Of a stretch of 64,000 nucleotides of DNA, positions 1 through 64,000 are shown in pieces. The notes below the pieces were generated by a model. It searched no databases. It was not told the origin of the DNA and worked only from the letters and a program-made list of their open reading frames with translations. The number at the start of each line of letters is the position of its first letter. The first letter of the stretch is position 1. This DNA comes from Octopus sinensis (Eukaryota): positions 50,592,001 through 50,656,000 of the forward strand of contig NC_043005.1 in NCBI RefSeq assembly GCF_006345805.1, given 5' to 3'. A program made the position numbers and the translations under genes.

Positions 1-67
1 AGGGAAGAAGAGACAGCGTGAGAGACAGAGAGAGACTAAGAGAAACGAAACGAGACGAAACATCCAT

Positions 68-200
<133 letters not shown>

Positions 201-901
201 CACCGTTGCCTCTGCCTCTATCACAACTACAGCTCATACTATTACTATCAACCAATATCATCACAACCGCCAATCTCATACCGCACTCACAGTCTCTATG
301 CCTACTATTACTCTCACCGCAAGATGAGGAATAGTAGAAATGTCATTTAATAGTGAGAGAGGGGTGTCAACGTGACACACTGACACACAGAAAATCGTTT
401 TGGCATTTATTATTATAGATGATGATATGATCACCAAACTCTTTGATCAAGAGTGATCTTGAGCTAAACAACGACAAACGATCACACGTAATACTTGATC
501 GTAATGTTTGATCGTTCAGCCAGGTCGAGATTATTCATAGTTTCGTTTATTTGGGGTCACCCATCTGCATCAACATATATACAAGAAGTGTAAAGGTAGT
601 GAACCTCATTATGAGGTAAGATTTTCTCCCATTTAAACGTGAATGTTCTATTAGAACAAATTACAGTGCGGCAGTTACCATGAGAGAGAATCTCATATTG
701 ACTTTTGTTGCAAGCCCCAAGACCTCCTGATCACGTGATTTCAACCTTCTTTCGTCTCGTCAGTGGTAGACGCTCGACCGTTAGAGATTGCAGCGAATCA
801 TCTCCCCCGCCAGCGATATATAGAAAAACAATGCCAGAGTAGGTGCTGGTATCGCGATTAGGCAGTGTGCTTGTTAAAAAATATATATCAGTGACGGACA
901 T

Positions 902-942
<41 letters not shown>

Positions 943-945
943 TAT

Positions 946-977
<32 letters not shown>
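902..977. repeat. Compound (GCA)n(GTA)n microsatellite
   Basis: Directly visible; explains the polyA/polyV ORF 843..1028. Confidence 0.95.
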
Positions 978-1482
978 CCGAGAAGTAATATTTATCCCCA
1001 GATAAACGTAGAACAAACTATAGTGTGAGAAAAACTTTTGTCTATATCGTTATCGAGAAGAAGAGTGTATTTTGCACCAAAAGCCAATATGTGAGTTTCT
1101 CTCATGGTATCTAGCGCAGTATAGTTTGTTCTAACACAACATCCGCATTTAAGGTGGGATAAATATTAACGCTCGTTAATATTACTACCACTGTTGCTAA
1201 TATATATATTATTATAAAGGCTTACTTATGATTTCTATCAAAAAGTTATACAGAGTCTTCATTGTGAAAATCCATTATTATTTCAAAACTGCTTTATTAT
1301 CGTCTCACGATGTTATTATTTTCAGGTTATTTTTTAAGGTTACACTATCTGAATTTACTTGAGTTATACTTAAACAATTCGCAGTCAATATGTTTACCAG
1401 TAAAATATTATGCTCATCACACAAATATTTGCTAACTTGAGACAACTGGGCCATATGCATATTATCATACGCACATACATAT

Positions 1483-1533
<51 letters not shown>

Positions 1534-1809
1534 ATATATATACATACGTGTGCATGTACCATGTCATATATACATATGAAGCATATGTGTATGTAGTGTG
1601 TGTGCGTGTGTCTGTGTGAGTGTGGATGGATGGATGCATATGATAAACGAGTACCCGCCACCGAAGAGATCCAATAAGATTGAAAGTTTGTGATATGGTA
1701 GTCTCGAAGCTAGAGTGGCGGGAGTTATCTCTCTTTGTAATAAATATCAAATGCGCAAAGCGTGCTGAATAAACCACCTGGAAGATATGTCTTCCTGGAG
1801 CTAAGTATT

Positions 1810-2180
1810 GGCGCAAGCGTGGCTTGCTTCTCAACCACATGTTTTCGGGTTCAGTCTCATTGCGTGACAACTTGGGCAAGTGTCTTCTACAATAGCCTCG
1901 GGCCGACCAAAGCCTTGTGAGTGGATTTGGTAGACAGAAACTGAAAGATGCCCGTCGTATGTGTGTATCTGTGTGTTTGACCTACGACCACAGCTTGATA
2001 ACTGCTACTGGTGTGTACGTGTCTCCCTTATCTAGAGGTTCGGCAAATGAGACCGAGAGAATAAGCACTATGCTTAAAAGCTAGTAAGTACTGAGGTAGA
2101 TTCATTCGACTAAAAATTCAAGGCAGTGCCACAGTATGGCCATAGTCTTAAGACTGAAACAAGTAAAAGAATAAAAGAAT
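1810..2180 (+). mobile_element. tRNA-derived SINE, family B (CORE-like body, internal TA/TG tract)
   Basis: Head with B-box-like gggttcagtctc, body cttgggcaagtgtcttctacaatagcctcgggccgaccaaagccttgtgagtggatttggtagacagaaactgaaag, and tail gactgaaacaagtaaaaga. More than 12 related copies occur in this window. Confidence 0.9.
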
Positions 2181-2406
2181 ACTTACACACACACACACAC
2201 ACGCATATACATACATACAGATAGACAGACACATACATACTTACTACATATATATATATGCATACATGATGGCTGCCCCCTCGTTATCGAGTATGGCCAT
2301 TGCACGAAGCTTAACCGTTACTGGTGCTGTGATTGAATGTGACTTTTTAGCCCAGCTAAAGATCTAAAATGATTTGTACAGAATTGGCAACTAAAACTTT
2401 AGCCGG

Positions 2407-2640
2407 TACATACATACATACATACATACATACATACATACATACATACATACACATACATGCATACATATATACATACATACATACATATATACATACA
2501 TACATACATACAAATATACATACATACATACATACATACATACATACATACATACATACATACACAATACATACATACACAATACATGCATACATACATA
2601 CATACATACATACATACATACATACATACATACATACACA
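2407..2640. repeat. (TACA)n microsatellite
   Basis: Directly visible; source of the HTYI/MYVC ORFs. Confidence 0.97.
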
Positions 2641-3385
2641 AACAATACGTAAATGGGGACGTGTGAAATCCAAGCGATAATCCTACCCAGCGCTCATGTA
2701 AACTCCAGAGTAACAGAATATGTAGAAAGGAGAAACAATCCCGCTAATACAGAATATTGCACACAAATTGAAAATCTGTGACCTGTCCATCGATCGCAGA
2801 TTAAATAATGAAACAAATAAAAGAATGAAGATATTGGTAGCACATGTATTATCTATCTACGATCGTTTCTATAGCAAGGAGATAGATAAATCATTTATCT
2901 TACATGAACAATGATTATTCAAGATCATGCGATATCGAAGGAAATCCAACCGTATTATTTCAGCACGACCTCGAAACGGTGTATTAAATTACAAACAGAT
3001 GAACATGGTCATAAATACAGGTTTGGCGGAGACGAAGAATACTGACATGCCTAGGAAAAGGCACGAAGGTAAAGGAATTAAGAACATACACACGCGCACG
3101 CACAATGGAGATTTAGGGAATCAAATAGATCTTGCATTAAGCAGTCCTCAGCGTGTCCAGCTATCAGGGAAGACTAATTAAGTTTCGGGTGTAAATTCAA
3201 CGTTACCACTCACCTGAAAATCCAAGAGAGGTAAGGAGCAAAAAGTGTTTATTCCGTATGACTATAGCTGTTTCGTGATACAGATTCAGTTACATCAGTG
3301 ACTCTAGTTTAAATTTTTAAATTTCCATACCAATTGTATACTTTCACAAATATTTTAGATACATAGATGCATACATACATACATG

Positions 3386-3425
<40 letters not shown>

Positions 3426-4562
3426 TACATACAACTGTAGAGAACTGAATAGAGCTATCTTTCAAATAATTTTCCGTTTTTATATATTTAATCGTGACTC
3501 ACAAAGCGAAATCATCTCAGCTATATGGAAAATATTTCTTTGAAAATAAAGCACCGGTTTAGATTTCAAAAAACAGTCGTTGTAAAGGAACATAATTATA
3601 TTAAGAGGACATCAAAAATACACATCAACACATCAAAACGTCAAAACATCAAAAAGAAACGAAAATATAAATATCTATGAATGTAAAACAGCTGTAAAAT
3701 TTTCAAAAAGTAACGGGTGTCATTAGAAAAAAAAATTAGTGTAACAGTTGTAACCCCCAAAGATAAGTATCACAGACATACCCTAAATTACTTAGTTGCA
3801 ATAGATCATATAGATGAAACTTTAAATGTGATCTAAATATATTTATTACTTGAATATATCAAGATATCTACTTCAGGTAGATAGACTATATGTTAAAGGC
3901 TTATACGAAACAATGAATTTCTCTCATAAAAAAGTGAAACCGGTTTGTAATTATCTACATTGGAGTATTTGATCATGTATTTTTGTAACTATGGGCTTTG
4001 TAGTGTTTAATAACATATTCTGAAATGATATTAATGTAAACATGTATTTTCGTAGACATAATCTTGAAATCATTTGATTGTAGTAACGTATTTTGGATAT
4101 GATAATATATTTTGGAATATGTAACCATGTATTCTGAATTTATTTGATTATGATAATCTGTTTTTCAGTGCATATTATTATATTTTGAAATTATTTTGAA
4201 ACTATTTTGGCTGTAAAAAATATTTTGAAATTATTTGGCTGTAAAAATATACTTTGGTGTTTATTAACTGCAATGTAAAATAGTATAGTGCATTTTCTTA
4301 TTATCACTTTTCCATATCTCTCGATTGGTATTAGATATTTTTTTTAGATATTTTTAGCATTATATATATATATAATATTATAATGTTAAATATATGTACT
4401 ACTCTGTAAAAGCATAGCAAACATATCATCTGAAACTGAGTAATACAACCTTGGTTTCAGAAATTTGACTGGTGATGGACTTCGACTTCGGCATTCGACT
4501 TCAGATTACCTGGAGTACAATACCGATCACAAGATTTTTTGTTAGCTTGGTGTATCTTATCT

Positions 4563-4606
<44 letters not shown>

Positions 4607-4714
4607 ATATATACATATATATATATATATGTATGAGGTTACTCTGAAGAATCTCTGAAGTACTATTACTCAAGAGGGTATGTAACTCGAAGATCTAGGT
4701 CGAGCCGTTACTTC

Positions 4715-4985
4715 TCCTCATTGAGAGATCACAGCTCCAGTACGATGGACAAGTGAATAGAATGTTGCAGGGAAAAAATCGCAAGACGGATTTTTCAATC
4801 CGAGCTATCCATCAGGAGATCTAGGAGTAGACCGAGAATGAGATGGTCAGATAATACTCGCTGGTCAAACTTGGAAATCCAGCCGGAAAATCTAATGACG
4901 GTTATTTCTGATAGGACAGTATGGAGGAAGTGCCCGTACTCTCATGATCTTCTCAGGAATAGAGAGCGGAGAAGATGGGTGGATC
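4715..4985 (+). mobile_element. RTE-clade LINE 3' remnant (pseudogenised ORF C-terminus)
   Basis: Translates across a frameshift as IERSQLQYDGQVNRM..IARRIFQ..RSRSRPRMRWSDN..VISDRTVWR. This matches the RTE C-terminal pattern (QL.Y.GH..R, RGRPR.RW.D.I, DR..WR). Confidence 0.75.
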
Positions 4986-5365
4986 TTACTAAATATACTG
5001 TAGGGACTCATAAATGTAATAGAGCCAGCTGAAAATCACTGATCAACTGACATTACCAAAGTTATTTCTCGGAAAACCCTTCTAATAATGTTCATTTTGT
5101 TTCTAACGCTTTCACATTTGTAATACTGTAATACTGATCCGCAGAAATAGCTGTATAGTTAAGGAGCTAGCTTTGCAATGATGTGGTTTCAGGCTCAATC
5201 TCACTGCGCGTCTCCTTGGGCAGCAATCTTCTACAATAAGATGTGGGCTGCTCTATAACTTGTGAGTGAATTTCGAAGGCAGAAACTGCGTAAAAGTCCG
5301 TCGCATGTATATACATATACATATATATATATATATAATATAATATATATATATATATATATATT

Positions 5366-5669
5366 GGTAAAACGGTAAGATAACAAAAGAAAGGAAGAGA
5401 CCTCAATATTATGTAAATAGAGGAAATTTATCTATACAATAATATGTTACATTACTCGATAGTCAAGATAAAACTCTGAGTTTCAGATGCCGAAGTGGAA
5501 ATCCACAACACCATCTCTTCGGTTATCTGGCTATTTGAAAATGCTATGAAAAAATGTTTTCATAGCGTTTTCAAATAGCCAGGTAACCGAAGAGATGGTG
5601 TTGTGGATTTCCACTTCGGCATCTGAAACTCAGAGTTTTATCTTGACTATCGAGTAATGTAACATATTA
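5366..5669. mobile_element. Foldback element: 113-bp inverted arms (5440-5552 / 5557-5669), each with a hammerhead-like motif; probable Penelope-like pseudo-LTR inversion
   Basis: Arms are exact reverse complements except at 2 positions, with a 4-nt loop (aatg). The right arm reads stem I - CCGAAGA - stem II - GAAA - stem III - GTT - stem I'. The inverted repeat is certain; the Penelope origin is inference. Confidence 0.8.
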
Positions 5670-5748
<79 letters not shown>

Positions 5749-5817
5749 ATATATATGCATATATACAACATATATGTACGTACCTACGTATATATGTATA
5801 TATACATGCATATATGG

Positions 5818-5955
5818 GTACAGGACCTCAAACGAACGTTGAACACAATGAAAAACGAAAACATAAAAACATAGAAACGAGACATACAACATAAAGAATA
5901 TTCCCCTTTTTCAGTTGTCCCTGTTTCATCTACTCCGCGTTCGAAGGTAAGGACA
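5818..5955 (-). mobile_element. Dispersed repeat related to 22150-22360 and 30950-31095 (Penelope-like terminal sequence)
   Basis: The reverse complement aligns by eye with 22180-22360 (ccttcgaaac..gagt..agggaca.ctga..aggggaa). Confidence 0.6.
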
Positions 5956-6393
5956 TATATATATGCATGTATATAATGTGTATGTTTGCGTTTGGGTTTG
6001 TACTCCTCCACCACTCGACAGCTGGTGTTGGTTTGCTTACGTCCCCGCAACTCAGTGGTTCAGTAAACAGAACCAATTGAATAAGTGCCAGGTTAAAAAA
6101 ATGTATTGCTATCGGACGATTTGCTCTACAGAACCATTCAAGGCGATGCCCTACTAAAGCCGTCGTCCAGCAACTGAAACGAGTAAATGATTAAGCATAA
6201 AGATAAAATGCCAATGAATCTCTTTTTAAATCTCTTTGTGTTTAAAGACCTTAGGATATGATATCGCTGTTCAATTACCACAGGACTGATTTTGAAGATT
6301 ATTCTGTGAAAATCGAGAGTAAACGAGACAAACACCATAACAATAACTATAAATTGAAAATTTTACTTTCGTACGTTGAGGTTACGAATATTA

Positions 6394-6830
6394 GATGAGC
6401 TTAGAATCGTTAGCATGCCGGGTAAAATGCTTAACGGTGTTGCTTCTGACTTTCTGAGCGAAATGCGTAGCCGTATTTCGTCTGCCGCTACGTTCTGAGT
6501 TCAAATTCCGCCGAGGTCGACTTTGCCTTTCATCCTTTCGGGGTCGATTAAATAAGTACCAGTTAAGCACTGGGCTCGATGTAATCGATTTGACCCGTTT
6601 GTCTGTCCTTGTTTGTCTCCTCTGTGTTTAGCCCCTTGTGGGTAATAAAGAAATAGGTGTTTCTTTCGTTTTGATGTTCTCAGTTCAAATTCCGCCGAGA
6701 TCGACCTTGCCTTTCATCCTTTCGGGCTCTATAAGAGAAGTACTAGTTGAGCCCTGGGGTCAGTGTATTCGATTTGCTCTTCCTCCGAAATATCTGGTAT
6801 TGTGTCAAAATTTGAGATTAATACTAGATT
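6394..6830 (+). mobile_element. tRNA-derived SINE, family A (Meta/MESC-like body), dimeric
   Basis: B-box gagttcaaattcc, body gaggtcgactttgcctttcatcctttcggggtcgat, and tail ccttgtgggtaataaagaaatagg, followed by a second degenerate unit. The domain name is from recollection of MetaSINE consensus and needs an alignment. Confidence 0.88.
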
Positions 6831-7749
6831 AGCTTCTTTCCAGTTTGCTTTGAAGCAGATTAGCGAACAGATTAAAAATGCAGATAAGAAATTTTCATCA
6901 TTCATTTCATTAGCTGATTCGGTAAATCGCTAGAAGAATTGCTGTGTGTAACCAAAGTCGGTCCCCGACTGATCCAACCCATAACCTAAAGATATTTTAC
7001 ATGTGACAACCATGCTTTTAAAAACTTTTTGGAGCCATAGTTTATTTGGATTGTATTATCCAATGTATCCATCCATTTTGTAAGACGTTGCGATTTGATT
7101 TTATGGAAATTTGGCTGCTTTTTCCAGTCGTTCGAGGCATCATATCAAGGATGTATCATTGGTTCGTATATCTTCAAATTACAACGCTTGGAGTAGTAGG
7201 ACGCTATGCAGCAATTTAGTGAAATCTGCTTCAATTTTGCAATGCTGCTGGTGCGTGTAACAGTGACAAGTTGTTTTCCGTTGTTTTGGTGTCCCTTTTC
7301 GCTAATTACTTCAAATACTGTCGGGGTCGACTTTGCTCTTCTTGCTTCTAGGGCTTCAATAAATTCAGTTACCGGCTATATACTGTGGTCAAAATCATAG
7401 ACTGTAATCCTATCTGTATCATTTTGCATGACCGCCCATCCTAAAGACACTAAAATGTAATTTGGTGGAGATTTGGCTGTCTCAAGCAGTTAAAGCTCTA
7501 CCATCCGCTTCTACCATTCCTAGTAATATCGACACCACAACCCAGCAGAAACATTTTTCAATTTTACAAAGCTTCCACAGCTTACAGCATTGAGTTATTC
7601 CTACTTTGTCGAACCTACTTCTAAATGAACTATTTAGAAAAATAATATCATATGGGCCAGGAGATTGGTTAGTCAACAATCAACCAGCATACTTTACAGT
7701 ATTGTTTCAACCAGGGAATATGCCTCTATTACAGAGTGGGAACGCTAAG

Positions 7750-7957
7750 CAGTGATGTGTATAAATGCAATGACATGACCAGTTCAAATACGCTTGTAGC
7801 ACGTTCGAAACCGTAAAGAAGCCATTTGTTGTGCTGTGTTTTGTCGGCGTCTACAGCAAGAAATTTTACTCCATGACAAAACATAGTGAATAGGTTGCTC
7901 ACGGATTCAAACGTGCCACAAGCATATTTGAACTGGCAATAACATTGCATATCACTA
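7750..7957. mobile_element. Degenerate foldback element (MITE-like)
   Basis: tgcaatgacatgaccagttcaaatacgcttgtagcacgttcgaaaccgt (7766-) pairs with acggattcaaacgtgccacaagcatatttgaactggcaataacattgca (-7949). The inner pair ctgtgttttgtc/gacaaaacatag also matches. Confidence 0.75.
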
Positions 7958-8316
7958 TGATCTGTATCGAAATACAGTTTCAAACACCTCAACGAGTTGA
8001 ATATCTAACTATGGAACAATATGGCTGATGTTATATGTCATCGAGCCAAGATATTTAACTATCAATCGTATCGAAAAATAATCTCAACAATTGGCTCAGG
8101 GGATAGGATATCTATGACTATTGGTGCTGGAACGCATTTCGTGCCAAAATACATAACTCTAAAGTGGATTGGCCAAATAACTGTCAATATGTTTAGGAAC
8201 CGCCTTAAATTACAGGAGTATGGTGACATTGAAGCATGTTTCGTTGACTTGTGGTAGTGGTCCTAAGTATGGTAATAGTCACAAGTGGTACGCAAATTAT
8301 TAATGACGAAAAAATG

Positions 8317-8903
8317 TGGCAGGCTGGCAGAATCGTTAGCACGCCGGGCGAAATGCGTAGCCGTATTTCGTCTGCCGTTACGTTCTGAGTTCAAATTCCG
8401 CCGAGGTCGACTTTGCCTTTCACCCTTTCGGGATCGATAAATTAAGTACCAATTACGCACTGGGGTCGATGTAATCGACTTAATCCGTTTGTCTGTCCTT
8501 GTTTGTCCTCTCTGTGTTTAGCCCCTTGTGGGTAGTAAAGAAATAGGTATTTCGTCTGCCGCTACGTTCTGAGTTCAAATTCCGCCGAGGTCGACTTTGC
8601 CTTTCATACTTTCGGGGTCGATAAAATAAGTACCAGTTACGCACTGGGGTCGATCTAATCGACTTAATCCGTTTGTCTCTCCTTGTTTGTCCTTTCTGTG
8701 TTTAGCCCCTTGTGGGTAGTAAAGAAATAGGTATTTCTTAGTTTTACATTCTATGTAAAGTTTAAATTCCGGCTAGGTCGACTTTGCTTTTCATCCATTT
8801 CGGGGCCTATAAAGTAAATACCAGTTGAACACTGGGGTCGATGTAATTGATTAGACTCCTCCCCGAAAATTTCAGGCCTTGTTCCTATATTAGAAGGATT
8901 ATT
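8317..8903 (+). mobile_element. SINE family A multimer: one head plus 184-bp tandem units
   Basis: gtatttc unit starts at 8363, 8547 and 8731 (period 184). A single A-box head (tggcagaatcgttagc) lies at the 5' end. Confidence 0.92.
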
Positions 8904-9257
8904 AACGAGGAAAGATATCATTTATGATATTTTTACAGGGTCTCTGTGAATAACAGACGAAAAGGAAGGCAAAACCACAGCTCGTGGGGGTTTTAGAAGT
9001 AAAAAGCAACAAGTGCAAGAACGATTTCATCGATGGGTTTTCCTCCTCAGGTTCCCGCTATCATATTTCATTCATAAATTCTTAGTCCATCGGGATACTT
9101 GCCGAAAACGAGGTGTCGGGCTGAGATTGAACGTGAGACTAGGTAACTGGAAATTGGACTTAAGCATTTGACAATACCTGCATGACTGAAGGTGCATATA
9201 CTACAACAACATTCCTTCTCTCATTTTCCTTCTCTCTCTCTCCCTCTGACCCCTACT

Positions 9258-9301
<44 letters not shown>

Positions 9302-9659
9302 ACCTCATGCACACATGTAAACATACACTCACACTCACATCATACTCACACGAACCTACATATGCACACATGTATATTCACACATATTTATACCGGAAAC
9401 ATGAATATTTATGCTTGAGCATAATGTATGCGACTAGCATATGTGATGTGAAGTATTTGTTGCGTGTATGTGTGTGTGTGTGTGTGTGTGTCTGTGTGTG
9501 TGTGTGTGCATGTGTGTGTATGTGCGTGTCTCTGAATGCACGCCTGTGTGTGTGTACGTGTTTGTACATCCTTAATGATATGCTAATATGCAGAGATGAG
9601 TGTAAGTGCAGTTGAATGGACAAACGGGATCAATATAGTGATATAGGTAGAAATGAAAG

Positions 9660-9896
9660 CGGAAACGCTGACAGAAAGAAATAAAAGGGGAAGGAAAAAA
9701 GAGAGGAAAGTGAGCGAGTAAATGTGCGCGTGTGGAAGCTGGGAAGGCAAGGAGGGAGGGAGGGAGGGAGAAATATGGCGAGTGAGAATGATCTAAAGGA
9801 GGGAGAAGAAATAAGAGATTAAAGAATGGAAAAAAAAACTCATGGAAATTATAAATGAACGGAGAGATAGAGACTGAAAAAGAGAGAGAGAGAGAC

Positions 9897-9927
<31 letters not shown>

Positions 9928-10311
9928 CTGAAAGAGAGAGAGAGAGGGAGGGAGAGAGAGAGAAAGAGATAGTTAGGGAGGGAGAGAGGGGGAAAGAGAG
10001 AAAGAAAGAGAGAGAGAGAATGAAAGATGCTTAGGTCAATAGAGAGAAAACTAAAGAAATCAATAGAGAGAAAGATGAACAATCGGGAAAGAGAGAGAGG
10101 TTAACAGTAAGAAGAAAGAAAGATGTAGAGAGATTAACAATTAATTAGAAATGTTTTCTGGAGAGAAATAGAGAGTGGGTGAGAGATAGAGAATGAGAGA
10201 AAGAGTGAAAACTAATTAATGAGTAAGAGAGAGAGACAGAGACAGACAGAGAAAGAGAAAGTAAGAAAGAGAATAGACAGAGATGAAGAGAAAAGACAAA
10301 GATAGACAGAC

Positions 10312-10366
<55 letters not shown>

Positions 10367-10412
10367 CAGACAGACGGACGGACGGACGGACGGACGGACG
10401 GACGGACGGACG

Positions 10413-10450
<38 letters not shown>

Positions 10451-10460
10451 TAGATAGATC

Positions 10461-10499
<39 letters not shown>

Positions 10500-10566
10500 C
10501 GATATGGATGGATGGATGGAGAGAGAGAGAGGGGGGAAGGAGGGAGAGAGAGAGTGAGAGAGAGAT

Positions 10567-10620
<54 letters not shown>

Positions 10621-10710
10621 ACAGGGCATAGAGAAAAAGATTTCTCCAGTTAAACCCGAAATAGAAAAAAGATAGATAGACTGACACAAAGATAGCGGGA
10701 AAGAAAGAGA
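9660..10710. repeat. Purine-rich (GA)n block with nested (GATA)n(GACG)n(GACA)n(GATA)n
   Basis: Directly visible; explains ORFs 9849..10082, 10145..10687 and 10216..10689. Confidence 0.95.
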
Positions 10711-11149
10711 GATAGAGTTTGTGCGTGTTTATGTGTTTAAGAAAGGGAAATAGAAAGAGAGAAATAGAGGAAGAATCAGTTTGAAGTAGTTGTTCTTTCT
10801 TTTGGCGAAGACTGTCTTCGTAAAGTATATACTAAACTTTGTCGTCGTCATCGTCGTCGTCGTCGTCGTTGTTTAACCATAGGTCAGCCATGATCTAACA
10901 GATGACCGACCGACTATGAAAGCATTCTAGCCGTGACTGCCTTTTTTTTTTTTTAAATTCTAATTGCAAGGAATCCAGTACTACATTACTCAACAAGTCC
11001 TTATCTAAGACGGATTAAAGGTGATTTGACTGTTATTTCTAGCAATAGCAACGACAACAATAACCTAATGATCAAGTCGAAACTGGTGGTCTTGCTTGGT
11101 GACATTAACCGTTAGCGACACTATGTCATTATGGATGACATAACTGTGA

Positions 11150-11790
11150 CAACGATGATATCATAGATACCGTAATTATGACAATGATGATATCATGAGA
11201 GGAAGGGAGACATCGGGTGACATAATAGATGACGTAATCACGTCAGCGGTGACATCGTGGATGATGTCATATGGTCATTAGTGTCAACAGTGATAACGTA
11301 TTCTGGATAAAAGTGATGTCATCGATAACGTCACGCAAATGATGTAATATGGTTAGTTTTCGTCATGTAAATGACGTCATTGCTGTAAGGTTGTACAAGC
11401 CGTACATGTTGACATTCTCAGTGACAATATGTTGTTATAGACCCGCCGTTGTCATGACCCTTCATAATTGACAACGCTATTGGGTACTTATTCGATTGAC
11501 AATTTTAGTTGACCTTTAGTTGACGGTAGCATTATATATCATCATATATTCCCTTGGGTAATGTTACGTTATATTTGTGTCATATACGTTATATTGTGTC
11601 ATATAATATCATTGGTAGTTTGTTTACCTTATAGTCCATTTCATATCGTCCGTCGTAAAGAAATTATCACAATCTTAAGGTTAACCCCCAAAAGTTTTCT
11701 TAACCCTGACGTCATAGTTGTGTTGTTGACGTCATAGTTGACGTTGTCTACAATGACGTCAATAAAGTTTACTTACGTCGTCGCGTAGTG
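11150..11790. promoter_or_regulatory. Homotypic cluster of CRE/ATF-type sites (candidate enhancer, or a cryptic TGAC/GTCA minisatellite)
   Basis: Perfect TGACGTCA at 11372, 11707, 11727 and 11754. Many near-matches (TGACGTAA 11230, TCACGTCA, TGATGTCA x2, TAACGTCA, TGATATCA x2) occur in unusually CpG-rich sequence. Confidence 0.45.
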
Positions 11791-12894
11791 CCGTGAATAA
11801 CTATGGTGACTTCCTGAGATGTGATCGCGTGTCTTATAAGGTGTTTGAAGCGATGCGTAACGGGATATCATTGTGTATGTATGTATGTATGTATGTATTA
11901 TGTATGTATTATGTATGTATGTATGTATGTATGTATGTATGTATGTATGTATATATGTATGTATGTGAATTGTATTGCTGTACGAGATGGAGGAAGAGAT
12001 ACTGTCTAACCGAAGTACCTGAGTTGTTCTGCGGTGCAAAATAAGTTGCTATTCAAGTTGCAACCGGAATGTGTGTGACCCATAGTATAGGGCAATACTG
12101 GAGATAAAGAGTTATAGAGAATTATAGTCGGGTGAGCGGAAGTAACAGGATACATTTGATCCAAAATTGTTTCGACGGACGTCCCGAAGATTCTTGCAAA
12201 TTCTCGTCAATATACAGCTGAACACATAAATGGCGTTTGATGCAATAAACGGAGTTTTTAATCATGCTGGTTAAGTGGTCCATGAAGAAGCAAAAGAAGA
12301 GTCGTAATGTTTAGTAAAATTGGTGGCGGTGGTGGTGGTGATGGTGGTTAGGTTAAATGAATATGTATAGCAGTAGGGATGAGAACGGGTAAAGGAGACA
12401 AGTAGAGAGAGAGCTGCAAATGAAGCAAGTCATGCAAAGTGCGAGCACATTTCCAGGAGGGGAGAATTTGATATGAGAAAAAGTTAAACGCGACGATGTC
12501 CGTTGGAGTCGAAAGTGCTGCCGGGTGGTGTGCTGAACAAATAATGCAGTGGAATAGTGAGTGAAAAGAAAAGAGTTACAGTTAATAGTGAGCTGGAAAC
12601 AAAACAAAACTGTGGGAGTATGGTTGGTTGCGACGTAAACTACAGTTCCAAGGTACCCATGGTGTACCAAACGTTCAGATTGGATTTTCTGAAGTCAGGT
12701 CGTGGTAGCAGAGGTAGCTGAAGGGAGGAATTGGAAGTAGAAGGAATGCGAAGAGGTGAAGTCTGGTTCAGAATGGGAATCGGTGAGCTTATTGGAGTTA
12801 GAAGCGGTGATAGAGTTGGTGTATCCGAAGGAAGTAGAAAGGTCTAAAAAAAGGAGAGGAAATGTAGGGATGGTGGAAGCGGATATACATATAC

Positions 12895-13092
<198 letters not shown>

Positions 13093-13510
13093 GTAACACA
13101 CTGTCTAAATACCAATCTTCAGAAATTAGGCTTCTCAAAACCAGAAAGAAGAGAGCTAATTCGAAGGCTACAGATCCAATCCATCACTGGAACTGTAAAA
13201 ATCTGTAAAACTTCCAGAAGTCTACCATTTAAAAATATTTGAGCATGTCTAGATATGTGACTCGAGAAAACATGCATAAAACAAAACATACAAATCTGCT
13301 CACACATATGTACAAACATACATACATACACACATACATACATACATACATACATACATACATACATACATACATACATACATACATACATACATACGTA
13401 CATACAAAAATACCCTGCTGTTGATGTTGAAATTCCAATGAAGGAACATCTGATCTAGGTTAGAAATCGGTTCTTTCTCTATTGGCAAGAAATCTTGAAA
13501 TAAACTGAAA
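13093..13510 (+). mobile_element. 3' end of an RLE-type (R4-like) non-LTR retrotransposon
   Basis: Reads VTHCLNTNLQKLGFSKPERRELIRRLQIQSITGTVKICKT, resembling the LQ...GT..I C-terminus of RLE ORFs, then a 3' UTR. Flanked on both sides by (TACA)n. Confidence 0.6.
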
Positions 13511-14095
13511 AATGACCTGCATACATACATACATACATACATACATGCATACATACGTACATACATACACATGCATGCATACATACATACATACATACAT
13601 ACATACATACATACATGCATACATACGTACATACATACACATGCATGCATACATACGTGCGTAGTATGGATTGACATTTGCATATGTACATGTAATTATT
13701 TTTTTCTCTCTTAATAATTTCGGTATTTAAGCCTCTGCCATGCTGGAGCACTGATTTGAAAGCATTTAAAAAGATCTTATCAACCCCGGTATTTTTTCTT
13801 TCATACATTGTATTTATTTTAACTTCTTCTGTGTGCCAAACCACCAAGATACAGAATACAGAGAGAAATAGTAACTATACTGAGAAGTAATGTTTGTAGC
13901 TGCTTCAACATTGCTGTTCTGCACGAACCGACGTTACTACCATTTTTTAACAACAAGAGGACATCTCATCTAGATGGTGATCGATGCAATCTGCACACTA
14001 TATATATTGCAAGCAAGGGAGCGAACTCCTACCATCTTCTAGCAACTGGACAGGACCATCAGACCGGCTGGTTTTGAGATATATGTGTATGTGTA

Positions 14096-14133
<38 letters not shown>

Positions 14134-14834
14134 CGCGTGTGTGTGTTTGTGTATTCATGTGACTAGATAGTCTTCGTTGATGTTACAGTAGTTGCAGCAA
14201 ACGTGCTAGTGATTCGGAGTTATATGAAGGAAATAAAGGTAAATAGGGTTGTGTGAGTCTATTGCTTCTTACTCACCTCGACACATTCTGTAGTTACTTA
14301 ATGAAGTGAGCTTAATACTTATCTATTTATTTGTTTACTTAAATTTTCCTGTAGGAAACCTCCTTGTGACTTTAGACACTGTTTTCAGGTGATTTACAAT
14401 TCAGTTTGTCGGTTTCCTTGAAGACGGAAAACGGTGTTTTGTTCGATTTTCCGTTATTTTTTTAGAAGATATTTTTGTAGTCAACAGTGAATATTATACA
14501 ATAGTTTACTTATTGAATAAATCCCAGTTTTTTTTTCTTTTCGAACTAAATATAACCTATCTCTGTCAGATTTTGGTTCGTGTATTCTAAATATCGTTAT
14601 TAATCTTGTTTTTACGTCTAGTCTCGTTAATATATTTCGCATCCAACTGAGAATATTATAACTGTGATTTATTACTGAAAAAGCTAGATTATTCAAACAC
14701 ATTATCTTTCCTTTTGCATTAAAAATGTTTTAAATATATTTTTCTAACTGCTTTGAAGACTTTCTTCAGTAGCAGCACCCTACAAAGTTGCGACTGTATG
14801 GCAGTCTTTCTATCATCACCTTGGTAATCAGAAA

Positions 14835-15035
14835 AAGAAGAACGCATTATGCAGGACACATCTCCTTTTCTGGAAACCCACGCATAGAGACAGTACTGGC
14901 AGACAAAGAGGGACATATACCAATTATCTTGTGGGAGATACAGGGTATCAAGCTGATGGTATGAAGACTGCTCCAGTTGAGGAAATGAAAGCTGCTATGG
15001 ATGATCGGGACATACGATCGTATGGCGTGGAAGAG
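14835..15035 (+). mobile_element. RTE/RTEX-like LINE 3' remnant
   Basis: RRTHYAGH...EEMKAAMDDR matches the RTE C-terminal pattern; frameshifted. Confidence 0.55.
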
Positions 15036-15486
15036 TTCGGGGTCGATGAAGTAAGTACCAGTTACGCACTGGGGTCGATGTAATCGACTATCCCCATCCG
15101 CCAAAAATTTATAACAGAAAGGATTATTATTGTAAGGAAAAAGAAATGAGAATGACAGAAGGCAAAGAATAATCTAAACCCAGAGTAAATGTACAAACGT
15201 TAACATTACGTGAAAGCATGTGACGTAGAGTTTATGGTGTTGAGCGTACTTGTTGCAAAGTGTCAATGGACAATCCTTGCTATATCTCTTATATTCATTT
15301 GGGGCTAGTGGCATGCATTGACTAGTAATATGCCATACTGTTTCACTATTTTGTCCACAAATTCTGCACTTATCACTTTCTGCGCTGTGTATTTGATGTA
15401 ATTGGTTCTTAATGCTTGCTCTTGGGCAGCACAGATTAGAACACTCCGTTTTCGGTTTGAAATCACTTTCAGTTATCTATAGCCAT

Positions 15487-15648
<162 letters not shown>

Positions 15649-15649
15649 G

Positions 15650-15832
15650 AAGCGGCGAGCTGACAGAATTTTTACCACGTCGGATACATTCTGAATTAAA
15701 AATCCGCCAAGATCGTCTTTGCTTTTCATCCTTTCGAGGTTGATAGAATAAATACCAGCTGAGCTTTGGAGTCAATGTTAGAGGTGAACCCTCTCACCCA
15801 GAATTTCAGGCTTTGTGCCTATTTTAGAAAGA

Positions 15833-15898
<66 letters not shown>
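15650..15898 (+). mobile_element. SINE family A copy with expanded (TAT)n tail
   Basis: gcggcgagctgacagaat head, degenerate body, then ...ttagaaagaattattattatt tail. Confidence 0.8.
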
Positions 15899-15901
<3 letters not shown>

Positions 15902-17378
15902 TGTTTTTTTTTTATATCATACTTTCACTTCACTACCGAGCGCAGCTCTGTGTGCCTTGGGTATGTGCTGTGTTTTGTTGTGATGCTCTGATGGTTACTG
16001 TATTGAAAGTGTTTTGCGTAGGATGTGTGCAGTGCCCAGTAGTGCAATTTTCTGTATGTTATATGTGTTTGTAAGTCCTTGTGTTTTTGTTATGTATTTG
16101 TCTGAATATTTTTTATCATGCCTAATGCACCTACTATGATAGGAATTGTTTCTGTTTTTAGATTCCACATTCAAATTACCTCTATTTCCAGGTCTTTGTA
16201 TTTTGAAAGTTTCTCCATTTCTTTTAGAGACACGTTGTCATCTGCTGGTATTGATACATCAATTAGAAAACATTTTTTCCTTCATGATCTCTGACAACTA
16301 TATCTGGTCTGTTGGTCTTAATTTCTCTATCTGTGTGTATTGGCATATCACAGAGCATGGTTGCTTTCTCGTTTTCTGTGACCTTTTCTGGGGTGTGCCT
16401 ATACCATCTTTTTTCTGTTGCTATACCATAATGTTGGTATAGCTTCCAGTGTATGAAGGTCTCAACTCTGTCGTGTCTGTGAATATATTCCTTCTTAGCC
16501 AGGACTGGGCAGCCAGAGATAATATGATTTATTGTTTCTTGTCCATTTCCACATATTCTGCAGTTACTTGTTATATTTCTTTTCATTATATGTGTTTGGT
16601 AATTTCTGGTGGGGAGGCTTTGGTCTTGTGCTGCAATTAAAAATCCCTCTGTCTCCGCTTTGAGTCCAGGGCTTCTCAACCATTGCTGGGGTTTTTCTTT
16701 TGTCTATTTCTTTTATTTTTGTCCAGTATTTGCTATGAAGAGGCTTTTCTTGCCATCCTTTTATCATGGTCCATTGCTGTTCTAGTTTTAGTTTGGATTT
16801 CATTTGTTTTATAGCTTTTGTTGTTTCTTCATCATCTTCTTCTTCATCATCATCTTCTTCTTCTTCTTCTTCTTCTTCTTCATTAGGTGGTATGATTTCT
16901 TGTTTGTATTTGTCAGCTTCCTTAAATACTGAGAAAAGTTTTTGTTTTGCTCGTGTTTTGCCGCTATTTGATCAGTTTTCCTTCCTTCTGAAGTGGATTT
17001 TTTGCAGTCTTATGGTGGTTATTTTATAATAGTTTTCCAGCTGCACAAGGTCTCCACCACCTTCTATACGTTGTATATATAGCCTTTCTATGTCAGATTT
17101 TGGGTGATGCATCCTAGAACCTGTCATTATTTTTCTTGTTTTCCAATCTATTTTGGTTAGTTCATTTCGTGTCCAGTTAAGGATATTGTAGCTGTAACTT
17201 ATAACTGGGACAGCTAAAGTGTTAATACCTATTCTCTTGTTTTTAGCATTGAGCGCTGTTTTTAGTATTGATCTAATTCGTCTATAATATTCTTTTTATA
17301 TTTTCTCTTTCATTTGTGTGTGTTGTGTCTTATCTAGTTCATGGATTCCTAAATATTTGTAAGTTTGGCTTTGGTCTA

Positions 17379-17379
<1 letters not shown>
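15899..17379 (-). mobile_element. 5'-truncated R4/Dong-clade non-LTR retrotransposon (end of RT, CCHC knuckle, restriction-like endonuclease), pseudogenised
   Basis: Minus-strand translation shows YKYLGI, LNAKNK..INTLAVPVISYS, HHPKSDIERLYI.R.EGG, W.EKPLH, KAETEGFLIAAQDQSLPTRNY, CRICGNGQETINHIISGC (CCHC), RHD, RPDIVV..LIDVSIP, EKLSKY and PIIVGALG..IQKIALLGTAHILRK, with stop at 15995-15997. Several stops and frameshifts. (TAA)n flanks both ends on the element strand. Confidence 0.93.
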
Positions 17380-17439
<60 letters not shown>

Positions 17440-17580
17440 TATATTATTATTATTTTCGGACTCGATAAAATGAGTACTACCTGAGGGTTTGATGCAATTG
17501 GCGTACCCATTCCCTTAAAATTGCTGGCTTTCTGGCAAAACTTGATGCCATTACTATAATTCCAGACAAAATGTTACTGT

Positions 17581-17664
<84 letters not shown>

Positions 17665-17974
17665 AAGGGTTGTTATTATTACTTTAAGGTTTCCGCGGAG
17701 GTCAACTTTGCCTTTCATCATTTCGGGGTCGATGAAGTAAGTACCAGTTACGCAGTGGGGTCGATGTGATCGACTATCCCCATCCGCCAAAATTTTAGGC
17801 AGGCCTTACGCTTATAGTAGAAAGGATTATTATTGCAAGGTGAAAGAAATGAGAAATTAACGAATGAAAGGAATAATCTAAACCCAGAGTAAATGTACAA
17901 ACGTTAACATTACGTGAAAGCATGTGGCGTAGAGTTTATGGTATTGAGCGTACACTTGTTTTACATCGTGGGCT

Positions 17975-18132
17975 ACAGCAAATATTCTGCTGAATACCAC
18001 AGATTTGCTTGTCAGTTGTTTGACCTTAACCAGTTGAGCATGCCTCTTAGTGGCTGACGATATGTGCATCTCTGATCACGAGCAGAAGTAGTGGGGGAGC
18101 ATCATAGCCATGTGTTGAGAGGAATTTCTTTG
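17975..18132 (-). repeat. Unclassified interspersed-repeat fragment
   Basis: The sequence (gatcagagatgcacatatcgtcagccactaag... on minus) is one I recall as an octopus-type dispersed repeat. It is single-copy in this window, so this cannot be confirmed internally. Confidence 0.4.
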
Positions 18133-18134
18133 CA

Positions 18135-18660
18135 ACAAGTATGGACTTGACAGAGCAAACAAGTGACAGGAACATAAACTCGAAGGCATCATCGAAACTG
18201 ATAATGTAAAGCTCCTATGGGATTTCATGATTCAGTGCGACCATGAGATAGAGAATAGGAAACCAGGCATAGTGATAATTGAGAAAGAAACAAACTATGC
18301 TGGATCATGGATATAGTATGCCCAGCTGACAACAAGGTATGCGATGAGGAAGAAAGAAATGTTGATAGATATAACAGATTAGCTTGGGAGGTTAAGCAGT
18401 TGTCGTCGCTGAAAAAGGTGGTATTAATACCAATAATTGTCGGAGCCCTGGGAACAGTTAGTAAAAATCTTGAGAAGTACGTAGAACAAATAGGGGCAGT
18501 AATAATGGGGGAGCACTTGCAGAAAACAGCACTGCCTGGAACCGCTCGAATACTCCCGATGGTGCTCGAAAAATACGGGGTGTTACCTTAGTTCACTGGT
18601 AGTGAACAGCTGACATCATAGTACATCTCCAGCGTTAAAAGCTGTGTAAAGACAATATAA
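18135..18660 (+). mobile_element. Second R4-like RLE retrotransposon 3' fragment (different subfamily)
   Basis: KLLWDFMIQCDHEIENRKPGIV..(fs)..WIMDIVCPAD..DRYNRLAWEV..PIIVGALGTVSK..LQKTALPGTARIL; ends in a (TAA/CAA)n tract. Confidence 0.88.
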
Positions 18661-18711
18661 TAATAATAACAACAACAACAACAACAATGATAATAATAAT
18701 AATAATAATAA

Positions 18712-19115
18712 TCCTTTCTACTTTAGGCACAAGACCTGGAATTCAGGGGAGAGGGATAGTCAATTACATCGACCTCAGTATTTGATTGGAACTTGTTTTA
18801 TCGATCCTGAAGGATGAAAGGTAAAGTCGACCTCGGCGGCATATCAACTGAGATCGTAAAAACGAACGACATGTTGTTAAGCGTTTTGTCTGGTGAATTA
18901 ACGATTCTGCCAGCTCTCTGTTTCAATATTAATAATCCTTTGTATTATAGGGACAAGGCCTGAAATTTTTACGAGAGGGGACTAGTCGATTACGTAGACC
19001 CCAGTACTCAACTCGTACTTATTTTATCGACCCAAAAAGGATGAACGTAAAGACGGACGAAATGCCGCTAGGCACTTTTCCTGTATGCGAAAGATTCTGC
19101 CAGCTCGCCACCTTA
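18712..19115 (-). mobile_element. Two tandem SINE family A copies
   Basis: aatcctttctactttaggcacaag...gaaaggtaaagtcgacctcggcgg...ctgccagctc appears twice. Confidence 0.82.
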
Positions 19116-19269
19116 ATGATAACAATAATAATGATAATATTGATGTTGATGATGATGATGATGATGATGACGACGAGGACGACGACGACGATGACGAAGG
19201 AAAGAAGAATTCCAAAACTTTGTGTGTTTAGTACACCCCGTGTGATATACGCTTGCATGGCATGAACTC

Positions 19270-19610
19270 TCACTACAGAGATTCTGAGGCGCTGGAATTG
19301 AGACCCTCATATTTCGACCACATCCCCAACGATCATTTTGACCGCATCACCAACGAGTAGTTTCGCGAAACGATCCAGCATCACATCAGCTAACATGGAA
19401 TTCCTTCATACTGATACGAAGAAAAAAAACCGAGACTCAGGTGCATGACTCTGAAACAAGAAGCTGTCGCGTTGCGGAAGACTGTTCTTGATGGAAACTG
19501 TAGACGGGCAAAGAAAGAAGAAGATACCGACAAAGGAAAAGATGGACGGATAACATCAAAGAGAGGAAATCGAATCATTAACGGAACCCTGGGTTCTAGC
19601 AAGCGGTTAA
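19270..19610 (+). mobile_element. RTE (BovB-like) LINE 3' remnant
   Basis: SYFDHIPND ... KTVL(M)ETVDGQR..QRKRWTDNIK across frameshifts. Confidence 0.65.
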
Positions 19611-19743
19611 GATATATTGGAGAAGATTGATGTACGACATTAGAGGATGGTGCAACAACTACTTCTTTTCACTAACAGGTGTTTGAGGGCTTAAGCAAGC
19701 AAGCAAACAGAAAACTTCAGAGGAAGGGGAAGAGAGGAGGGGA

Positions 19744-19950
19744 ATAATAATAATAATAATAATAATAAGAAGAAGAAGAAGAAGAAGAAGGGGAGGGGGA
19801 GGGGAAGAAGAAGAAGAAGGAGGAGGAGGAGGGGAAGAAGAAGAAGAAGAAGAAGAAGAAGGGGAGGGGGAGGGGAAGAAGAAGAAGAAGAAGAAGAAGA
19901 AGAAGAAGAAGAAGAAGAAGAAGAAGAAGAAGAAGAAGAAGAAGAAGAAA
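19744..19950. repeat. (AAT)n(GAA)n/(GGA)n purine mirror-repeat tract
   Basis: Directly visible; explains ORFs 19691..19990 and 19717..19983. Confidence 0.96.
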
Positions 19951-20315
19951 GACTAGTACGAACAGCAAGATAAACAACAGCAAAGACCACTAATCACCAT
20001 TATAAAAGTAACGGGAATAAAAGACATCATTGTCCTGAACAAACGGAATAAATATTAGATGCCAAAATACCAAAAACAACTGAAAAAAAACAATCAATCA
20101 TATCGGCAATACCAACATCAAAGAAGTTAAGGAAAACAACAGCTGCAATAACAACAACTACAACTGTATCGAGAATATTGATGAGGATTATTGAGAAAAA
20201 CGTAACGTGAACAGCTTTCTAAATAAACAGAACGCTAAAAATTAACAATTCATACATACATACATACATATACAGACAATCATATAGACATGGTTATGCA
20301 GGTAAGTACATAGAC

Positions 20316-20354
<39 letters not shown>

Positions 20355-20980
20355 TGTGTGTGTGTATTGAATTACATGCAAAGATATAGATATAGATATA
20401 CACATATACATATATACACATATAGACCTATATATATATTCATATAAAGGAGCACGATGTAACAGTTCATTACACATGCCATCTATATATACATACATGT
20501 ATATACATGAATTTTATACATAAGTATATATATATGTATGTATGTATGTATGTATATAATGCTGTGATGTTGTTCGTGTGTGTGTAAACACTTGCACAAA
20601 CGTGGACATACGCACAGACACAGACACACACACACACATGCACGCGCACACACACGCACATACACACACTCACACACACAAACACATCAAAGTGCGAATA
20701 AAAACAAACGTCGAATTACGCACGTACGTGAAATCTCAAAAAGGAACGAATTTTTCGAGAAATAATAGTGTATACATACAGGTTATATACATACATGCAT
20801 ACACACATACGCATGCACACGCATACACGCACACACACACATACACTCACACACACACACATATATATATATGCACGCACATATATAACTACACACTCAC
20901 ATCTATATATGTATATATATAAACACGCACACAAAAACACATATACGCGAGGACACACACGCATACATATTTATAGTTAC

Positions 20981-21376
20981 ACTAGCAGCATCGCCCGGCG
21001 TTGCATGGGTTTGTAAGGGAAATAACTATATAAGCAATTTTAGAGATGTAAAGTATAATAGCCATCTCAATATGGCTAACCACATAGGGGGTGGTGTTAC
21101 TGTAGCTTTTTAAGTTCTGAGATTTAATAATACATTTTTAGAGAGTTACTTCCCTTATATAATAGCAAAAAAAATGCATTAAAAATGGGAAAAATTTATG
21201 GTAAATTTTTTTTTAAATCGTAGACTCATCGTAGACGCGCGCTAATACCCAGAAGGGCTCGAGATGAATCACGACTATAAGATACCCGCTTTTGGTTAAA
21301 CTGCACCGCAAAATATGGGAGTAGTTAGGAATCTAAATCGTAGGAGACAGACAGCTTGACTTTTATATATAAAGAT
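20981..21376 (+). mobile_element. Non-autonomous Helentron-associated element (HINE/DINE-1-like)
   Basis: Starts actagcagcatcgcccggcgttgc..ggg and ends cttttatatataaagat. Shares its termini with the copy at 31433. Confidence 0.65.
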
Positions 21377-21420
21377 ATACGTTTTTATGAGTGTCTTTGT
21401 ATGTAAATATGCATTGTTTT

Positions 21421-21660
21421 ATTCTTTTATGTTCTTTTACTTGTTTCAGTCATTTGACTGCGTCCTTGCTGGAGCATCGCCTTTAGTCGAGCAAATCGAC
21501 CACTAGGCTTATACTTTGTAAGCTTAGTACTTACTCTATCGGTCTTTTTTGCCAAACCGCTATGTTACGGGAAGTAAACACACCAGCATCGGTTGCCAAG
21601 CGATGTTGTGGAGACAAACGCAGACCCACAAACATACACACACACACACACACACACACT

Positions 21661-21719
<59 letters not shown>

Positions 21720-21855
21720 GACAGGCTTCTTCCAGTTTCCATCTACCAAATCCACTCACAAGGCTTTGAACGGCCCGAGGCTGTAGTAGAAGACACTTGC
21801 CCAAGTGAACCCAGGACCATGTGGTTGGGAAGCAAGCTACTTACAGCCACTCCTG
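21421..21855 (-). mobile_element. SINE family B, near full length
   Basis: Reverse complement of the family B consensus with an internal (CA)n(TA)n tract. Confidence 0.92.
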
Positions 21856-21983
21856 TTTCTTTTTGTCGCGTGAACACTCTGGGATGATTTATAGAATGAG
21901 TTTCTCTCTAGGAGATTTTAGTCTTAATACCTATTAGTATGCACCTAGATGTATGTGCGTGTATTAGTTTGTTTGTTTGTGTG

Positions 21984-22031
<48 letters not shown>

Positions 22032-22149
22032 ATTTTGTATTTTATTTTGTAATTTTATTTGTATCGTTTTTACGTCCTGTTTTTGTCACATTTTTTTCTT
22101 TCCTTGTTTTTACTCCTCTGCGAAGAAATTTTATTTAATTCTTTCGTAG

Positions 22150-22360
22150 GAAGGGCTAGTTCGACGAGTCGTGATCTGTTCTCACCTTCGAAACACGCAT
22201 GGAGTCGTACTAGGGACAGCTGATGAAGGGGAATTTTCTTTGTGTTGTTTGTCTTGTACTCTGTTTTTTCGTTGTTAAAAAAAAGGTCCGTTTCCATATT
22301 TGTTTTAACGTTTTCGTTTCTCGTTGAGTTCTACGTCTATTTGTGGTGTCCTGTACTCAC
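22150..22360 (+). mobile_element. Penelope-like terminal repeat with split hammerhead words
   Basis: ccttcGAAACacgcatggaGTC...agggacagCTGATGAagggg; related copies at 5818-5955 and about 30950-31095. Confidence 0.45.
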
Positions 22361-22498
22361 ATATATATATTTATATATGCATGTATATATACATGTAGAT
22401 GTAGGTACGTACATATATGTATGTATGTATGCATATATCGTATTTATTTCACTATTGTATGACTGAGCGCCCTCGCGTCGTTTCGTTTCCTCCAAGTA

Positions 22499-22605
<107 letters not shown>

Positions 22606-22645
22606 ATGTATTTTTGTTTATATGTATATCTCAATGTGAATATAT

Positions 22646-22676
<31 letters not shown>

Positions 22677-22684
22677 CATAAATA

Positions 22685-22752
22685 TACGAGGGATTGCTGA
22701 ACGTTTATGGCTTTGGGTAAAAGCGCCAGGAACTTTTCAGCAGACCCTTGTA
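22685..22752. mobile_element. 68-bp minimal mariner-type MITE (TIRs only)
   Basis: TAcgagggattgctgaacgttt ... ggaacttttcagcagacccttgTA; an internally deleted relative of 39235-39457. Confidence 0.8.
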
Positions 22753-23039
22753 TGTATGTATGTATGTATGTATGTATTATATATTATTTAAACATTAATT
22801 TTCTTCTTTCATTTCACATTCACTAGATATATCTTTTTCGTAGTCTATAAGGTTTTATTTAATATACACATAGTCATATACTTCTCATTTATTTAGTTTT
22901 TCATTAATTTATTCCCTCCTCTTTCTTTCGGACGTTATATTATAGAACGTTTTTTCCCAACAATATTAATAGCGTTCAGTTAATCACTATACATATCCAT
23001 CATTTTTTAAAATTTCTTTTTGACGAGTTTCATTTCTTC

Positions 23040-23128
23040 ACTTCCCTGAAGTGAAGATTACATTGTTTTACACCATTTTATTCCTTTGGAATAATATCAA
23101 TGATATCTTCGAAACATGTGTCGGAAGT
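23040..23128 (+). ncRNA. Type I minimal hammerhead ribozyme-like motif (Penelope-type, core possibly degenerate)
   Basis: Stem I acttcc/ggaagt (6 bp); core CTGAAG-T (A9 absent); stem II gaagat/atcttc with further cattg/caatg pairing; GAAA; palindromic stem III acatgt; GTC cleavage triplet at 23120-23122. Confidence 0.65.
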
Positions 23129-23129
23129 A

Positions 23130-23209
23130 AAAGAATTTGAATTACACCTACGTTAAACTCCATTTATATATATATATAAATGGAGTTTAACGTAGGTGTA
23201 ATTCAAATT

Positions 23210-23213
<4 letters not shown>
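23130..23213. repeat. Perfect 84-bp palindrome with an (AT)n centre
   Basis: aaagaatttgaattacacctacgttaaactccattt(AT)n aaatggagtttaacgtaggtgtaattcaaattcttt; no mismatches found. Confidence 0.97.
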
Positions 23214-23254
<41 letters not shown>

Positions 23255-23258
<4 letters not shown>

Positions 23259-23454
23259 AGAGGGTGCTAAAAAGTTCCTGGCCTTGAGTAAAACAAGATA
23301 CAGTAGGATCAGTTAATTATGATTTTATACCTATCTCAGATTCACACTCTTATTGCAAGGTTTCGTAATCATTTAAAAGAACTCGGAAGGTTGGGCTTCC
23401 AACCAGGCTTTTCGCGACACCCTGGAAGCCATGAGGTTTTCACCACTCCCTTGT
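23255..23454. mobile_element. Mariner-derived MITE (same family as 39235-39457)
   Basis: gagggtgctaaaaagttcctgg TIR and a shared internal tctcagattcacac..ttattgca / ccaaccagg..ttcgcga segment. Confidence 0.8.
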
Positions 23455-23723
23455 GAGTGTGTGTGTGTGTGTATACATACATACATATATTATATATATA
23501 TGTATATATAATGTATGTATGTATGTATATATATATATATATATACACATATTATATAAGGCAAGAATGGAGAACAAATTTCAAAGGTCAAGTCCCTTTA
23601 TCCAATCAAGTACAAATGTACTAATTGATAGTGTATATGAATGTACCTAAGATGCGAAGAGATTTAATTTGATAAAGCGACTTGACCTTTGAAATTTGCT
23701 CTCCATTCTTGCCATATATATAC

Positions 23724-23755
<32 letters not shown>

Positions 23756-24145
23756 CCTGAAGAGCGCTAATTAGTTTCATTGTATTAAAGGATATCCTTT
23801 TATATACTTTATATACTTTATATACATTATTATATAATAATGCGCACACAGATATATACACGCGCGCGCGCACGCAGAGACACACACATATATATGTATA
23901 TACATCCATATATAGATATATATATATATACATACACACACACACAGACACATATATATATATAAAGATAGATATATAGACTACTAGATAGAAGTATTTA
24001 TATTTATATATAATGTATATATTCATATGCATACATACATACGAGGAACTCCGAATGAATTAAAAGGTAAGGTAATCCAAGTGCAGAGAAAGTAAGAAAT
24101 CCATGAATGAGGTACTCCATAGTCGGAGTACCTCAAATAAACAAA

Positions 24146-24397
24146 CAATTCAAATAAACCGATAAAAAAAAGGAAGAAAACGAAAGACAGCGAATACGAG
24201 GACGAGCACAAGAAATATATTAGCTTGAGGTTCACTGGAAGGTGTGATTTTAACGTTTCGAGCATAGCTCTTCGTCGAAAAAAAGAGCTCTGCTCGAAAC
24301 GCTTAACTCTCACCTTCCACCGAGCGCCAAACTAATATACTGCTTGTGTACGTCCTCACGTTCCTTTTCTTCGTTTTTCATCCGTTTATTTGAATTG
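24146..24397. mobile_element. Diverged foldback (about 120-bp arms) with hammerhead-like motifs at the centre; probable Penelope pLTR inversion
   Basis: Termini caattcaaataaac / gtttatttgaattg. The minus strand at 24247-24282 reads TCGACGA-A-GAGC(tat)GCTC-GAAAC-GTT. The plus arm retains GAGC(tct)GCTC-GAAAC without its core. Confidence 0.7.
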
Positions 24398-24409
24398 AGT
24401 GTATATGGG

Positions 24410-24610
24410 GGAGAATTCACAAAAAAACAAAACACGAAAACAGGTGGTGTAGACAACAAACAGATGTATTAGTATAATGCTCGGGAAGTGAAAAAGTCTT
24501 TAACGTTTCGAGCCTACGATCTTCCACAGAAAGGAACACTGAAAGAAACAAGGAGAGAAAATAAAGAATGTGTAGTGGCTAGCGATCAATCATGGCGACG
24601 TGTATGGGCT
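24410..24610 (-). mobile_element. Penelope-like repeat with hammerhead variant (second copy at 37025-37205)
   Basis: The minus strand at 24497-24533 reads cttt-CTGTGGA-A-GATC(gtag)GCTC-GAAAC-GTT-aaag; stem I cttt/aaag. Confidence 0.6.
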
Positions 24611-25534
24611 TGTTTTGAGTTCTATTACACCTGTTTCTGTAACAAACGTATATATCTTTTGTTTTGTCTTTTACTTGTTTCATTCACACATACGACGGGC
24701 TTCTTTCAGTTTCCGACTAACAGATCCACTCACAAGATTTTGGTCAGCTCTATGATATAGTAGAAAACATTTGCCCAGGGTGCCACGCAGTTGGACCGAA
24801 CCCAGAACCATTTGACGGGGAAGCAAACTTCTTGTATCTGTATGTATGTGTGTGCGTGTGTGTGTGTGCGTGTGTGTGAGTGTGTGTGTTGTGTAGATTT
24901 GACACAAGATGTAGTTTGTCCATCTATGTCATTTGTTGTTTACTACCACACGTTTCTCATTATCATCATTATTATGTTTCTTTTAATAAATTTTTTAAAA
25001 TACATTTCTCCCTTCATTTCCGTTCATATTTTTTTTCTACTTACCGCCTTGATTTCAAATTCTTTTTTTCTCCTTATTTCCTTTGTTTTCATCCAAACTG
25101 AAACTTGTAAACAAGATGGAAAAAATTTGATTTTAGAAAATTAGATAAAAACAAAAGTCTTTCCTGTGAATGATTTTTCTTTACGTTTTTCTTTTTATCT
25201 AATCTTTGCATTGTTTAAGACAGTAAACTTTGACTGTTTAACTGTTTCACGTCATTGTAGTGTCATTGTTTCATTTGACTGTATGTTTAACAATCTTTTG
25301 TTTGAATTTCAAATTAAAATTATAAAGCTGCAGTGTTTGATTTCTTAATTTGATTAGACTATTTCTCTGTACTTGCTTGTCTGCATTGTTGTCTACAGTA
25401 CATATTCACAATATCTCTTCTGTCAGTTTATAGAGATTCCGTGTCTCATTTTTCTCAACATATCAACTGTCTTCATTGCCATTTATTGTATACTTTCTAT
25501 CTATCAGTTTATCTAATATTGTAGTGTTGGATTG

Positions 25535-26026
25535 CTTCACCTGTTCCACTATACAAATTTTGGTCACAAGGCAATCAATTTCAGGGGGAGGGGAGGGTAA
25601 GTCGGTTACATCACACCCCAGTATTCAACTGGTACATAATTTATCCATCTCGGAAAGATGAAAGGCAAAGCCAACATCGGCGGAATTTGAACTCAGAACG
25701 TAAAAACGAACGAAATGCCGCTAAGCATTTTGCCCAGCGTGCTAATGATTCTGCCAGCTCGCCGTCTTCACCTGTTCTGCTATACTGATTTCAAATGTTG
25801 GCACAAAGCAATCAATTTCGGAGCGGGGCTGGGGGGAATAAGTCGATTACATCAACTCCAGTGCTCAAATGGTACTCATTTTACCCACCCGAAACGATGA
25901 AGTTCAAAGTCGACATCAGTGGAATTTGAACCCTGAAAGTATAAAAACAAACGAAATGCCGCTAAGCATTTTGCCCAGCGTGCTAACGTTTCAACCAGCT
26001 CGCCGCCCTCACTTGTTCCACTATAT
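25535..26026 (-). mobile_element. Two SINE family A copies separated and flanked by three copies of a 20-bp target sequence
   Basis: cttcacctgttccactatac (25535), cttcacctgttctgctatac (25766), cctcacttgttccactatat (26007). Confidence 0.85.
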
Positions 26027-26266
26027 TGTTTCTTGGCATTGCTCTCTATTTGACATTATCCCTTAGTCTAAATGTGCACTTCATTATACTTCGGCAATCT
26101 AACCTCTTTCGCCGTATCTTATTTTTTATCCATTTGCATGCTCTTCTGCAATATTTTCTCTGTACATTGTTTTCTGTTGGACAGTTTCCACTCTATCATT
26201 TGTTTTACTGTACACTTTGTAATGTTTTAACATTCTGATCTGATTTACTGCAGCCTTTGTTGAAAG

Positions 26267-26487
26267 CAGTGTTTCTCAACCATTCTTTTTACCTAAGGAC
26301 CTCTTTTGATTCCTATTTTACTCGGATGAACACTTATAGCCATTCGATGTTTACAAATCCAATCATATTTTTATACTTAAATATGAGGAATTACATTAAA
26401 AAAAGTTTTTTGTGTATTGTAGAAGACCGATTTTTTTGTACATAAACGTGAACAAAATCTTACAGGGAACCCCAGTTGAGAACAATG
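26267..26487. mobile_element. hAT (Charlie-type) MITE
   Basis: TIRs cagtgtttctcaac / gttgagaacaatg; no clean 8-bp TSD is visible. Confidence 0.6.
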
Positions 26488-26723
26488 GTATAAAGTGATC
26501 TACTACACATTAAATCCCTACCATTTGCCTAACTGCACCAGTTTGACGCTGTATTCATTGTTTGTTGCTGTCTAACCGCATACTTGAATTATTCTCAATT
26601 TGGTCCTTTGTCCTGACTGTTTACTCTCCGACAATCTTGGTTATACTTAGTATCTGCAATGGGTGGCCTCTTAACATTCTGTTGCTGGATTTACTATTTC
26701 ATTAAACGCACATTCTAACTGTA

Positions 26724-26725
26724 CT

Positions 26726-26783
<58 letters not shown>

Positions 26784-26805
26784 CAGAAACAGTAGTAGTA
26801 GTAGT

Positions 26806-26852
<47 letters not shown>

Positions 26853-26890
26853 TAGTAGTAGTTGTTGTTGTTGTTGTTGTTGTTGTTATT
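26724..26890. repeat. Compound (TAG)n(CAG)n(TAG)n(TTG)n repeat
   Basis: Directly visible; gives the polyN/Y/C ORF 26702..26908. Confidence 0.96.
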
Positions 26891-27059
26891 GTTGATATTG
26901 TTGCTCAATTCAAGTTATCCATCTCATCCGTGACCATGCCATCTTTTATGGGTATTTAGGACTCCATTACCTAATGTGTCCTTTAACTTAAAAAAAAATT
27001 AGATGGGATTTGAGGAAGAAGTGAGTTGATATAGTTTATGAATAACTGTATTGAATAAA

Positions 27060-27672
27060 TTTTCTACTCTAAGCACAAGGCCTGAAATTTTCTGGGAGGG
27101 GGCGAGTCGATTAGATCGACCCCAGCACGCAACTGGTACTTAATTTATCGGCCCCGAAAGGATGAAAGGCAGAGTCGACCTCGGCAGTATTTGAACTCAG
27201 AACATAAAGACAGACGAAATACCACTAAGCATTTCACCCAATGTGCAAACGTTTCTTATTTCTTTATTGCCCTCAAGGAGCTAAACATAGAGGGGACAAA
27301 CAAGGACAGACAAAGGGATTAAGCCGATTACATCGACTCCAGTGCGTAACTGGTACTTAATTTATCGACCCTGAAAGGATGAAAGGCAAAGTCGATCTCG
27401 GCGGAATTTGAACTCAGAACGTAACGGCAGACGAAATACCTATTTCTTTACTACCCACAAGGGGCTAAACACAGAGAGGACAAACAATGACAGACAAACG
27501 GATTAAGTCGATTATATCGACCCCAGTGCGTAACTGGTACTTATTTAATCGACCCCCAAAGGATGAAAGGCAAAGTCGACCTCGGTGGAATTTGAACTCA
27601 GAACGTAACGGCAGACGAAATGTCGCTAAGCATTTCGCCCAGCGTGCTAACGTTTCTGCCAGCTCGCCGCCT
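27060..27672 (-). mobile_element. SINE family A multimer (3 units)
   Basis: Units are offset by 184 bp (27433 vs 27617); the head ggcggcgagctggcagaaacg on the minus strand begins at 27672. Confidence 0.92.
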
Positions 27673-28456
27673 TAGCTATATTGAATAACTGATTGTACTC
27701 TATTTTGAGTCTATTTTGTTAGACTGTCCTGTGTAATACTTTCATTTATCTGCATTTTGAGTCTGTAGATCAAACCCGAGCTGATATATGAAAAATCCAA
27801 TCTCGTCAAGACGATCTGATATTATTTTGTTACGTCAAGGACTACATTGTTCAATGTATGTTTCCTTATCTAAGATGACAAGGTATGATTTGAAGAACAT
27901 ATGGTTGCTCCCATGTTGGTTTTTGTGTTTTCTTTTACCTTTTTGTTTTATTATTACAATGGTGCGGTGACTGCATCACTTGCTCAGAAACACAAATACC
28001 CGCTCTGGCTATCTCAATTTTTTCCTTCCTATTCACGATGCTCTCTTACAATAAATAAACAAAAATAAGAGGGGAAAAAAGAACAAATATTATTTGACCA
28101 AAACCGTGTCTGCCACTTGCCATATCCAGTGGGATATACAGTAAAATTTCAGCTCAGGAGACAATGTTTACTTGTATGGAAAATCAGAATATATGTCAAC
28201 ACCAGACTTCTGAAATGCAACAACGCAGTATTTTAGATGGATGATTCGCGAAACTCTCCACGAATGATTTACAATCTTTTTGATTTCGCGATACACTGGA
28301 GAATAAATAAAAACTTGTGACTCATTTCGAAAGTAAAGTTAGAAAAATAAAATAACGAAAACCTTCCAAAAATTATGTTTTAAAGATTGAAATTTAGAAA
28401 GCAATACACAATATATTTTGATCACCTGATTTTATTAAACGTTCTTCTGTGTTTAA

Positions 28457-29205
28457 GGCGGCGAGTTGGCGGAACCGCTAGCGTTTCAAACAAAATGCTT
28501 TGTGGCATTTTTTCTTCTCTTTATGTTCTGAGTTCAAATTCTGCCGAGGTCGACTTTGCCTTTCATCCTTTGGGGGTCGATAAATTAAGTACCAGTTACG
28601 CACTGGGGTCGATATAATCGACTTAATCCGTTTGACTGTCCTTGTTTGTCCCTTCTGTGTTTAGCCTCTTGTGGATAGTAAAGAAATATGTATTTCGTCT
28701 GCCGCTACGTTCCGAGTTCAAATCCTGCCAAGGTCGACTTTGCCTTTCATCCTTTGGGGACCGATAAATTAAGTACCAGTTACGCACTGGGGTCGATGTA
28801 ATCGACTTGATTCCTTTGTCTGTCCTTGTTTGTCCTCTCTGTGTTTAGCTCCTTGTGGGTAGTAAAGAAATAGGTATTACGTCTGCCGCTACGTTCTGAG
28901 TTCAAATTCCGCCGAGGTCGACTTTGCCTTTCATCCTTTCGGGGTCGATTAAATAAGTAGCAGTTACGCACTGGGGTCGATATAATCGACTTAATCCGTT
29001 TGTTTGTCCTCTCTGTGTTTAGCCCCTTGTGGGTAGTAAAGAAATAGGTATTTATTCTTCTCTTTACGTTCTGAACTCAAATCCCGCCGAGGTCAACTTT
29101 GCCTTTCAGCTTTTTAGGATTGATAAAATAAATAGTAAAGTTGTAGGGTTGATGTTGTTGAATTACTTCTGCCCTCAAAATTGCCGGCCTTGTGCCAAAT
29201 TAGAA
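28457..29205 (+). mobile_element. SINE family A multimer (4 units)
   Basis: Head ggcggcgagttggcggaaccg; unit starts at 28690, 28874 and 29048. Confidence 0.92.
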
Positions 29206-29299
29206 CTTGATTATACTTCTGTGTAATAAAATTTTGAATAACATGCTTCTCGAGACAGTCATGTTTTTTTTTATAGCCTTAAATTCTTTAAAATCTTCT

Positions 29300-29645
29300 C
29301 TCTTTTACGTGTTTCAGTCATTTGACAGGGGCCATGCTGGAGTACCGCCTTGAAGAATATTTAGTCGAACGTATCTAGTTCTGTAATTATTTTTATTAAG
29401 CTTATTACTAATTCAATCAATCGCTTTTGCCAAACCGTTAAGTTACGGGGACGTAAGCTCATATAAACACAAAGACACGCATAATATATGTGTATGCGAG
29501 CGCCTGTGTGTATACATACGTATGTGTGCGTGTGTGTGTATAAATATATATACGAAGAGCTTTTTTCAGTTTTCATCTATCAAATCAATTCACAAGGCCC
29601 TGGATTATAGTAGAAGACACTTGCTCAATGTGCCGTGGATTGAAA
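29300..29645 (-). mobile_element. SINE family B, degenerate
   Basis: gtttcagtcatttgac..ccatgctggag..ttttgccaaaccg..ttacggggacgtaa..gaagacacttgc. Confidence 0.8.
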
Positions 29646-29925
29646 GTGAATTATGTATATTTTCCCTTCAAAATAACTTGCAACACACCATTCGATAACC
29701 GCTATAGTCCCTTAGGAACCTACAGCAATAGACGACGACTGATATAGACCAGGAACCAAGCGACTCAACGTTAACAGATGTTGTTGGCAATATAATCCGA
29801 TATAGCCTCGTTGCCTTTATTATCTTTAGGTTATCTTAGAATTTGAAAGAAATCATTATTAATAAAAATGGATGAAAGATAACCATTATTATTAATGATT
29901 TTCTTATAACGTTGAAACATATTAA

Positions 29926-29927
29926 TG

Positions 29928-30003
<76 letters not shown>

Positions 30004-30045
30004 ATGCTACTACAACCACCACCACCACTACTACTACTAAGACTA

Positions 30046-30094
<49 letters not shown>
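29926..30094. repeat. (ACT)n/(ACC)n trinucleotide repeat
   Basis: Directly visible; gives polyT/polyV/polyL ORFs. Confidence 0.97.
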
Positions 30095-30096
<2 letters not shown>

Positions 30097-30589
30097 TATT
30101 TAGTATTTATTTATTGCATGCTTCCGTTTGCAGTTCTGTACGCTGTAGTATCATGCAGCATTTTTGTATTGCTTTTATGTTCGTTTGTTTTTTTGTAAAT
30201 CTTTAATCAGGTTGGAAATTGGGTCACATGACCCTTTAAAAGATTCCCGGGCCTTGTGATTGGATGGAATGGACGAAAACATCCTACATACGGAGATGCG
30301 GCCCAAATGGTTGTTACTAACTAAGGGTTCATTAAGCGCTCCCATGCTGTTTATCACCCAAGTGGGCCTATAGCGGGATATGAAACTTCGGTGCAAGAAA
30401 AAAAAAAAAAAAAAATTGTTCGAACAAACCCCGCAAAATATTCCAGTTTGACTTTCTTATATCCACGAATCCACTGCCCTGAATATATATACATTTTCTA
30501 TTTTTTACTATTGAATGAAAGGTAGAGTTGATTTCAGCAGGATTTGAACTTTAAGTGGGTAGATTCGAAACAAACACCGCAAGGCGCTC

Positions 30590-30712
30590 TGAGGAGGAGA
30601 CCCCCTTCGGTCATGAATGACCATGGGATTGCACCTAGAAAGTTACACTCCGAGGCACAAGTCCGGGCAAGGTTTTTTTTTAATGGAAGGCCAGCAGTCG
30701 CCCATGCAAGTA
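30590..30712 (-). mobile_element. 3' portion of a third SINE family (family C)
   Basis: cttcggtcatgaatgaccatgggattgcacctagaaag...cagcagtcgcccatgca, recalled as the 3' half of the SINE whose head is at 34224. The link is not checkable within the window. Confidence 0.5.
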
Positions 30713-31432
30713 ACATAAAGAACGACCTTTCATCAGTTGTCGGCTGTCTATCTGCTCCTCATTTCGAGCATTGTACGACAGTATGAGTCTTCGAAGACAG
30801 TTGCTCCCATACATTCTAAAATAAAATTAGGGATTTATGGAGGGTCAAAGTTGGGAAGAGAAATAGGACAAACAGGGAGGGTCGTTAGACCAGAACGAGA
30901 GTAAAATAGCGAACGTTGGAAAAATATTTTCTTTGACAAGAGAAAAGATAGAAGAGAGAGATAGGAGGGTCGATCTTAATGTTACTTGTCCTGTTTTCCA
31001 TTTGTTTCTCTCATTGTTTGCATATTGAACTCATTTGTTTTCGTATTTCATGTTGTTTACTGTTGGTGACGTCCTGGACCCATATATGTTTTGTTGTTGT
31101 TGTTATTTGTTATTTTCTTTTTTGTCTTTTCTGTTATATTCAATACTAATTGGCTCGTGGGCGGCTTGTTATTGCTCTAGAACCGGAAGCCAGCCGTATT
31201 GAAATGAATGCAAACACAAAAGGGGACATATATAAAGTGGTGGTGGTCGTGGTGCTGGGTAGGAAATCGTAATCCTCAACATGATGCATTGAGATAGACG
31301 TTCAGGCATTAAGAATTTCGCATTGTAATTTTTTAAGAGGTTCATTCTGTGAAACGTTGTTTTAAGTCAATATCATCGGAGTGATCTAAAGAAGCGTCCT
31401 TTAGTACTAAAATTTCAACAGCAATATTAATA

Positions 31433-31823
31433 ACTAGCAGTATCGTCCGGCGTTGCCCGGGTTTGTTTCGACCCTTTAGAATTGGAATTTTTGAAAAGTA
31501 ATAATGTTGCATTATGTAGCTTGTTATTCTCTTTAAGTGAACATTTTTCTGGTTGAAATACACCGAAAAATGGCGACACAGCAGTTAAAAAATCGTAACA
31601 GATAGGAATTTTCATAGAAAAAAAGTACCTTTTTGATGTAAATAATTTTAGGTGTTAACATGGTCCGATTTGAATTTTTCTTCTACGGAAGAAAGAGCAA
31701 ACCTATCATACACTCAATTTTGGTCAACTTGCGCCGCAGGGTCTCGGAGGAGATAGTGTTAGTTGAAGGCTACCAAACCTGCCATACACAAACAACTTCA
31801 GCTTTATATATATAGAGAGAGAT
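31433..31823 (+). mobile_element. Non-autonomous Helentron-associated element (HINE-like)
   Basis: actagcagtatcgtccggcgttgcccgggtttgt ... cagctttatatatatagag; termini shared with 20981-21376, interior different. Confidence 0.65.
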
Positions 31824-33376
31824 TGCCTAAGATTTTGGTTCAAGACCAGTAGGGAGTATTTAACTGGTACAATGTTTTATCACATACTGCGAATTTGACC
31901 TCGGCGGGATTTGAATTCAGAATGTAAAAAGTCAGAACAAATGTCGCAAAGCATTTTGTCCGACGCGCTGATTCGAGTGCAAGGCCAACAAGGAACGGGT
32001 CAGTGAAATGCTATCGGCCCCAAGCTTTGGTTGGTATTTTATTTTATCAATTCCGAAAGGAATGAAAGAAAAAGTTGATCTCGGTGGGATTTGAACTCAG
32101 AATATAAAGAGAAGGTAGTAATACGAGCTCTGTAAAGTATTTATTTCAGCGCTCCAAGGATTCTACCAGTCGAAATAGTGATATATTTACTTTCGTATAC
32201 ATGTTCCTCTCTCTCTCTCTCTCTCTCCTGAGTTCAAATTCTGTTTCTACCAGCTTAGCCTGTCCATAATTCTGCTGAATCAATAATATAAGTATCTAGC
32301 ATATTATGGAGTCGATTATATCAACTATACCTTTCTCTCTTAGTGTTTTTGGCCCAGGGCCAATCTAAGAAACCATTATTAAATGTTTATCGGTGGCTGC
32401 TGATTATTTCTGTTTATTTTATAAGTTCAAATAGCATGCTGGACCGACTCCAACTAAAACGACTACTCTTACATTATGTTTCTGGCAAAATATTGTAAGA
32501 AAATATCTAAAATAAAATATGACAAATTATAAGTAGCACTGGCGTAAAGTCACACTCTGCTACAATAGAATTACTATCACAGATGATAGGGTGCCGAAAT
32601 AAATATGCTGATGCTGCCGTGGTCGTTGTTGTTGTTGTTGTGGCTGCTGCTGCTCTTGCTGTTTCACCCAATTCAGTCTTAATTGATGAGACTTATGATT
32701 AAAGGTATTTCGTCCGTGGCAATTACCGTCCTTTTGGACACATGTAGGTTTACACTAATATCGATCCTTTCACTGTTTAAGAGAGTAGGGTGTAATTTGA
32801 GGACGATTTAGTAGCTATTTCTGGTTAACAGTGCGACCATACAGAGGCTACTTCGTACGCTCGGATATTTTGCAGTTTCAGGATTAGTTGAGCAACAATC
32901 AAACGAAAACTGAGTTGGCCAGTTACTCATGTTGTTGAAATTGTTTAGCCGCGGGTCAGCCTTAATCAAAGGCGTTTCAACAATGAGTGTCTCGTCTTTG
33001 CGATCAGGAATAATGCACTTGCAATTATATTATCGAATGTGTACTTTTTTAAATACACAGCGCGGTATGAGGGAGATTTACTGCTGCATTTAACAGGTCG
33101 AGTAACTGCATGAAAGTTTCATTGTTGGCTCGTGCCTGCATCAGTATAGATGCAATGACTGTGACTAGGTCTCTTGGCGAATTCTGCTGCTCCTTGTGGC
33201 TGTCAAACATTTTAGAGTGCGAACCATTTACACCTGAGTTCAAATTCCGCCAAAGTCAACTTTGCCTTTCATCCATTCAGGATCAATAAATTAAGTAGCA
33301 ATGAAATACTAGGGTAGATGTAATCGACTAGTCCCCTCACCCCAAATTTCACGCCTTGTGCCTCTAGTAGAAAGGA

Positions 33377-33720
33377 TTATTACCTCCACCTGAAGGTGGA
33401 GGTATTGTTTTCAGTCATGTTTGTTTGTTTGTCTGTGGAAAGATATCTCAAGAACCACTGGATGGATTCGGATGAAACTTTCAAGGATATTTGGCCTCGT
33501 GATTGGTATGAACTGATTAGATTTGGGGATTGATCTGGTACTGGACAAAGATTCTGGATTATTTTTCCTGTTTTTTTTTTATTCAATTTTAGTATTCTCA
33601 TTTGTGAGAGAAATTGAATTTATTTCAGATATTCTCATTTTAAAAATCATCTCTGTCTAATCGTTAAGAGGACGTTGGTGTTGCCTTGGAAGAGGTTTGC
33701 GCTCTCTGAGTGCTTTTGTT
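33377..33720 (+). mobile_element. Non-autonomous Helentron (DINE-1-like) of a second type, inserted in a SINE A tail
   Basis: 5' palindrome tacctccacc-tgaa-ggtggaggta (33381-33404), sub-terminal ccttggaagaggt, 3' hairpin gcgctctctgagtgc, and T-rich junctions. Confidence 0.75.
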
Positions 33721-34223
33721 ATTATTGTTATTATCAAGGTAGGAAGCTGACAGAGCTGTAAACACGCTGGGCAAAATGCTTAGCAGTGTCTTGGACGAAA
33801 AGCGACAGATTGCAAAAACCAAAATATGTCGCCTGTCAACGGCATATGTACATTAATTACAATGAATTTTGACGGGAACACATAAGAAGGACCGGTCTCT
33901 CGTGTCTGTTTGCTACATCTCTTTCCGGTCTCTGTTGCTAAAGAGGAGATAACTACTCCGAAATACATGCATCCCACAGTCTGGTTAGGGGGTGCTGTGA
34001 GCTGTGAGACAGCGATTTGTCTACAGTGAGAATGACTTCCTTAGAGGTTCAAATATGCTTCAAGCATATTTGGATTGGTAACAAGTTTGTATTAATTGTA
34101 ATATATCGATGGTTATTTGAATTTTATTCTACTTCATATACCGGATTTTTAAATTCAGCCCGGTGGCTATTCGCAATATCAATGAAAGTATCATTTGCTG
34201 ATTGCTACATATCAGAAAGTAAA

Positions 34224-34515
34224 GGCGCGTGGCTCAGTAGTTAGGGGGATTCAGCTTACGATGGTAAAGTCGTGAATTCGATACCCAGCGACGCGTTGTG
34301 TCCTTGAGCAAGACACTTTATTTCCTGTTGCTCCAGTCCACTCATCTAGCAAAAATGAGCTGTACCTGTAATCCAAAGGGCAAGCCTTGTCACATTCTGA
34401 GTCACGAGGAATCTCCCTGAGAGCTACGTTAAGGGTACGCGTGTTTGTGAAGTGTCTAGCTACTTACAGGTTAATTTTGTGAGTAGGCTGTTTTGCGGAT
34501 CGCATCAACTGAAGT
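34224..34515 (+). mobile_element. tRNA-derived SINE family C (5' portion)
   Basis: A-box tggctcagtag, degenerate B-box gaattcgatac, then gtgtccttgagcaagacactttatttc..ttgctccagtccactca. Confidence 0.8.
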
Positions 34516-35744
34516 ACTCATCTTCGTAACCGACAGAGCTCCAGCGATATATAGGACTCAAGAGATTTCTTCAAACCACGTGGCTGCAAGTACAACTCGT
34601 TGACAAGGTTCAAGATAGCCGAAATGCGTCTGGCGTTCTCGCTAGCTGCTTCAGGGACGACGATTTTTGTCCCTCTCCGATATGTGTTGTGTCTTTAACA
34701 AAGAATGTCCATAATAAACTTTATCTCAGACTTAGACACAGTATCTTGCCTGTCAACGATGTGTATACATTAAATAATATATATATATTAAATATATATA
34801 TGTGTTGTGTGTGTGTGTGTGTGTGTGTGCGTGCGGCCATTTTTATTTAATTCTGCTTCAGTTGCATAGGCCGGATATTTCTTGCTCGTTGTTATGCACA
34901 CGCGCACGCACACACATATCTATCTATCTATGCATACATATACATACATACATACATACATCATACATACATACATACATACCCTTTGCGTATGTGTATA
35001 TAGATATATACACAACAGGTTTCTTTCAGTTTTCGCCAGCCAAATCATCTCACAAGGCTCTGGTGGGTAACGAGGGCACTAGCAGAAAACAATTTGCCCA
35101 TGATGTCAGGAGTAGGGTCGAACCCCAAAAACATGTGGTTGGGAAACAACCTCTTAACACAGAGGCCATACCAGAGCCTTCACAGCCATGCCTGCGCCTA
35201 CACAGTCATATTCTGATTTCAAATCCTATCGGTGCCCAATATTTACTTTCAGCGCATCGGTCGGTCTACAAACGTCTATACACGTTATTTTACTATTTCC
35301 AATTTTGGAATTAATAAAATAAATTAAGTATTTCACAGTTACACTGTAAACTTGCAACGGATAATGTTACCTCCGCATGGCATCTATTTATAGCTTGGTA
35401 AATTTGGCCAGTGAAAGTGGAGTATATTGCGCAGTGAAAAGAAATAATCATTAAAGGCTTTATTTCACTATATCGATGGTAATCAATGAGTCTCTCATAG
35501 TCATTTCTTTCTGCAGGTTCAAATGGTCCACTGGACCGACTCCAACGAAAGCACTGCAGCAGCGTCGAGAGAGGGAAAGGATGCCAATGCTTACGCTCAC
35601 TCTATCTTTCCCTCTCCCTCGCTCGCCTTCTCTCTTTCTTTCACAGACACACACACATACGAGCAATCACAAATACACACATACACAAACACACACATGC
35701 ACTAATATACACGCACACAGACATAGAAACACAGTTTCACTCAT

Positions 35745-35812
35745 ATAGTTATATATGCTTGTATATATTACATATATATATATATATATTATATATATAT
35801 ATAATATATATT

Positions 35813-35844
<32 letters not shown>

Positions 35845-35908
35845 ATATATGTATTATATCCATGCATATTGTAAATATCTAGTGTGCGAGTTTATGTATG
35901 TATGTATG

Positions 35909-35954
<46 letters not shown>

Positions 35955-35987
35955 GCATGTATATGTATGTATTATGTAATCATATAC

Positions 35988-36057
<70 letters not shown>

Positions 36058-36481
36058 ATGTGTATATATATATATATATATATATAGTGAGAGAGAGAGA
36101 GAGAGAGAGAGAGAGGGAAATACACGTACACATACAAGCACACACGTATATGTACATGTATCTATATATGTATGTATGTATGTATGTGTGCATATATTTA
36201 TGTATGTATGTACATACGTATACATACATGCACACAGGTACAGACACACATATACATATACATACAGAGAAAGACGAAGATAGGGATTTCTAGCTATCAA
36301 AGACTTGATCAAATCGTTAATAATACTGCGAAGAAAACGGTCGAGAGGCAAACAAAAATAGCAGCCGTGGTTTTAAACAGATAATAATAGCTTGTTCAGA
36401 CTAGTCAAACTACTCGCAAGAATCTAAAGTATACACACTCATACATATACACATTTGAACTAGGTTTATACATATACATTC

Positions 36482-36526
<45 letters not shown>

Positions 36527-36656
36527 GTATACATATGCATATATCATGTATGTATTTATGTATAGACATCTCAATATATTTCTATCACACAGAAACACAC
36601 TCACTCACACACACACACACCACATATGTAATATATTATAAATATTCGCACACAAC

Positions 36657-36692
<36 letters not shown>

Positions 36693-36906
36693 ACACACAC
36701 ACTACAACACACACGTATATATATATATATTAAGTATATATAGTATATGTTTGGATATATATATGTATATATGTATATATTTATATATATATATTTATAT
36801 ACGTGTATATATATATCTATGTATATATATAATATATAATATATATTATGTCTATATACATGCATACATATATGCATATATCCATCCATACCATACATAC
36901 ATATAA

Positions 36907-36962
<56 letters not shown>

Positions 36963-37020
36963 ATACATATATATATATATATATATATAAAATATATATA
37001 TTAATATATATATATATAGG
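35745..37020. repeat. Large compound microsatellite block (TA, TATG, TG, GA, CA)
   Basis: Directly visible; all ORFs here are repeat translations. Confidence 0.95.
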
Positions 37021-37024
37021 GAGA

Positions 37025-37205
37025 ATCCACGAAGAAAACAAAAGACGAAGAACGGTGGTGTAGACAACAAACGATGTATTAGTTTAACACTCGGGAATTG
37101 AAAAAGTCTTTAACGTTTCTAGCCTACGCTCGTCCACGGAAAGGAACACAGAAAGAAACAAGGAGAGAAAAAAATGTGTGTAGCGGCTACCGATCTATCA
37201 TACTG
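37025..37205 (-). mobile_element. Penelope-like repeat with hammerhead variant (paralog of 24410-24610)
   Basis: The minus strand at 37107-37143 reads cttt-CCGTGGA-C-GAGC(gtag)GCTA-GAAAC-GTT-aaag. Confidence 0.6.
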
Positions 37206-37206
37206 A

Positions 37207-37298
<92 letters not shown>

Positions 37299-37997
37299 GT
37301 GTGTGCGTGTGTGTGTATGTGTGTGTGTATGTATCACATTTATAGAATATAATCGTTCGCCTCAGAAATCACAATGTGAGAATTCACTTTTGAATGTAGA
37401 AATACACAGTATACAAGAATTATACTTTCATAATAAAATTCAAATTGGGTTAGTTCCTGAAAGGCTTTTCGGAGAAATATGTGTACGACTGTGTGAATGT
37501 ACGTACGTATGTATGTATGTATGTATGTATGTATGTATGTATGTATGTATGTATGTATGTATGTATGTATGTATGTATGTATGTATGTGTGTGTATGTAT
37601 GTATGTATATATATATATATATATATACATATATATACACACACATATACATACTTTCATACACTCACATATACGACGGGATTCTTTTACTTTCCCTCTA
37701 CCAAATCCACTCACAAAGCTTTGGTCGGCTCGAGGCTATAGTGGAAAACACTTGCCTTAGATGTCATTTGTGACTGAACCCGAAACCATATGGTTGGGAA
37801 GCAAACTTCTAACCACACATCCACGCCTGAGCCTACATGTGTGTTTGTGTATGTGTGCGTGTGTGTGGTGCGTGCGTGTGTTTGTGAGTGTGTGTGTATA
37901 CGTATATACCTATGTCTATATATATATATATATATATACACACGCATATATATATGTATAAGAATATGTATATATTTGTCTATGCATATATATGTAC

Positions 37998-38028
<31 letters not shown>

Positions 38029-38658
38029 AGAGACAGCGACAGACACAGACAGACAGACAGGGACAGAGAGAGAGAGGCAGACAGACAGGCAGACAGACAG
38101 ACAGACAGATAGACAGACAGACAGACAGAGTATGTACATTCGCCTTAGAATCTTGACGATAATACACTGTCAGCAATGAAAGAATCTAAGGACTGTCCTC
38201 CGTCAGAAAAAAACGAATTTTAATAACAAAGTGCTTAGATAAAAGTAATTAAGAAGAATATGACGGTAAGACGTATATGAAAAAGAAGCAGGGTTATTAG
38301 ACTATAAAAAAACAAACAAACAATAAAGAAATCAATAATTTAATATATAATAGAGACAGTTATTTGAAAGAACAGGTATTAAAGCTTGATGAAAGAAGGG
38401 GGACAACCTTTACGGAAGTACGTAAAAGACGGAGATAAAACGTTCCGGTTATATTTTGTTCATGGTTCTACCCTTCTTTTATCTCGTATTTTCTACTCGT
38501 TTCATGTCAGTGGACGTTAAATCTGTAGAACATTGAAAAGTCTTATTTTATAATTTTATAGGAGTTCCAATAGATAGAGTTTCTTTAGCACAATTTTAGA
38601 ATCCATTCCGAAATCTTTGAACATAAGCATTAGGCTCTGTTCAGACGGCAATGAGAAG

Positions 38659-39027
38659 CTGTGGTCAAAGCTCGACTGGAGAAGGTTGCTGCCGGAAGAC
38701 CATGTGTGGCAGCAGCATTCGGTTCTTTACCATACCTCCAGAAAGAATCAAAAGTGGTTGTCGGAGAATTTCTTCGACTTCTCACCAGCACCAATTTCTG
38801 GCTTCCCAATTCCCGCGATTGAAATCCCATGGATTACTACGTGTAGGGCACGGTTGAAAAAGACACCAACAGCTCTGGCTGAAACACGGAGACTGAGCTG
38901 GTGGTCATGATTAGGGAGGTGTTTGAAGATATTCCCAGGGACACAGTGAGGAAAGGAATGCATGTGTCAGGTTCCATAGCCATCTTTAGATCGTGGTGGA
39001 AGCTAAGATAAGTTTTACTTTGAGTAA
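38659..39027 (+). pseudogene. Tc1/mariner-superfamily (maT/DD37D-like) transposase C-terminal fragment
   Basis: Across frameshifts: VVKARLEKVAAGRP..VWQQ.S..HTSRKNQKWLSENFFDF..NFWLPNSRD*NPMDYYV*GTVEKDTN..IREVFEDIPRDTVRK..YFE*. The WPxNSPDxNPxDY pattern is typical of DD37D rather than DD34E. Confidence 0.85.
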
Positions 39028-39234
39028 ACTGTTATTTCCCAGTTATAATTTAATTCAGTGATTACAACCTTTGCGAACCACCAGGCTGGGAACCACTGAT
39101 CGAGTTGATATCTTTTTGATGTTTCTTTTAAAAATACTTCTATTTTTGATAGGATGTTGTGTTTTCCTTTTAAGCAAACTGCTAAATTTAGCCCACGAAC
39201 ACCTTGTATAATCCTTTAATCTTTATCACAATCA

Positions 39235-39457
39235 TACGAGGGTGTTCTGCAAGTTCCTAGCTTCGGATAAAAGAAAATACAGGAGAGTCAGTTAATAATG
39301 ATTTTATTCAATATATTCCCCTCTCAGATTCACACACTTATTGCAGCAGTCCTTCAATTTTTCTAAGCACAGTAAAACAACTCGAAAGGTTGGACCTCCA
39401 ACCAGGTCTTTCGCGATACTCATGAAGTCAGGAACTTTTCAGCCTCCACCCTTCGTA
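39235..39457. mobile_element. Mariner-derived MITE, about 220 bp
   Basis: TIRs TAcgagggtgttctgcaagttcct / aggaacttttcagcctccacccttcgTA. It retains the transposase end CNKCVNLRGEYIE* on the minus strand. Confidence 0.88.
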
Positions 39458-39619
39458 TATGTATAGTAGTATATTTATGCTTAAATCCTCGTTTCGTGAT
39501 AGCTGACGTTCTTAGACTCTAATATTTAAATAAATTTATTAAAAGTTTTGGCTTTGAATGTGTTAATGATGTCACTTTTATAATTTATACACACACACAT
39601 ACACACGCACACACAAATA

Positions 39620-39678
<59 letters not shown>

Positions 39679-40369
39679 CTTCTGTGGTTTTGTTATGTAG
39701 TTGTTTATTGAATATATATATTACTATATGTGTACCTGCGTGTTGACTTTTATACATCTAAGCATATGTGTGAGTGTGTGCGAGTGTTTGTGTCAATTTG
39801 TGTTTGTGACTTTGTTTGTGTGTGTGTGTATGTGTGTGTATGTATCTTTTCGTGTATGTTTTATCAATTCCTTTATTTCTATGTTATTTTATGGAAAACT
39901 CTATACTTTTATGTCTAGCTTTTTTGCAATTGAAATTACTGATTTCTTTGTCATTTGTTTACTTCATTATTCTATTTACTCCACCACTAATTCCTTGTAC
40001 GTTGTCGTTACAGCATTTCCTTATTAGCTTCCATCACTGAAACCATATACCTACAGCCACCCCCCATACATATATACATATGCGTGCGTGTGTGTGTGTA
40101 TGTGTGTGTGTACAGATATATCCATATATCCATATATACATTACATCCTTAACACATACATTCCCAAATGTAGACAAGTATATTTGCATTCGCACATATA
40201 TAAAGCCATTTACACACATATATATGTATATGTATATGTATGTGTGTGTGTGTGTTTGTGCGTGTGTGTCCATGAGTGTGTCTAAGTATACGTATATGAT
40301 ACTTATATATATATATTTATGTATATATATATATTTATTTATTTATTTATGCATGTATGTATATATATA

Positions 40370-40417
<48 letters not shown>

Positions 40418-40870
40418 TCACACACTCATACATATGTACTTATTTACATCCATATACTTGCAAAGATATACATGTATAGTCATTTATATACATACATTAA
40501 CACTAATAGAATCAACTCAGTCATAAAACAGCAGAAAAAAAGTGTTGTAGATAATCTACTCTGTTTAATATGAATGTAGCTATCAACATAGCCAAGAATG
40601 CTTTAGCCCAATTAAGAGAATTTTCACCCTTGCACACAAATACAAAACACTTCTACAAGAACCAGAATAACATCAGCCATCGTTATCCATCACATCCAGC
40701 CAACTCCCATTTCAACAACCGGAACATGGTAGAAATCTGTTCTGCCCGCATGATATTTCGTGCGTCTCTACAACGGTAAGGAGAAGTGCAATAACATCCT
40801 CTTGTTGTGTTGAGAGGAACTATATGGGACTCATCGCATCCACTATTGTGTTAATATATTTGGAAACTCA

Positions 40871-41085
40871 AAGGCGGCGAGCTGGCAGAATCGTAAGCAC
40901 GCCGGGCAAAATGCTTAGCGGCGTTTTGTCCGTTTTTACGTTCTAAGTACAAATTCTGCCGAGGTCGACTTTGCTTTTCATCATTTCGGAGTCAATAAAA
41001 CAAGTACCTGTCGATTACTGGGGGTTGATCTAATCGACTTTCGCCCTCTCTTGGAATTGCTGGCCTTGTACCAAAATTTGAAGCC
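40871..41085 (+). mobile_element. SINE family A monomer with perfect 18-bp TSD
   Basis: TSD aatatatttggaaactca at 40853-40870 and 41086-41103. Confidence 0.95.
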
Positions 41086-41558
41086 AATATATTTGGAAAC
41101 TCAGGAGCAGCAAACCGTAAATTGTCTCAGTATCGTAATACATGTTTATAGAGCCATTCCCTATTGCAACGGAGTATGAAACTGCAGGCTATTTATTTCG
41201 GCTATTCCGTTATTGGCAGTTGGAAGACAATTCAGATCTCATGTAAAAGAAAACAGTGGCTGTTGGCCTATGTAAATTAAAAATACTTGAGATATTACTA
41301 GTAAAAGATTTTCAGTTAGCCAGTAGACAATCCTTTTTATTTGAGGATATAGCTGGGAGTTGCAAAATGTACAATTACTTTTCTGAGTGAATAGTGAGGA
41401 ACTTTCTGAAAAATATCTCAGGTTATACTAGGATGTGTGATTCCCTGATTATGGAGTTCCCATATAAATCTAGACAACAAAGTGGAGTTTTCCTTGTTCC
41501 TGCACCTATAGAGAGATAAACGCGAGGTAATTCTTCCCTTTAACTCCACATATCTATC

Positions 41559-41788
41559 TGTTTCTTTATTACCCACAAGGGGCTAAACTTATTGGGGACA
41601 AACAAGGACAGACAAACAGATTAAGTCGATTACATCGACCCCAGTGCGGAACTGGTACTTAATTTATCGACCCCGAAAAGATGAAAGGCATAGTCGACCT
41701 CGGCGGAACTTGAACTCAGAACGTAACGGCAGACGAAATACAGCTACGCATTTCGCCCGGCGTGCTAACGGTTCTGCCAGCTCCCCGC
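41559..41788 (-). mobile_element. SINE family A copy with 21-bp TSD
   Basis: TSD ctttaactccac(a/t)tatctatc at 41538-41558 and 41789-41809. Confidence 0.95.
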
Positions 41789-42647
41789 CTTTAACTCCAC
41801 TTATCTATCATTCAATAAGTGCAGCCTTAACCAGAATTTACAACCTATGAAAGTCGCTTTACTGAAAAGCAGCATCGGAACGATCAGGTAATGTTTGCCT
41901 CATTTGCATAAAAGTTTAGTAATGCGATTGTAAGTCAATTTGTTAATATAAATGAAAATAAACTCAACGAGACCTATCGAATGATCTATACTTGCTTTTT
42001 CACAAAGTATATGTATATGTGTGTGTGTGTATATGTATATATACATATTTGTGCATATGTGTGTAATTACACACACACACATACTGAGAGAGAGAGAGAG
42101 AGAGTGTGTGTGTGTGGGGAGAGAGTGAGTGAATTGATACAAGAATTAAACCAGTTGTCAATAACATTCGTACTTAGCTGAACGTTGGATATTTGGATTG
42201 AACTGTGTCAGTTTACTGGTAAATCACTGTCGTTGATTCCGTCTGTAGAACCTTTTTAATCACAGCTAGATTCGAAAATGTGAAAAGAAATTCTTTTCTT
42301 CCACAAGAAACAGTGCCAAAGTGTGGTGTTAATTCTTTCGACCAAATATGAAAATTAGCCAATGAAACTATGTTTCCTGCATGTATTATTTGTGTTTTCC
42401 TTCTTCTTACGTTGACCTAAAAATTTATAGTCGTATAAGGAAAATAGAAATTGCGATCAACTTTATTAGCATAGTCGTGTGATTCATAAGTTCGCTTCAC
42501 ATCTACGTAGACCCGAGTTCAATTCCACTGAATGGTACTTTGGAAAGGTACTTCTGCTGTAGTCCCGAGTTGATCAATATCAAGTGTACAACCGTACATG
42601 TGCGTTTATGCAAGTTTGTGCAAGCGATTGTGTGTGTATGCGCACGC

Positions 42648-42690
<43 letters not shown>

Positions 42691-42710
42691 CGTGAAATAA
42701 TTAGATTATA

Positions 42711-43921
42711 TACAAGTGTCGGCTGAAAGGTTCTTACGCTGACCAAGATACTCTTATGGAAGGTGACCAAACGAGGTTTATTTTTCAACAGAATCTTCCT
42801 TACGGTTCACACACGGTGTTGCCATGCTTGGATCTAATTGGTGAACTAGCTTTCATCCTGTAGATAAAAAAATGTCATCAACAGTAGATATGATGTTATC
42901 ACCATTGCGATACTAGTTCCCAGCCAAGTGTTTTTCGTGTTGAGGAACTGATGGTAGTCAGATGGAGCCAAATGAGGTGAACAGGTGTAGTGGTCAACCA
43001 CTTTAAAGCCACGGTCACGCATAGCAGCCATTGAAACGAAGGAGTTGTGTGCTGCAGCCTTGTCCTGACGAAACAAGACCACTTCCGTTAGTTTTCCTGG
43101 GCGTTTGGTCTTAATAGCCTTTCGTAACTGCTTCTACAAGATGGCATAGTATTCTCCATTGACAATGTGGCCCTTTTGAAGTTAGAGATGTCTCTTGCAT
43201 CCCCCAAAACGGAGGCCTTTTCTGCAGGCGAAACTACGTTGGCCTTTTTTGGAGTTGATGAGGAGTGGTTGCTTCCACTGCATGGACTGTCTCATATTCT
43301 CCGGCTCAAAGTGATGAATCCAACACCCAATACCCAATAACCAGCTGAATCTGCCTCAAATAATGTCAGATCGCGTATTAGAAGATGTAGTACCCACCGA
43401 GCAGAAACCTTCGTCATGCCAAGTTCACTGTGCAAAATATTCTCAATTCTCTCACGGGGTATACTAATAGCATTGGTTATTTGATGTATAATCAATCGCC
43501 TGTCATTCATTGTCATGTGGTGAACATGATCAATGTTTTCCTTGGTGGTGGCAATTGCAGGACGTCCAAACCTTGGGTAATTTTTACATACACCCTATCT
43601 TTAAGTCACTCCCTTTTACTGTTGATAAAGCTGAAGCATCATCCCCTAATGTAGCAACCACGTCAGCACGAATGTCTTTATGGGCCAAACCCCTTTTCTT
43701 CAGGTACTTGATGATACCGCGATACCAAATTTTGTCCATTTTCAAGAGAATTTGCTACTAGTTATTTTTTAAGTCTTCTTTGAACAGTCAGATATGAGTT
43801 TACCTGGAAAGAGACAATGCAGTGGGTAATAAGAAAGGCTGAAACTAATGCATACAAGTTTTTACAGCTCAGGTATCACTCCTTCATAATCAGCCATTGA
43901 ACTTTTCAGCCCACCTACTTA
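42711..43921 (-). mobile_element. Full-length decayed mariner element (about 1.2 kb, 32-bp imperfect TIRs)
   Basis: TIRs tacaagtgtcggctgaaaggttcttacgctga (42711-42742) and tcagccattgaacttttcagcccacctactta (43890-43921) bracket a transposase pseudogene. Confidence 0.93.
42778..43739 (-). pseudogene. Mariner (DD34D-type) transposase pseudogene
   Basis: MDKIWYRGIIKYLKKKGL..LGDDASALSTV; NDRRLIIHQI..LHSELGMTKVSARWV; QDKAAAH; CSPHLAPSDYH (YSPDLAPSDY); CVNRKEDSVEK*. Multiple frameshifts. Confidence 0.93.
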
Positions 43922-44632
43922 TTATGCGCTTAATTGTATTTTGTTTTAGGCATGACTTCCCGAACTGCGATACAAACAATGTTGGGAAATGCTGCCATAC
44001 ATCATTAGAAGGAGTCCGATTGGCTGAAGACCACAAAAGTGGAGTGTCAAATAGTGTTTGTTGGGCATCTACGTCGTCTTTGTAGAGCGTTTATTTTGGA
44101 CGGAATGAGAAATATAAATGAAAAAGTATTTTACCTTGTTTTGTTGTCAGATAACGTTTTTTTTTCCCTGTTGGATAATCATGAAATGTTGATCAATTAT
44201 ATTTGAATGACTTACCTGAAATAGAAACAAAATAACAAACATGAGTATTACAATATTTACTATTTGTCGGAAAATATATATGAATTAAATCGACGAGTAG
44301 TATAAGATGTGAATTTGGAGAAACGTGCAGCTATAACAAAAAGCTCCATTTACGTATTGTTATCAATTACAAAGATGTGTAATGTAGAGCTTCCGTATAA
44401 CTGAAGCTCCAGAAAATCCGCGAGATAAAATAATTGCATGAGATGAATATATAGAGCATAAGGTCTGGATATGAGAGGAGACTATATATTTATTTAACAG
44501 CGTAACTTCCATAAGGTTACGGCCATTTCGCAACCTTCTTCTAGTATTCATTTCAATGTGTGTGTGTGTTTGTGTGTGTGTGTTTCTGTGTGTGTGTGTG
44601 TTTGTGTGTTTGTGTGTGTGTGTGTGTGTGTT

Positions 44633-44690
<58 letters not shown>

Positions 44691-44764
44691 ACAGAACATA
44701 CGTAAACAGGTAGTCAATAAGTATCCAGTCAGTTTATAACATATATACTTATATAACATGCTAA

Positions 44765-44968
44765 AGAGATTGCACGTAAAAAAGCACCTATGTCAGTTGC
44801 ACAGATAAAGTAGTGGTGTTGGTACCACGTAAAATGCACCCAGTACATTCTGTAATGTGATTGGCTTTAGGAAGAGAATCCAACCGTAGAAGCCAGATCA
44901 AAACCGACGACTGGAGCCACCGCCTGTTGGCCTGTCCAACCCATAGTAGAACGGAAAACGAACGTTAA

Positions 44969-45002
<34 letters not shown>

Positions 45003-45020
45003 GGAGGAGGAGGAGGAGGA
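44765..45020 (+). mobile_element. 3' part of a Ceph-domain-like (RTE-related) SINE with (GAT)n tail
   Basis: ccacgtaaaatgcacccagtac..gattggctttaggaagagaatccaaccgtagaa..gaaaacgaacgttaaatgatgatgat. The family name is from recollection. Confidence 0.65.
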
Positions 45021-45312
45021 TTGTATGGATCAGGAAGAGACCAGAATGTAAAAAGTAAAATGTTCGTAATGCTTCATATATAGATGTATGTATGTATGTA
45101 TATATATAAATGTAAGATCCAAGGATCGAGGTGTAGGAAGAAAGTTAGCTTCAAGCAATCCGTAGTAAATATTAAAATCAACTTTCAGGAACAATAGTGG
45201 TTTAATGAGGCGGAATATTGTGGATTTTTCGTATCGGAGTACGATAAACTAAAAAATCAAATTTTTATATTTCATGGTAGGTAATCAAATTTGCCGGATA
45301 TGCGAATACAGG

Positions 45313-45535
45313 TACAAGAGCGAAGAAATCGAGTCGATAAGATCCGGCTACATATGCATCAAAGCGAGCAGACCCTCGGAAGTGGTAAGTCGAGGTGTAT
45401 AGTACAGTCTACACTTAGCCTGACGAAGTAGCCTGCAGTATGCACCTCGCTTGGATATTTACCACTTCCGAGGTCCCGCTCGCTATGAAGCATATGTGGC
45501 CCAGATCATATCTACTCCATTTTATAACTCTTGTA
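45313..45535. mobile_element. Full-length foldback MITE with TA termini (Tc1/mariner-type)
   Basis: tacaagag...ctcttgta ends. Arms pair along most of their length (gatccggctacatatgc/gcatatgtggcccagatc; ctcggaagtggtaa/ttaccacttccgag; cgaggtg/cacctcg), with a 15-nt spacer. Confidence 0.85.
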
Positions 45536-45540
45536 TATAC

Positions 45541-45624
<84 letters not shown>

Positions 45625-45779
45625 ATATATGTAGTATGTATGTATGTATGTATCGAAGCAAACGAGCATAGTTGCAGCGGTGATTCATCAAGACGTTAGA
45701 GACGTTTCACTTTCTTGAAGTGGATGATGGACAATAACGCGTACCGATTTGTCGCATATCTGAACGAAATTCGTGTTGT

Positions 45780-48200
<2,421 letters not shown>

Positions 48201-48721
48201 CGCGCAGTCACACCTTTGATACATCGTTAACAACGGGATAAAGAAAGCAGTTTCGCTGATGTCTCTAATGTAGGTATTGAGTTGATGATTCATTGTTATA
48301 AATCGCAATAACAACAAGAACAACAGTTATTTGCAAGAGCAACAGTAGCAACTCTAAGGTATCCGCTACGACAATGCCGACGGCGACAACGACGACAATG
48401 ACGACGACGACGACGACTATGAATGTTATGTCGATGATGATACTGATGAGGAGGCGGATGATACTGAGGATGGTGATCCTTCGTCGCATTGCAGAAGGTT
48501 ACAAATCTGTTGCTGAGAAGGTATGAATGATTAAAATTGAAGAGGTACTTTCTGGGTATCTAATTTTATCAACACTCATAATGTCAGGTTATAGCTGCTA
48601 TTGACGCCGTGCCACCTGTTTCATGGTGGGGTGGTTGACCATTATAACCGTTTTCACTGATACACACACTTAGTATACCGAGAAGAGTCTGTGATTAACA
48701 AGTAGGCTTAAAACGAAAAAC

Positions 48722-48891
48722 CTGCTGGAGTGGCAGTGTGGCACGAAGTACGTTTCCCAACCGTATGCTTCCAGGTTCAGTCCCGCTGCGTGGCACCTTA
48801 GGCAAGGGAATTCTAATATAGCCTTATGTTGACCTAAGCCTTGTGAGTGGATTTGAATGACGGAAACTGAAAGAACCCATTTATATATATT

Positions 48892-48926
<35 letters not shown>

Positions 48927-49160
48927 TTGTGCGTGTGTGTATGAGTGTGTGTGTGTGTGCACGTGTGTGTGTGGCTTTGTGTCTGTGTTTGTCTTACACT
49001 TCCACTGCTCGATAACCTGTGTTGTGTATATCCCCTGTAACCTAGCGTTTTGGCAAAAGAGACCGATATAATAAGTACTAGGTTCGATTCGTTCGACTAA
49101 AAATTCTTCAAAACGGTGCACCAGCATGGTCGCATGACTCAAATAAGTAAAAGATAAAAA
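48722..49160 (+). mobile_element. SINE family B, near full length
   Basis: ggagtggcagtgtggc..ccaggttcagtcccgctgcgtggcaccttaggcaag..gccttgtgagtggatttg..(TG)n..caccagcatggtcgc. Confidence 0.9.
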
Positions 49161-49429
49161 TGCGGAAGCGCATCTCATGGAAATGTCAACGGAAAGTTTG
49201 TAGACCTAAATAGTTTTATTATCCAATAAAATACACATGGCTATATATGTGTGACTCCTTAGGGTACATATTTAGATGAATTTCAGTGAATCCCACCAAA
49301 ACCCATACATATAGAAGAAAAACAAACTTGGAACAAACTGTATCGAAAAAGTGAACGCACTTGAAGCTCCAAACTTAACACAGTAGTTCATATAGTTTGG
49401 CGTTCAGCTGGTTTATCACATGAAAAATA

Positions 49430-49625
49430 ACAAGTTACGGTGTTATCCGGCTGTGTCCAGCTGTGACCGATTAGTCCGGTGCGTGCTCAGAAGGCCCTGC
49501 CGCAAGTCGGGCACTAGTGGTTTTGCTGGGATTGATGGCCAGGAGTTCCCGCTGAACCTGTGCAGTTCGCGTTTTTTTTTTGAGTTTCTCGGGCGTCGGA
49601 GTTGATCTGAAAGCTCTTCAGTGAA
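49430..49625 (-). mobile_element. RTE-clade LINE 3' end with C-terminal zinc-finger-like motif
   Basis: The minus strand reads KRELHR..CPTCGRAF*ARTGLIGHSWTQ, matching the RTE C-terminal CP.C.R.F..RIGL.SH..TH. Confidence 0.8.
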
Positions 49626-51443
49626 TCTTTGATTGAGCGCTTTTTATATATGTGTCTATATATATTTTTTATGCATGAAGACAGCATTTCCCTCTCCACC
49701 CTAACCTTCTTCTCCAAGTACTACAAAAGAAAAAAAAAAACGAAGATATAATCTTGGACGAAGTGGAAGATGTCTTCAGTTTTTTAACCATTCTGACCAT
49801 GTAATTTCTTTTCGACATAACCACAAGACAGACGAGAACTGTTTATTCTCTTCAAAAAGACTCGGCTGGCAACGTATCCATGCCTGCATAATTAATCACG
49901 AGCCGGCAGCTCTACTCGGTAGACCGTGGAAATTGTCTATGTTCCTGCTAAAGATCTTGGAAAAAGAAATCAAGTATTCTACACCATCAGCAGTAACACG
50001 AACACACCTTAGAATAACTGCATGTTATAGATGGGGCGAGGTGCGGGAAACTTTATGTATTCGATAGATTTTTTTGAAATAGCAAACAAATCTCTTTCTA
50101 ATTTTACTGTATACTGCTGACGGACACAAAGGTTTTCAATACAACAGAAACAGCAGAAACAGGGCGGGATTGTTGCATATAGAGTGCCTTTGGCCAATAA
50201 GTTGATGTGATCAGAGTAGATTAAGGGTAAAAGGAAATGCCAGGTAATCCTGCTTGTCGGTAACGCTTTCACGTGATTAGAGAAAAAGAGGGAGAAAGAA
50301 AAGAGGGAGAGAGAAGAAGACGAAGGATAAAAAGAGGGAGAGAGAAGCGTCCATGACGTGAGGTAGAGGGAACATAATTGTATTGTTTTCATGTGATTAG
50401 TTGAAGGGAAAGAGAGGAGAAAGAAAAAGAGAGAGAGAGAAAAAAGGGTAAGGTGAAGAATGAGATAGAAAGAGGGAGAAAGAAAAAAAGGGAGAGAGAA
50501 GTGTCCATGACGAGAGGTAAGGGGAATGTAATATTTATTACGAGGTTAAAAAGTTAGTTGAAGGTAGAGGAGGAAAGTTAAAAATATAATTTTAGCAGAG
50601 GAGTGATGTTTATGAGAGTGAAGTTAAAGAAAGGCAGAGAGCAGAGAGAGAGAGAGAGAGAGCAGAGAGAGAGAGAGAGAGAGAGAAGAGAGAGAGAAGG
50701 AGAGAGAGAGAAGGAGAGAGAGAGAGGAGAGAGAGAGAGGAGGTGGTGGTGGTGGTGTGGTGATGGTGGTGGTGGTGGTGGTGGTGGTGGTGGTGGTGAT
50801 GGTGATTGGATAATGAAAATTGTATTTTTTTAAATTGATCTAAGTTTTTTTTTATCACCTATCACTTAACGCATGCGCATAAGTGCAATTCCGTTAAATA
50901 CTCACGCTTATTTACGTGGCAGATATATGCAATTTAACTAAACGTTGTATCATATGTACAGGATATTTGTTTTTTGTTTATAGGAATAATGGAAAAATAA
51001 GAGTGAATATTTTATGAGTGCTGTGTATTAAATCTATAAAATTGTGCATAGAATATATAAAGTGTATATATAAAGTGCATTAAGAAATCATCGTATTCCA
51101 ATTTTTTTCACTTTTTACTGAGTAGCAGATGAGCAACTATCTTTCCATACAGACACAACTCAGGCTACGCTTTCAGGTTTTTTGGATAAAGTTTTCAGCA
51201 ATAACCCAACAGGTTTACCATTAATTTCGTGAAATATTCACGAGTCCCGTTAGTATACATAATTGCTAGCATAACCCGTAGTCGTTTCACGTTTGATACA
51301 TTTTCTCTCTTTTTTTTTTATTTTGGTGATAAGGTTTATAAAGCTTCACAAAGTTGTTTTATTATGTTAAGTTTTTTTCTATAACGAGCTAAACGACAGT
51401 GGGGTTAAATACAACAACAACAACAACAACAACAACAATGATA

Positions 51444-52358
51444 ACCCTTTCTACTAAAGGCGCAAGGGTTGAAAATTTTTGGGAGAGGAGTAGTCGATTA
51501 CATCGACCCCGGAGTTTCACTGGTACTTAATTTATCGACCCCGAAAATATATAAATTAGGGACAATGCCAGCAATTTTGTGGACATGGGACTAGTTAAAA
51601 CTATCAACACCAGTATTTGACTTGTACTTTATTTTATCGGTCCAAGAGGTAGGAAGGTTAAGTTGGTATCCACAAGATTTGAACGTGAGTGCGAAAAGAG
51701 ACCGAATAAATACCTTAACGTATTTTCTCCGACGCTGTAACAATTTTGTCCGTTCGATATCCGAAACATTTTCAAGATAATTCTTTCAACTATAGACACA
51801 AGGACTGAAATTTTGTGGGAAGGTAATAGTCGATTATATGGACCCCTGTACTCAGCTGGTACTTATTTTATTGACCCCGAAACTACGAAAGACAAAGTCA
51901 ACCTCAGTGGAATTTGAATTCAGACCGTAAAAATGGAATAAATGCTTATTTCTTTACTACCCACAAGGAGATAAACACAGAGGGGACAAACAAGGACAGA
52001 CAAACGGATTAAGTCGATCACATCGACCCCAGTGCGTAACTGGTACTTATTTAATCAACCCCGAAAGGATGAAATGCAAAATCGACCTCGGCGGAATTTG
52101 AACTCAGAACGTACTAACGGGCGAAATACCTATTTCATTACTACTCACAATGGGCTAAACATAGAGGGGACAAACAAGGACAGACAAACGGATTAAGTCG
52201 ATAGTATCGACCCCAGTGCGTAACTGGTACTTAATTTATCGATCCTAAAAGGATGAAAGACAAAGTCGACCTCGGCGGAATTTGAACTCAGAACGTAGCG
52301 GCAGACGAACGCTAAGCATTTCGCCCGGCATGCTAACGATTCTGCCAGCTCGCCGCCT
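51444..52358 (-). mobile_element. Cluster of SINE family A copies including a 3-unit multimer (about 51800-52358)
   Basis: Repeated gtcgat..catcgaccccagtgcgtaactggtac..gaaaggatgaaag..gcggaatttgaactcagaacg; the head begins at 52358 on the minus strand. Confidence 0.9.
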
Positions 52359-52959
52359 TGACAATAAGAATTATTATCAATTCGAACGTTACTGACAGCT
52401 GAGTATGACTTGGTGGCAGTTTGTACCATGCCTTTGCTCCTGTTTTAGATGTTCATATAGTTGCACCTAGAAACAGAGATATCACCACCATCCCACTCTT
52501 TTCCCAGCCGGACCTCAAAGCCGTAGTGCTTAGAAGGAAAGCTGGTTGTACTCCATTACTTTGACTGGTAGTTTATTTTACTAAATCTGGAAGGGTGAAA
52601 AGCAAGTATACTTCGACAAGTTTTGAAGTCTGATCAAAACAAGTGAGTAAATGGCATAAGAAATTGTTATCCAACTCTCTAACGATTCTGCCAGCTCACC
52701 GAGTTAATAGCGTGCTAATCTGTCACGAAATGTTACTCTTTCGCGGGCTAATAGCCTCCTTTTGACCTCTATTTATATTCTTAACCGTTGTAGTCAGAAA
52801 CACGGGAGGGGTGTAAGTTAACAAGTGTTAGTGAGGTAGAGAGCGAAACAGTGATTAGTTAGTAGAGTCGATTGAATAGGGGAAAATGTTTTACAGCATT
52901 CAATCCAGCTCTTTGCGTTCGAAGTTCGAATTCCACTCAGGTCAACTTGTATTTTCTTT

Positions 52960-54730
52960 TAAACCTTGGGTCTTATTCTGTCGATACCTTTTGCCAAACT
53001 GCTAAGTTACGGTGACGTAATCAACCCAAACCGATGTCGAATGGTGTTGGCGGGTATACACACACACACATGTATATATGCATGTATGCATGTATATATA
53101 CAACAGACTTCCTTTAGTTTCTGTCTATCAAAATCCACTCACAAGACCTTGGTTGGCCCAGGGCTATAGTAGAAGGCACTTGCCTAAGGCGCTACGCAGA
53201 GTGACTGAACCTAGAACCACCCAGAGTCATGGGAGGAAAAGCAAGACTTCTTACCAAAACCACACAGCCACATCCTTTCACACAATCTTTCATGTAAAAT
53301 ATGTGGCTCTCCATATTCTTTTATTCTTTTATTTGTTTCAGTCATTTTAACTGCGGCCATGCTGGAGCACAGCCTTTAGTCGAACAAATCGACCCCAAAT
53401 CTTATTCTATCAGTGTCTTTTGTCGAACCGCTAAGTTACGGGGAAGTAAACACACCAACATCGGGTTGTCAAGCGATAGTGGACCCACGTACACACACAC
53501 ACCACACACACACACACACATACATGTATATACGACGGGCTTTCAGTTTCCGTCTACCAAATCTACTCACAAGGCTTTGGTCAGCCCGAGGCAATAGCAG
53601 AACACACATGCCCAAGGTGCCACGTAGTGGAACTGAACCTGCAACCATGTGGTTGGTAAGCAAGCTACTCGCCATACAGCCACTCCTGCGCCTATATCTA
53701 ATATAAAATATAAGGTCCACCACCTTCTTAGCAAGCACCATCATCTCGTTGTTCCGTGTGAAATTTTGCCAGAACTGAAACTACTTCAGAAGACAATAAA
53801 GTCGTAACAAGAAATTTTTCTACGACAAAACACTTTTGATGTCTAGAAAGACAACTAATAGTGTTATTTCATCTGTTATTCTTAAGATTTTTCCATTGTT
53901 TTTGTTTTGCATTGGGTTTCTTTTTTTTTATTTTATCTCATTTTGCTTTAGAAACATAGTATTAGTCATAGTTATTCGCTATTTAGTAAAGTGACTAATT
54001 TGTAGACATTCTCAGAATTTCTGTGTTTGTGTTTATTGAAATGTCTGCATTTAGCGTTTATCGTTTTATCTTTTATTTGTTTCAGTTATTAGACTGCGGC
54101 CATGCTGGGACACTGCCATGAAGAATTTTCAACCGAACGAATAAACTTCAGTACTTTATTTTTAAATTTGATACTTATTCTATCAGTCTGTTTTGCCGAA
54201 CCGCTAAGCTGCGGGACGTAAATAAAATAACGCCGGTTATCAGGTGGCGATGGTGGTGGGGCACAAACACTGACGTAAAGACGCCTCTTCTCTGTCTCTC
54301 TCACACGCACTCACTTACTTCCAAGTATACCCCACAAATATAATTGGCAAACCTATATGCATGTTCAATCTCGTGTGGACATCTCGTGTATAGTTCTTCA
54401 GATTATATTTTGCTTTGACGGTCACACTGATGAATTGCGGATATTTTCGTATGTAAATATGTAAGTGGTAACAATGAAAACGGGTATGCGACTAATCATT
54501 ATATTTTGTATCTTTTCATGTCTTTCTCGCTTACGTTCTGGCGTTTGCTGAATTTTCTTGAGAACAATCTTTTCTTAGTGGTCAAACCATATGGGGTCTA
54601 TATCTAGCATATTGGATGTCCACTTAGTGGTCATTCCTCTTATATGTATGTAATATAATTTTTCTGAATCTTCAAATTTTTTCAAAATGCTAGGCGAATT
54701 AATATTCAATTTTTTACCCTTATTATTTAA

Positions 54731-54800
<70 letters not shown>

Positions 54801-54851
54801 TGTCTAATATAGCAGCATTTTCAAACTTCATTTTTTACAAATATATATATA

Positions 54852-54913
<62 letters not shown>

Positions 54914-55045
54914 GTATTCTCTTAGTTTCCGTTTATCAAATGCGCTTACAAAGTTTTGGTTTGCCCGGAGCTATAGTGGAAAACACTTGCCAAGACCATA
55001 TGGTTGGGAAGCAAGCTTCTTGACACACAGCCACACCTGCGGCTA
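52960..55045 (-). mobile_element. Four co-oriented SINE family B copies (about 52960-53270, 53318-53692, 54060-54275, 54915-55045)
   Basis: Each matches the reverse complement of the family B head, body or tail; 53318-53692 is near full length. Confidence 0.85.
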
Positions 55046-55793
55046 TAAAGATTTTCAGGTGCAGCGGTGGAATGTGAAGATTTTCCGTGCGCTTTTGGAG
55101 AAGCTTGACCCATCTAGAGAATCCTATTTCTTTTATGTTCCTTTATCTACAATTTCTCAAACCCGGGGCTACGATTTTAGCCACAACTAGTTGTTACCAA
55201 TTTGGAAAGTTAAAACCCTGTTCACGAACGTAAGGAAACAGAAATATTCGTAATTACCTCCCTGGCTTATTCGGTTATGCAATACGGATTAATATTATTA
55301 ATCACCCCACTTAGCCCCGCTGTTGGTATTTCTCATATTGCATATACTTGAATAAATAACCCACATTATTTCTTATTCACATTCATATATACATATATGC
55401 ATGTTTACAAGCACGCATACAAACATTAATACACTCCAAAATAATGTAAACATACGCTTCATATAGCATTATCATCATCCTCAAGTTGACGCGAAACATC
55501 TTCATGTAGTGTATATCTGTTCCAGATCATCGCAGAGTTATTTTAGTCAATTAATTGGTAATCGCAGAAAAGATCATCAGGAAGAGAGAATTTCATGAGA
55601 AGATCACAGTCGACCCGCAGGATGTTTTCTTCACTTTCATAAGTATCTCTGTATGAGAGATAGTCGATACAAGGCTTTACAGTATTTGTTCCGACTCTCT
55701 GCTCTTTGAGTTCAAATCCCCTCGAAGTTAACCTTCTTCTTCTTCTTCTTCTTCTTCTCTTCTTCTTCTTCTTCTTCTTCTTCTTTCTTTCTT

Positions 55794-55841
<48 letters not shown>

Positions 55842-56442
55842 AATGTACAACTTTCTCTCTAGACGAAAATTCCGCCTGGTTTAAAATATCCCAGACAAGC
55901 CTTGTGTCACGCTAAAGAACCAAGCCGATTCTACGACTTTATTGGGAGACGAGAATTCAAGGCAATCTATTTAGCTATCGACATGTAGGGAGGTGTTTAT
56001 CCATTCGTGAAAAATGGTCCAGTTCACCATTTTGACTGCAAAACCTAGATTACTCTCCGAACTGCAGGGCTTTATTATTAAAGTGCGCATGGTTTATGGT
56101 GAGCCATTCGCACGCTTTCGTCGTTCAGACTTGTACTGACCTGGTGCGGCAAATGCTATAACCCTAGTAGTTATGAAGCTGAAGGATTTCAATGGTGTTA
56201 TCTCCACTTAGATGAGCAACTTAAAAGCCGAAGAGATTCATCTGCTCTAGGTGCATTGGAGTACCTATGAGAGACCTGCTTCCGGAAGCAATTCCATGAC
56301 ATGCTAATTGACTCATATTTGCGACCCTGACTGGAACTACAAGTCTGGGTCAGAGTAGGTACCACACTCCTCGAAATGTTGGAACACCCGAATACACTAC
56401 CGGAAACAGTTACAGTTATAACTATGAAAAAGAGCTATTATT

Positions 56443-56799
56443 GTAACGATATAGAAGACAGAAGACAGCACGCCGGAGTGTTCACTGTTGATGATGTAAT
56501 ATATAGATATACAAGCCTAACTCGCACAACGAACGAACTTTGTAATTAAAGTTTGATGCTATCATAGTAACGATATAAAAGATAGAGAAGATAGCACGCC
56601 CGAGTGTTCAGCTGTCGCCGATGTATACAGATATACAAGGCTAACTCGCACAACGAACGATCTCTTTTAAATAAAGTTTGATGCTATCATAGTAACGATA
56701 TAAAAGACAGAGAAGACAGCACGGCTAAGTGTTAAGCTGTTACTGATGTAAACAGATACACAAGGCTAACTCGCACAACGAACAAACTCTTAAAGTTTG
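56443..56799. repeat. Three-copy tandem repeat, unit 124-125 bp
   Basis: gtaacgatata at 56443, 56567 and 56692; ctaactcgcacaacgaac is invariant in all three copies. Confidence 0.95.
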
Positions 56800-57485
56800 T
56801 AAAGCAATGTCATTCGTGCTATAGGAAATAAATCTAATGGACTCCGCAGTTAGTGTATAAGAGTTGTTCTTGTAGCAGCAATGTGTCTCCTGAGATATAA
56901 TCTGTTGATTTTTAACAGCCTCAGGTTCGGCTTCGGTCAAGTGCAATGCATTAGGGAGACTTGAATGAAAGTACACATTTGTGTGTGTGTATATATGTGT
57001 GTGCATGTGTGTGCGTGCATGTGTGTGTTTGTATTCATATGTGTGTGTATATAAATGTGTTTGTGTATGTGTATATATATATATATATATATAGATAGAT
57101 AGATAGATAGATAGACAGATAGATAGATACATACATACATACATACATATATGTATGTATATTAATGTATGTATGCATGCATACATGTATGGTAACAGGT
57201 ATGTTTGTATATCCTTATGTATATACATTTATATCTGCGTGTACGTGAAATTATGTGTATGTATATGTGTGAGTGAATGGGTTGTCCTCTTTTTCTATCT
57301 CTCTCTCCCTTACCCTCTCCCTCTTACACGCACATAAACACAAAATTCTTTGGGTGGTAAGTGGCGGTATCCTTCCGGCACACACAACGAAATTTTCGCG
57401 TCGATGGGTAACATCATTTCCCGGCTGTTATGCCTACAGTACGGATGTGTAGTGCACACAAGATGACCGAATGCATCGAACAGAG

Positions 57486-57566
57486 ACCATAAGCCCATGT
57501 CTCATCACCAGTGACGATGGTCTTCGTGAATTCTGGGTTGTGGCTTGCACAGTCCAGCATGTCTTG
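57486..57566 (-). pseudogene. Isolated 81-bp mariner transposase fragment around the first catalytic Asp
   Basis: QDMLDCASHNPEFTKTIVTGDETWAYG (mariner ITGDETW motif); open frame, no TIRs nearby. Confidence 0.85.
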
Positions 57567-57866
57567 GGGTCATGTTCATGCGGAATTGCTTCTGCTGCTA
57601 CTGTTGCTGTTGCTGTTGCTGCTGTTGAGCGAACTGTCTTCGTCCCTATAGTGGGAGAAGTCTGAAACGTGGTCCTTTGCTATTCGTAAGACCTGCAGAA
57701 GAGAAAGCAGGCCAACCCCGACACCGAGAGCATCGACGGATGGATGAATGCGCATCCAGGATCAGCGGTTGCGTAGGAAGTCGGGGACAAGAAACAGGAA
57801 GAAAGAGTGAGAGAAAGTTGGAGCGAAAGAGTACAACAGGGGTCGCCACCGACGAGCTCGCATTAC

Positions 57867-58003
57867 ACGTCCGTAATGTAAGCGTATAAGCCGGGAACTG
57901 AAGCGGCTTACCGGCGCAAAAGCTTTTATATGTGCACGGAAAGGATGGGGCCATCTACCACTTAAAGGATTTTACCCAAGTAACATTAGTTTTGGCGGGA
58001 AAA
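57867..58003 (-). promoter_or_regulatory. Pol II core promoter: TATA + Inr + DPE, with upstream E2F site; predicted TSS 57899
   Basis: On the minus strand TATAAAAG starts at 57930 (-31), TCA(+1)GTT lies at 57901-57896, and GGACGT lies at +28..+33 (57872-57867). TTTTGGCGGGAAAA occupies 57990-58003. The region is locally GC/CpG-rich. Confidence 0.7.
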
Positions 58004-58297
58004 TAAAAGGCGTATACTTTTTGACGGCACCTCGTTTATATACATACAAACACATATATATACATGCATACACACACACACATATATATATATTTACATA
58101 AATAAGGATAAGATCGTTATTTAAATTAACGATTTTATCAGGTGGCTAGCATGGGAATAAAAACCTCAAAGGTAATAATTATTATTAAAATTATAATTAA
58201 AGGTATCTAAATGAACATTTAATGTGGTTTTAGAGTCAAGTTTTGGCTGCTATATCTAGCATGGTGGTATCTTTTAGATACCTTTAATTATAATTTT

Positions 58298-58379
<82 letters not shown>

Positions 58380-58487
58380 CATATATATATACACGTATAT
58401 GTATACGTACATGTATACATACATGCACACATACGAGTGTGCTTTGGGGATATGTATATACATGCTGTCAAATACACGTTTATATTT

Positions 58488-58606
<119 letters not shown>

Positions 58607-58900
58607 TGCATCTTACAGTTGTAAGAGCACAACAGAGAGGCAAATTGCATAAAACTTATCTGAATTTGTCCCGTGGGAATAATTTCATTCCGTGCTATTA
58701 ACTAATTAGTTTACAGCTGATATGAATATATTTTGAGGCTATTCTTTAATGTTCAGTAGTAAGCATTTCAATGTATTTCCAAAGGCGCTACGGTGGTTGT
58801 ACGTCTGTATGTCTGTTAGTTGACAGATAAGAGATAACTGGTAGCATGCTATCAATGGCACTCGTATGTCAGTCACATTATCTCTGTCTGTGTCTGTGTG

Positions 58901-58967
<67 letters not shown>

Positions 58968-59200
58968 CCCAATATTGACGACAGTGGCCATTATGTGACT
59001 GAAGTTAGATTGCTGATAGCCAAGAAAATAGCGTCTGATTTAGTTCAGACGACCGACTAGATGTAGCAGCGAAATCTTTTTGAAATCACGCACTCTGTGG
59101 TTTTTGAAATTGAGAAGGACATATTAGATAATTTAGATGTGGCTACATTTGCAAATACATAGCTACATACATTTATATATATATATATATATATATATAT

Positions 59201-59494
59201 GGAAAATTTAATCGTAACTAATTGTGACTGAGGGCGCTGAATAGCACCTATATTGCAGGAAATATGAGTTAAATCTCTTAATGTTGCATGAAGCGCACAA
59301 TATGTATGTGTATATATATATATATGTGTGTGTGTGTGCGCGCGCGCGCGTATGTATGTATGTATGTATGTATGTATGTATGTATGTATTGTATGTATGT
59401 ATGTATATCTATACACTGTCTCATGCAGTTTTAAGGGTTTTAAATGCAGGGGCTATTTAACGCTCTCAGTCACAATTAATGATAAAATGTTTCC
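59201..59494. mobile_element. Foldback element with 70-85 bp arms and a microsatellite-filled centre
   Basis: taattgtgactgagggcgctgaatagcacct..ttgcatga pairs with tcatgcag..ggggctatttaacgctctcagtcacaatta. Confidence 0.78.
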
Positions 59495-59565
59495 TTTCTG
59501 ATCTTACTCGTATATTGCGCCTAACTGCTTATATTATTTTATATAGGCAGTTATTTACACACGCA

Positions 59566-59629
<64 letters not shown>

Positions 59630-60199
59630 GTATTATACAAATATATACATGCACACACGCATACATATACATATATATTGTACAGTCATGGCTGGAATAC
59701 ATAGATCGTTCTAGCCCGGTATTGCCTTGGACAAAACTAATTATAACAACAATAACAAACCAGACTTCAAGCTGCTACGAGTACCGAGATATATCACGGT
59801 TATGAATAGTCGTAAAAGTTATTGGACGTGAAGGTGCAGTGATATGAGATCGAACCCAGAAATATTTTATTCGGAAGGCGACTTCTTAGCCTCATGTCCA
59901 GCTGTGTCTGTGTTTTTTACAATAAAATGTCCGAATTTCTGTAAGAATGAAATTGGTAACATTCTTTGCACAAAGTCGCTTCAAATTTTTCCCTGACAGA
60001 GGCCAGTTTTCTCTTCGTCATCTACTATCTTTGGTAGCGTTTTTTTCATGTTCTGTTTCTGCTCAAAGAGTTTGCAACCAAGATGATAGACATTCCTTCA
60101 TTGCTCTCAATCCTGTGTAACAGTTCCAAACTCCTTTATGTGTGCATATGAGTCTATAAGTTGACAACATGAATTATTCCAGTAGAAATACTAATTTAT

Positions 60200-61030
60200 T
60201 TTCCTGCACATTGTGCAAGTAAACTCCACAACTGATGCCTTTGAGCCATTGGAAAATATTGGTTAAGTAAAGATCGAAGTAGGGCACCAGGCATTTGGAA
60301 TGTTGTCATCTCACAGCCCTCTACCAGCCGGGCTATGCAGCCAGTGGAACTACCACGTTAGTAATTTGTAGAGAACTAATGCCGGAGATGTTGCTGTCGA
60401 GGAAATCTAAGGGCATCGCCGAGAGTGAACTAGTCGGTTTGTTCTAGAGGATTCTTTACCTAAGAACTATGGACAACTTTCAGATAGTTTTGACCTGACA
60501 GTTCTATAGAGTACCATATACCAGTACCAGATGCCGTCAAACAGGCCTGGATAAGATGCAGGCCGTGTGATGAAACAGTTCTACACACAGCCATTCAGTG
60601 ACCAAACATTACTGATTTGTTCCGTGTACTACAGAACCATTTACCAGCCAATTTCAAGAAAAAATTATCTTCACCACCTTCAATTAATCAGAAATAGCAG
60701 ACAGTCTTCCAATGGCTGATGGTTATAGCGAAAGAGTTTGTATGGTGGGCGGGAATGAAAAGGCTGAAGACATACTTTCTACGACGGTCAAGCCTTCGTA
60801 AGTTTTCTAGTTTCCACACAGAAATGAAAATTAGAATGGAGATGTTTTCTCCCAGGACTTTTGTTTAAAACGGTGCTCTCGAGAGGGTTCTGCTCTCAAC
60901 ATGTACCTGTAGGTCGGAGAATGATGTTTGGAAGAAAGTGCTTGCTTTCTCCCATTAATCATTCATGTTTGGGTATTCATGATAACCATAGATGATACTG
61001 GATCTTGGGGGTTCCTTTATTGCCCCTCGG
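60200..61030 (+). pseudogene. Highly decayed Gypsy/Ty3-like pol remnant (RT and integrase motifs)
   Basis: Motif fragments appear in the expected order across many frameshifts: SQW..(LV)..GDV, YHIPVPD, (G)LFR, PA.FQ, then IAKEFVWWAGM (integrase-region ARxxVWWPGM). Individual matches are weak; the order is the main support. Confidence 0.45.
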
Positions 61031-61276
61031 TAGCGATTTTCCATTCTGAGGACTATAACACATATTTGTTTACTCTCTGTATATTTTAATTACATTCTTT
61101 TCTCGTAGTTTCTTTGGCAAATCCCAACATTCTTTTGTGCGACCTTCAGCCCTCGTCCAGGTAGTAAAATATATGAAATCTCCTCCTCTTCCTCCTCCTC
61201 TTGATCATCGTCAAAACCCCTCACAATACACACACACACACACACACGCACACACACACACGCACACACACACGCA

Positions 61277-61334
<58 letters not shown>

Positions 61335-61440
61335 TACACACATTCTTTGTTTTGTCCTGTACTGTCCATAATGTCTTTTTCTTAATTTAAACCCCTTGTG
61401 GTTAATAAAAGAATTGTTATTATTATTATCATTATTATTA

Positions 61441-61476
<36 letters not shown>

Positions 61477-62182
61477 GTGAATCATCTCTCTTAAATCTGA
61501 ACTTTAACTTAAGCTGTCTGTTGTATGATGAAACTGAAAAGGTGTACTTGCTGTTGCTTATTTTTGTTGTTGCTTATGATGATGATGATGATCATCATCA
61601 TCATCATCATCATCATCATCTTGTTGTTGTTGTTGTTGTTACTGTTGTTGTATTGCTGTTGTTAATATTTCGAAAAACATATATTCAGTTATTCATGTCC
61701 ATGCGGTAACGTTCTGCTTTCCACTTTCCGATCACGATATTCTTTTGATCGATTTCTATATTCGCAAATCAAAACCCGTCTGTCTTAATGTTTGTCTTTT
61801 TTGTACGCCTGTCCGTCTGTTTGTCTGTGTTTGTCTTTCGCATTGTTTGTCTGGCTGGCTGGCTCTCTGTATTTACTTCTCTCCCCCACCTCCCTCTCTC
61901 CTTCTCTCCTTCTCTCCTCCCCCTCTCTCTTTCTCGCTTTCTGCTTTGTTTGTGTTTGTTTTTTTGCGTTATTTGTACAATGATACACATTGCCTTCAAA
62001 CATCATTTGAATATAAACTAGAGAGAGATGAACGTAAAGCATAACTTACATAAGTCAACATACAATACCTAGGTGCTATATGTGTATGTGTGTATACATA
62101 CGTACAAACACACACATACACACATCATATGCGCACACACACACATATATGTACAAAAGGTTTTATGTAAATATATATATAT

Positions 62183-62403
62183 ATTTCTTTATTGCCCACA
62201 AGGGGCTAAACATAGAGGGGACAAACAAGGACAGACAAAGGGATTAAGTCGATTACATCGACCCAGTGCGAAACTGGTACTTTATTTATCGACCCCGAGA
62301 GGATGAAAGGCAAAGTCGACCCCGGCGGAATTTGAACTCAGAACGTAACGACAGACGAAATACCGCTAAGCAAAGCATTTCGTCCGGCGCGCTAACGTTT
62401 CTG
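62183..62403 (-). mobile_element. SINE family A copy
   Basis: tatttctttattgcccacaagggg...gaaaggcaaagtcgaccccggcggaatttgaactcagaacg...gctaacgtttctg. Confidence 0.92.
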
Positions 62404-62904
62404 ACACACACACACACACAACACACACACACACCACACACACACACATACACACACGCACATACACAATCACATGAATGTGTGCATGATCAGCGCCTAC
62501 TTTCCAGAAATTAACGTCTTGTGTGATTTAACAAATATCTACTTTAATTCACAGGTTTAAAGGGCTGGAGAACTACAATCTACCCTGATAGGTTAAGCTT
62601 ACCGCTCCTATATAAAGCAATTTACTCGGAAGGCCACCCCAACATAAAACCTACAGTTTGCTGATCAACGCACCCGTTTTAACCCACTGAACCCTAAAGA
62701 GTGGGGTCGGATTAGGCGGACTCACTCTCAATTGGAAACAAGCTCAGCGTAGGCAGGAAGAAAATCTCTGCAGCGTCAAAGATCGGTTTCTACAGCAACA
62801 TGAAGGCGTGCTGTTATACTTGACCTTCGGTCATGAAAAAGACTGACGTCATCAGTTATATTTAAATTTTTAGGTGAAGAATGTGATATGAAGAAAGTGA
62901 GAAT

Positions 62905-63200
62905 GAATGAATGTGTGAGTGAGCGAGTGAGCGAGTAAATCAGTGAGTGAGTGAATGAGTGAATGAGCGAGTGAGCGTGTTAGTGAATGAGTGAGTGAGT
63001 GAGTAAGTGAGTGAGTGAGTGAGTGAGTAAGTGAGTAAGTGAGTGAGTGAGCGAGTAAGGGAGTGAATGAGTGAGTGAGTGAGTGAGTGAGTGGGCGAGT
63101 GAGCGAGTGAGTGTTGAATGAGTGAGTGAGTTAGTGAGTGAATTAGTGAGAGAGCGAGTGAGTGAGTGAGTGAGTGAGTGAATGATTAAGTGAGTGATCG
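62905..63200. repeat. (GAGT)n / (GAAT)n degenerate tetranucleotide array
   Basis: Directly visible; gives the THSL ORF 62980..63237. Confidence 0.93.
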
Positions 63201-63369
63201 AGTAAGAGAGAGAGAGAGAACGATAAAAAATGAGCAAGAAAGAGGGAGAGAGAAGGAGAGAGAAAATGAGTGTGTAGATGAATGAGTATGCTGAGTAGGA
63301 GAGAAGGACGAAGGTGATATGAAAAGAGGAAAGACAAGATTCTAGAAAACTGAGCGGAAATCATTTGCT

Positions 63370-63790
63370 GTTTATTTTTTTACTTGTTTCAGTCATTGGA
63401 CTACGGCCATGCTGATGCACTGCCCTGAACAGTTCAAGCCCGGTTATCAAGCATTGGGTGCGAGGTAAAAACACAGACCCAAAAACACACACATGTACAA
63501 ACATACGCCAACGCACGAAACTCTCAGACCTTGAGTTACTAAATATTAATAAAAATATACATATACCCATATTTTGAGTTTTATTTTTCCTATTTGCACC
63601 TGCATACCTATGTGTGTGTGTGTGTGTAGCTGAGTAGACGATGGAATTCCACGCATTCCAAATTCATTTAGAAGGCTTTAGTTAGCCAGAGGCTATAGTA
63701 GAAGACACTTGCCCAAGGTGCCACGCGGTGAGGCTGAACCCGAAACGACATGGTTGCAAAGCGAGCAACTTAACCATACAGCCATGCCGA
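63370..63790 (-). mobile_element. SINE family B, fragmented
   Basis: ttacttgtttcagtcattggactacggccatgc (3' end) and ggctatagtagaagacacttgcccaaggtgccacgc..accatacagcc (5' end). Confidence 0.82.
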
Positions 63791-63906
63791 CATCTTAAAG
63801 AAACAAGAAAACAAAGGATGTGTGAAAAACAGAAAAGAACGCCGGAATGTGGAAATAAGACAAGCAGAAAGGAAGAGGCTATCGAAAATTAATAAAAGCG
63901 GGTGCG

Positions 63907-63948
<42 letters not shown>

Positions 63949-64000
63949 GGAGGAGGAGGAGGAGGAGGAGGAGGAGGAAAAAAGATCTCCTTGCCGTTTT

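What the first reader, a model, noticed from the sequence alone, without database searches (positions are those of the whole stretch)
57867..58003. Textbook TATA-Inr-DPE core promoter with an E2F site, in a region with no annotated-looking gene
Seen: on the minus strand TATAAAAG begins exactly 31 nt upstream of the A in TCAGTT (57899), and GGACGT sits exactly at +28..+33. A double-sided E2F site TTTTGGCGGGAAAA lies about 92-104 nt upstream. Known: these are the canonical positions of the TATA box, the invertebrate initiator TCAGTY and the DPE (RGWYV, +28..+32); TATA and DPE together are uncommon in natural promoters. Inference: three position-locked motifs plus an E2F site argue for a real, possibly cell-cycle-regulated, focused promoter. 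It would drive an unannotated minus-strand transcript, either a lncRNA/sORF mRNA or the first exon of a gene whose introns span the window to the left.
Basis: partly seen in the sequence, partly recalled or inferred. Interest (0 to 1): 0.75.

Follow-up and report, generated by a model that had tools for sequence, protein, structure and literature searches.

The report
Dead mariner transposon's promoter end
The "textbook promoter" is the 5' end (terminal repeat plus leader) of a decayed, internally deleted mariner transposon found in several copies in octopus genomes, so it is an ordinary transposon relic and not the promoter of a hidden host gene.

Summary
The TATA+Inr+DPE triple is expected 0.03-0.06 times per 64-kb window. 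That is unusual for one window but not for a genome scan.

The segment is not unique DNA. Bases 58034-57859 have an inverted copy at 57308-57465. Between the two arms lies a 27-codon mariner transposase fragment. The same arms, and the same deletion junction, occur in paralogous copies in Octopus bimaculoides, O. sinensis and in unidentified sequencing runs.

In full-length (~1.3 kb) relatives, the arm sequence is the 5' terminal inverted repeat plus the 5' leader, ending just before the transposase start codon.

The Inr-like, DPE-like and E2F-like motifs belong to the consensus of the deleted family. The TATA box is private to this copy (consensus GCGTG became ATATA) and is absent from the 8 other arms aligned.

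Downstream I found only filler, the dead transposase fragment and microsatellites, and no host exon.

Mariner promoters are known to lie in the 5' repeat plus leader, so this is probably a relic transposon promoter. Interest is low.

The parts
57308..58034 (-). Whole element: a decayed, internally deleted (non-autonomous) mariner-like transposon, about 727 bp, in minus-strand orientation. Its 3' terminus is truncated.
   Evidence: nhmmer with arm profiles places arm A at 58039-57846 and arm B at 57308-57465. blastn to L001 covers the arms, the transposase fragment and the junction. The block is GC-rich (~0.5) and lies between microsatellites.
58002..58034 (-). 5' terminal inverted repeat (CGAGGTGCCGTCAAAAAGTATACGCC...). 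The flanking dinucleotide is AA here, where relatives have TA.
   Evidence: It occurs once in the window. Only these ~33-36 nt are repeated in inverted form at the 3' ends of full-length relatives L008-L013. Alignments A4 and A5.
57859..58034 (-). Arm A: the 5' inverted repeat plus the 5' leader of the mariner.
   Evidence: It is homologous over its whole length to the 5' ~190 nt of full-length elements L011 (E 2.7e-16), L012 (1.2e-23) and L009, and to both arms of L001 and L003 and the 3' arm of L002.
57990..58003 (-). E2F-like palindrome TTTTCCCGCCAAAA, just inside the terminal repeat.
   Evidence: It is consensus in the deleted octopus family: L001_5 TTTTCCTGCCAAAA, L001_3 TTTCTCGCCAAAA, L003_5 ATTTC-CGCCAAAA. 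It is absent from L011.
57923..57930 (-). TATAAAAG at -31. It is private to this copy.
   Evidence: None of the 8 other arms has TATAWA in these columns. The consensus is GCGTGAAAATTTTCGCG (A5).
57896..57901 (-). Inr-like TCAGTT (A at 57899), 136 nt from the element's 5' end.
   Evidence: Other arms read TCAGTT (L001_5, L001_3), TCAG-T (L002_3), TCATTT (arm B), TCCGTT (L003_3) and TCAGAT (L011, 138 nt from its end).
57867..57872 (-). DPE-like GGACGT at +28..+33.
   Evidence: The family consensus is nGACG at +28..+32. Arm B has GGATG, L002_3 AGACA, L011 AGACA and L012 AGTCG.
57597..57852 (-). 256 nt with no detectable homology to the internal part of any relative. It is filler or a replacement, and it includes a CAG/CAA run.
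   Evidence: Smith-Waterman scores against the interiors of L001, L002, L003, L009 and L011 fall within the shuffle range. tblastn found no transposase match here.
57486..57566 (-). Transposase fragment QDMLDCASHNPEFTKTIVTGDETWAYG, equal to residues ~138-164 of full-length relatives. It lies at the entry to the Transposase_1 (PF01359) domain.
   Evidence: tblastn: 74-78% identity, E about 1e-10, to P0047, P0049 and P0050. The HMMER search of 1.84 billion proteins gave 40 hits. The longer hits carry PF01359 and PF17906.
57308..57486 (+). Arm B: an inverted copy of the 5' leader plus the first 8 transposase codons (ATGACCGAATGCATCGAACAGAGA = MTECIEQR, 57463-57486 on the + strand). It is fused head-on to the fragment above, and its outer ~32 nt (the terminal repeat) are missing. 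It carries a mirror Inr+DPE pair (TCATTT with A at 57416, then GGATG).
   Evidence: score 97 against a shuffle mean of 30.4, sd 4.4. nhmmer. Mirror motif pair. Start-codon region compared with L009 and L011 (read by eye).

Best explanation
The motif cluster lies in the 5' terminal inverted repeat plus 5' leader of a dead, non-autonomous mariner (Tc1/mariner superfamily) transposon.

Shown: the ancestor of this copy was a deletion derivative. In it, the transposase ORF is cut after codon ~164 (...TGDETWxYG) and fused to an inverted duplicate of the element's own 5' end (terminal repeat, leader and first 8 codons). This gives arms of about 190-225 nt. Copies with the same junction occur in several octopus genomes.

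Shown: the Inr-like TCAGTT, the DPE-like GACG at +28 and the E2F-like TTTTCCCGCCAAAA are family-consensus sequence inherited by descent. The TATA box at -31 arose in this copy alone, by transitions in GCGTG.

Inferred: in the autonomous parent, this leader region carried the transposase gene's promoter, as in Mos1, Hsmar1 and Bari3. The Inr-like element sits 48-87 nt upstream of the conserved start codon (MTERIEQR / MSERIEQR) in relatives and in arm B. It may therefore mark the element's own transcription start. In this copy any such transcription would be non-productive, because a stop follows after 33 codons and then come filler and a transposase fragment.

No host gene is involved.
For: Inverted copy of 57860-57973 at 57342-57455: (z about 15).

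Transposase fragment between the arms: 40 hits in 1.84 billion proteins, best 5e-9. The longer hits carry PF01359 Transposase_1 and PF17906 HTH_48. tblastn gave 74-78% identity.

Shared deletion junction: P0001, P0002, P0006 and P0038 share 'YG|LCSMRSVIL' with the window. P0001 and P0002 are named as O. bimaculoides and O. sinensis loci.

Arms elsewhere: loci L001-L007 contain homologous arms. L001 and L003 show both arms, L002 only its 3' arm.

Full-length elements: L009-L013 are ~1.05-1.36 kb and show only a ~33-nt terminal repeat at the 3' end. In L009-L012 the 5' ~130-190 nt match arm A; in L013 only ~40 nt do.

Motif table across 9-10 arms.

Start codon 70-86 nt downstream of the Inr-equivalent position in L011 and L009.

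Literature: the Mos1 and Hsmar1 promoters are the 5' ITR plus 5' UTR and are active in reporter assays (PMC4777549). Tc1-mariner elements carry their promoter in the left terminus, and the Bari3 left TIR has promoter activity (PMC4120734).
Against: No expression data exist here, so promoter activity is untested for the family consensus and for this copy.

The Inr-like motif is absent from the more distant full-length relative L012 and is shifted in L009 and L010. It may be fortuitous even within the family.

Only about 5 independent deletion-type copies and about 5 full-length relatives were examined, so the consensus is thin and the copy number in any genome is unknown.

The TA target duplication cannot be shown at this copy: the 5' flank reads AA and the 3' end is truncated.

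The 256-nt middle segment is unexplained.

The source species of the window was not identified.
Confidence: 0.87

Rival explanations
1. Host promoter. The cluster is a working focused TATA-Inr-DPE promoter with E2F input. It drives an unannotated minus-strand lncRNA, a small-ORF mRNA or the first exon of a host gene. It could have been co-opted from the transposon relic after the TATA box was gained.
For: All three core motifs are at canonical spacing, with an E2F-like site upstream. The triple is rare by chance within one window. The copy-specific gain of TATA at exactly -31 would strengthen a pre-existing Inr+DPE. NCBI gives related copies gene models: LOC106870244 and LOC115216301.
Against: Three of the four motifs are inherited transposon consensus, and the mirror arm carries the same Inr+DPE pair pointing the other way. 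The TATA arose by transitions typical of neutral decay. The downstream ORF stops after 33 codons. What follows is filler, a dead transposase fragment, the inverted arm and microsatellites. None of ten minus-strand ORFs tested between 48.9 and 57.95 kb reached a Pfam family's curated threshold. The translated segment found no homologue in the 5.8-billion protein search. The finding was selected by scanning for exactly this motif set.
Confidence: 0.06
2. Pure coincidence at every level. The real promoter of this mariner family lies elsewhere in the leader, or depends on read-through from flanking DNA. On this view, the Inr-like and DPE-like matches in the family consensus are chance matches to short degenerate motifs.
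For: RGWYV matches about 2% of positions and TCAKTY about 200 sites in this window. The Inr-like motif is not kept in L012, and only loosely in L009 and L010. The motif columns do not stand out in conservation from the rest of the arm (A2 mean column identity 68%, read by eye). The TCAGTY and DPE definitions come from Drosophila and have not been validated in cephalopods (my own knowledge).
Against: The position and orientation fit: sense strand, about 137 nt from the element's end, and 48-87 nt upstream of the conserved start codon. Reporter assays place mariner promoters in this same interval for Mos1, Hsmar1 and Bari3 (PMC4777549, PMC4120734).
Confidence: 0.35
3. Hairpin RNA source. The two inverted arms, transcribed through from either side, fold into a long hairpin that feeds a small-RNA (endo-siRNA or piRNA) pathway against this mariner family.
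For: Inverted arms of about 115-160 nt, separated by about 400 nt.
Against: The arms are only about 72% identical and contain indels, so any duplex would be poor. There are no small-RNA data. This architecture is simply how the deletion family is built in all the copies examined.
Confidence: 0.03

Closest known systems
Mos1 and Hsmar1 mariner promoters (5' ITR + 5' UTR)
   Same: The location in the element is the same: the interval from the terminal repeat to the transposase start codon. In Mos1 and Hsmar1 this interval has measured promoter activity (PMC4777549). The transposase fragment here hits proteins with the Mos1-type Pfam domains PF01359 and PF17906.
   Different: No activity was measured here. 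The leader is about 210 nt in full-length relatives. The sequence is unrelated to Mos1 or Hsmar1 beyond the general layout of the terminal repeat. This copy cannot encode a transposase.
Bari3 (Tc1-like, long terminal inverted repeats carrying the promoter)
   Same: The long inverted terminal arms include the promoter-bearing left terminus, so the same sequence is present at both ends (PMC4120734).
   Different: In Bari3 the long repeats belong to the autonomous element. Here the full-length relatives have only ~33-nt repeats. The long arms arose in a deletion derivative by inverted duplication of the 5' end.
Mariner-derived non-autonomous elements / MITEs (for example MADE1 from Hsmar1; from my own knowledge)
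   Same: It is an internally deleted derivative that keeps the termini, has no coding capacity, and occurs as several copies sharing one deletion junction.
   Different: It is larger (about 0.73-0.85 kb) than classic MITEs. It retains about 160 codons of ORF in better-preserved copies such as L001, and it has a fold-back 3' arm. Copy number is unknown.
Drosophila-type TATA/Inr/DPE focused core promoters, including Inr+DPE internal promoters of insect non-LTR retrotransposons (from my own knowledge)
   Same: The motif sequences and spacings match: TATA at -31, TCAGTT, and RGWYV at +28.
   Different: There is no transcription-start evidence. The organism is a cephalopod, where these consensus motifs are unvalidated. 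The TATA box is not shared by any homologous arm.

Membership tests
mariner (Tc1/mariner superfamily) transposon | Transposase of the Mos1 type (HTH_48 + Transposase_1 / DD34D catalytic domain) | tested here: met
   Only a 27-residue fragment survives (57566-57486). It matches residues ~138-164 of proteins carrying PF01359 and PF17906 at 74-78% identity, E about 1e-10. The catalytic triad itself is missing from this copy.
mariner (Tc1/mariner superfamily) transposon | Short terminal inverted repeats (~30 bp) at both ends | tested here: inconclusive
   The 5' repeat is present (58034-58002). It is homologous to both termini of L009-L013 and L001. The 3' terminal ~32 nt are missing from this copy (nhmmer profile positions 32-33 onward only).
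mariner (Tc1/mariner superfamily) transposon | TA target-site duplication | tested here: inconclusive
   The 5' flank reads AA rather than TA, and the 3' end is truncated. Relatives show TA directly before CGAGGT / CAAGAT (L009, L010, L011, L001_3, L003_3).
mariner (Tc1/mariner superfamily) transposon | Full length of about 1.3 kb with a single ORF | tested here: not met
   This copy is about 727 bp and has no intact ORF. It is a deletion derivative. Full-length relatives with homologous ends are ~1.05-1.36 kb (L009-L013).
non-autonomous deletion derivative (MITE-like family) | Several dispersed copies sharing the same internal deletion junction and termini | tested here: met
   The junction 'TGDETWxYG|LCSMRSVIL' occurs in the window, P0001 (O. 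bimaculoides), P0002 (O. sinensis), P0006 and P0038. Homologous arms occur in L001-L007. Copy number per genome was not measured.
focused TATA-Inr-DPE core promoter | TATA at about -31/-30, Inr TCAGTY at +1 and DPE RGWYV at +28..+32 | tested here: met
   Direct reading. It is the only such triple in the window.
focused TATA-Inr-DPE core promoter | Motifs and spacing kept in homologous sequences | tested here: not met
   The TATA box is absent from all 8 other arms. The Inr-like and DPE-like motifs are kept only within the octopus deletion family and L011, and they do not stand out from the arm's background conservation (by eye).
focused TATA-Inr-DPE core promoter | Sharp capped transcription start at the Inr A | not testable with these tools
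   No CAGE, RACE or RNA-seq data were available.
E2F-regulated promoter | TTTSSCGC site bound by E2F, with cell-cycle dependent expression | not testable with these tools
   The sequence match is present (58003-57990). It is consensus sequence of the deleted octopus family, next to the terminal repeat. Binding and regulation cannot be tested here.

The most novel reading that the evidence does not exclude
A dead mariner 5' end already carried Inr-like and DPE-like elements. By point mutation it gained a TATA box at exactly -31. On this reading it has been co-opted as a working focused promoter, perhaps E2F-responsive, for a lineage-specific octopus non-coding transcript. That would be a traceable, step-by-step birth of a three-element core promoter from transposon decay.
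Probability: 0.04. Interest if true: 0.4.

Novelty: new member of a known kind. Interest (0 to 1): 0.12.

Why it matters
The main value is as a caution. Position-locked core-promoter motifs found by eye in repeat-rich invertebrate genomes can be inherited transposon sequence plus one lucky mutation. They need a repeat check before being read as host promoters.

There is also a small positive point. This octopus mariner family has an Inr-like and +28 DPE-like pair in its leader, 48-87 nt upstream of the transposase start. That is a testable candidate for the element's own TATA-less promoter. The family also illustrates how a fold-back deletion derivative places the promoter-bearing end at both termini.

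Tried and rejected
Searches that returned nothing:
- Protein search with the 102-aa ORF spanning the motifs (57646-57954, minus strand): no homologue. Spurious-ORF copies could therefore not be used to count repeats.
- Word-indexed protein search with the 50-aa fragment containing X: no candidates. The index-free HMMER search succeeded instead.
- Pfam on three-frame minus-strand translations of 56700-58500: no hits, because the surviving fragment is too short.
- PDB sequence search with the fragment: no hits.
- Exact look-up of a LINE-like window ORF to identify the source genome: not on record. The species of the window stays unidentified. Only the relatives are named as Octopus.
- Search of the window for a second copy of the terminal repeat with up to 3 mismatches: only the one site.
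- Self-BLAST of 57400-58200 against the window: apart from microsatellites and short chance or low-complexity matches, only the inverted arm.
- Homology of the 256-nt middle segment to the interiors of relatives: none.
- Pfam on ten downstream minus-strand ORFs: nothing reached a family's curated threshold.

Ideas I dropped:
- I first thought the ATG at 57862-57860 was the ancestral start codon. The conserved start (MTERIEQR / MSERIEQR) lies further downstream in full-length relatives, and that ATG is not conserved.
- CpG-island reading: the block is GC-rich, but its CpG observed/expected ratio (0.9-1.2) is unremarkable for this window, and the top CpG windows are other repeats.
- P0003, a 3561-aa repetitive protein in the hit list, is spurious.

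Full report
**1. The observation**

On the minus strand:
- TATAAAAG occupies 57930-57923.
- TCAGTT occupies 57901-57896, with its A at 57899.
- GGACGT occupies 57872-57867, which is +28..+33.
- TTTTCCCGCCAAAA occupies 58003-57990, which is -104..-91.

I shuffled the window 300 times, preserving dinucleotide content. The combination TCAGTY + TATAWA at -34..-28 + RGWYV at +28 has a mean of 0.027 per window, or 0.06 with TCAKTY. The real window has exactly one such triple, this one. It is therefore unusual for a single window, but a motif-driven scan of a whole genome would be expected to find many by chance. TATA+Inr pairs in general are inflated here by (TA)n microsatellites (9 observed against 2.8 expected).

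**2. The segment is repeated DNA**

A self-comparison showed that 57860-57973 has a reverse-complement copy at 57342-57455, about 72% identical. The alignment score is 97, against a shuffle mean of 30.4 with sd 4.4.

The two arms, with what lies between them, form a GC-rich block (~0.5) of about 700 bp. The block is flanked on both sides by microsatellites.

Arm B carries the mirror-image motif pair on the + strand: TCATTT with A at 57416, and GGATG at +28. Two of the five Inr+DPE pairs in the whole window are therefore the two arms of one element.

**3. What lies between the arms**

The minus strand at 57566-57486 reads QDMLDCASHNPEFTKTIVTGDETWAYG.

- An index-free HMMER search of the 51-aa ORF against 1.84 billion representative proteins gave 40 hits at E <= 1e-3, the best at 5e-9.
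- The longer hits (P0009, P0010, P0011, P0018) carry Pfam PF01359 (Transposase_1, the mariner catalytic domain) and PF17906 (the HTH domain of Mos1 transposase). The matched stretch ends right at the start of PF01359.
- A local tblastn with full-length relatives gave 74-78% identity at E about 1e-10, and placed the fragment at residues ~138-164.

**4. A family with a shared deletion junction**

Four hits (P0001, P0002, P0006, P0038) continue past "YG" with "LCSMRSVIL", exactly as the window does. The full-type proteins continue with "YDPETKFQSSQW" instead.

P0001 is named "uncharacterized protein LOC106870244 [Octopus bimaculoides]". P0002 is named "LOC115216301 [Octopus sinensis]".

I fetched their loci:
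- L001 comes from GCA_001194135.2.
- L002 comes from GCA_006345805.1.
- L003-L007 come from Logan assemblies of the SRR118693xx runs.

L001 has a 5' arm (2712-2902) and an inverted 3' arm (3548-3388), both homologous to window arm A. L003 also has both arms, and L002 has its 3' arm.

Identities to the window are 68-86%. These are therefore paralogous copies of one family and not the same locus.

**5. What the arm is**

I fetched five full-type relatives: L009 and L010 (ERZ22157276), L011 (ERZ3058081), L012 (ERZ25067582) and L013. They are ~1.05-1.36 kb long.
- In L011, L012 and L009 the first ~190 nt match arm A over its whole length, with E values of 2.7e-16 (L011), 1.2e-23 (L012) and 5.7e-09 (L009). 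The match covers ~130 nt in L010 and only ~40 nt in L013.
- At their 3' ends only about 33 nt, the terminal inverted repeat, are repeated in inverted form.
- The conserved start codon (MSERIEQR or MTERIEQR) follows the arm. In L011 it is 208 nt from the element's end and 70 nt after the Inr-equivalent A. In L009 it is 218 nt from the end.

Arm A is therefore the 5' terminal repeat plus the 5' leader of a mariner.

In the octopus deletion family this whole 5' end was duplicated in inverted orientation and fused to codon ~164. The duplicated piece includes the first eight codons. On the window's + strand, 57463-57486 reads ATGACCGAATGCATCGAACAGAGA = MTECIEQR. "LCSMRSVIL" is simply the reverse-strand reading of those codons.

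**6. Motif by motif** (alignments A2, A4, A5)

- **E2F-like site.** TTTTCCCGCCAAAA is the consensus of the octopus deletion family. It is one or two substitutions away in L001_5, L001_3 and L003_5, and it is absent from L011.
- **TATA box.** The other eight arms read CACACAACGAAAT, CATGCGTGAAAAT, CATGTGCG-ATAT, CAGACCTGAAAAT, TAGGCGTGAAAAC, TATGCAAAAAGAT, CACGCTTAAAAAA and CATGCGTGGAAGT. None has TATAWA. The window's ATATA differs from the consensus GCGTG by three G>A changes and one C>T change. That is the pattern expected from neutral decay.
- **Inr-like motif.** TCAGTT is the consensus. L001 has it in both arms, L002_3 has TCAG-T, arm B has TCATTT, L003_3 has TCCGTT and L011 has TCAGAT. L012 has lost it, and L009 and L010 have a shifted TCATTY.
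- **DPE-like motif.** The consensus is nGACG at +28..+32, with CpG decay in several copies.

Three of the four motifs are thus inherited together from the transposon. The fourth, the one that made the promoter look "textbook", is an accident of this copy.

**7. How it most likely works**

Shown: the identity and anatomy set out above.

Established knowledge: a mariner must carry its own promoter between the 5' repeat and the start codon. For Mos1 and Hsmar1, the 5' ITR plus 5' UTR drives luciferase (PMC4777549). Bari3's left terminal repeat does the same (PMC4120734).

Inference: the Inr-like and +28 pair is on the sense strand, about 137 nt from the element's end and 48-87 nt upstream of the conserved ATG. 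It is a reasonable candidate for the family's own TATA-less start site. This step is untested and could still be coincidence. I give that rival about 0.35 within the transposon framework.

In this copy, transcription from 57899 would produce:
- a 33-codon ORF starting at the ATG at 57862;
- then 256 nt with no homology to any relative;
- then the dead transposase fragment;
- then the inverted arm.

None of the ten tested minus-strand ORFs down to 48.9 kb reaches a Pfam family's curated threshold.

**8. Comparison with known systems, and novelty**

This is a non-autonomous mariner derivative. Both that kind of element and the promoter function of a mariner's 5' end are well known.

Tc1-Mariner elements are an abundant class in octopus repeat annotations. 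One study lists 73 families in O. vulgaris (PMC13282606), and they belong to the ancient coleoid repeat set (PMC8967140).

The fold-back architecture and the possible Inr+DPE leader are small details of a new member of a known kind.

The only reading with some novelty is that the copy-specific TATA gain turned the relic into a working host promoter. The evidence does not exclude it, but it has no positive support. I give it about 4%.

**9. Limits**

- The species of the window was not identified, though its repeat content resembles octopus.
- Copy number per genome was not measured.
- The consensus rests on about ten arms.
- No expression data were available.

Noticed in passing
window 42717-43920 (minus strand): A second, different mariner remnant of about 1.2 kb. 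It has an N-terminal HTH-like ORF (MDKIWYRGIIKYLKKRGL...), degenerate catalytic-domain pieces and TA-flanked termini (GTAGGTGGGCTGAAAAGTTC... / ...rc TACAAGTGTCGGCTGAAAGGTTC). It is only about 35% identical in protein to the family studied here.
   Followed up: partly
window 57597-57852: 256 nt inside the element, between arm A and the transposase fragment, with no detectable homology to the interior of any relative. It contains a CT-rich stretch and a CAG/CAA run. Its origin is unknown; it could be filler DNA from repair or a nested fragment.
   Followed up: partly
window 56434-56791: A tandem repeat with a 125-nt unit, 2.9 copies and 85% matches (TRF score 496), about 500 nt beyond the truncated end of the element.
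   Followed up: no
window 58185-58214 / 58270-58299: A near-perfect 30-nt inverted repeat (97% complementary) with a 55-nt spacer. It looks like a MITE or hairpin, is AT-rich, and lies about 150 nt outside the mariner's 5' end.
   Followed up: no
window ~6.4, 8.3, 8.5, 52.0, 62.2 kb; and ~1.8, 48.7, 53.5, 63.7 kb: Two families of short dispersed repeats recur on both strands. They show up through recurring translations (TQRGQTRTDKRIKSITSTPVRNWYL... and PEAIVEDTCPRCHAVRLNPK...). They are probably SINEs, and they account for the windows richest in CpG.
   Followed up: no
window 15177-15476 and 16266-16703 (minus strand): ORFs resembling the C-terminal end of a non-LTR retrotransposon protein (CRICG...ETxxHIxSxC motif). 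The exact sequence is not on record in the gene-position index.
   Followed up: partly
L001 3001-3423; L002 2001-2459: NCBI annotation calls ORFs inside dead copies of this deletion family 'uncharacterized protein' genes (LOC106870244 in O. bimaculoides, LOC115216301 in O. sinensis). These are likely transposon-derived gene-model artefacts, or a sign that some copies are transcribed.
   Followed up: no
L011 (ERZ3058081, 'Meta.Cpag...'), L009/L010/L013 (ERZ22157276), L008/L012 (ERZ25067582): Full-length relatives whose termini and 5' leaders can still be aligned to the window's occur in ENA assemblies of unidentified organisms. Close protein relatives are named from decapod crustaceans (GVQW3-like, Macrobrachium and Palaemon). 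This fits the wide, possibly horizontal, spread typical of mariners.
   Followed up: no
L008 507-2223: Two piggyBac-type ORFs (PF13843) lie directly upstream of the mariner fragment in that locus, which suggests nested transposon insertions.
   Followed up: no
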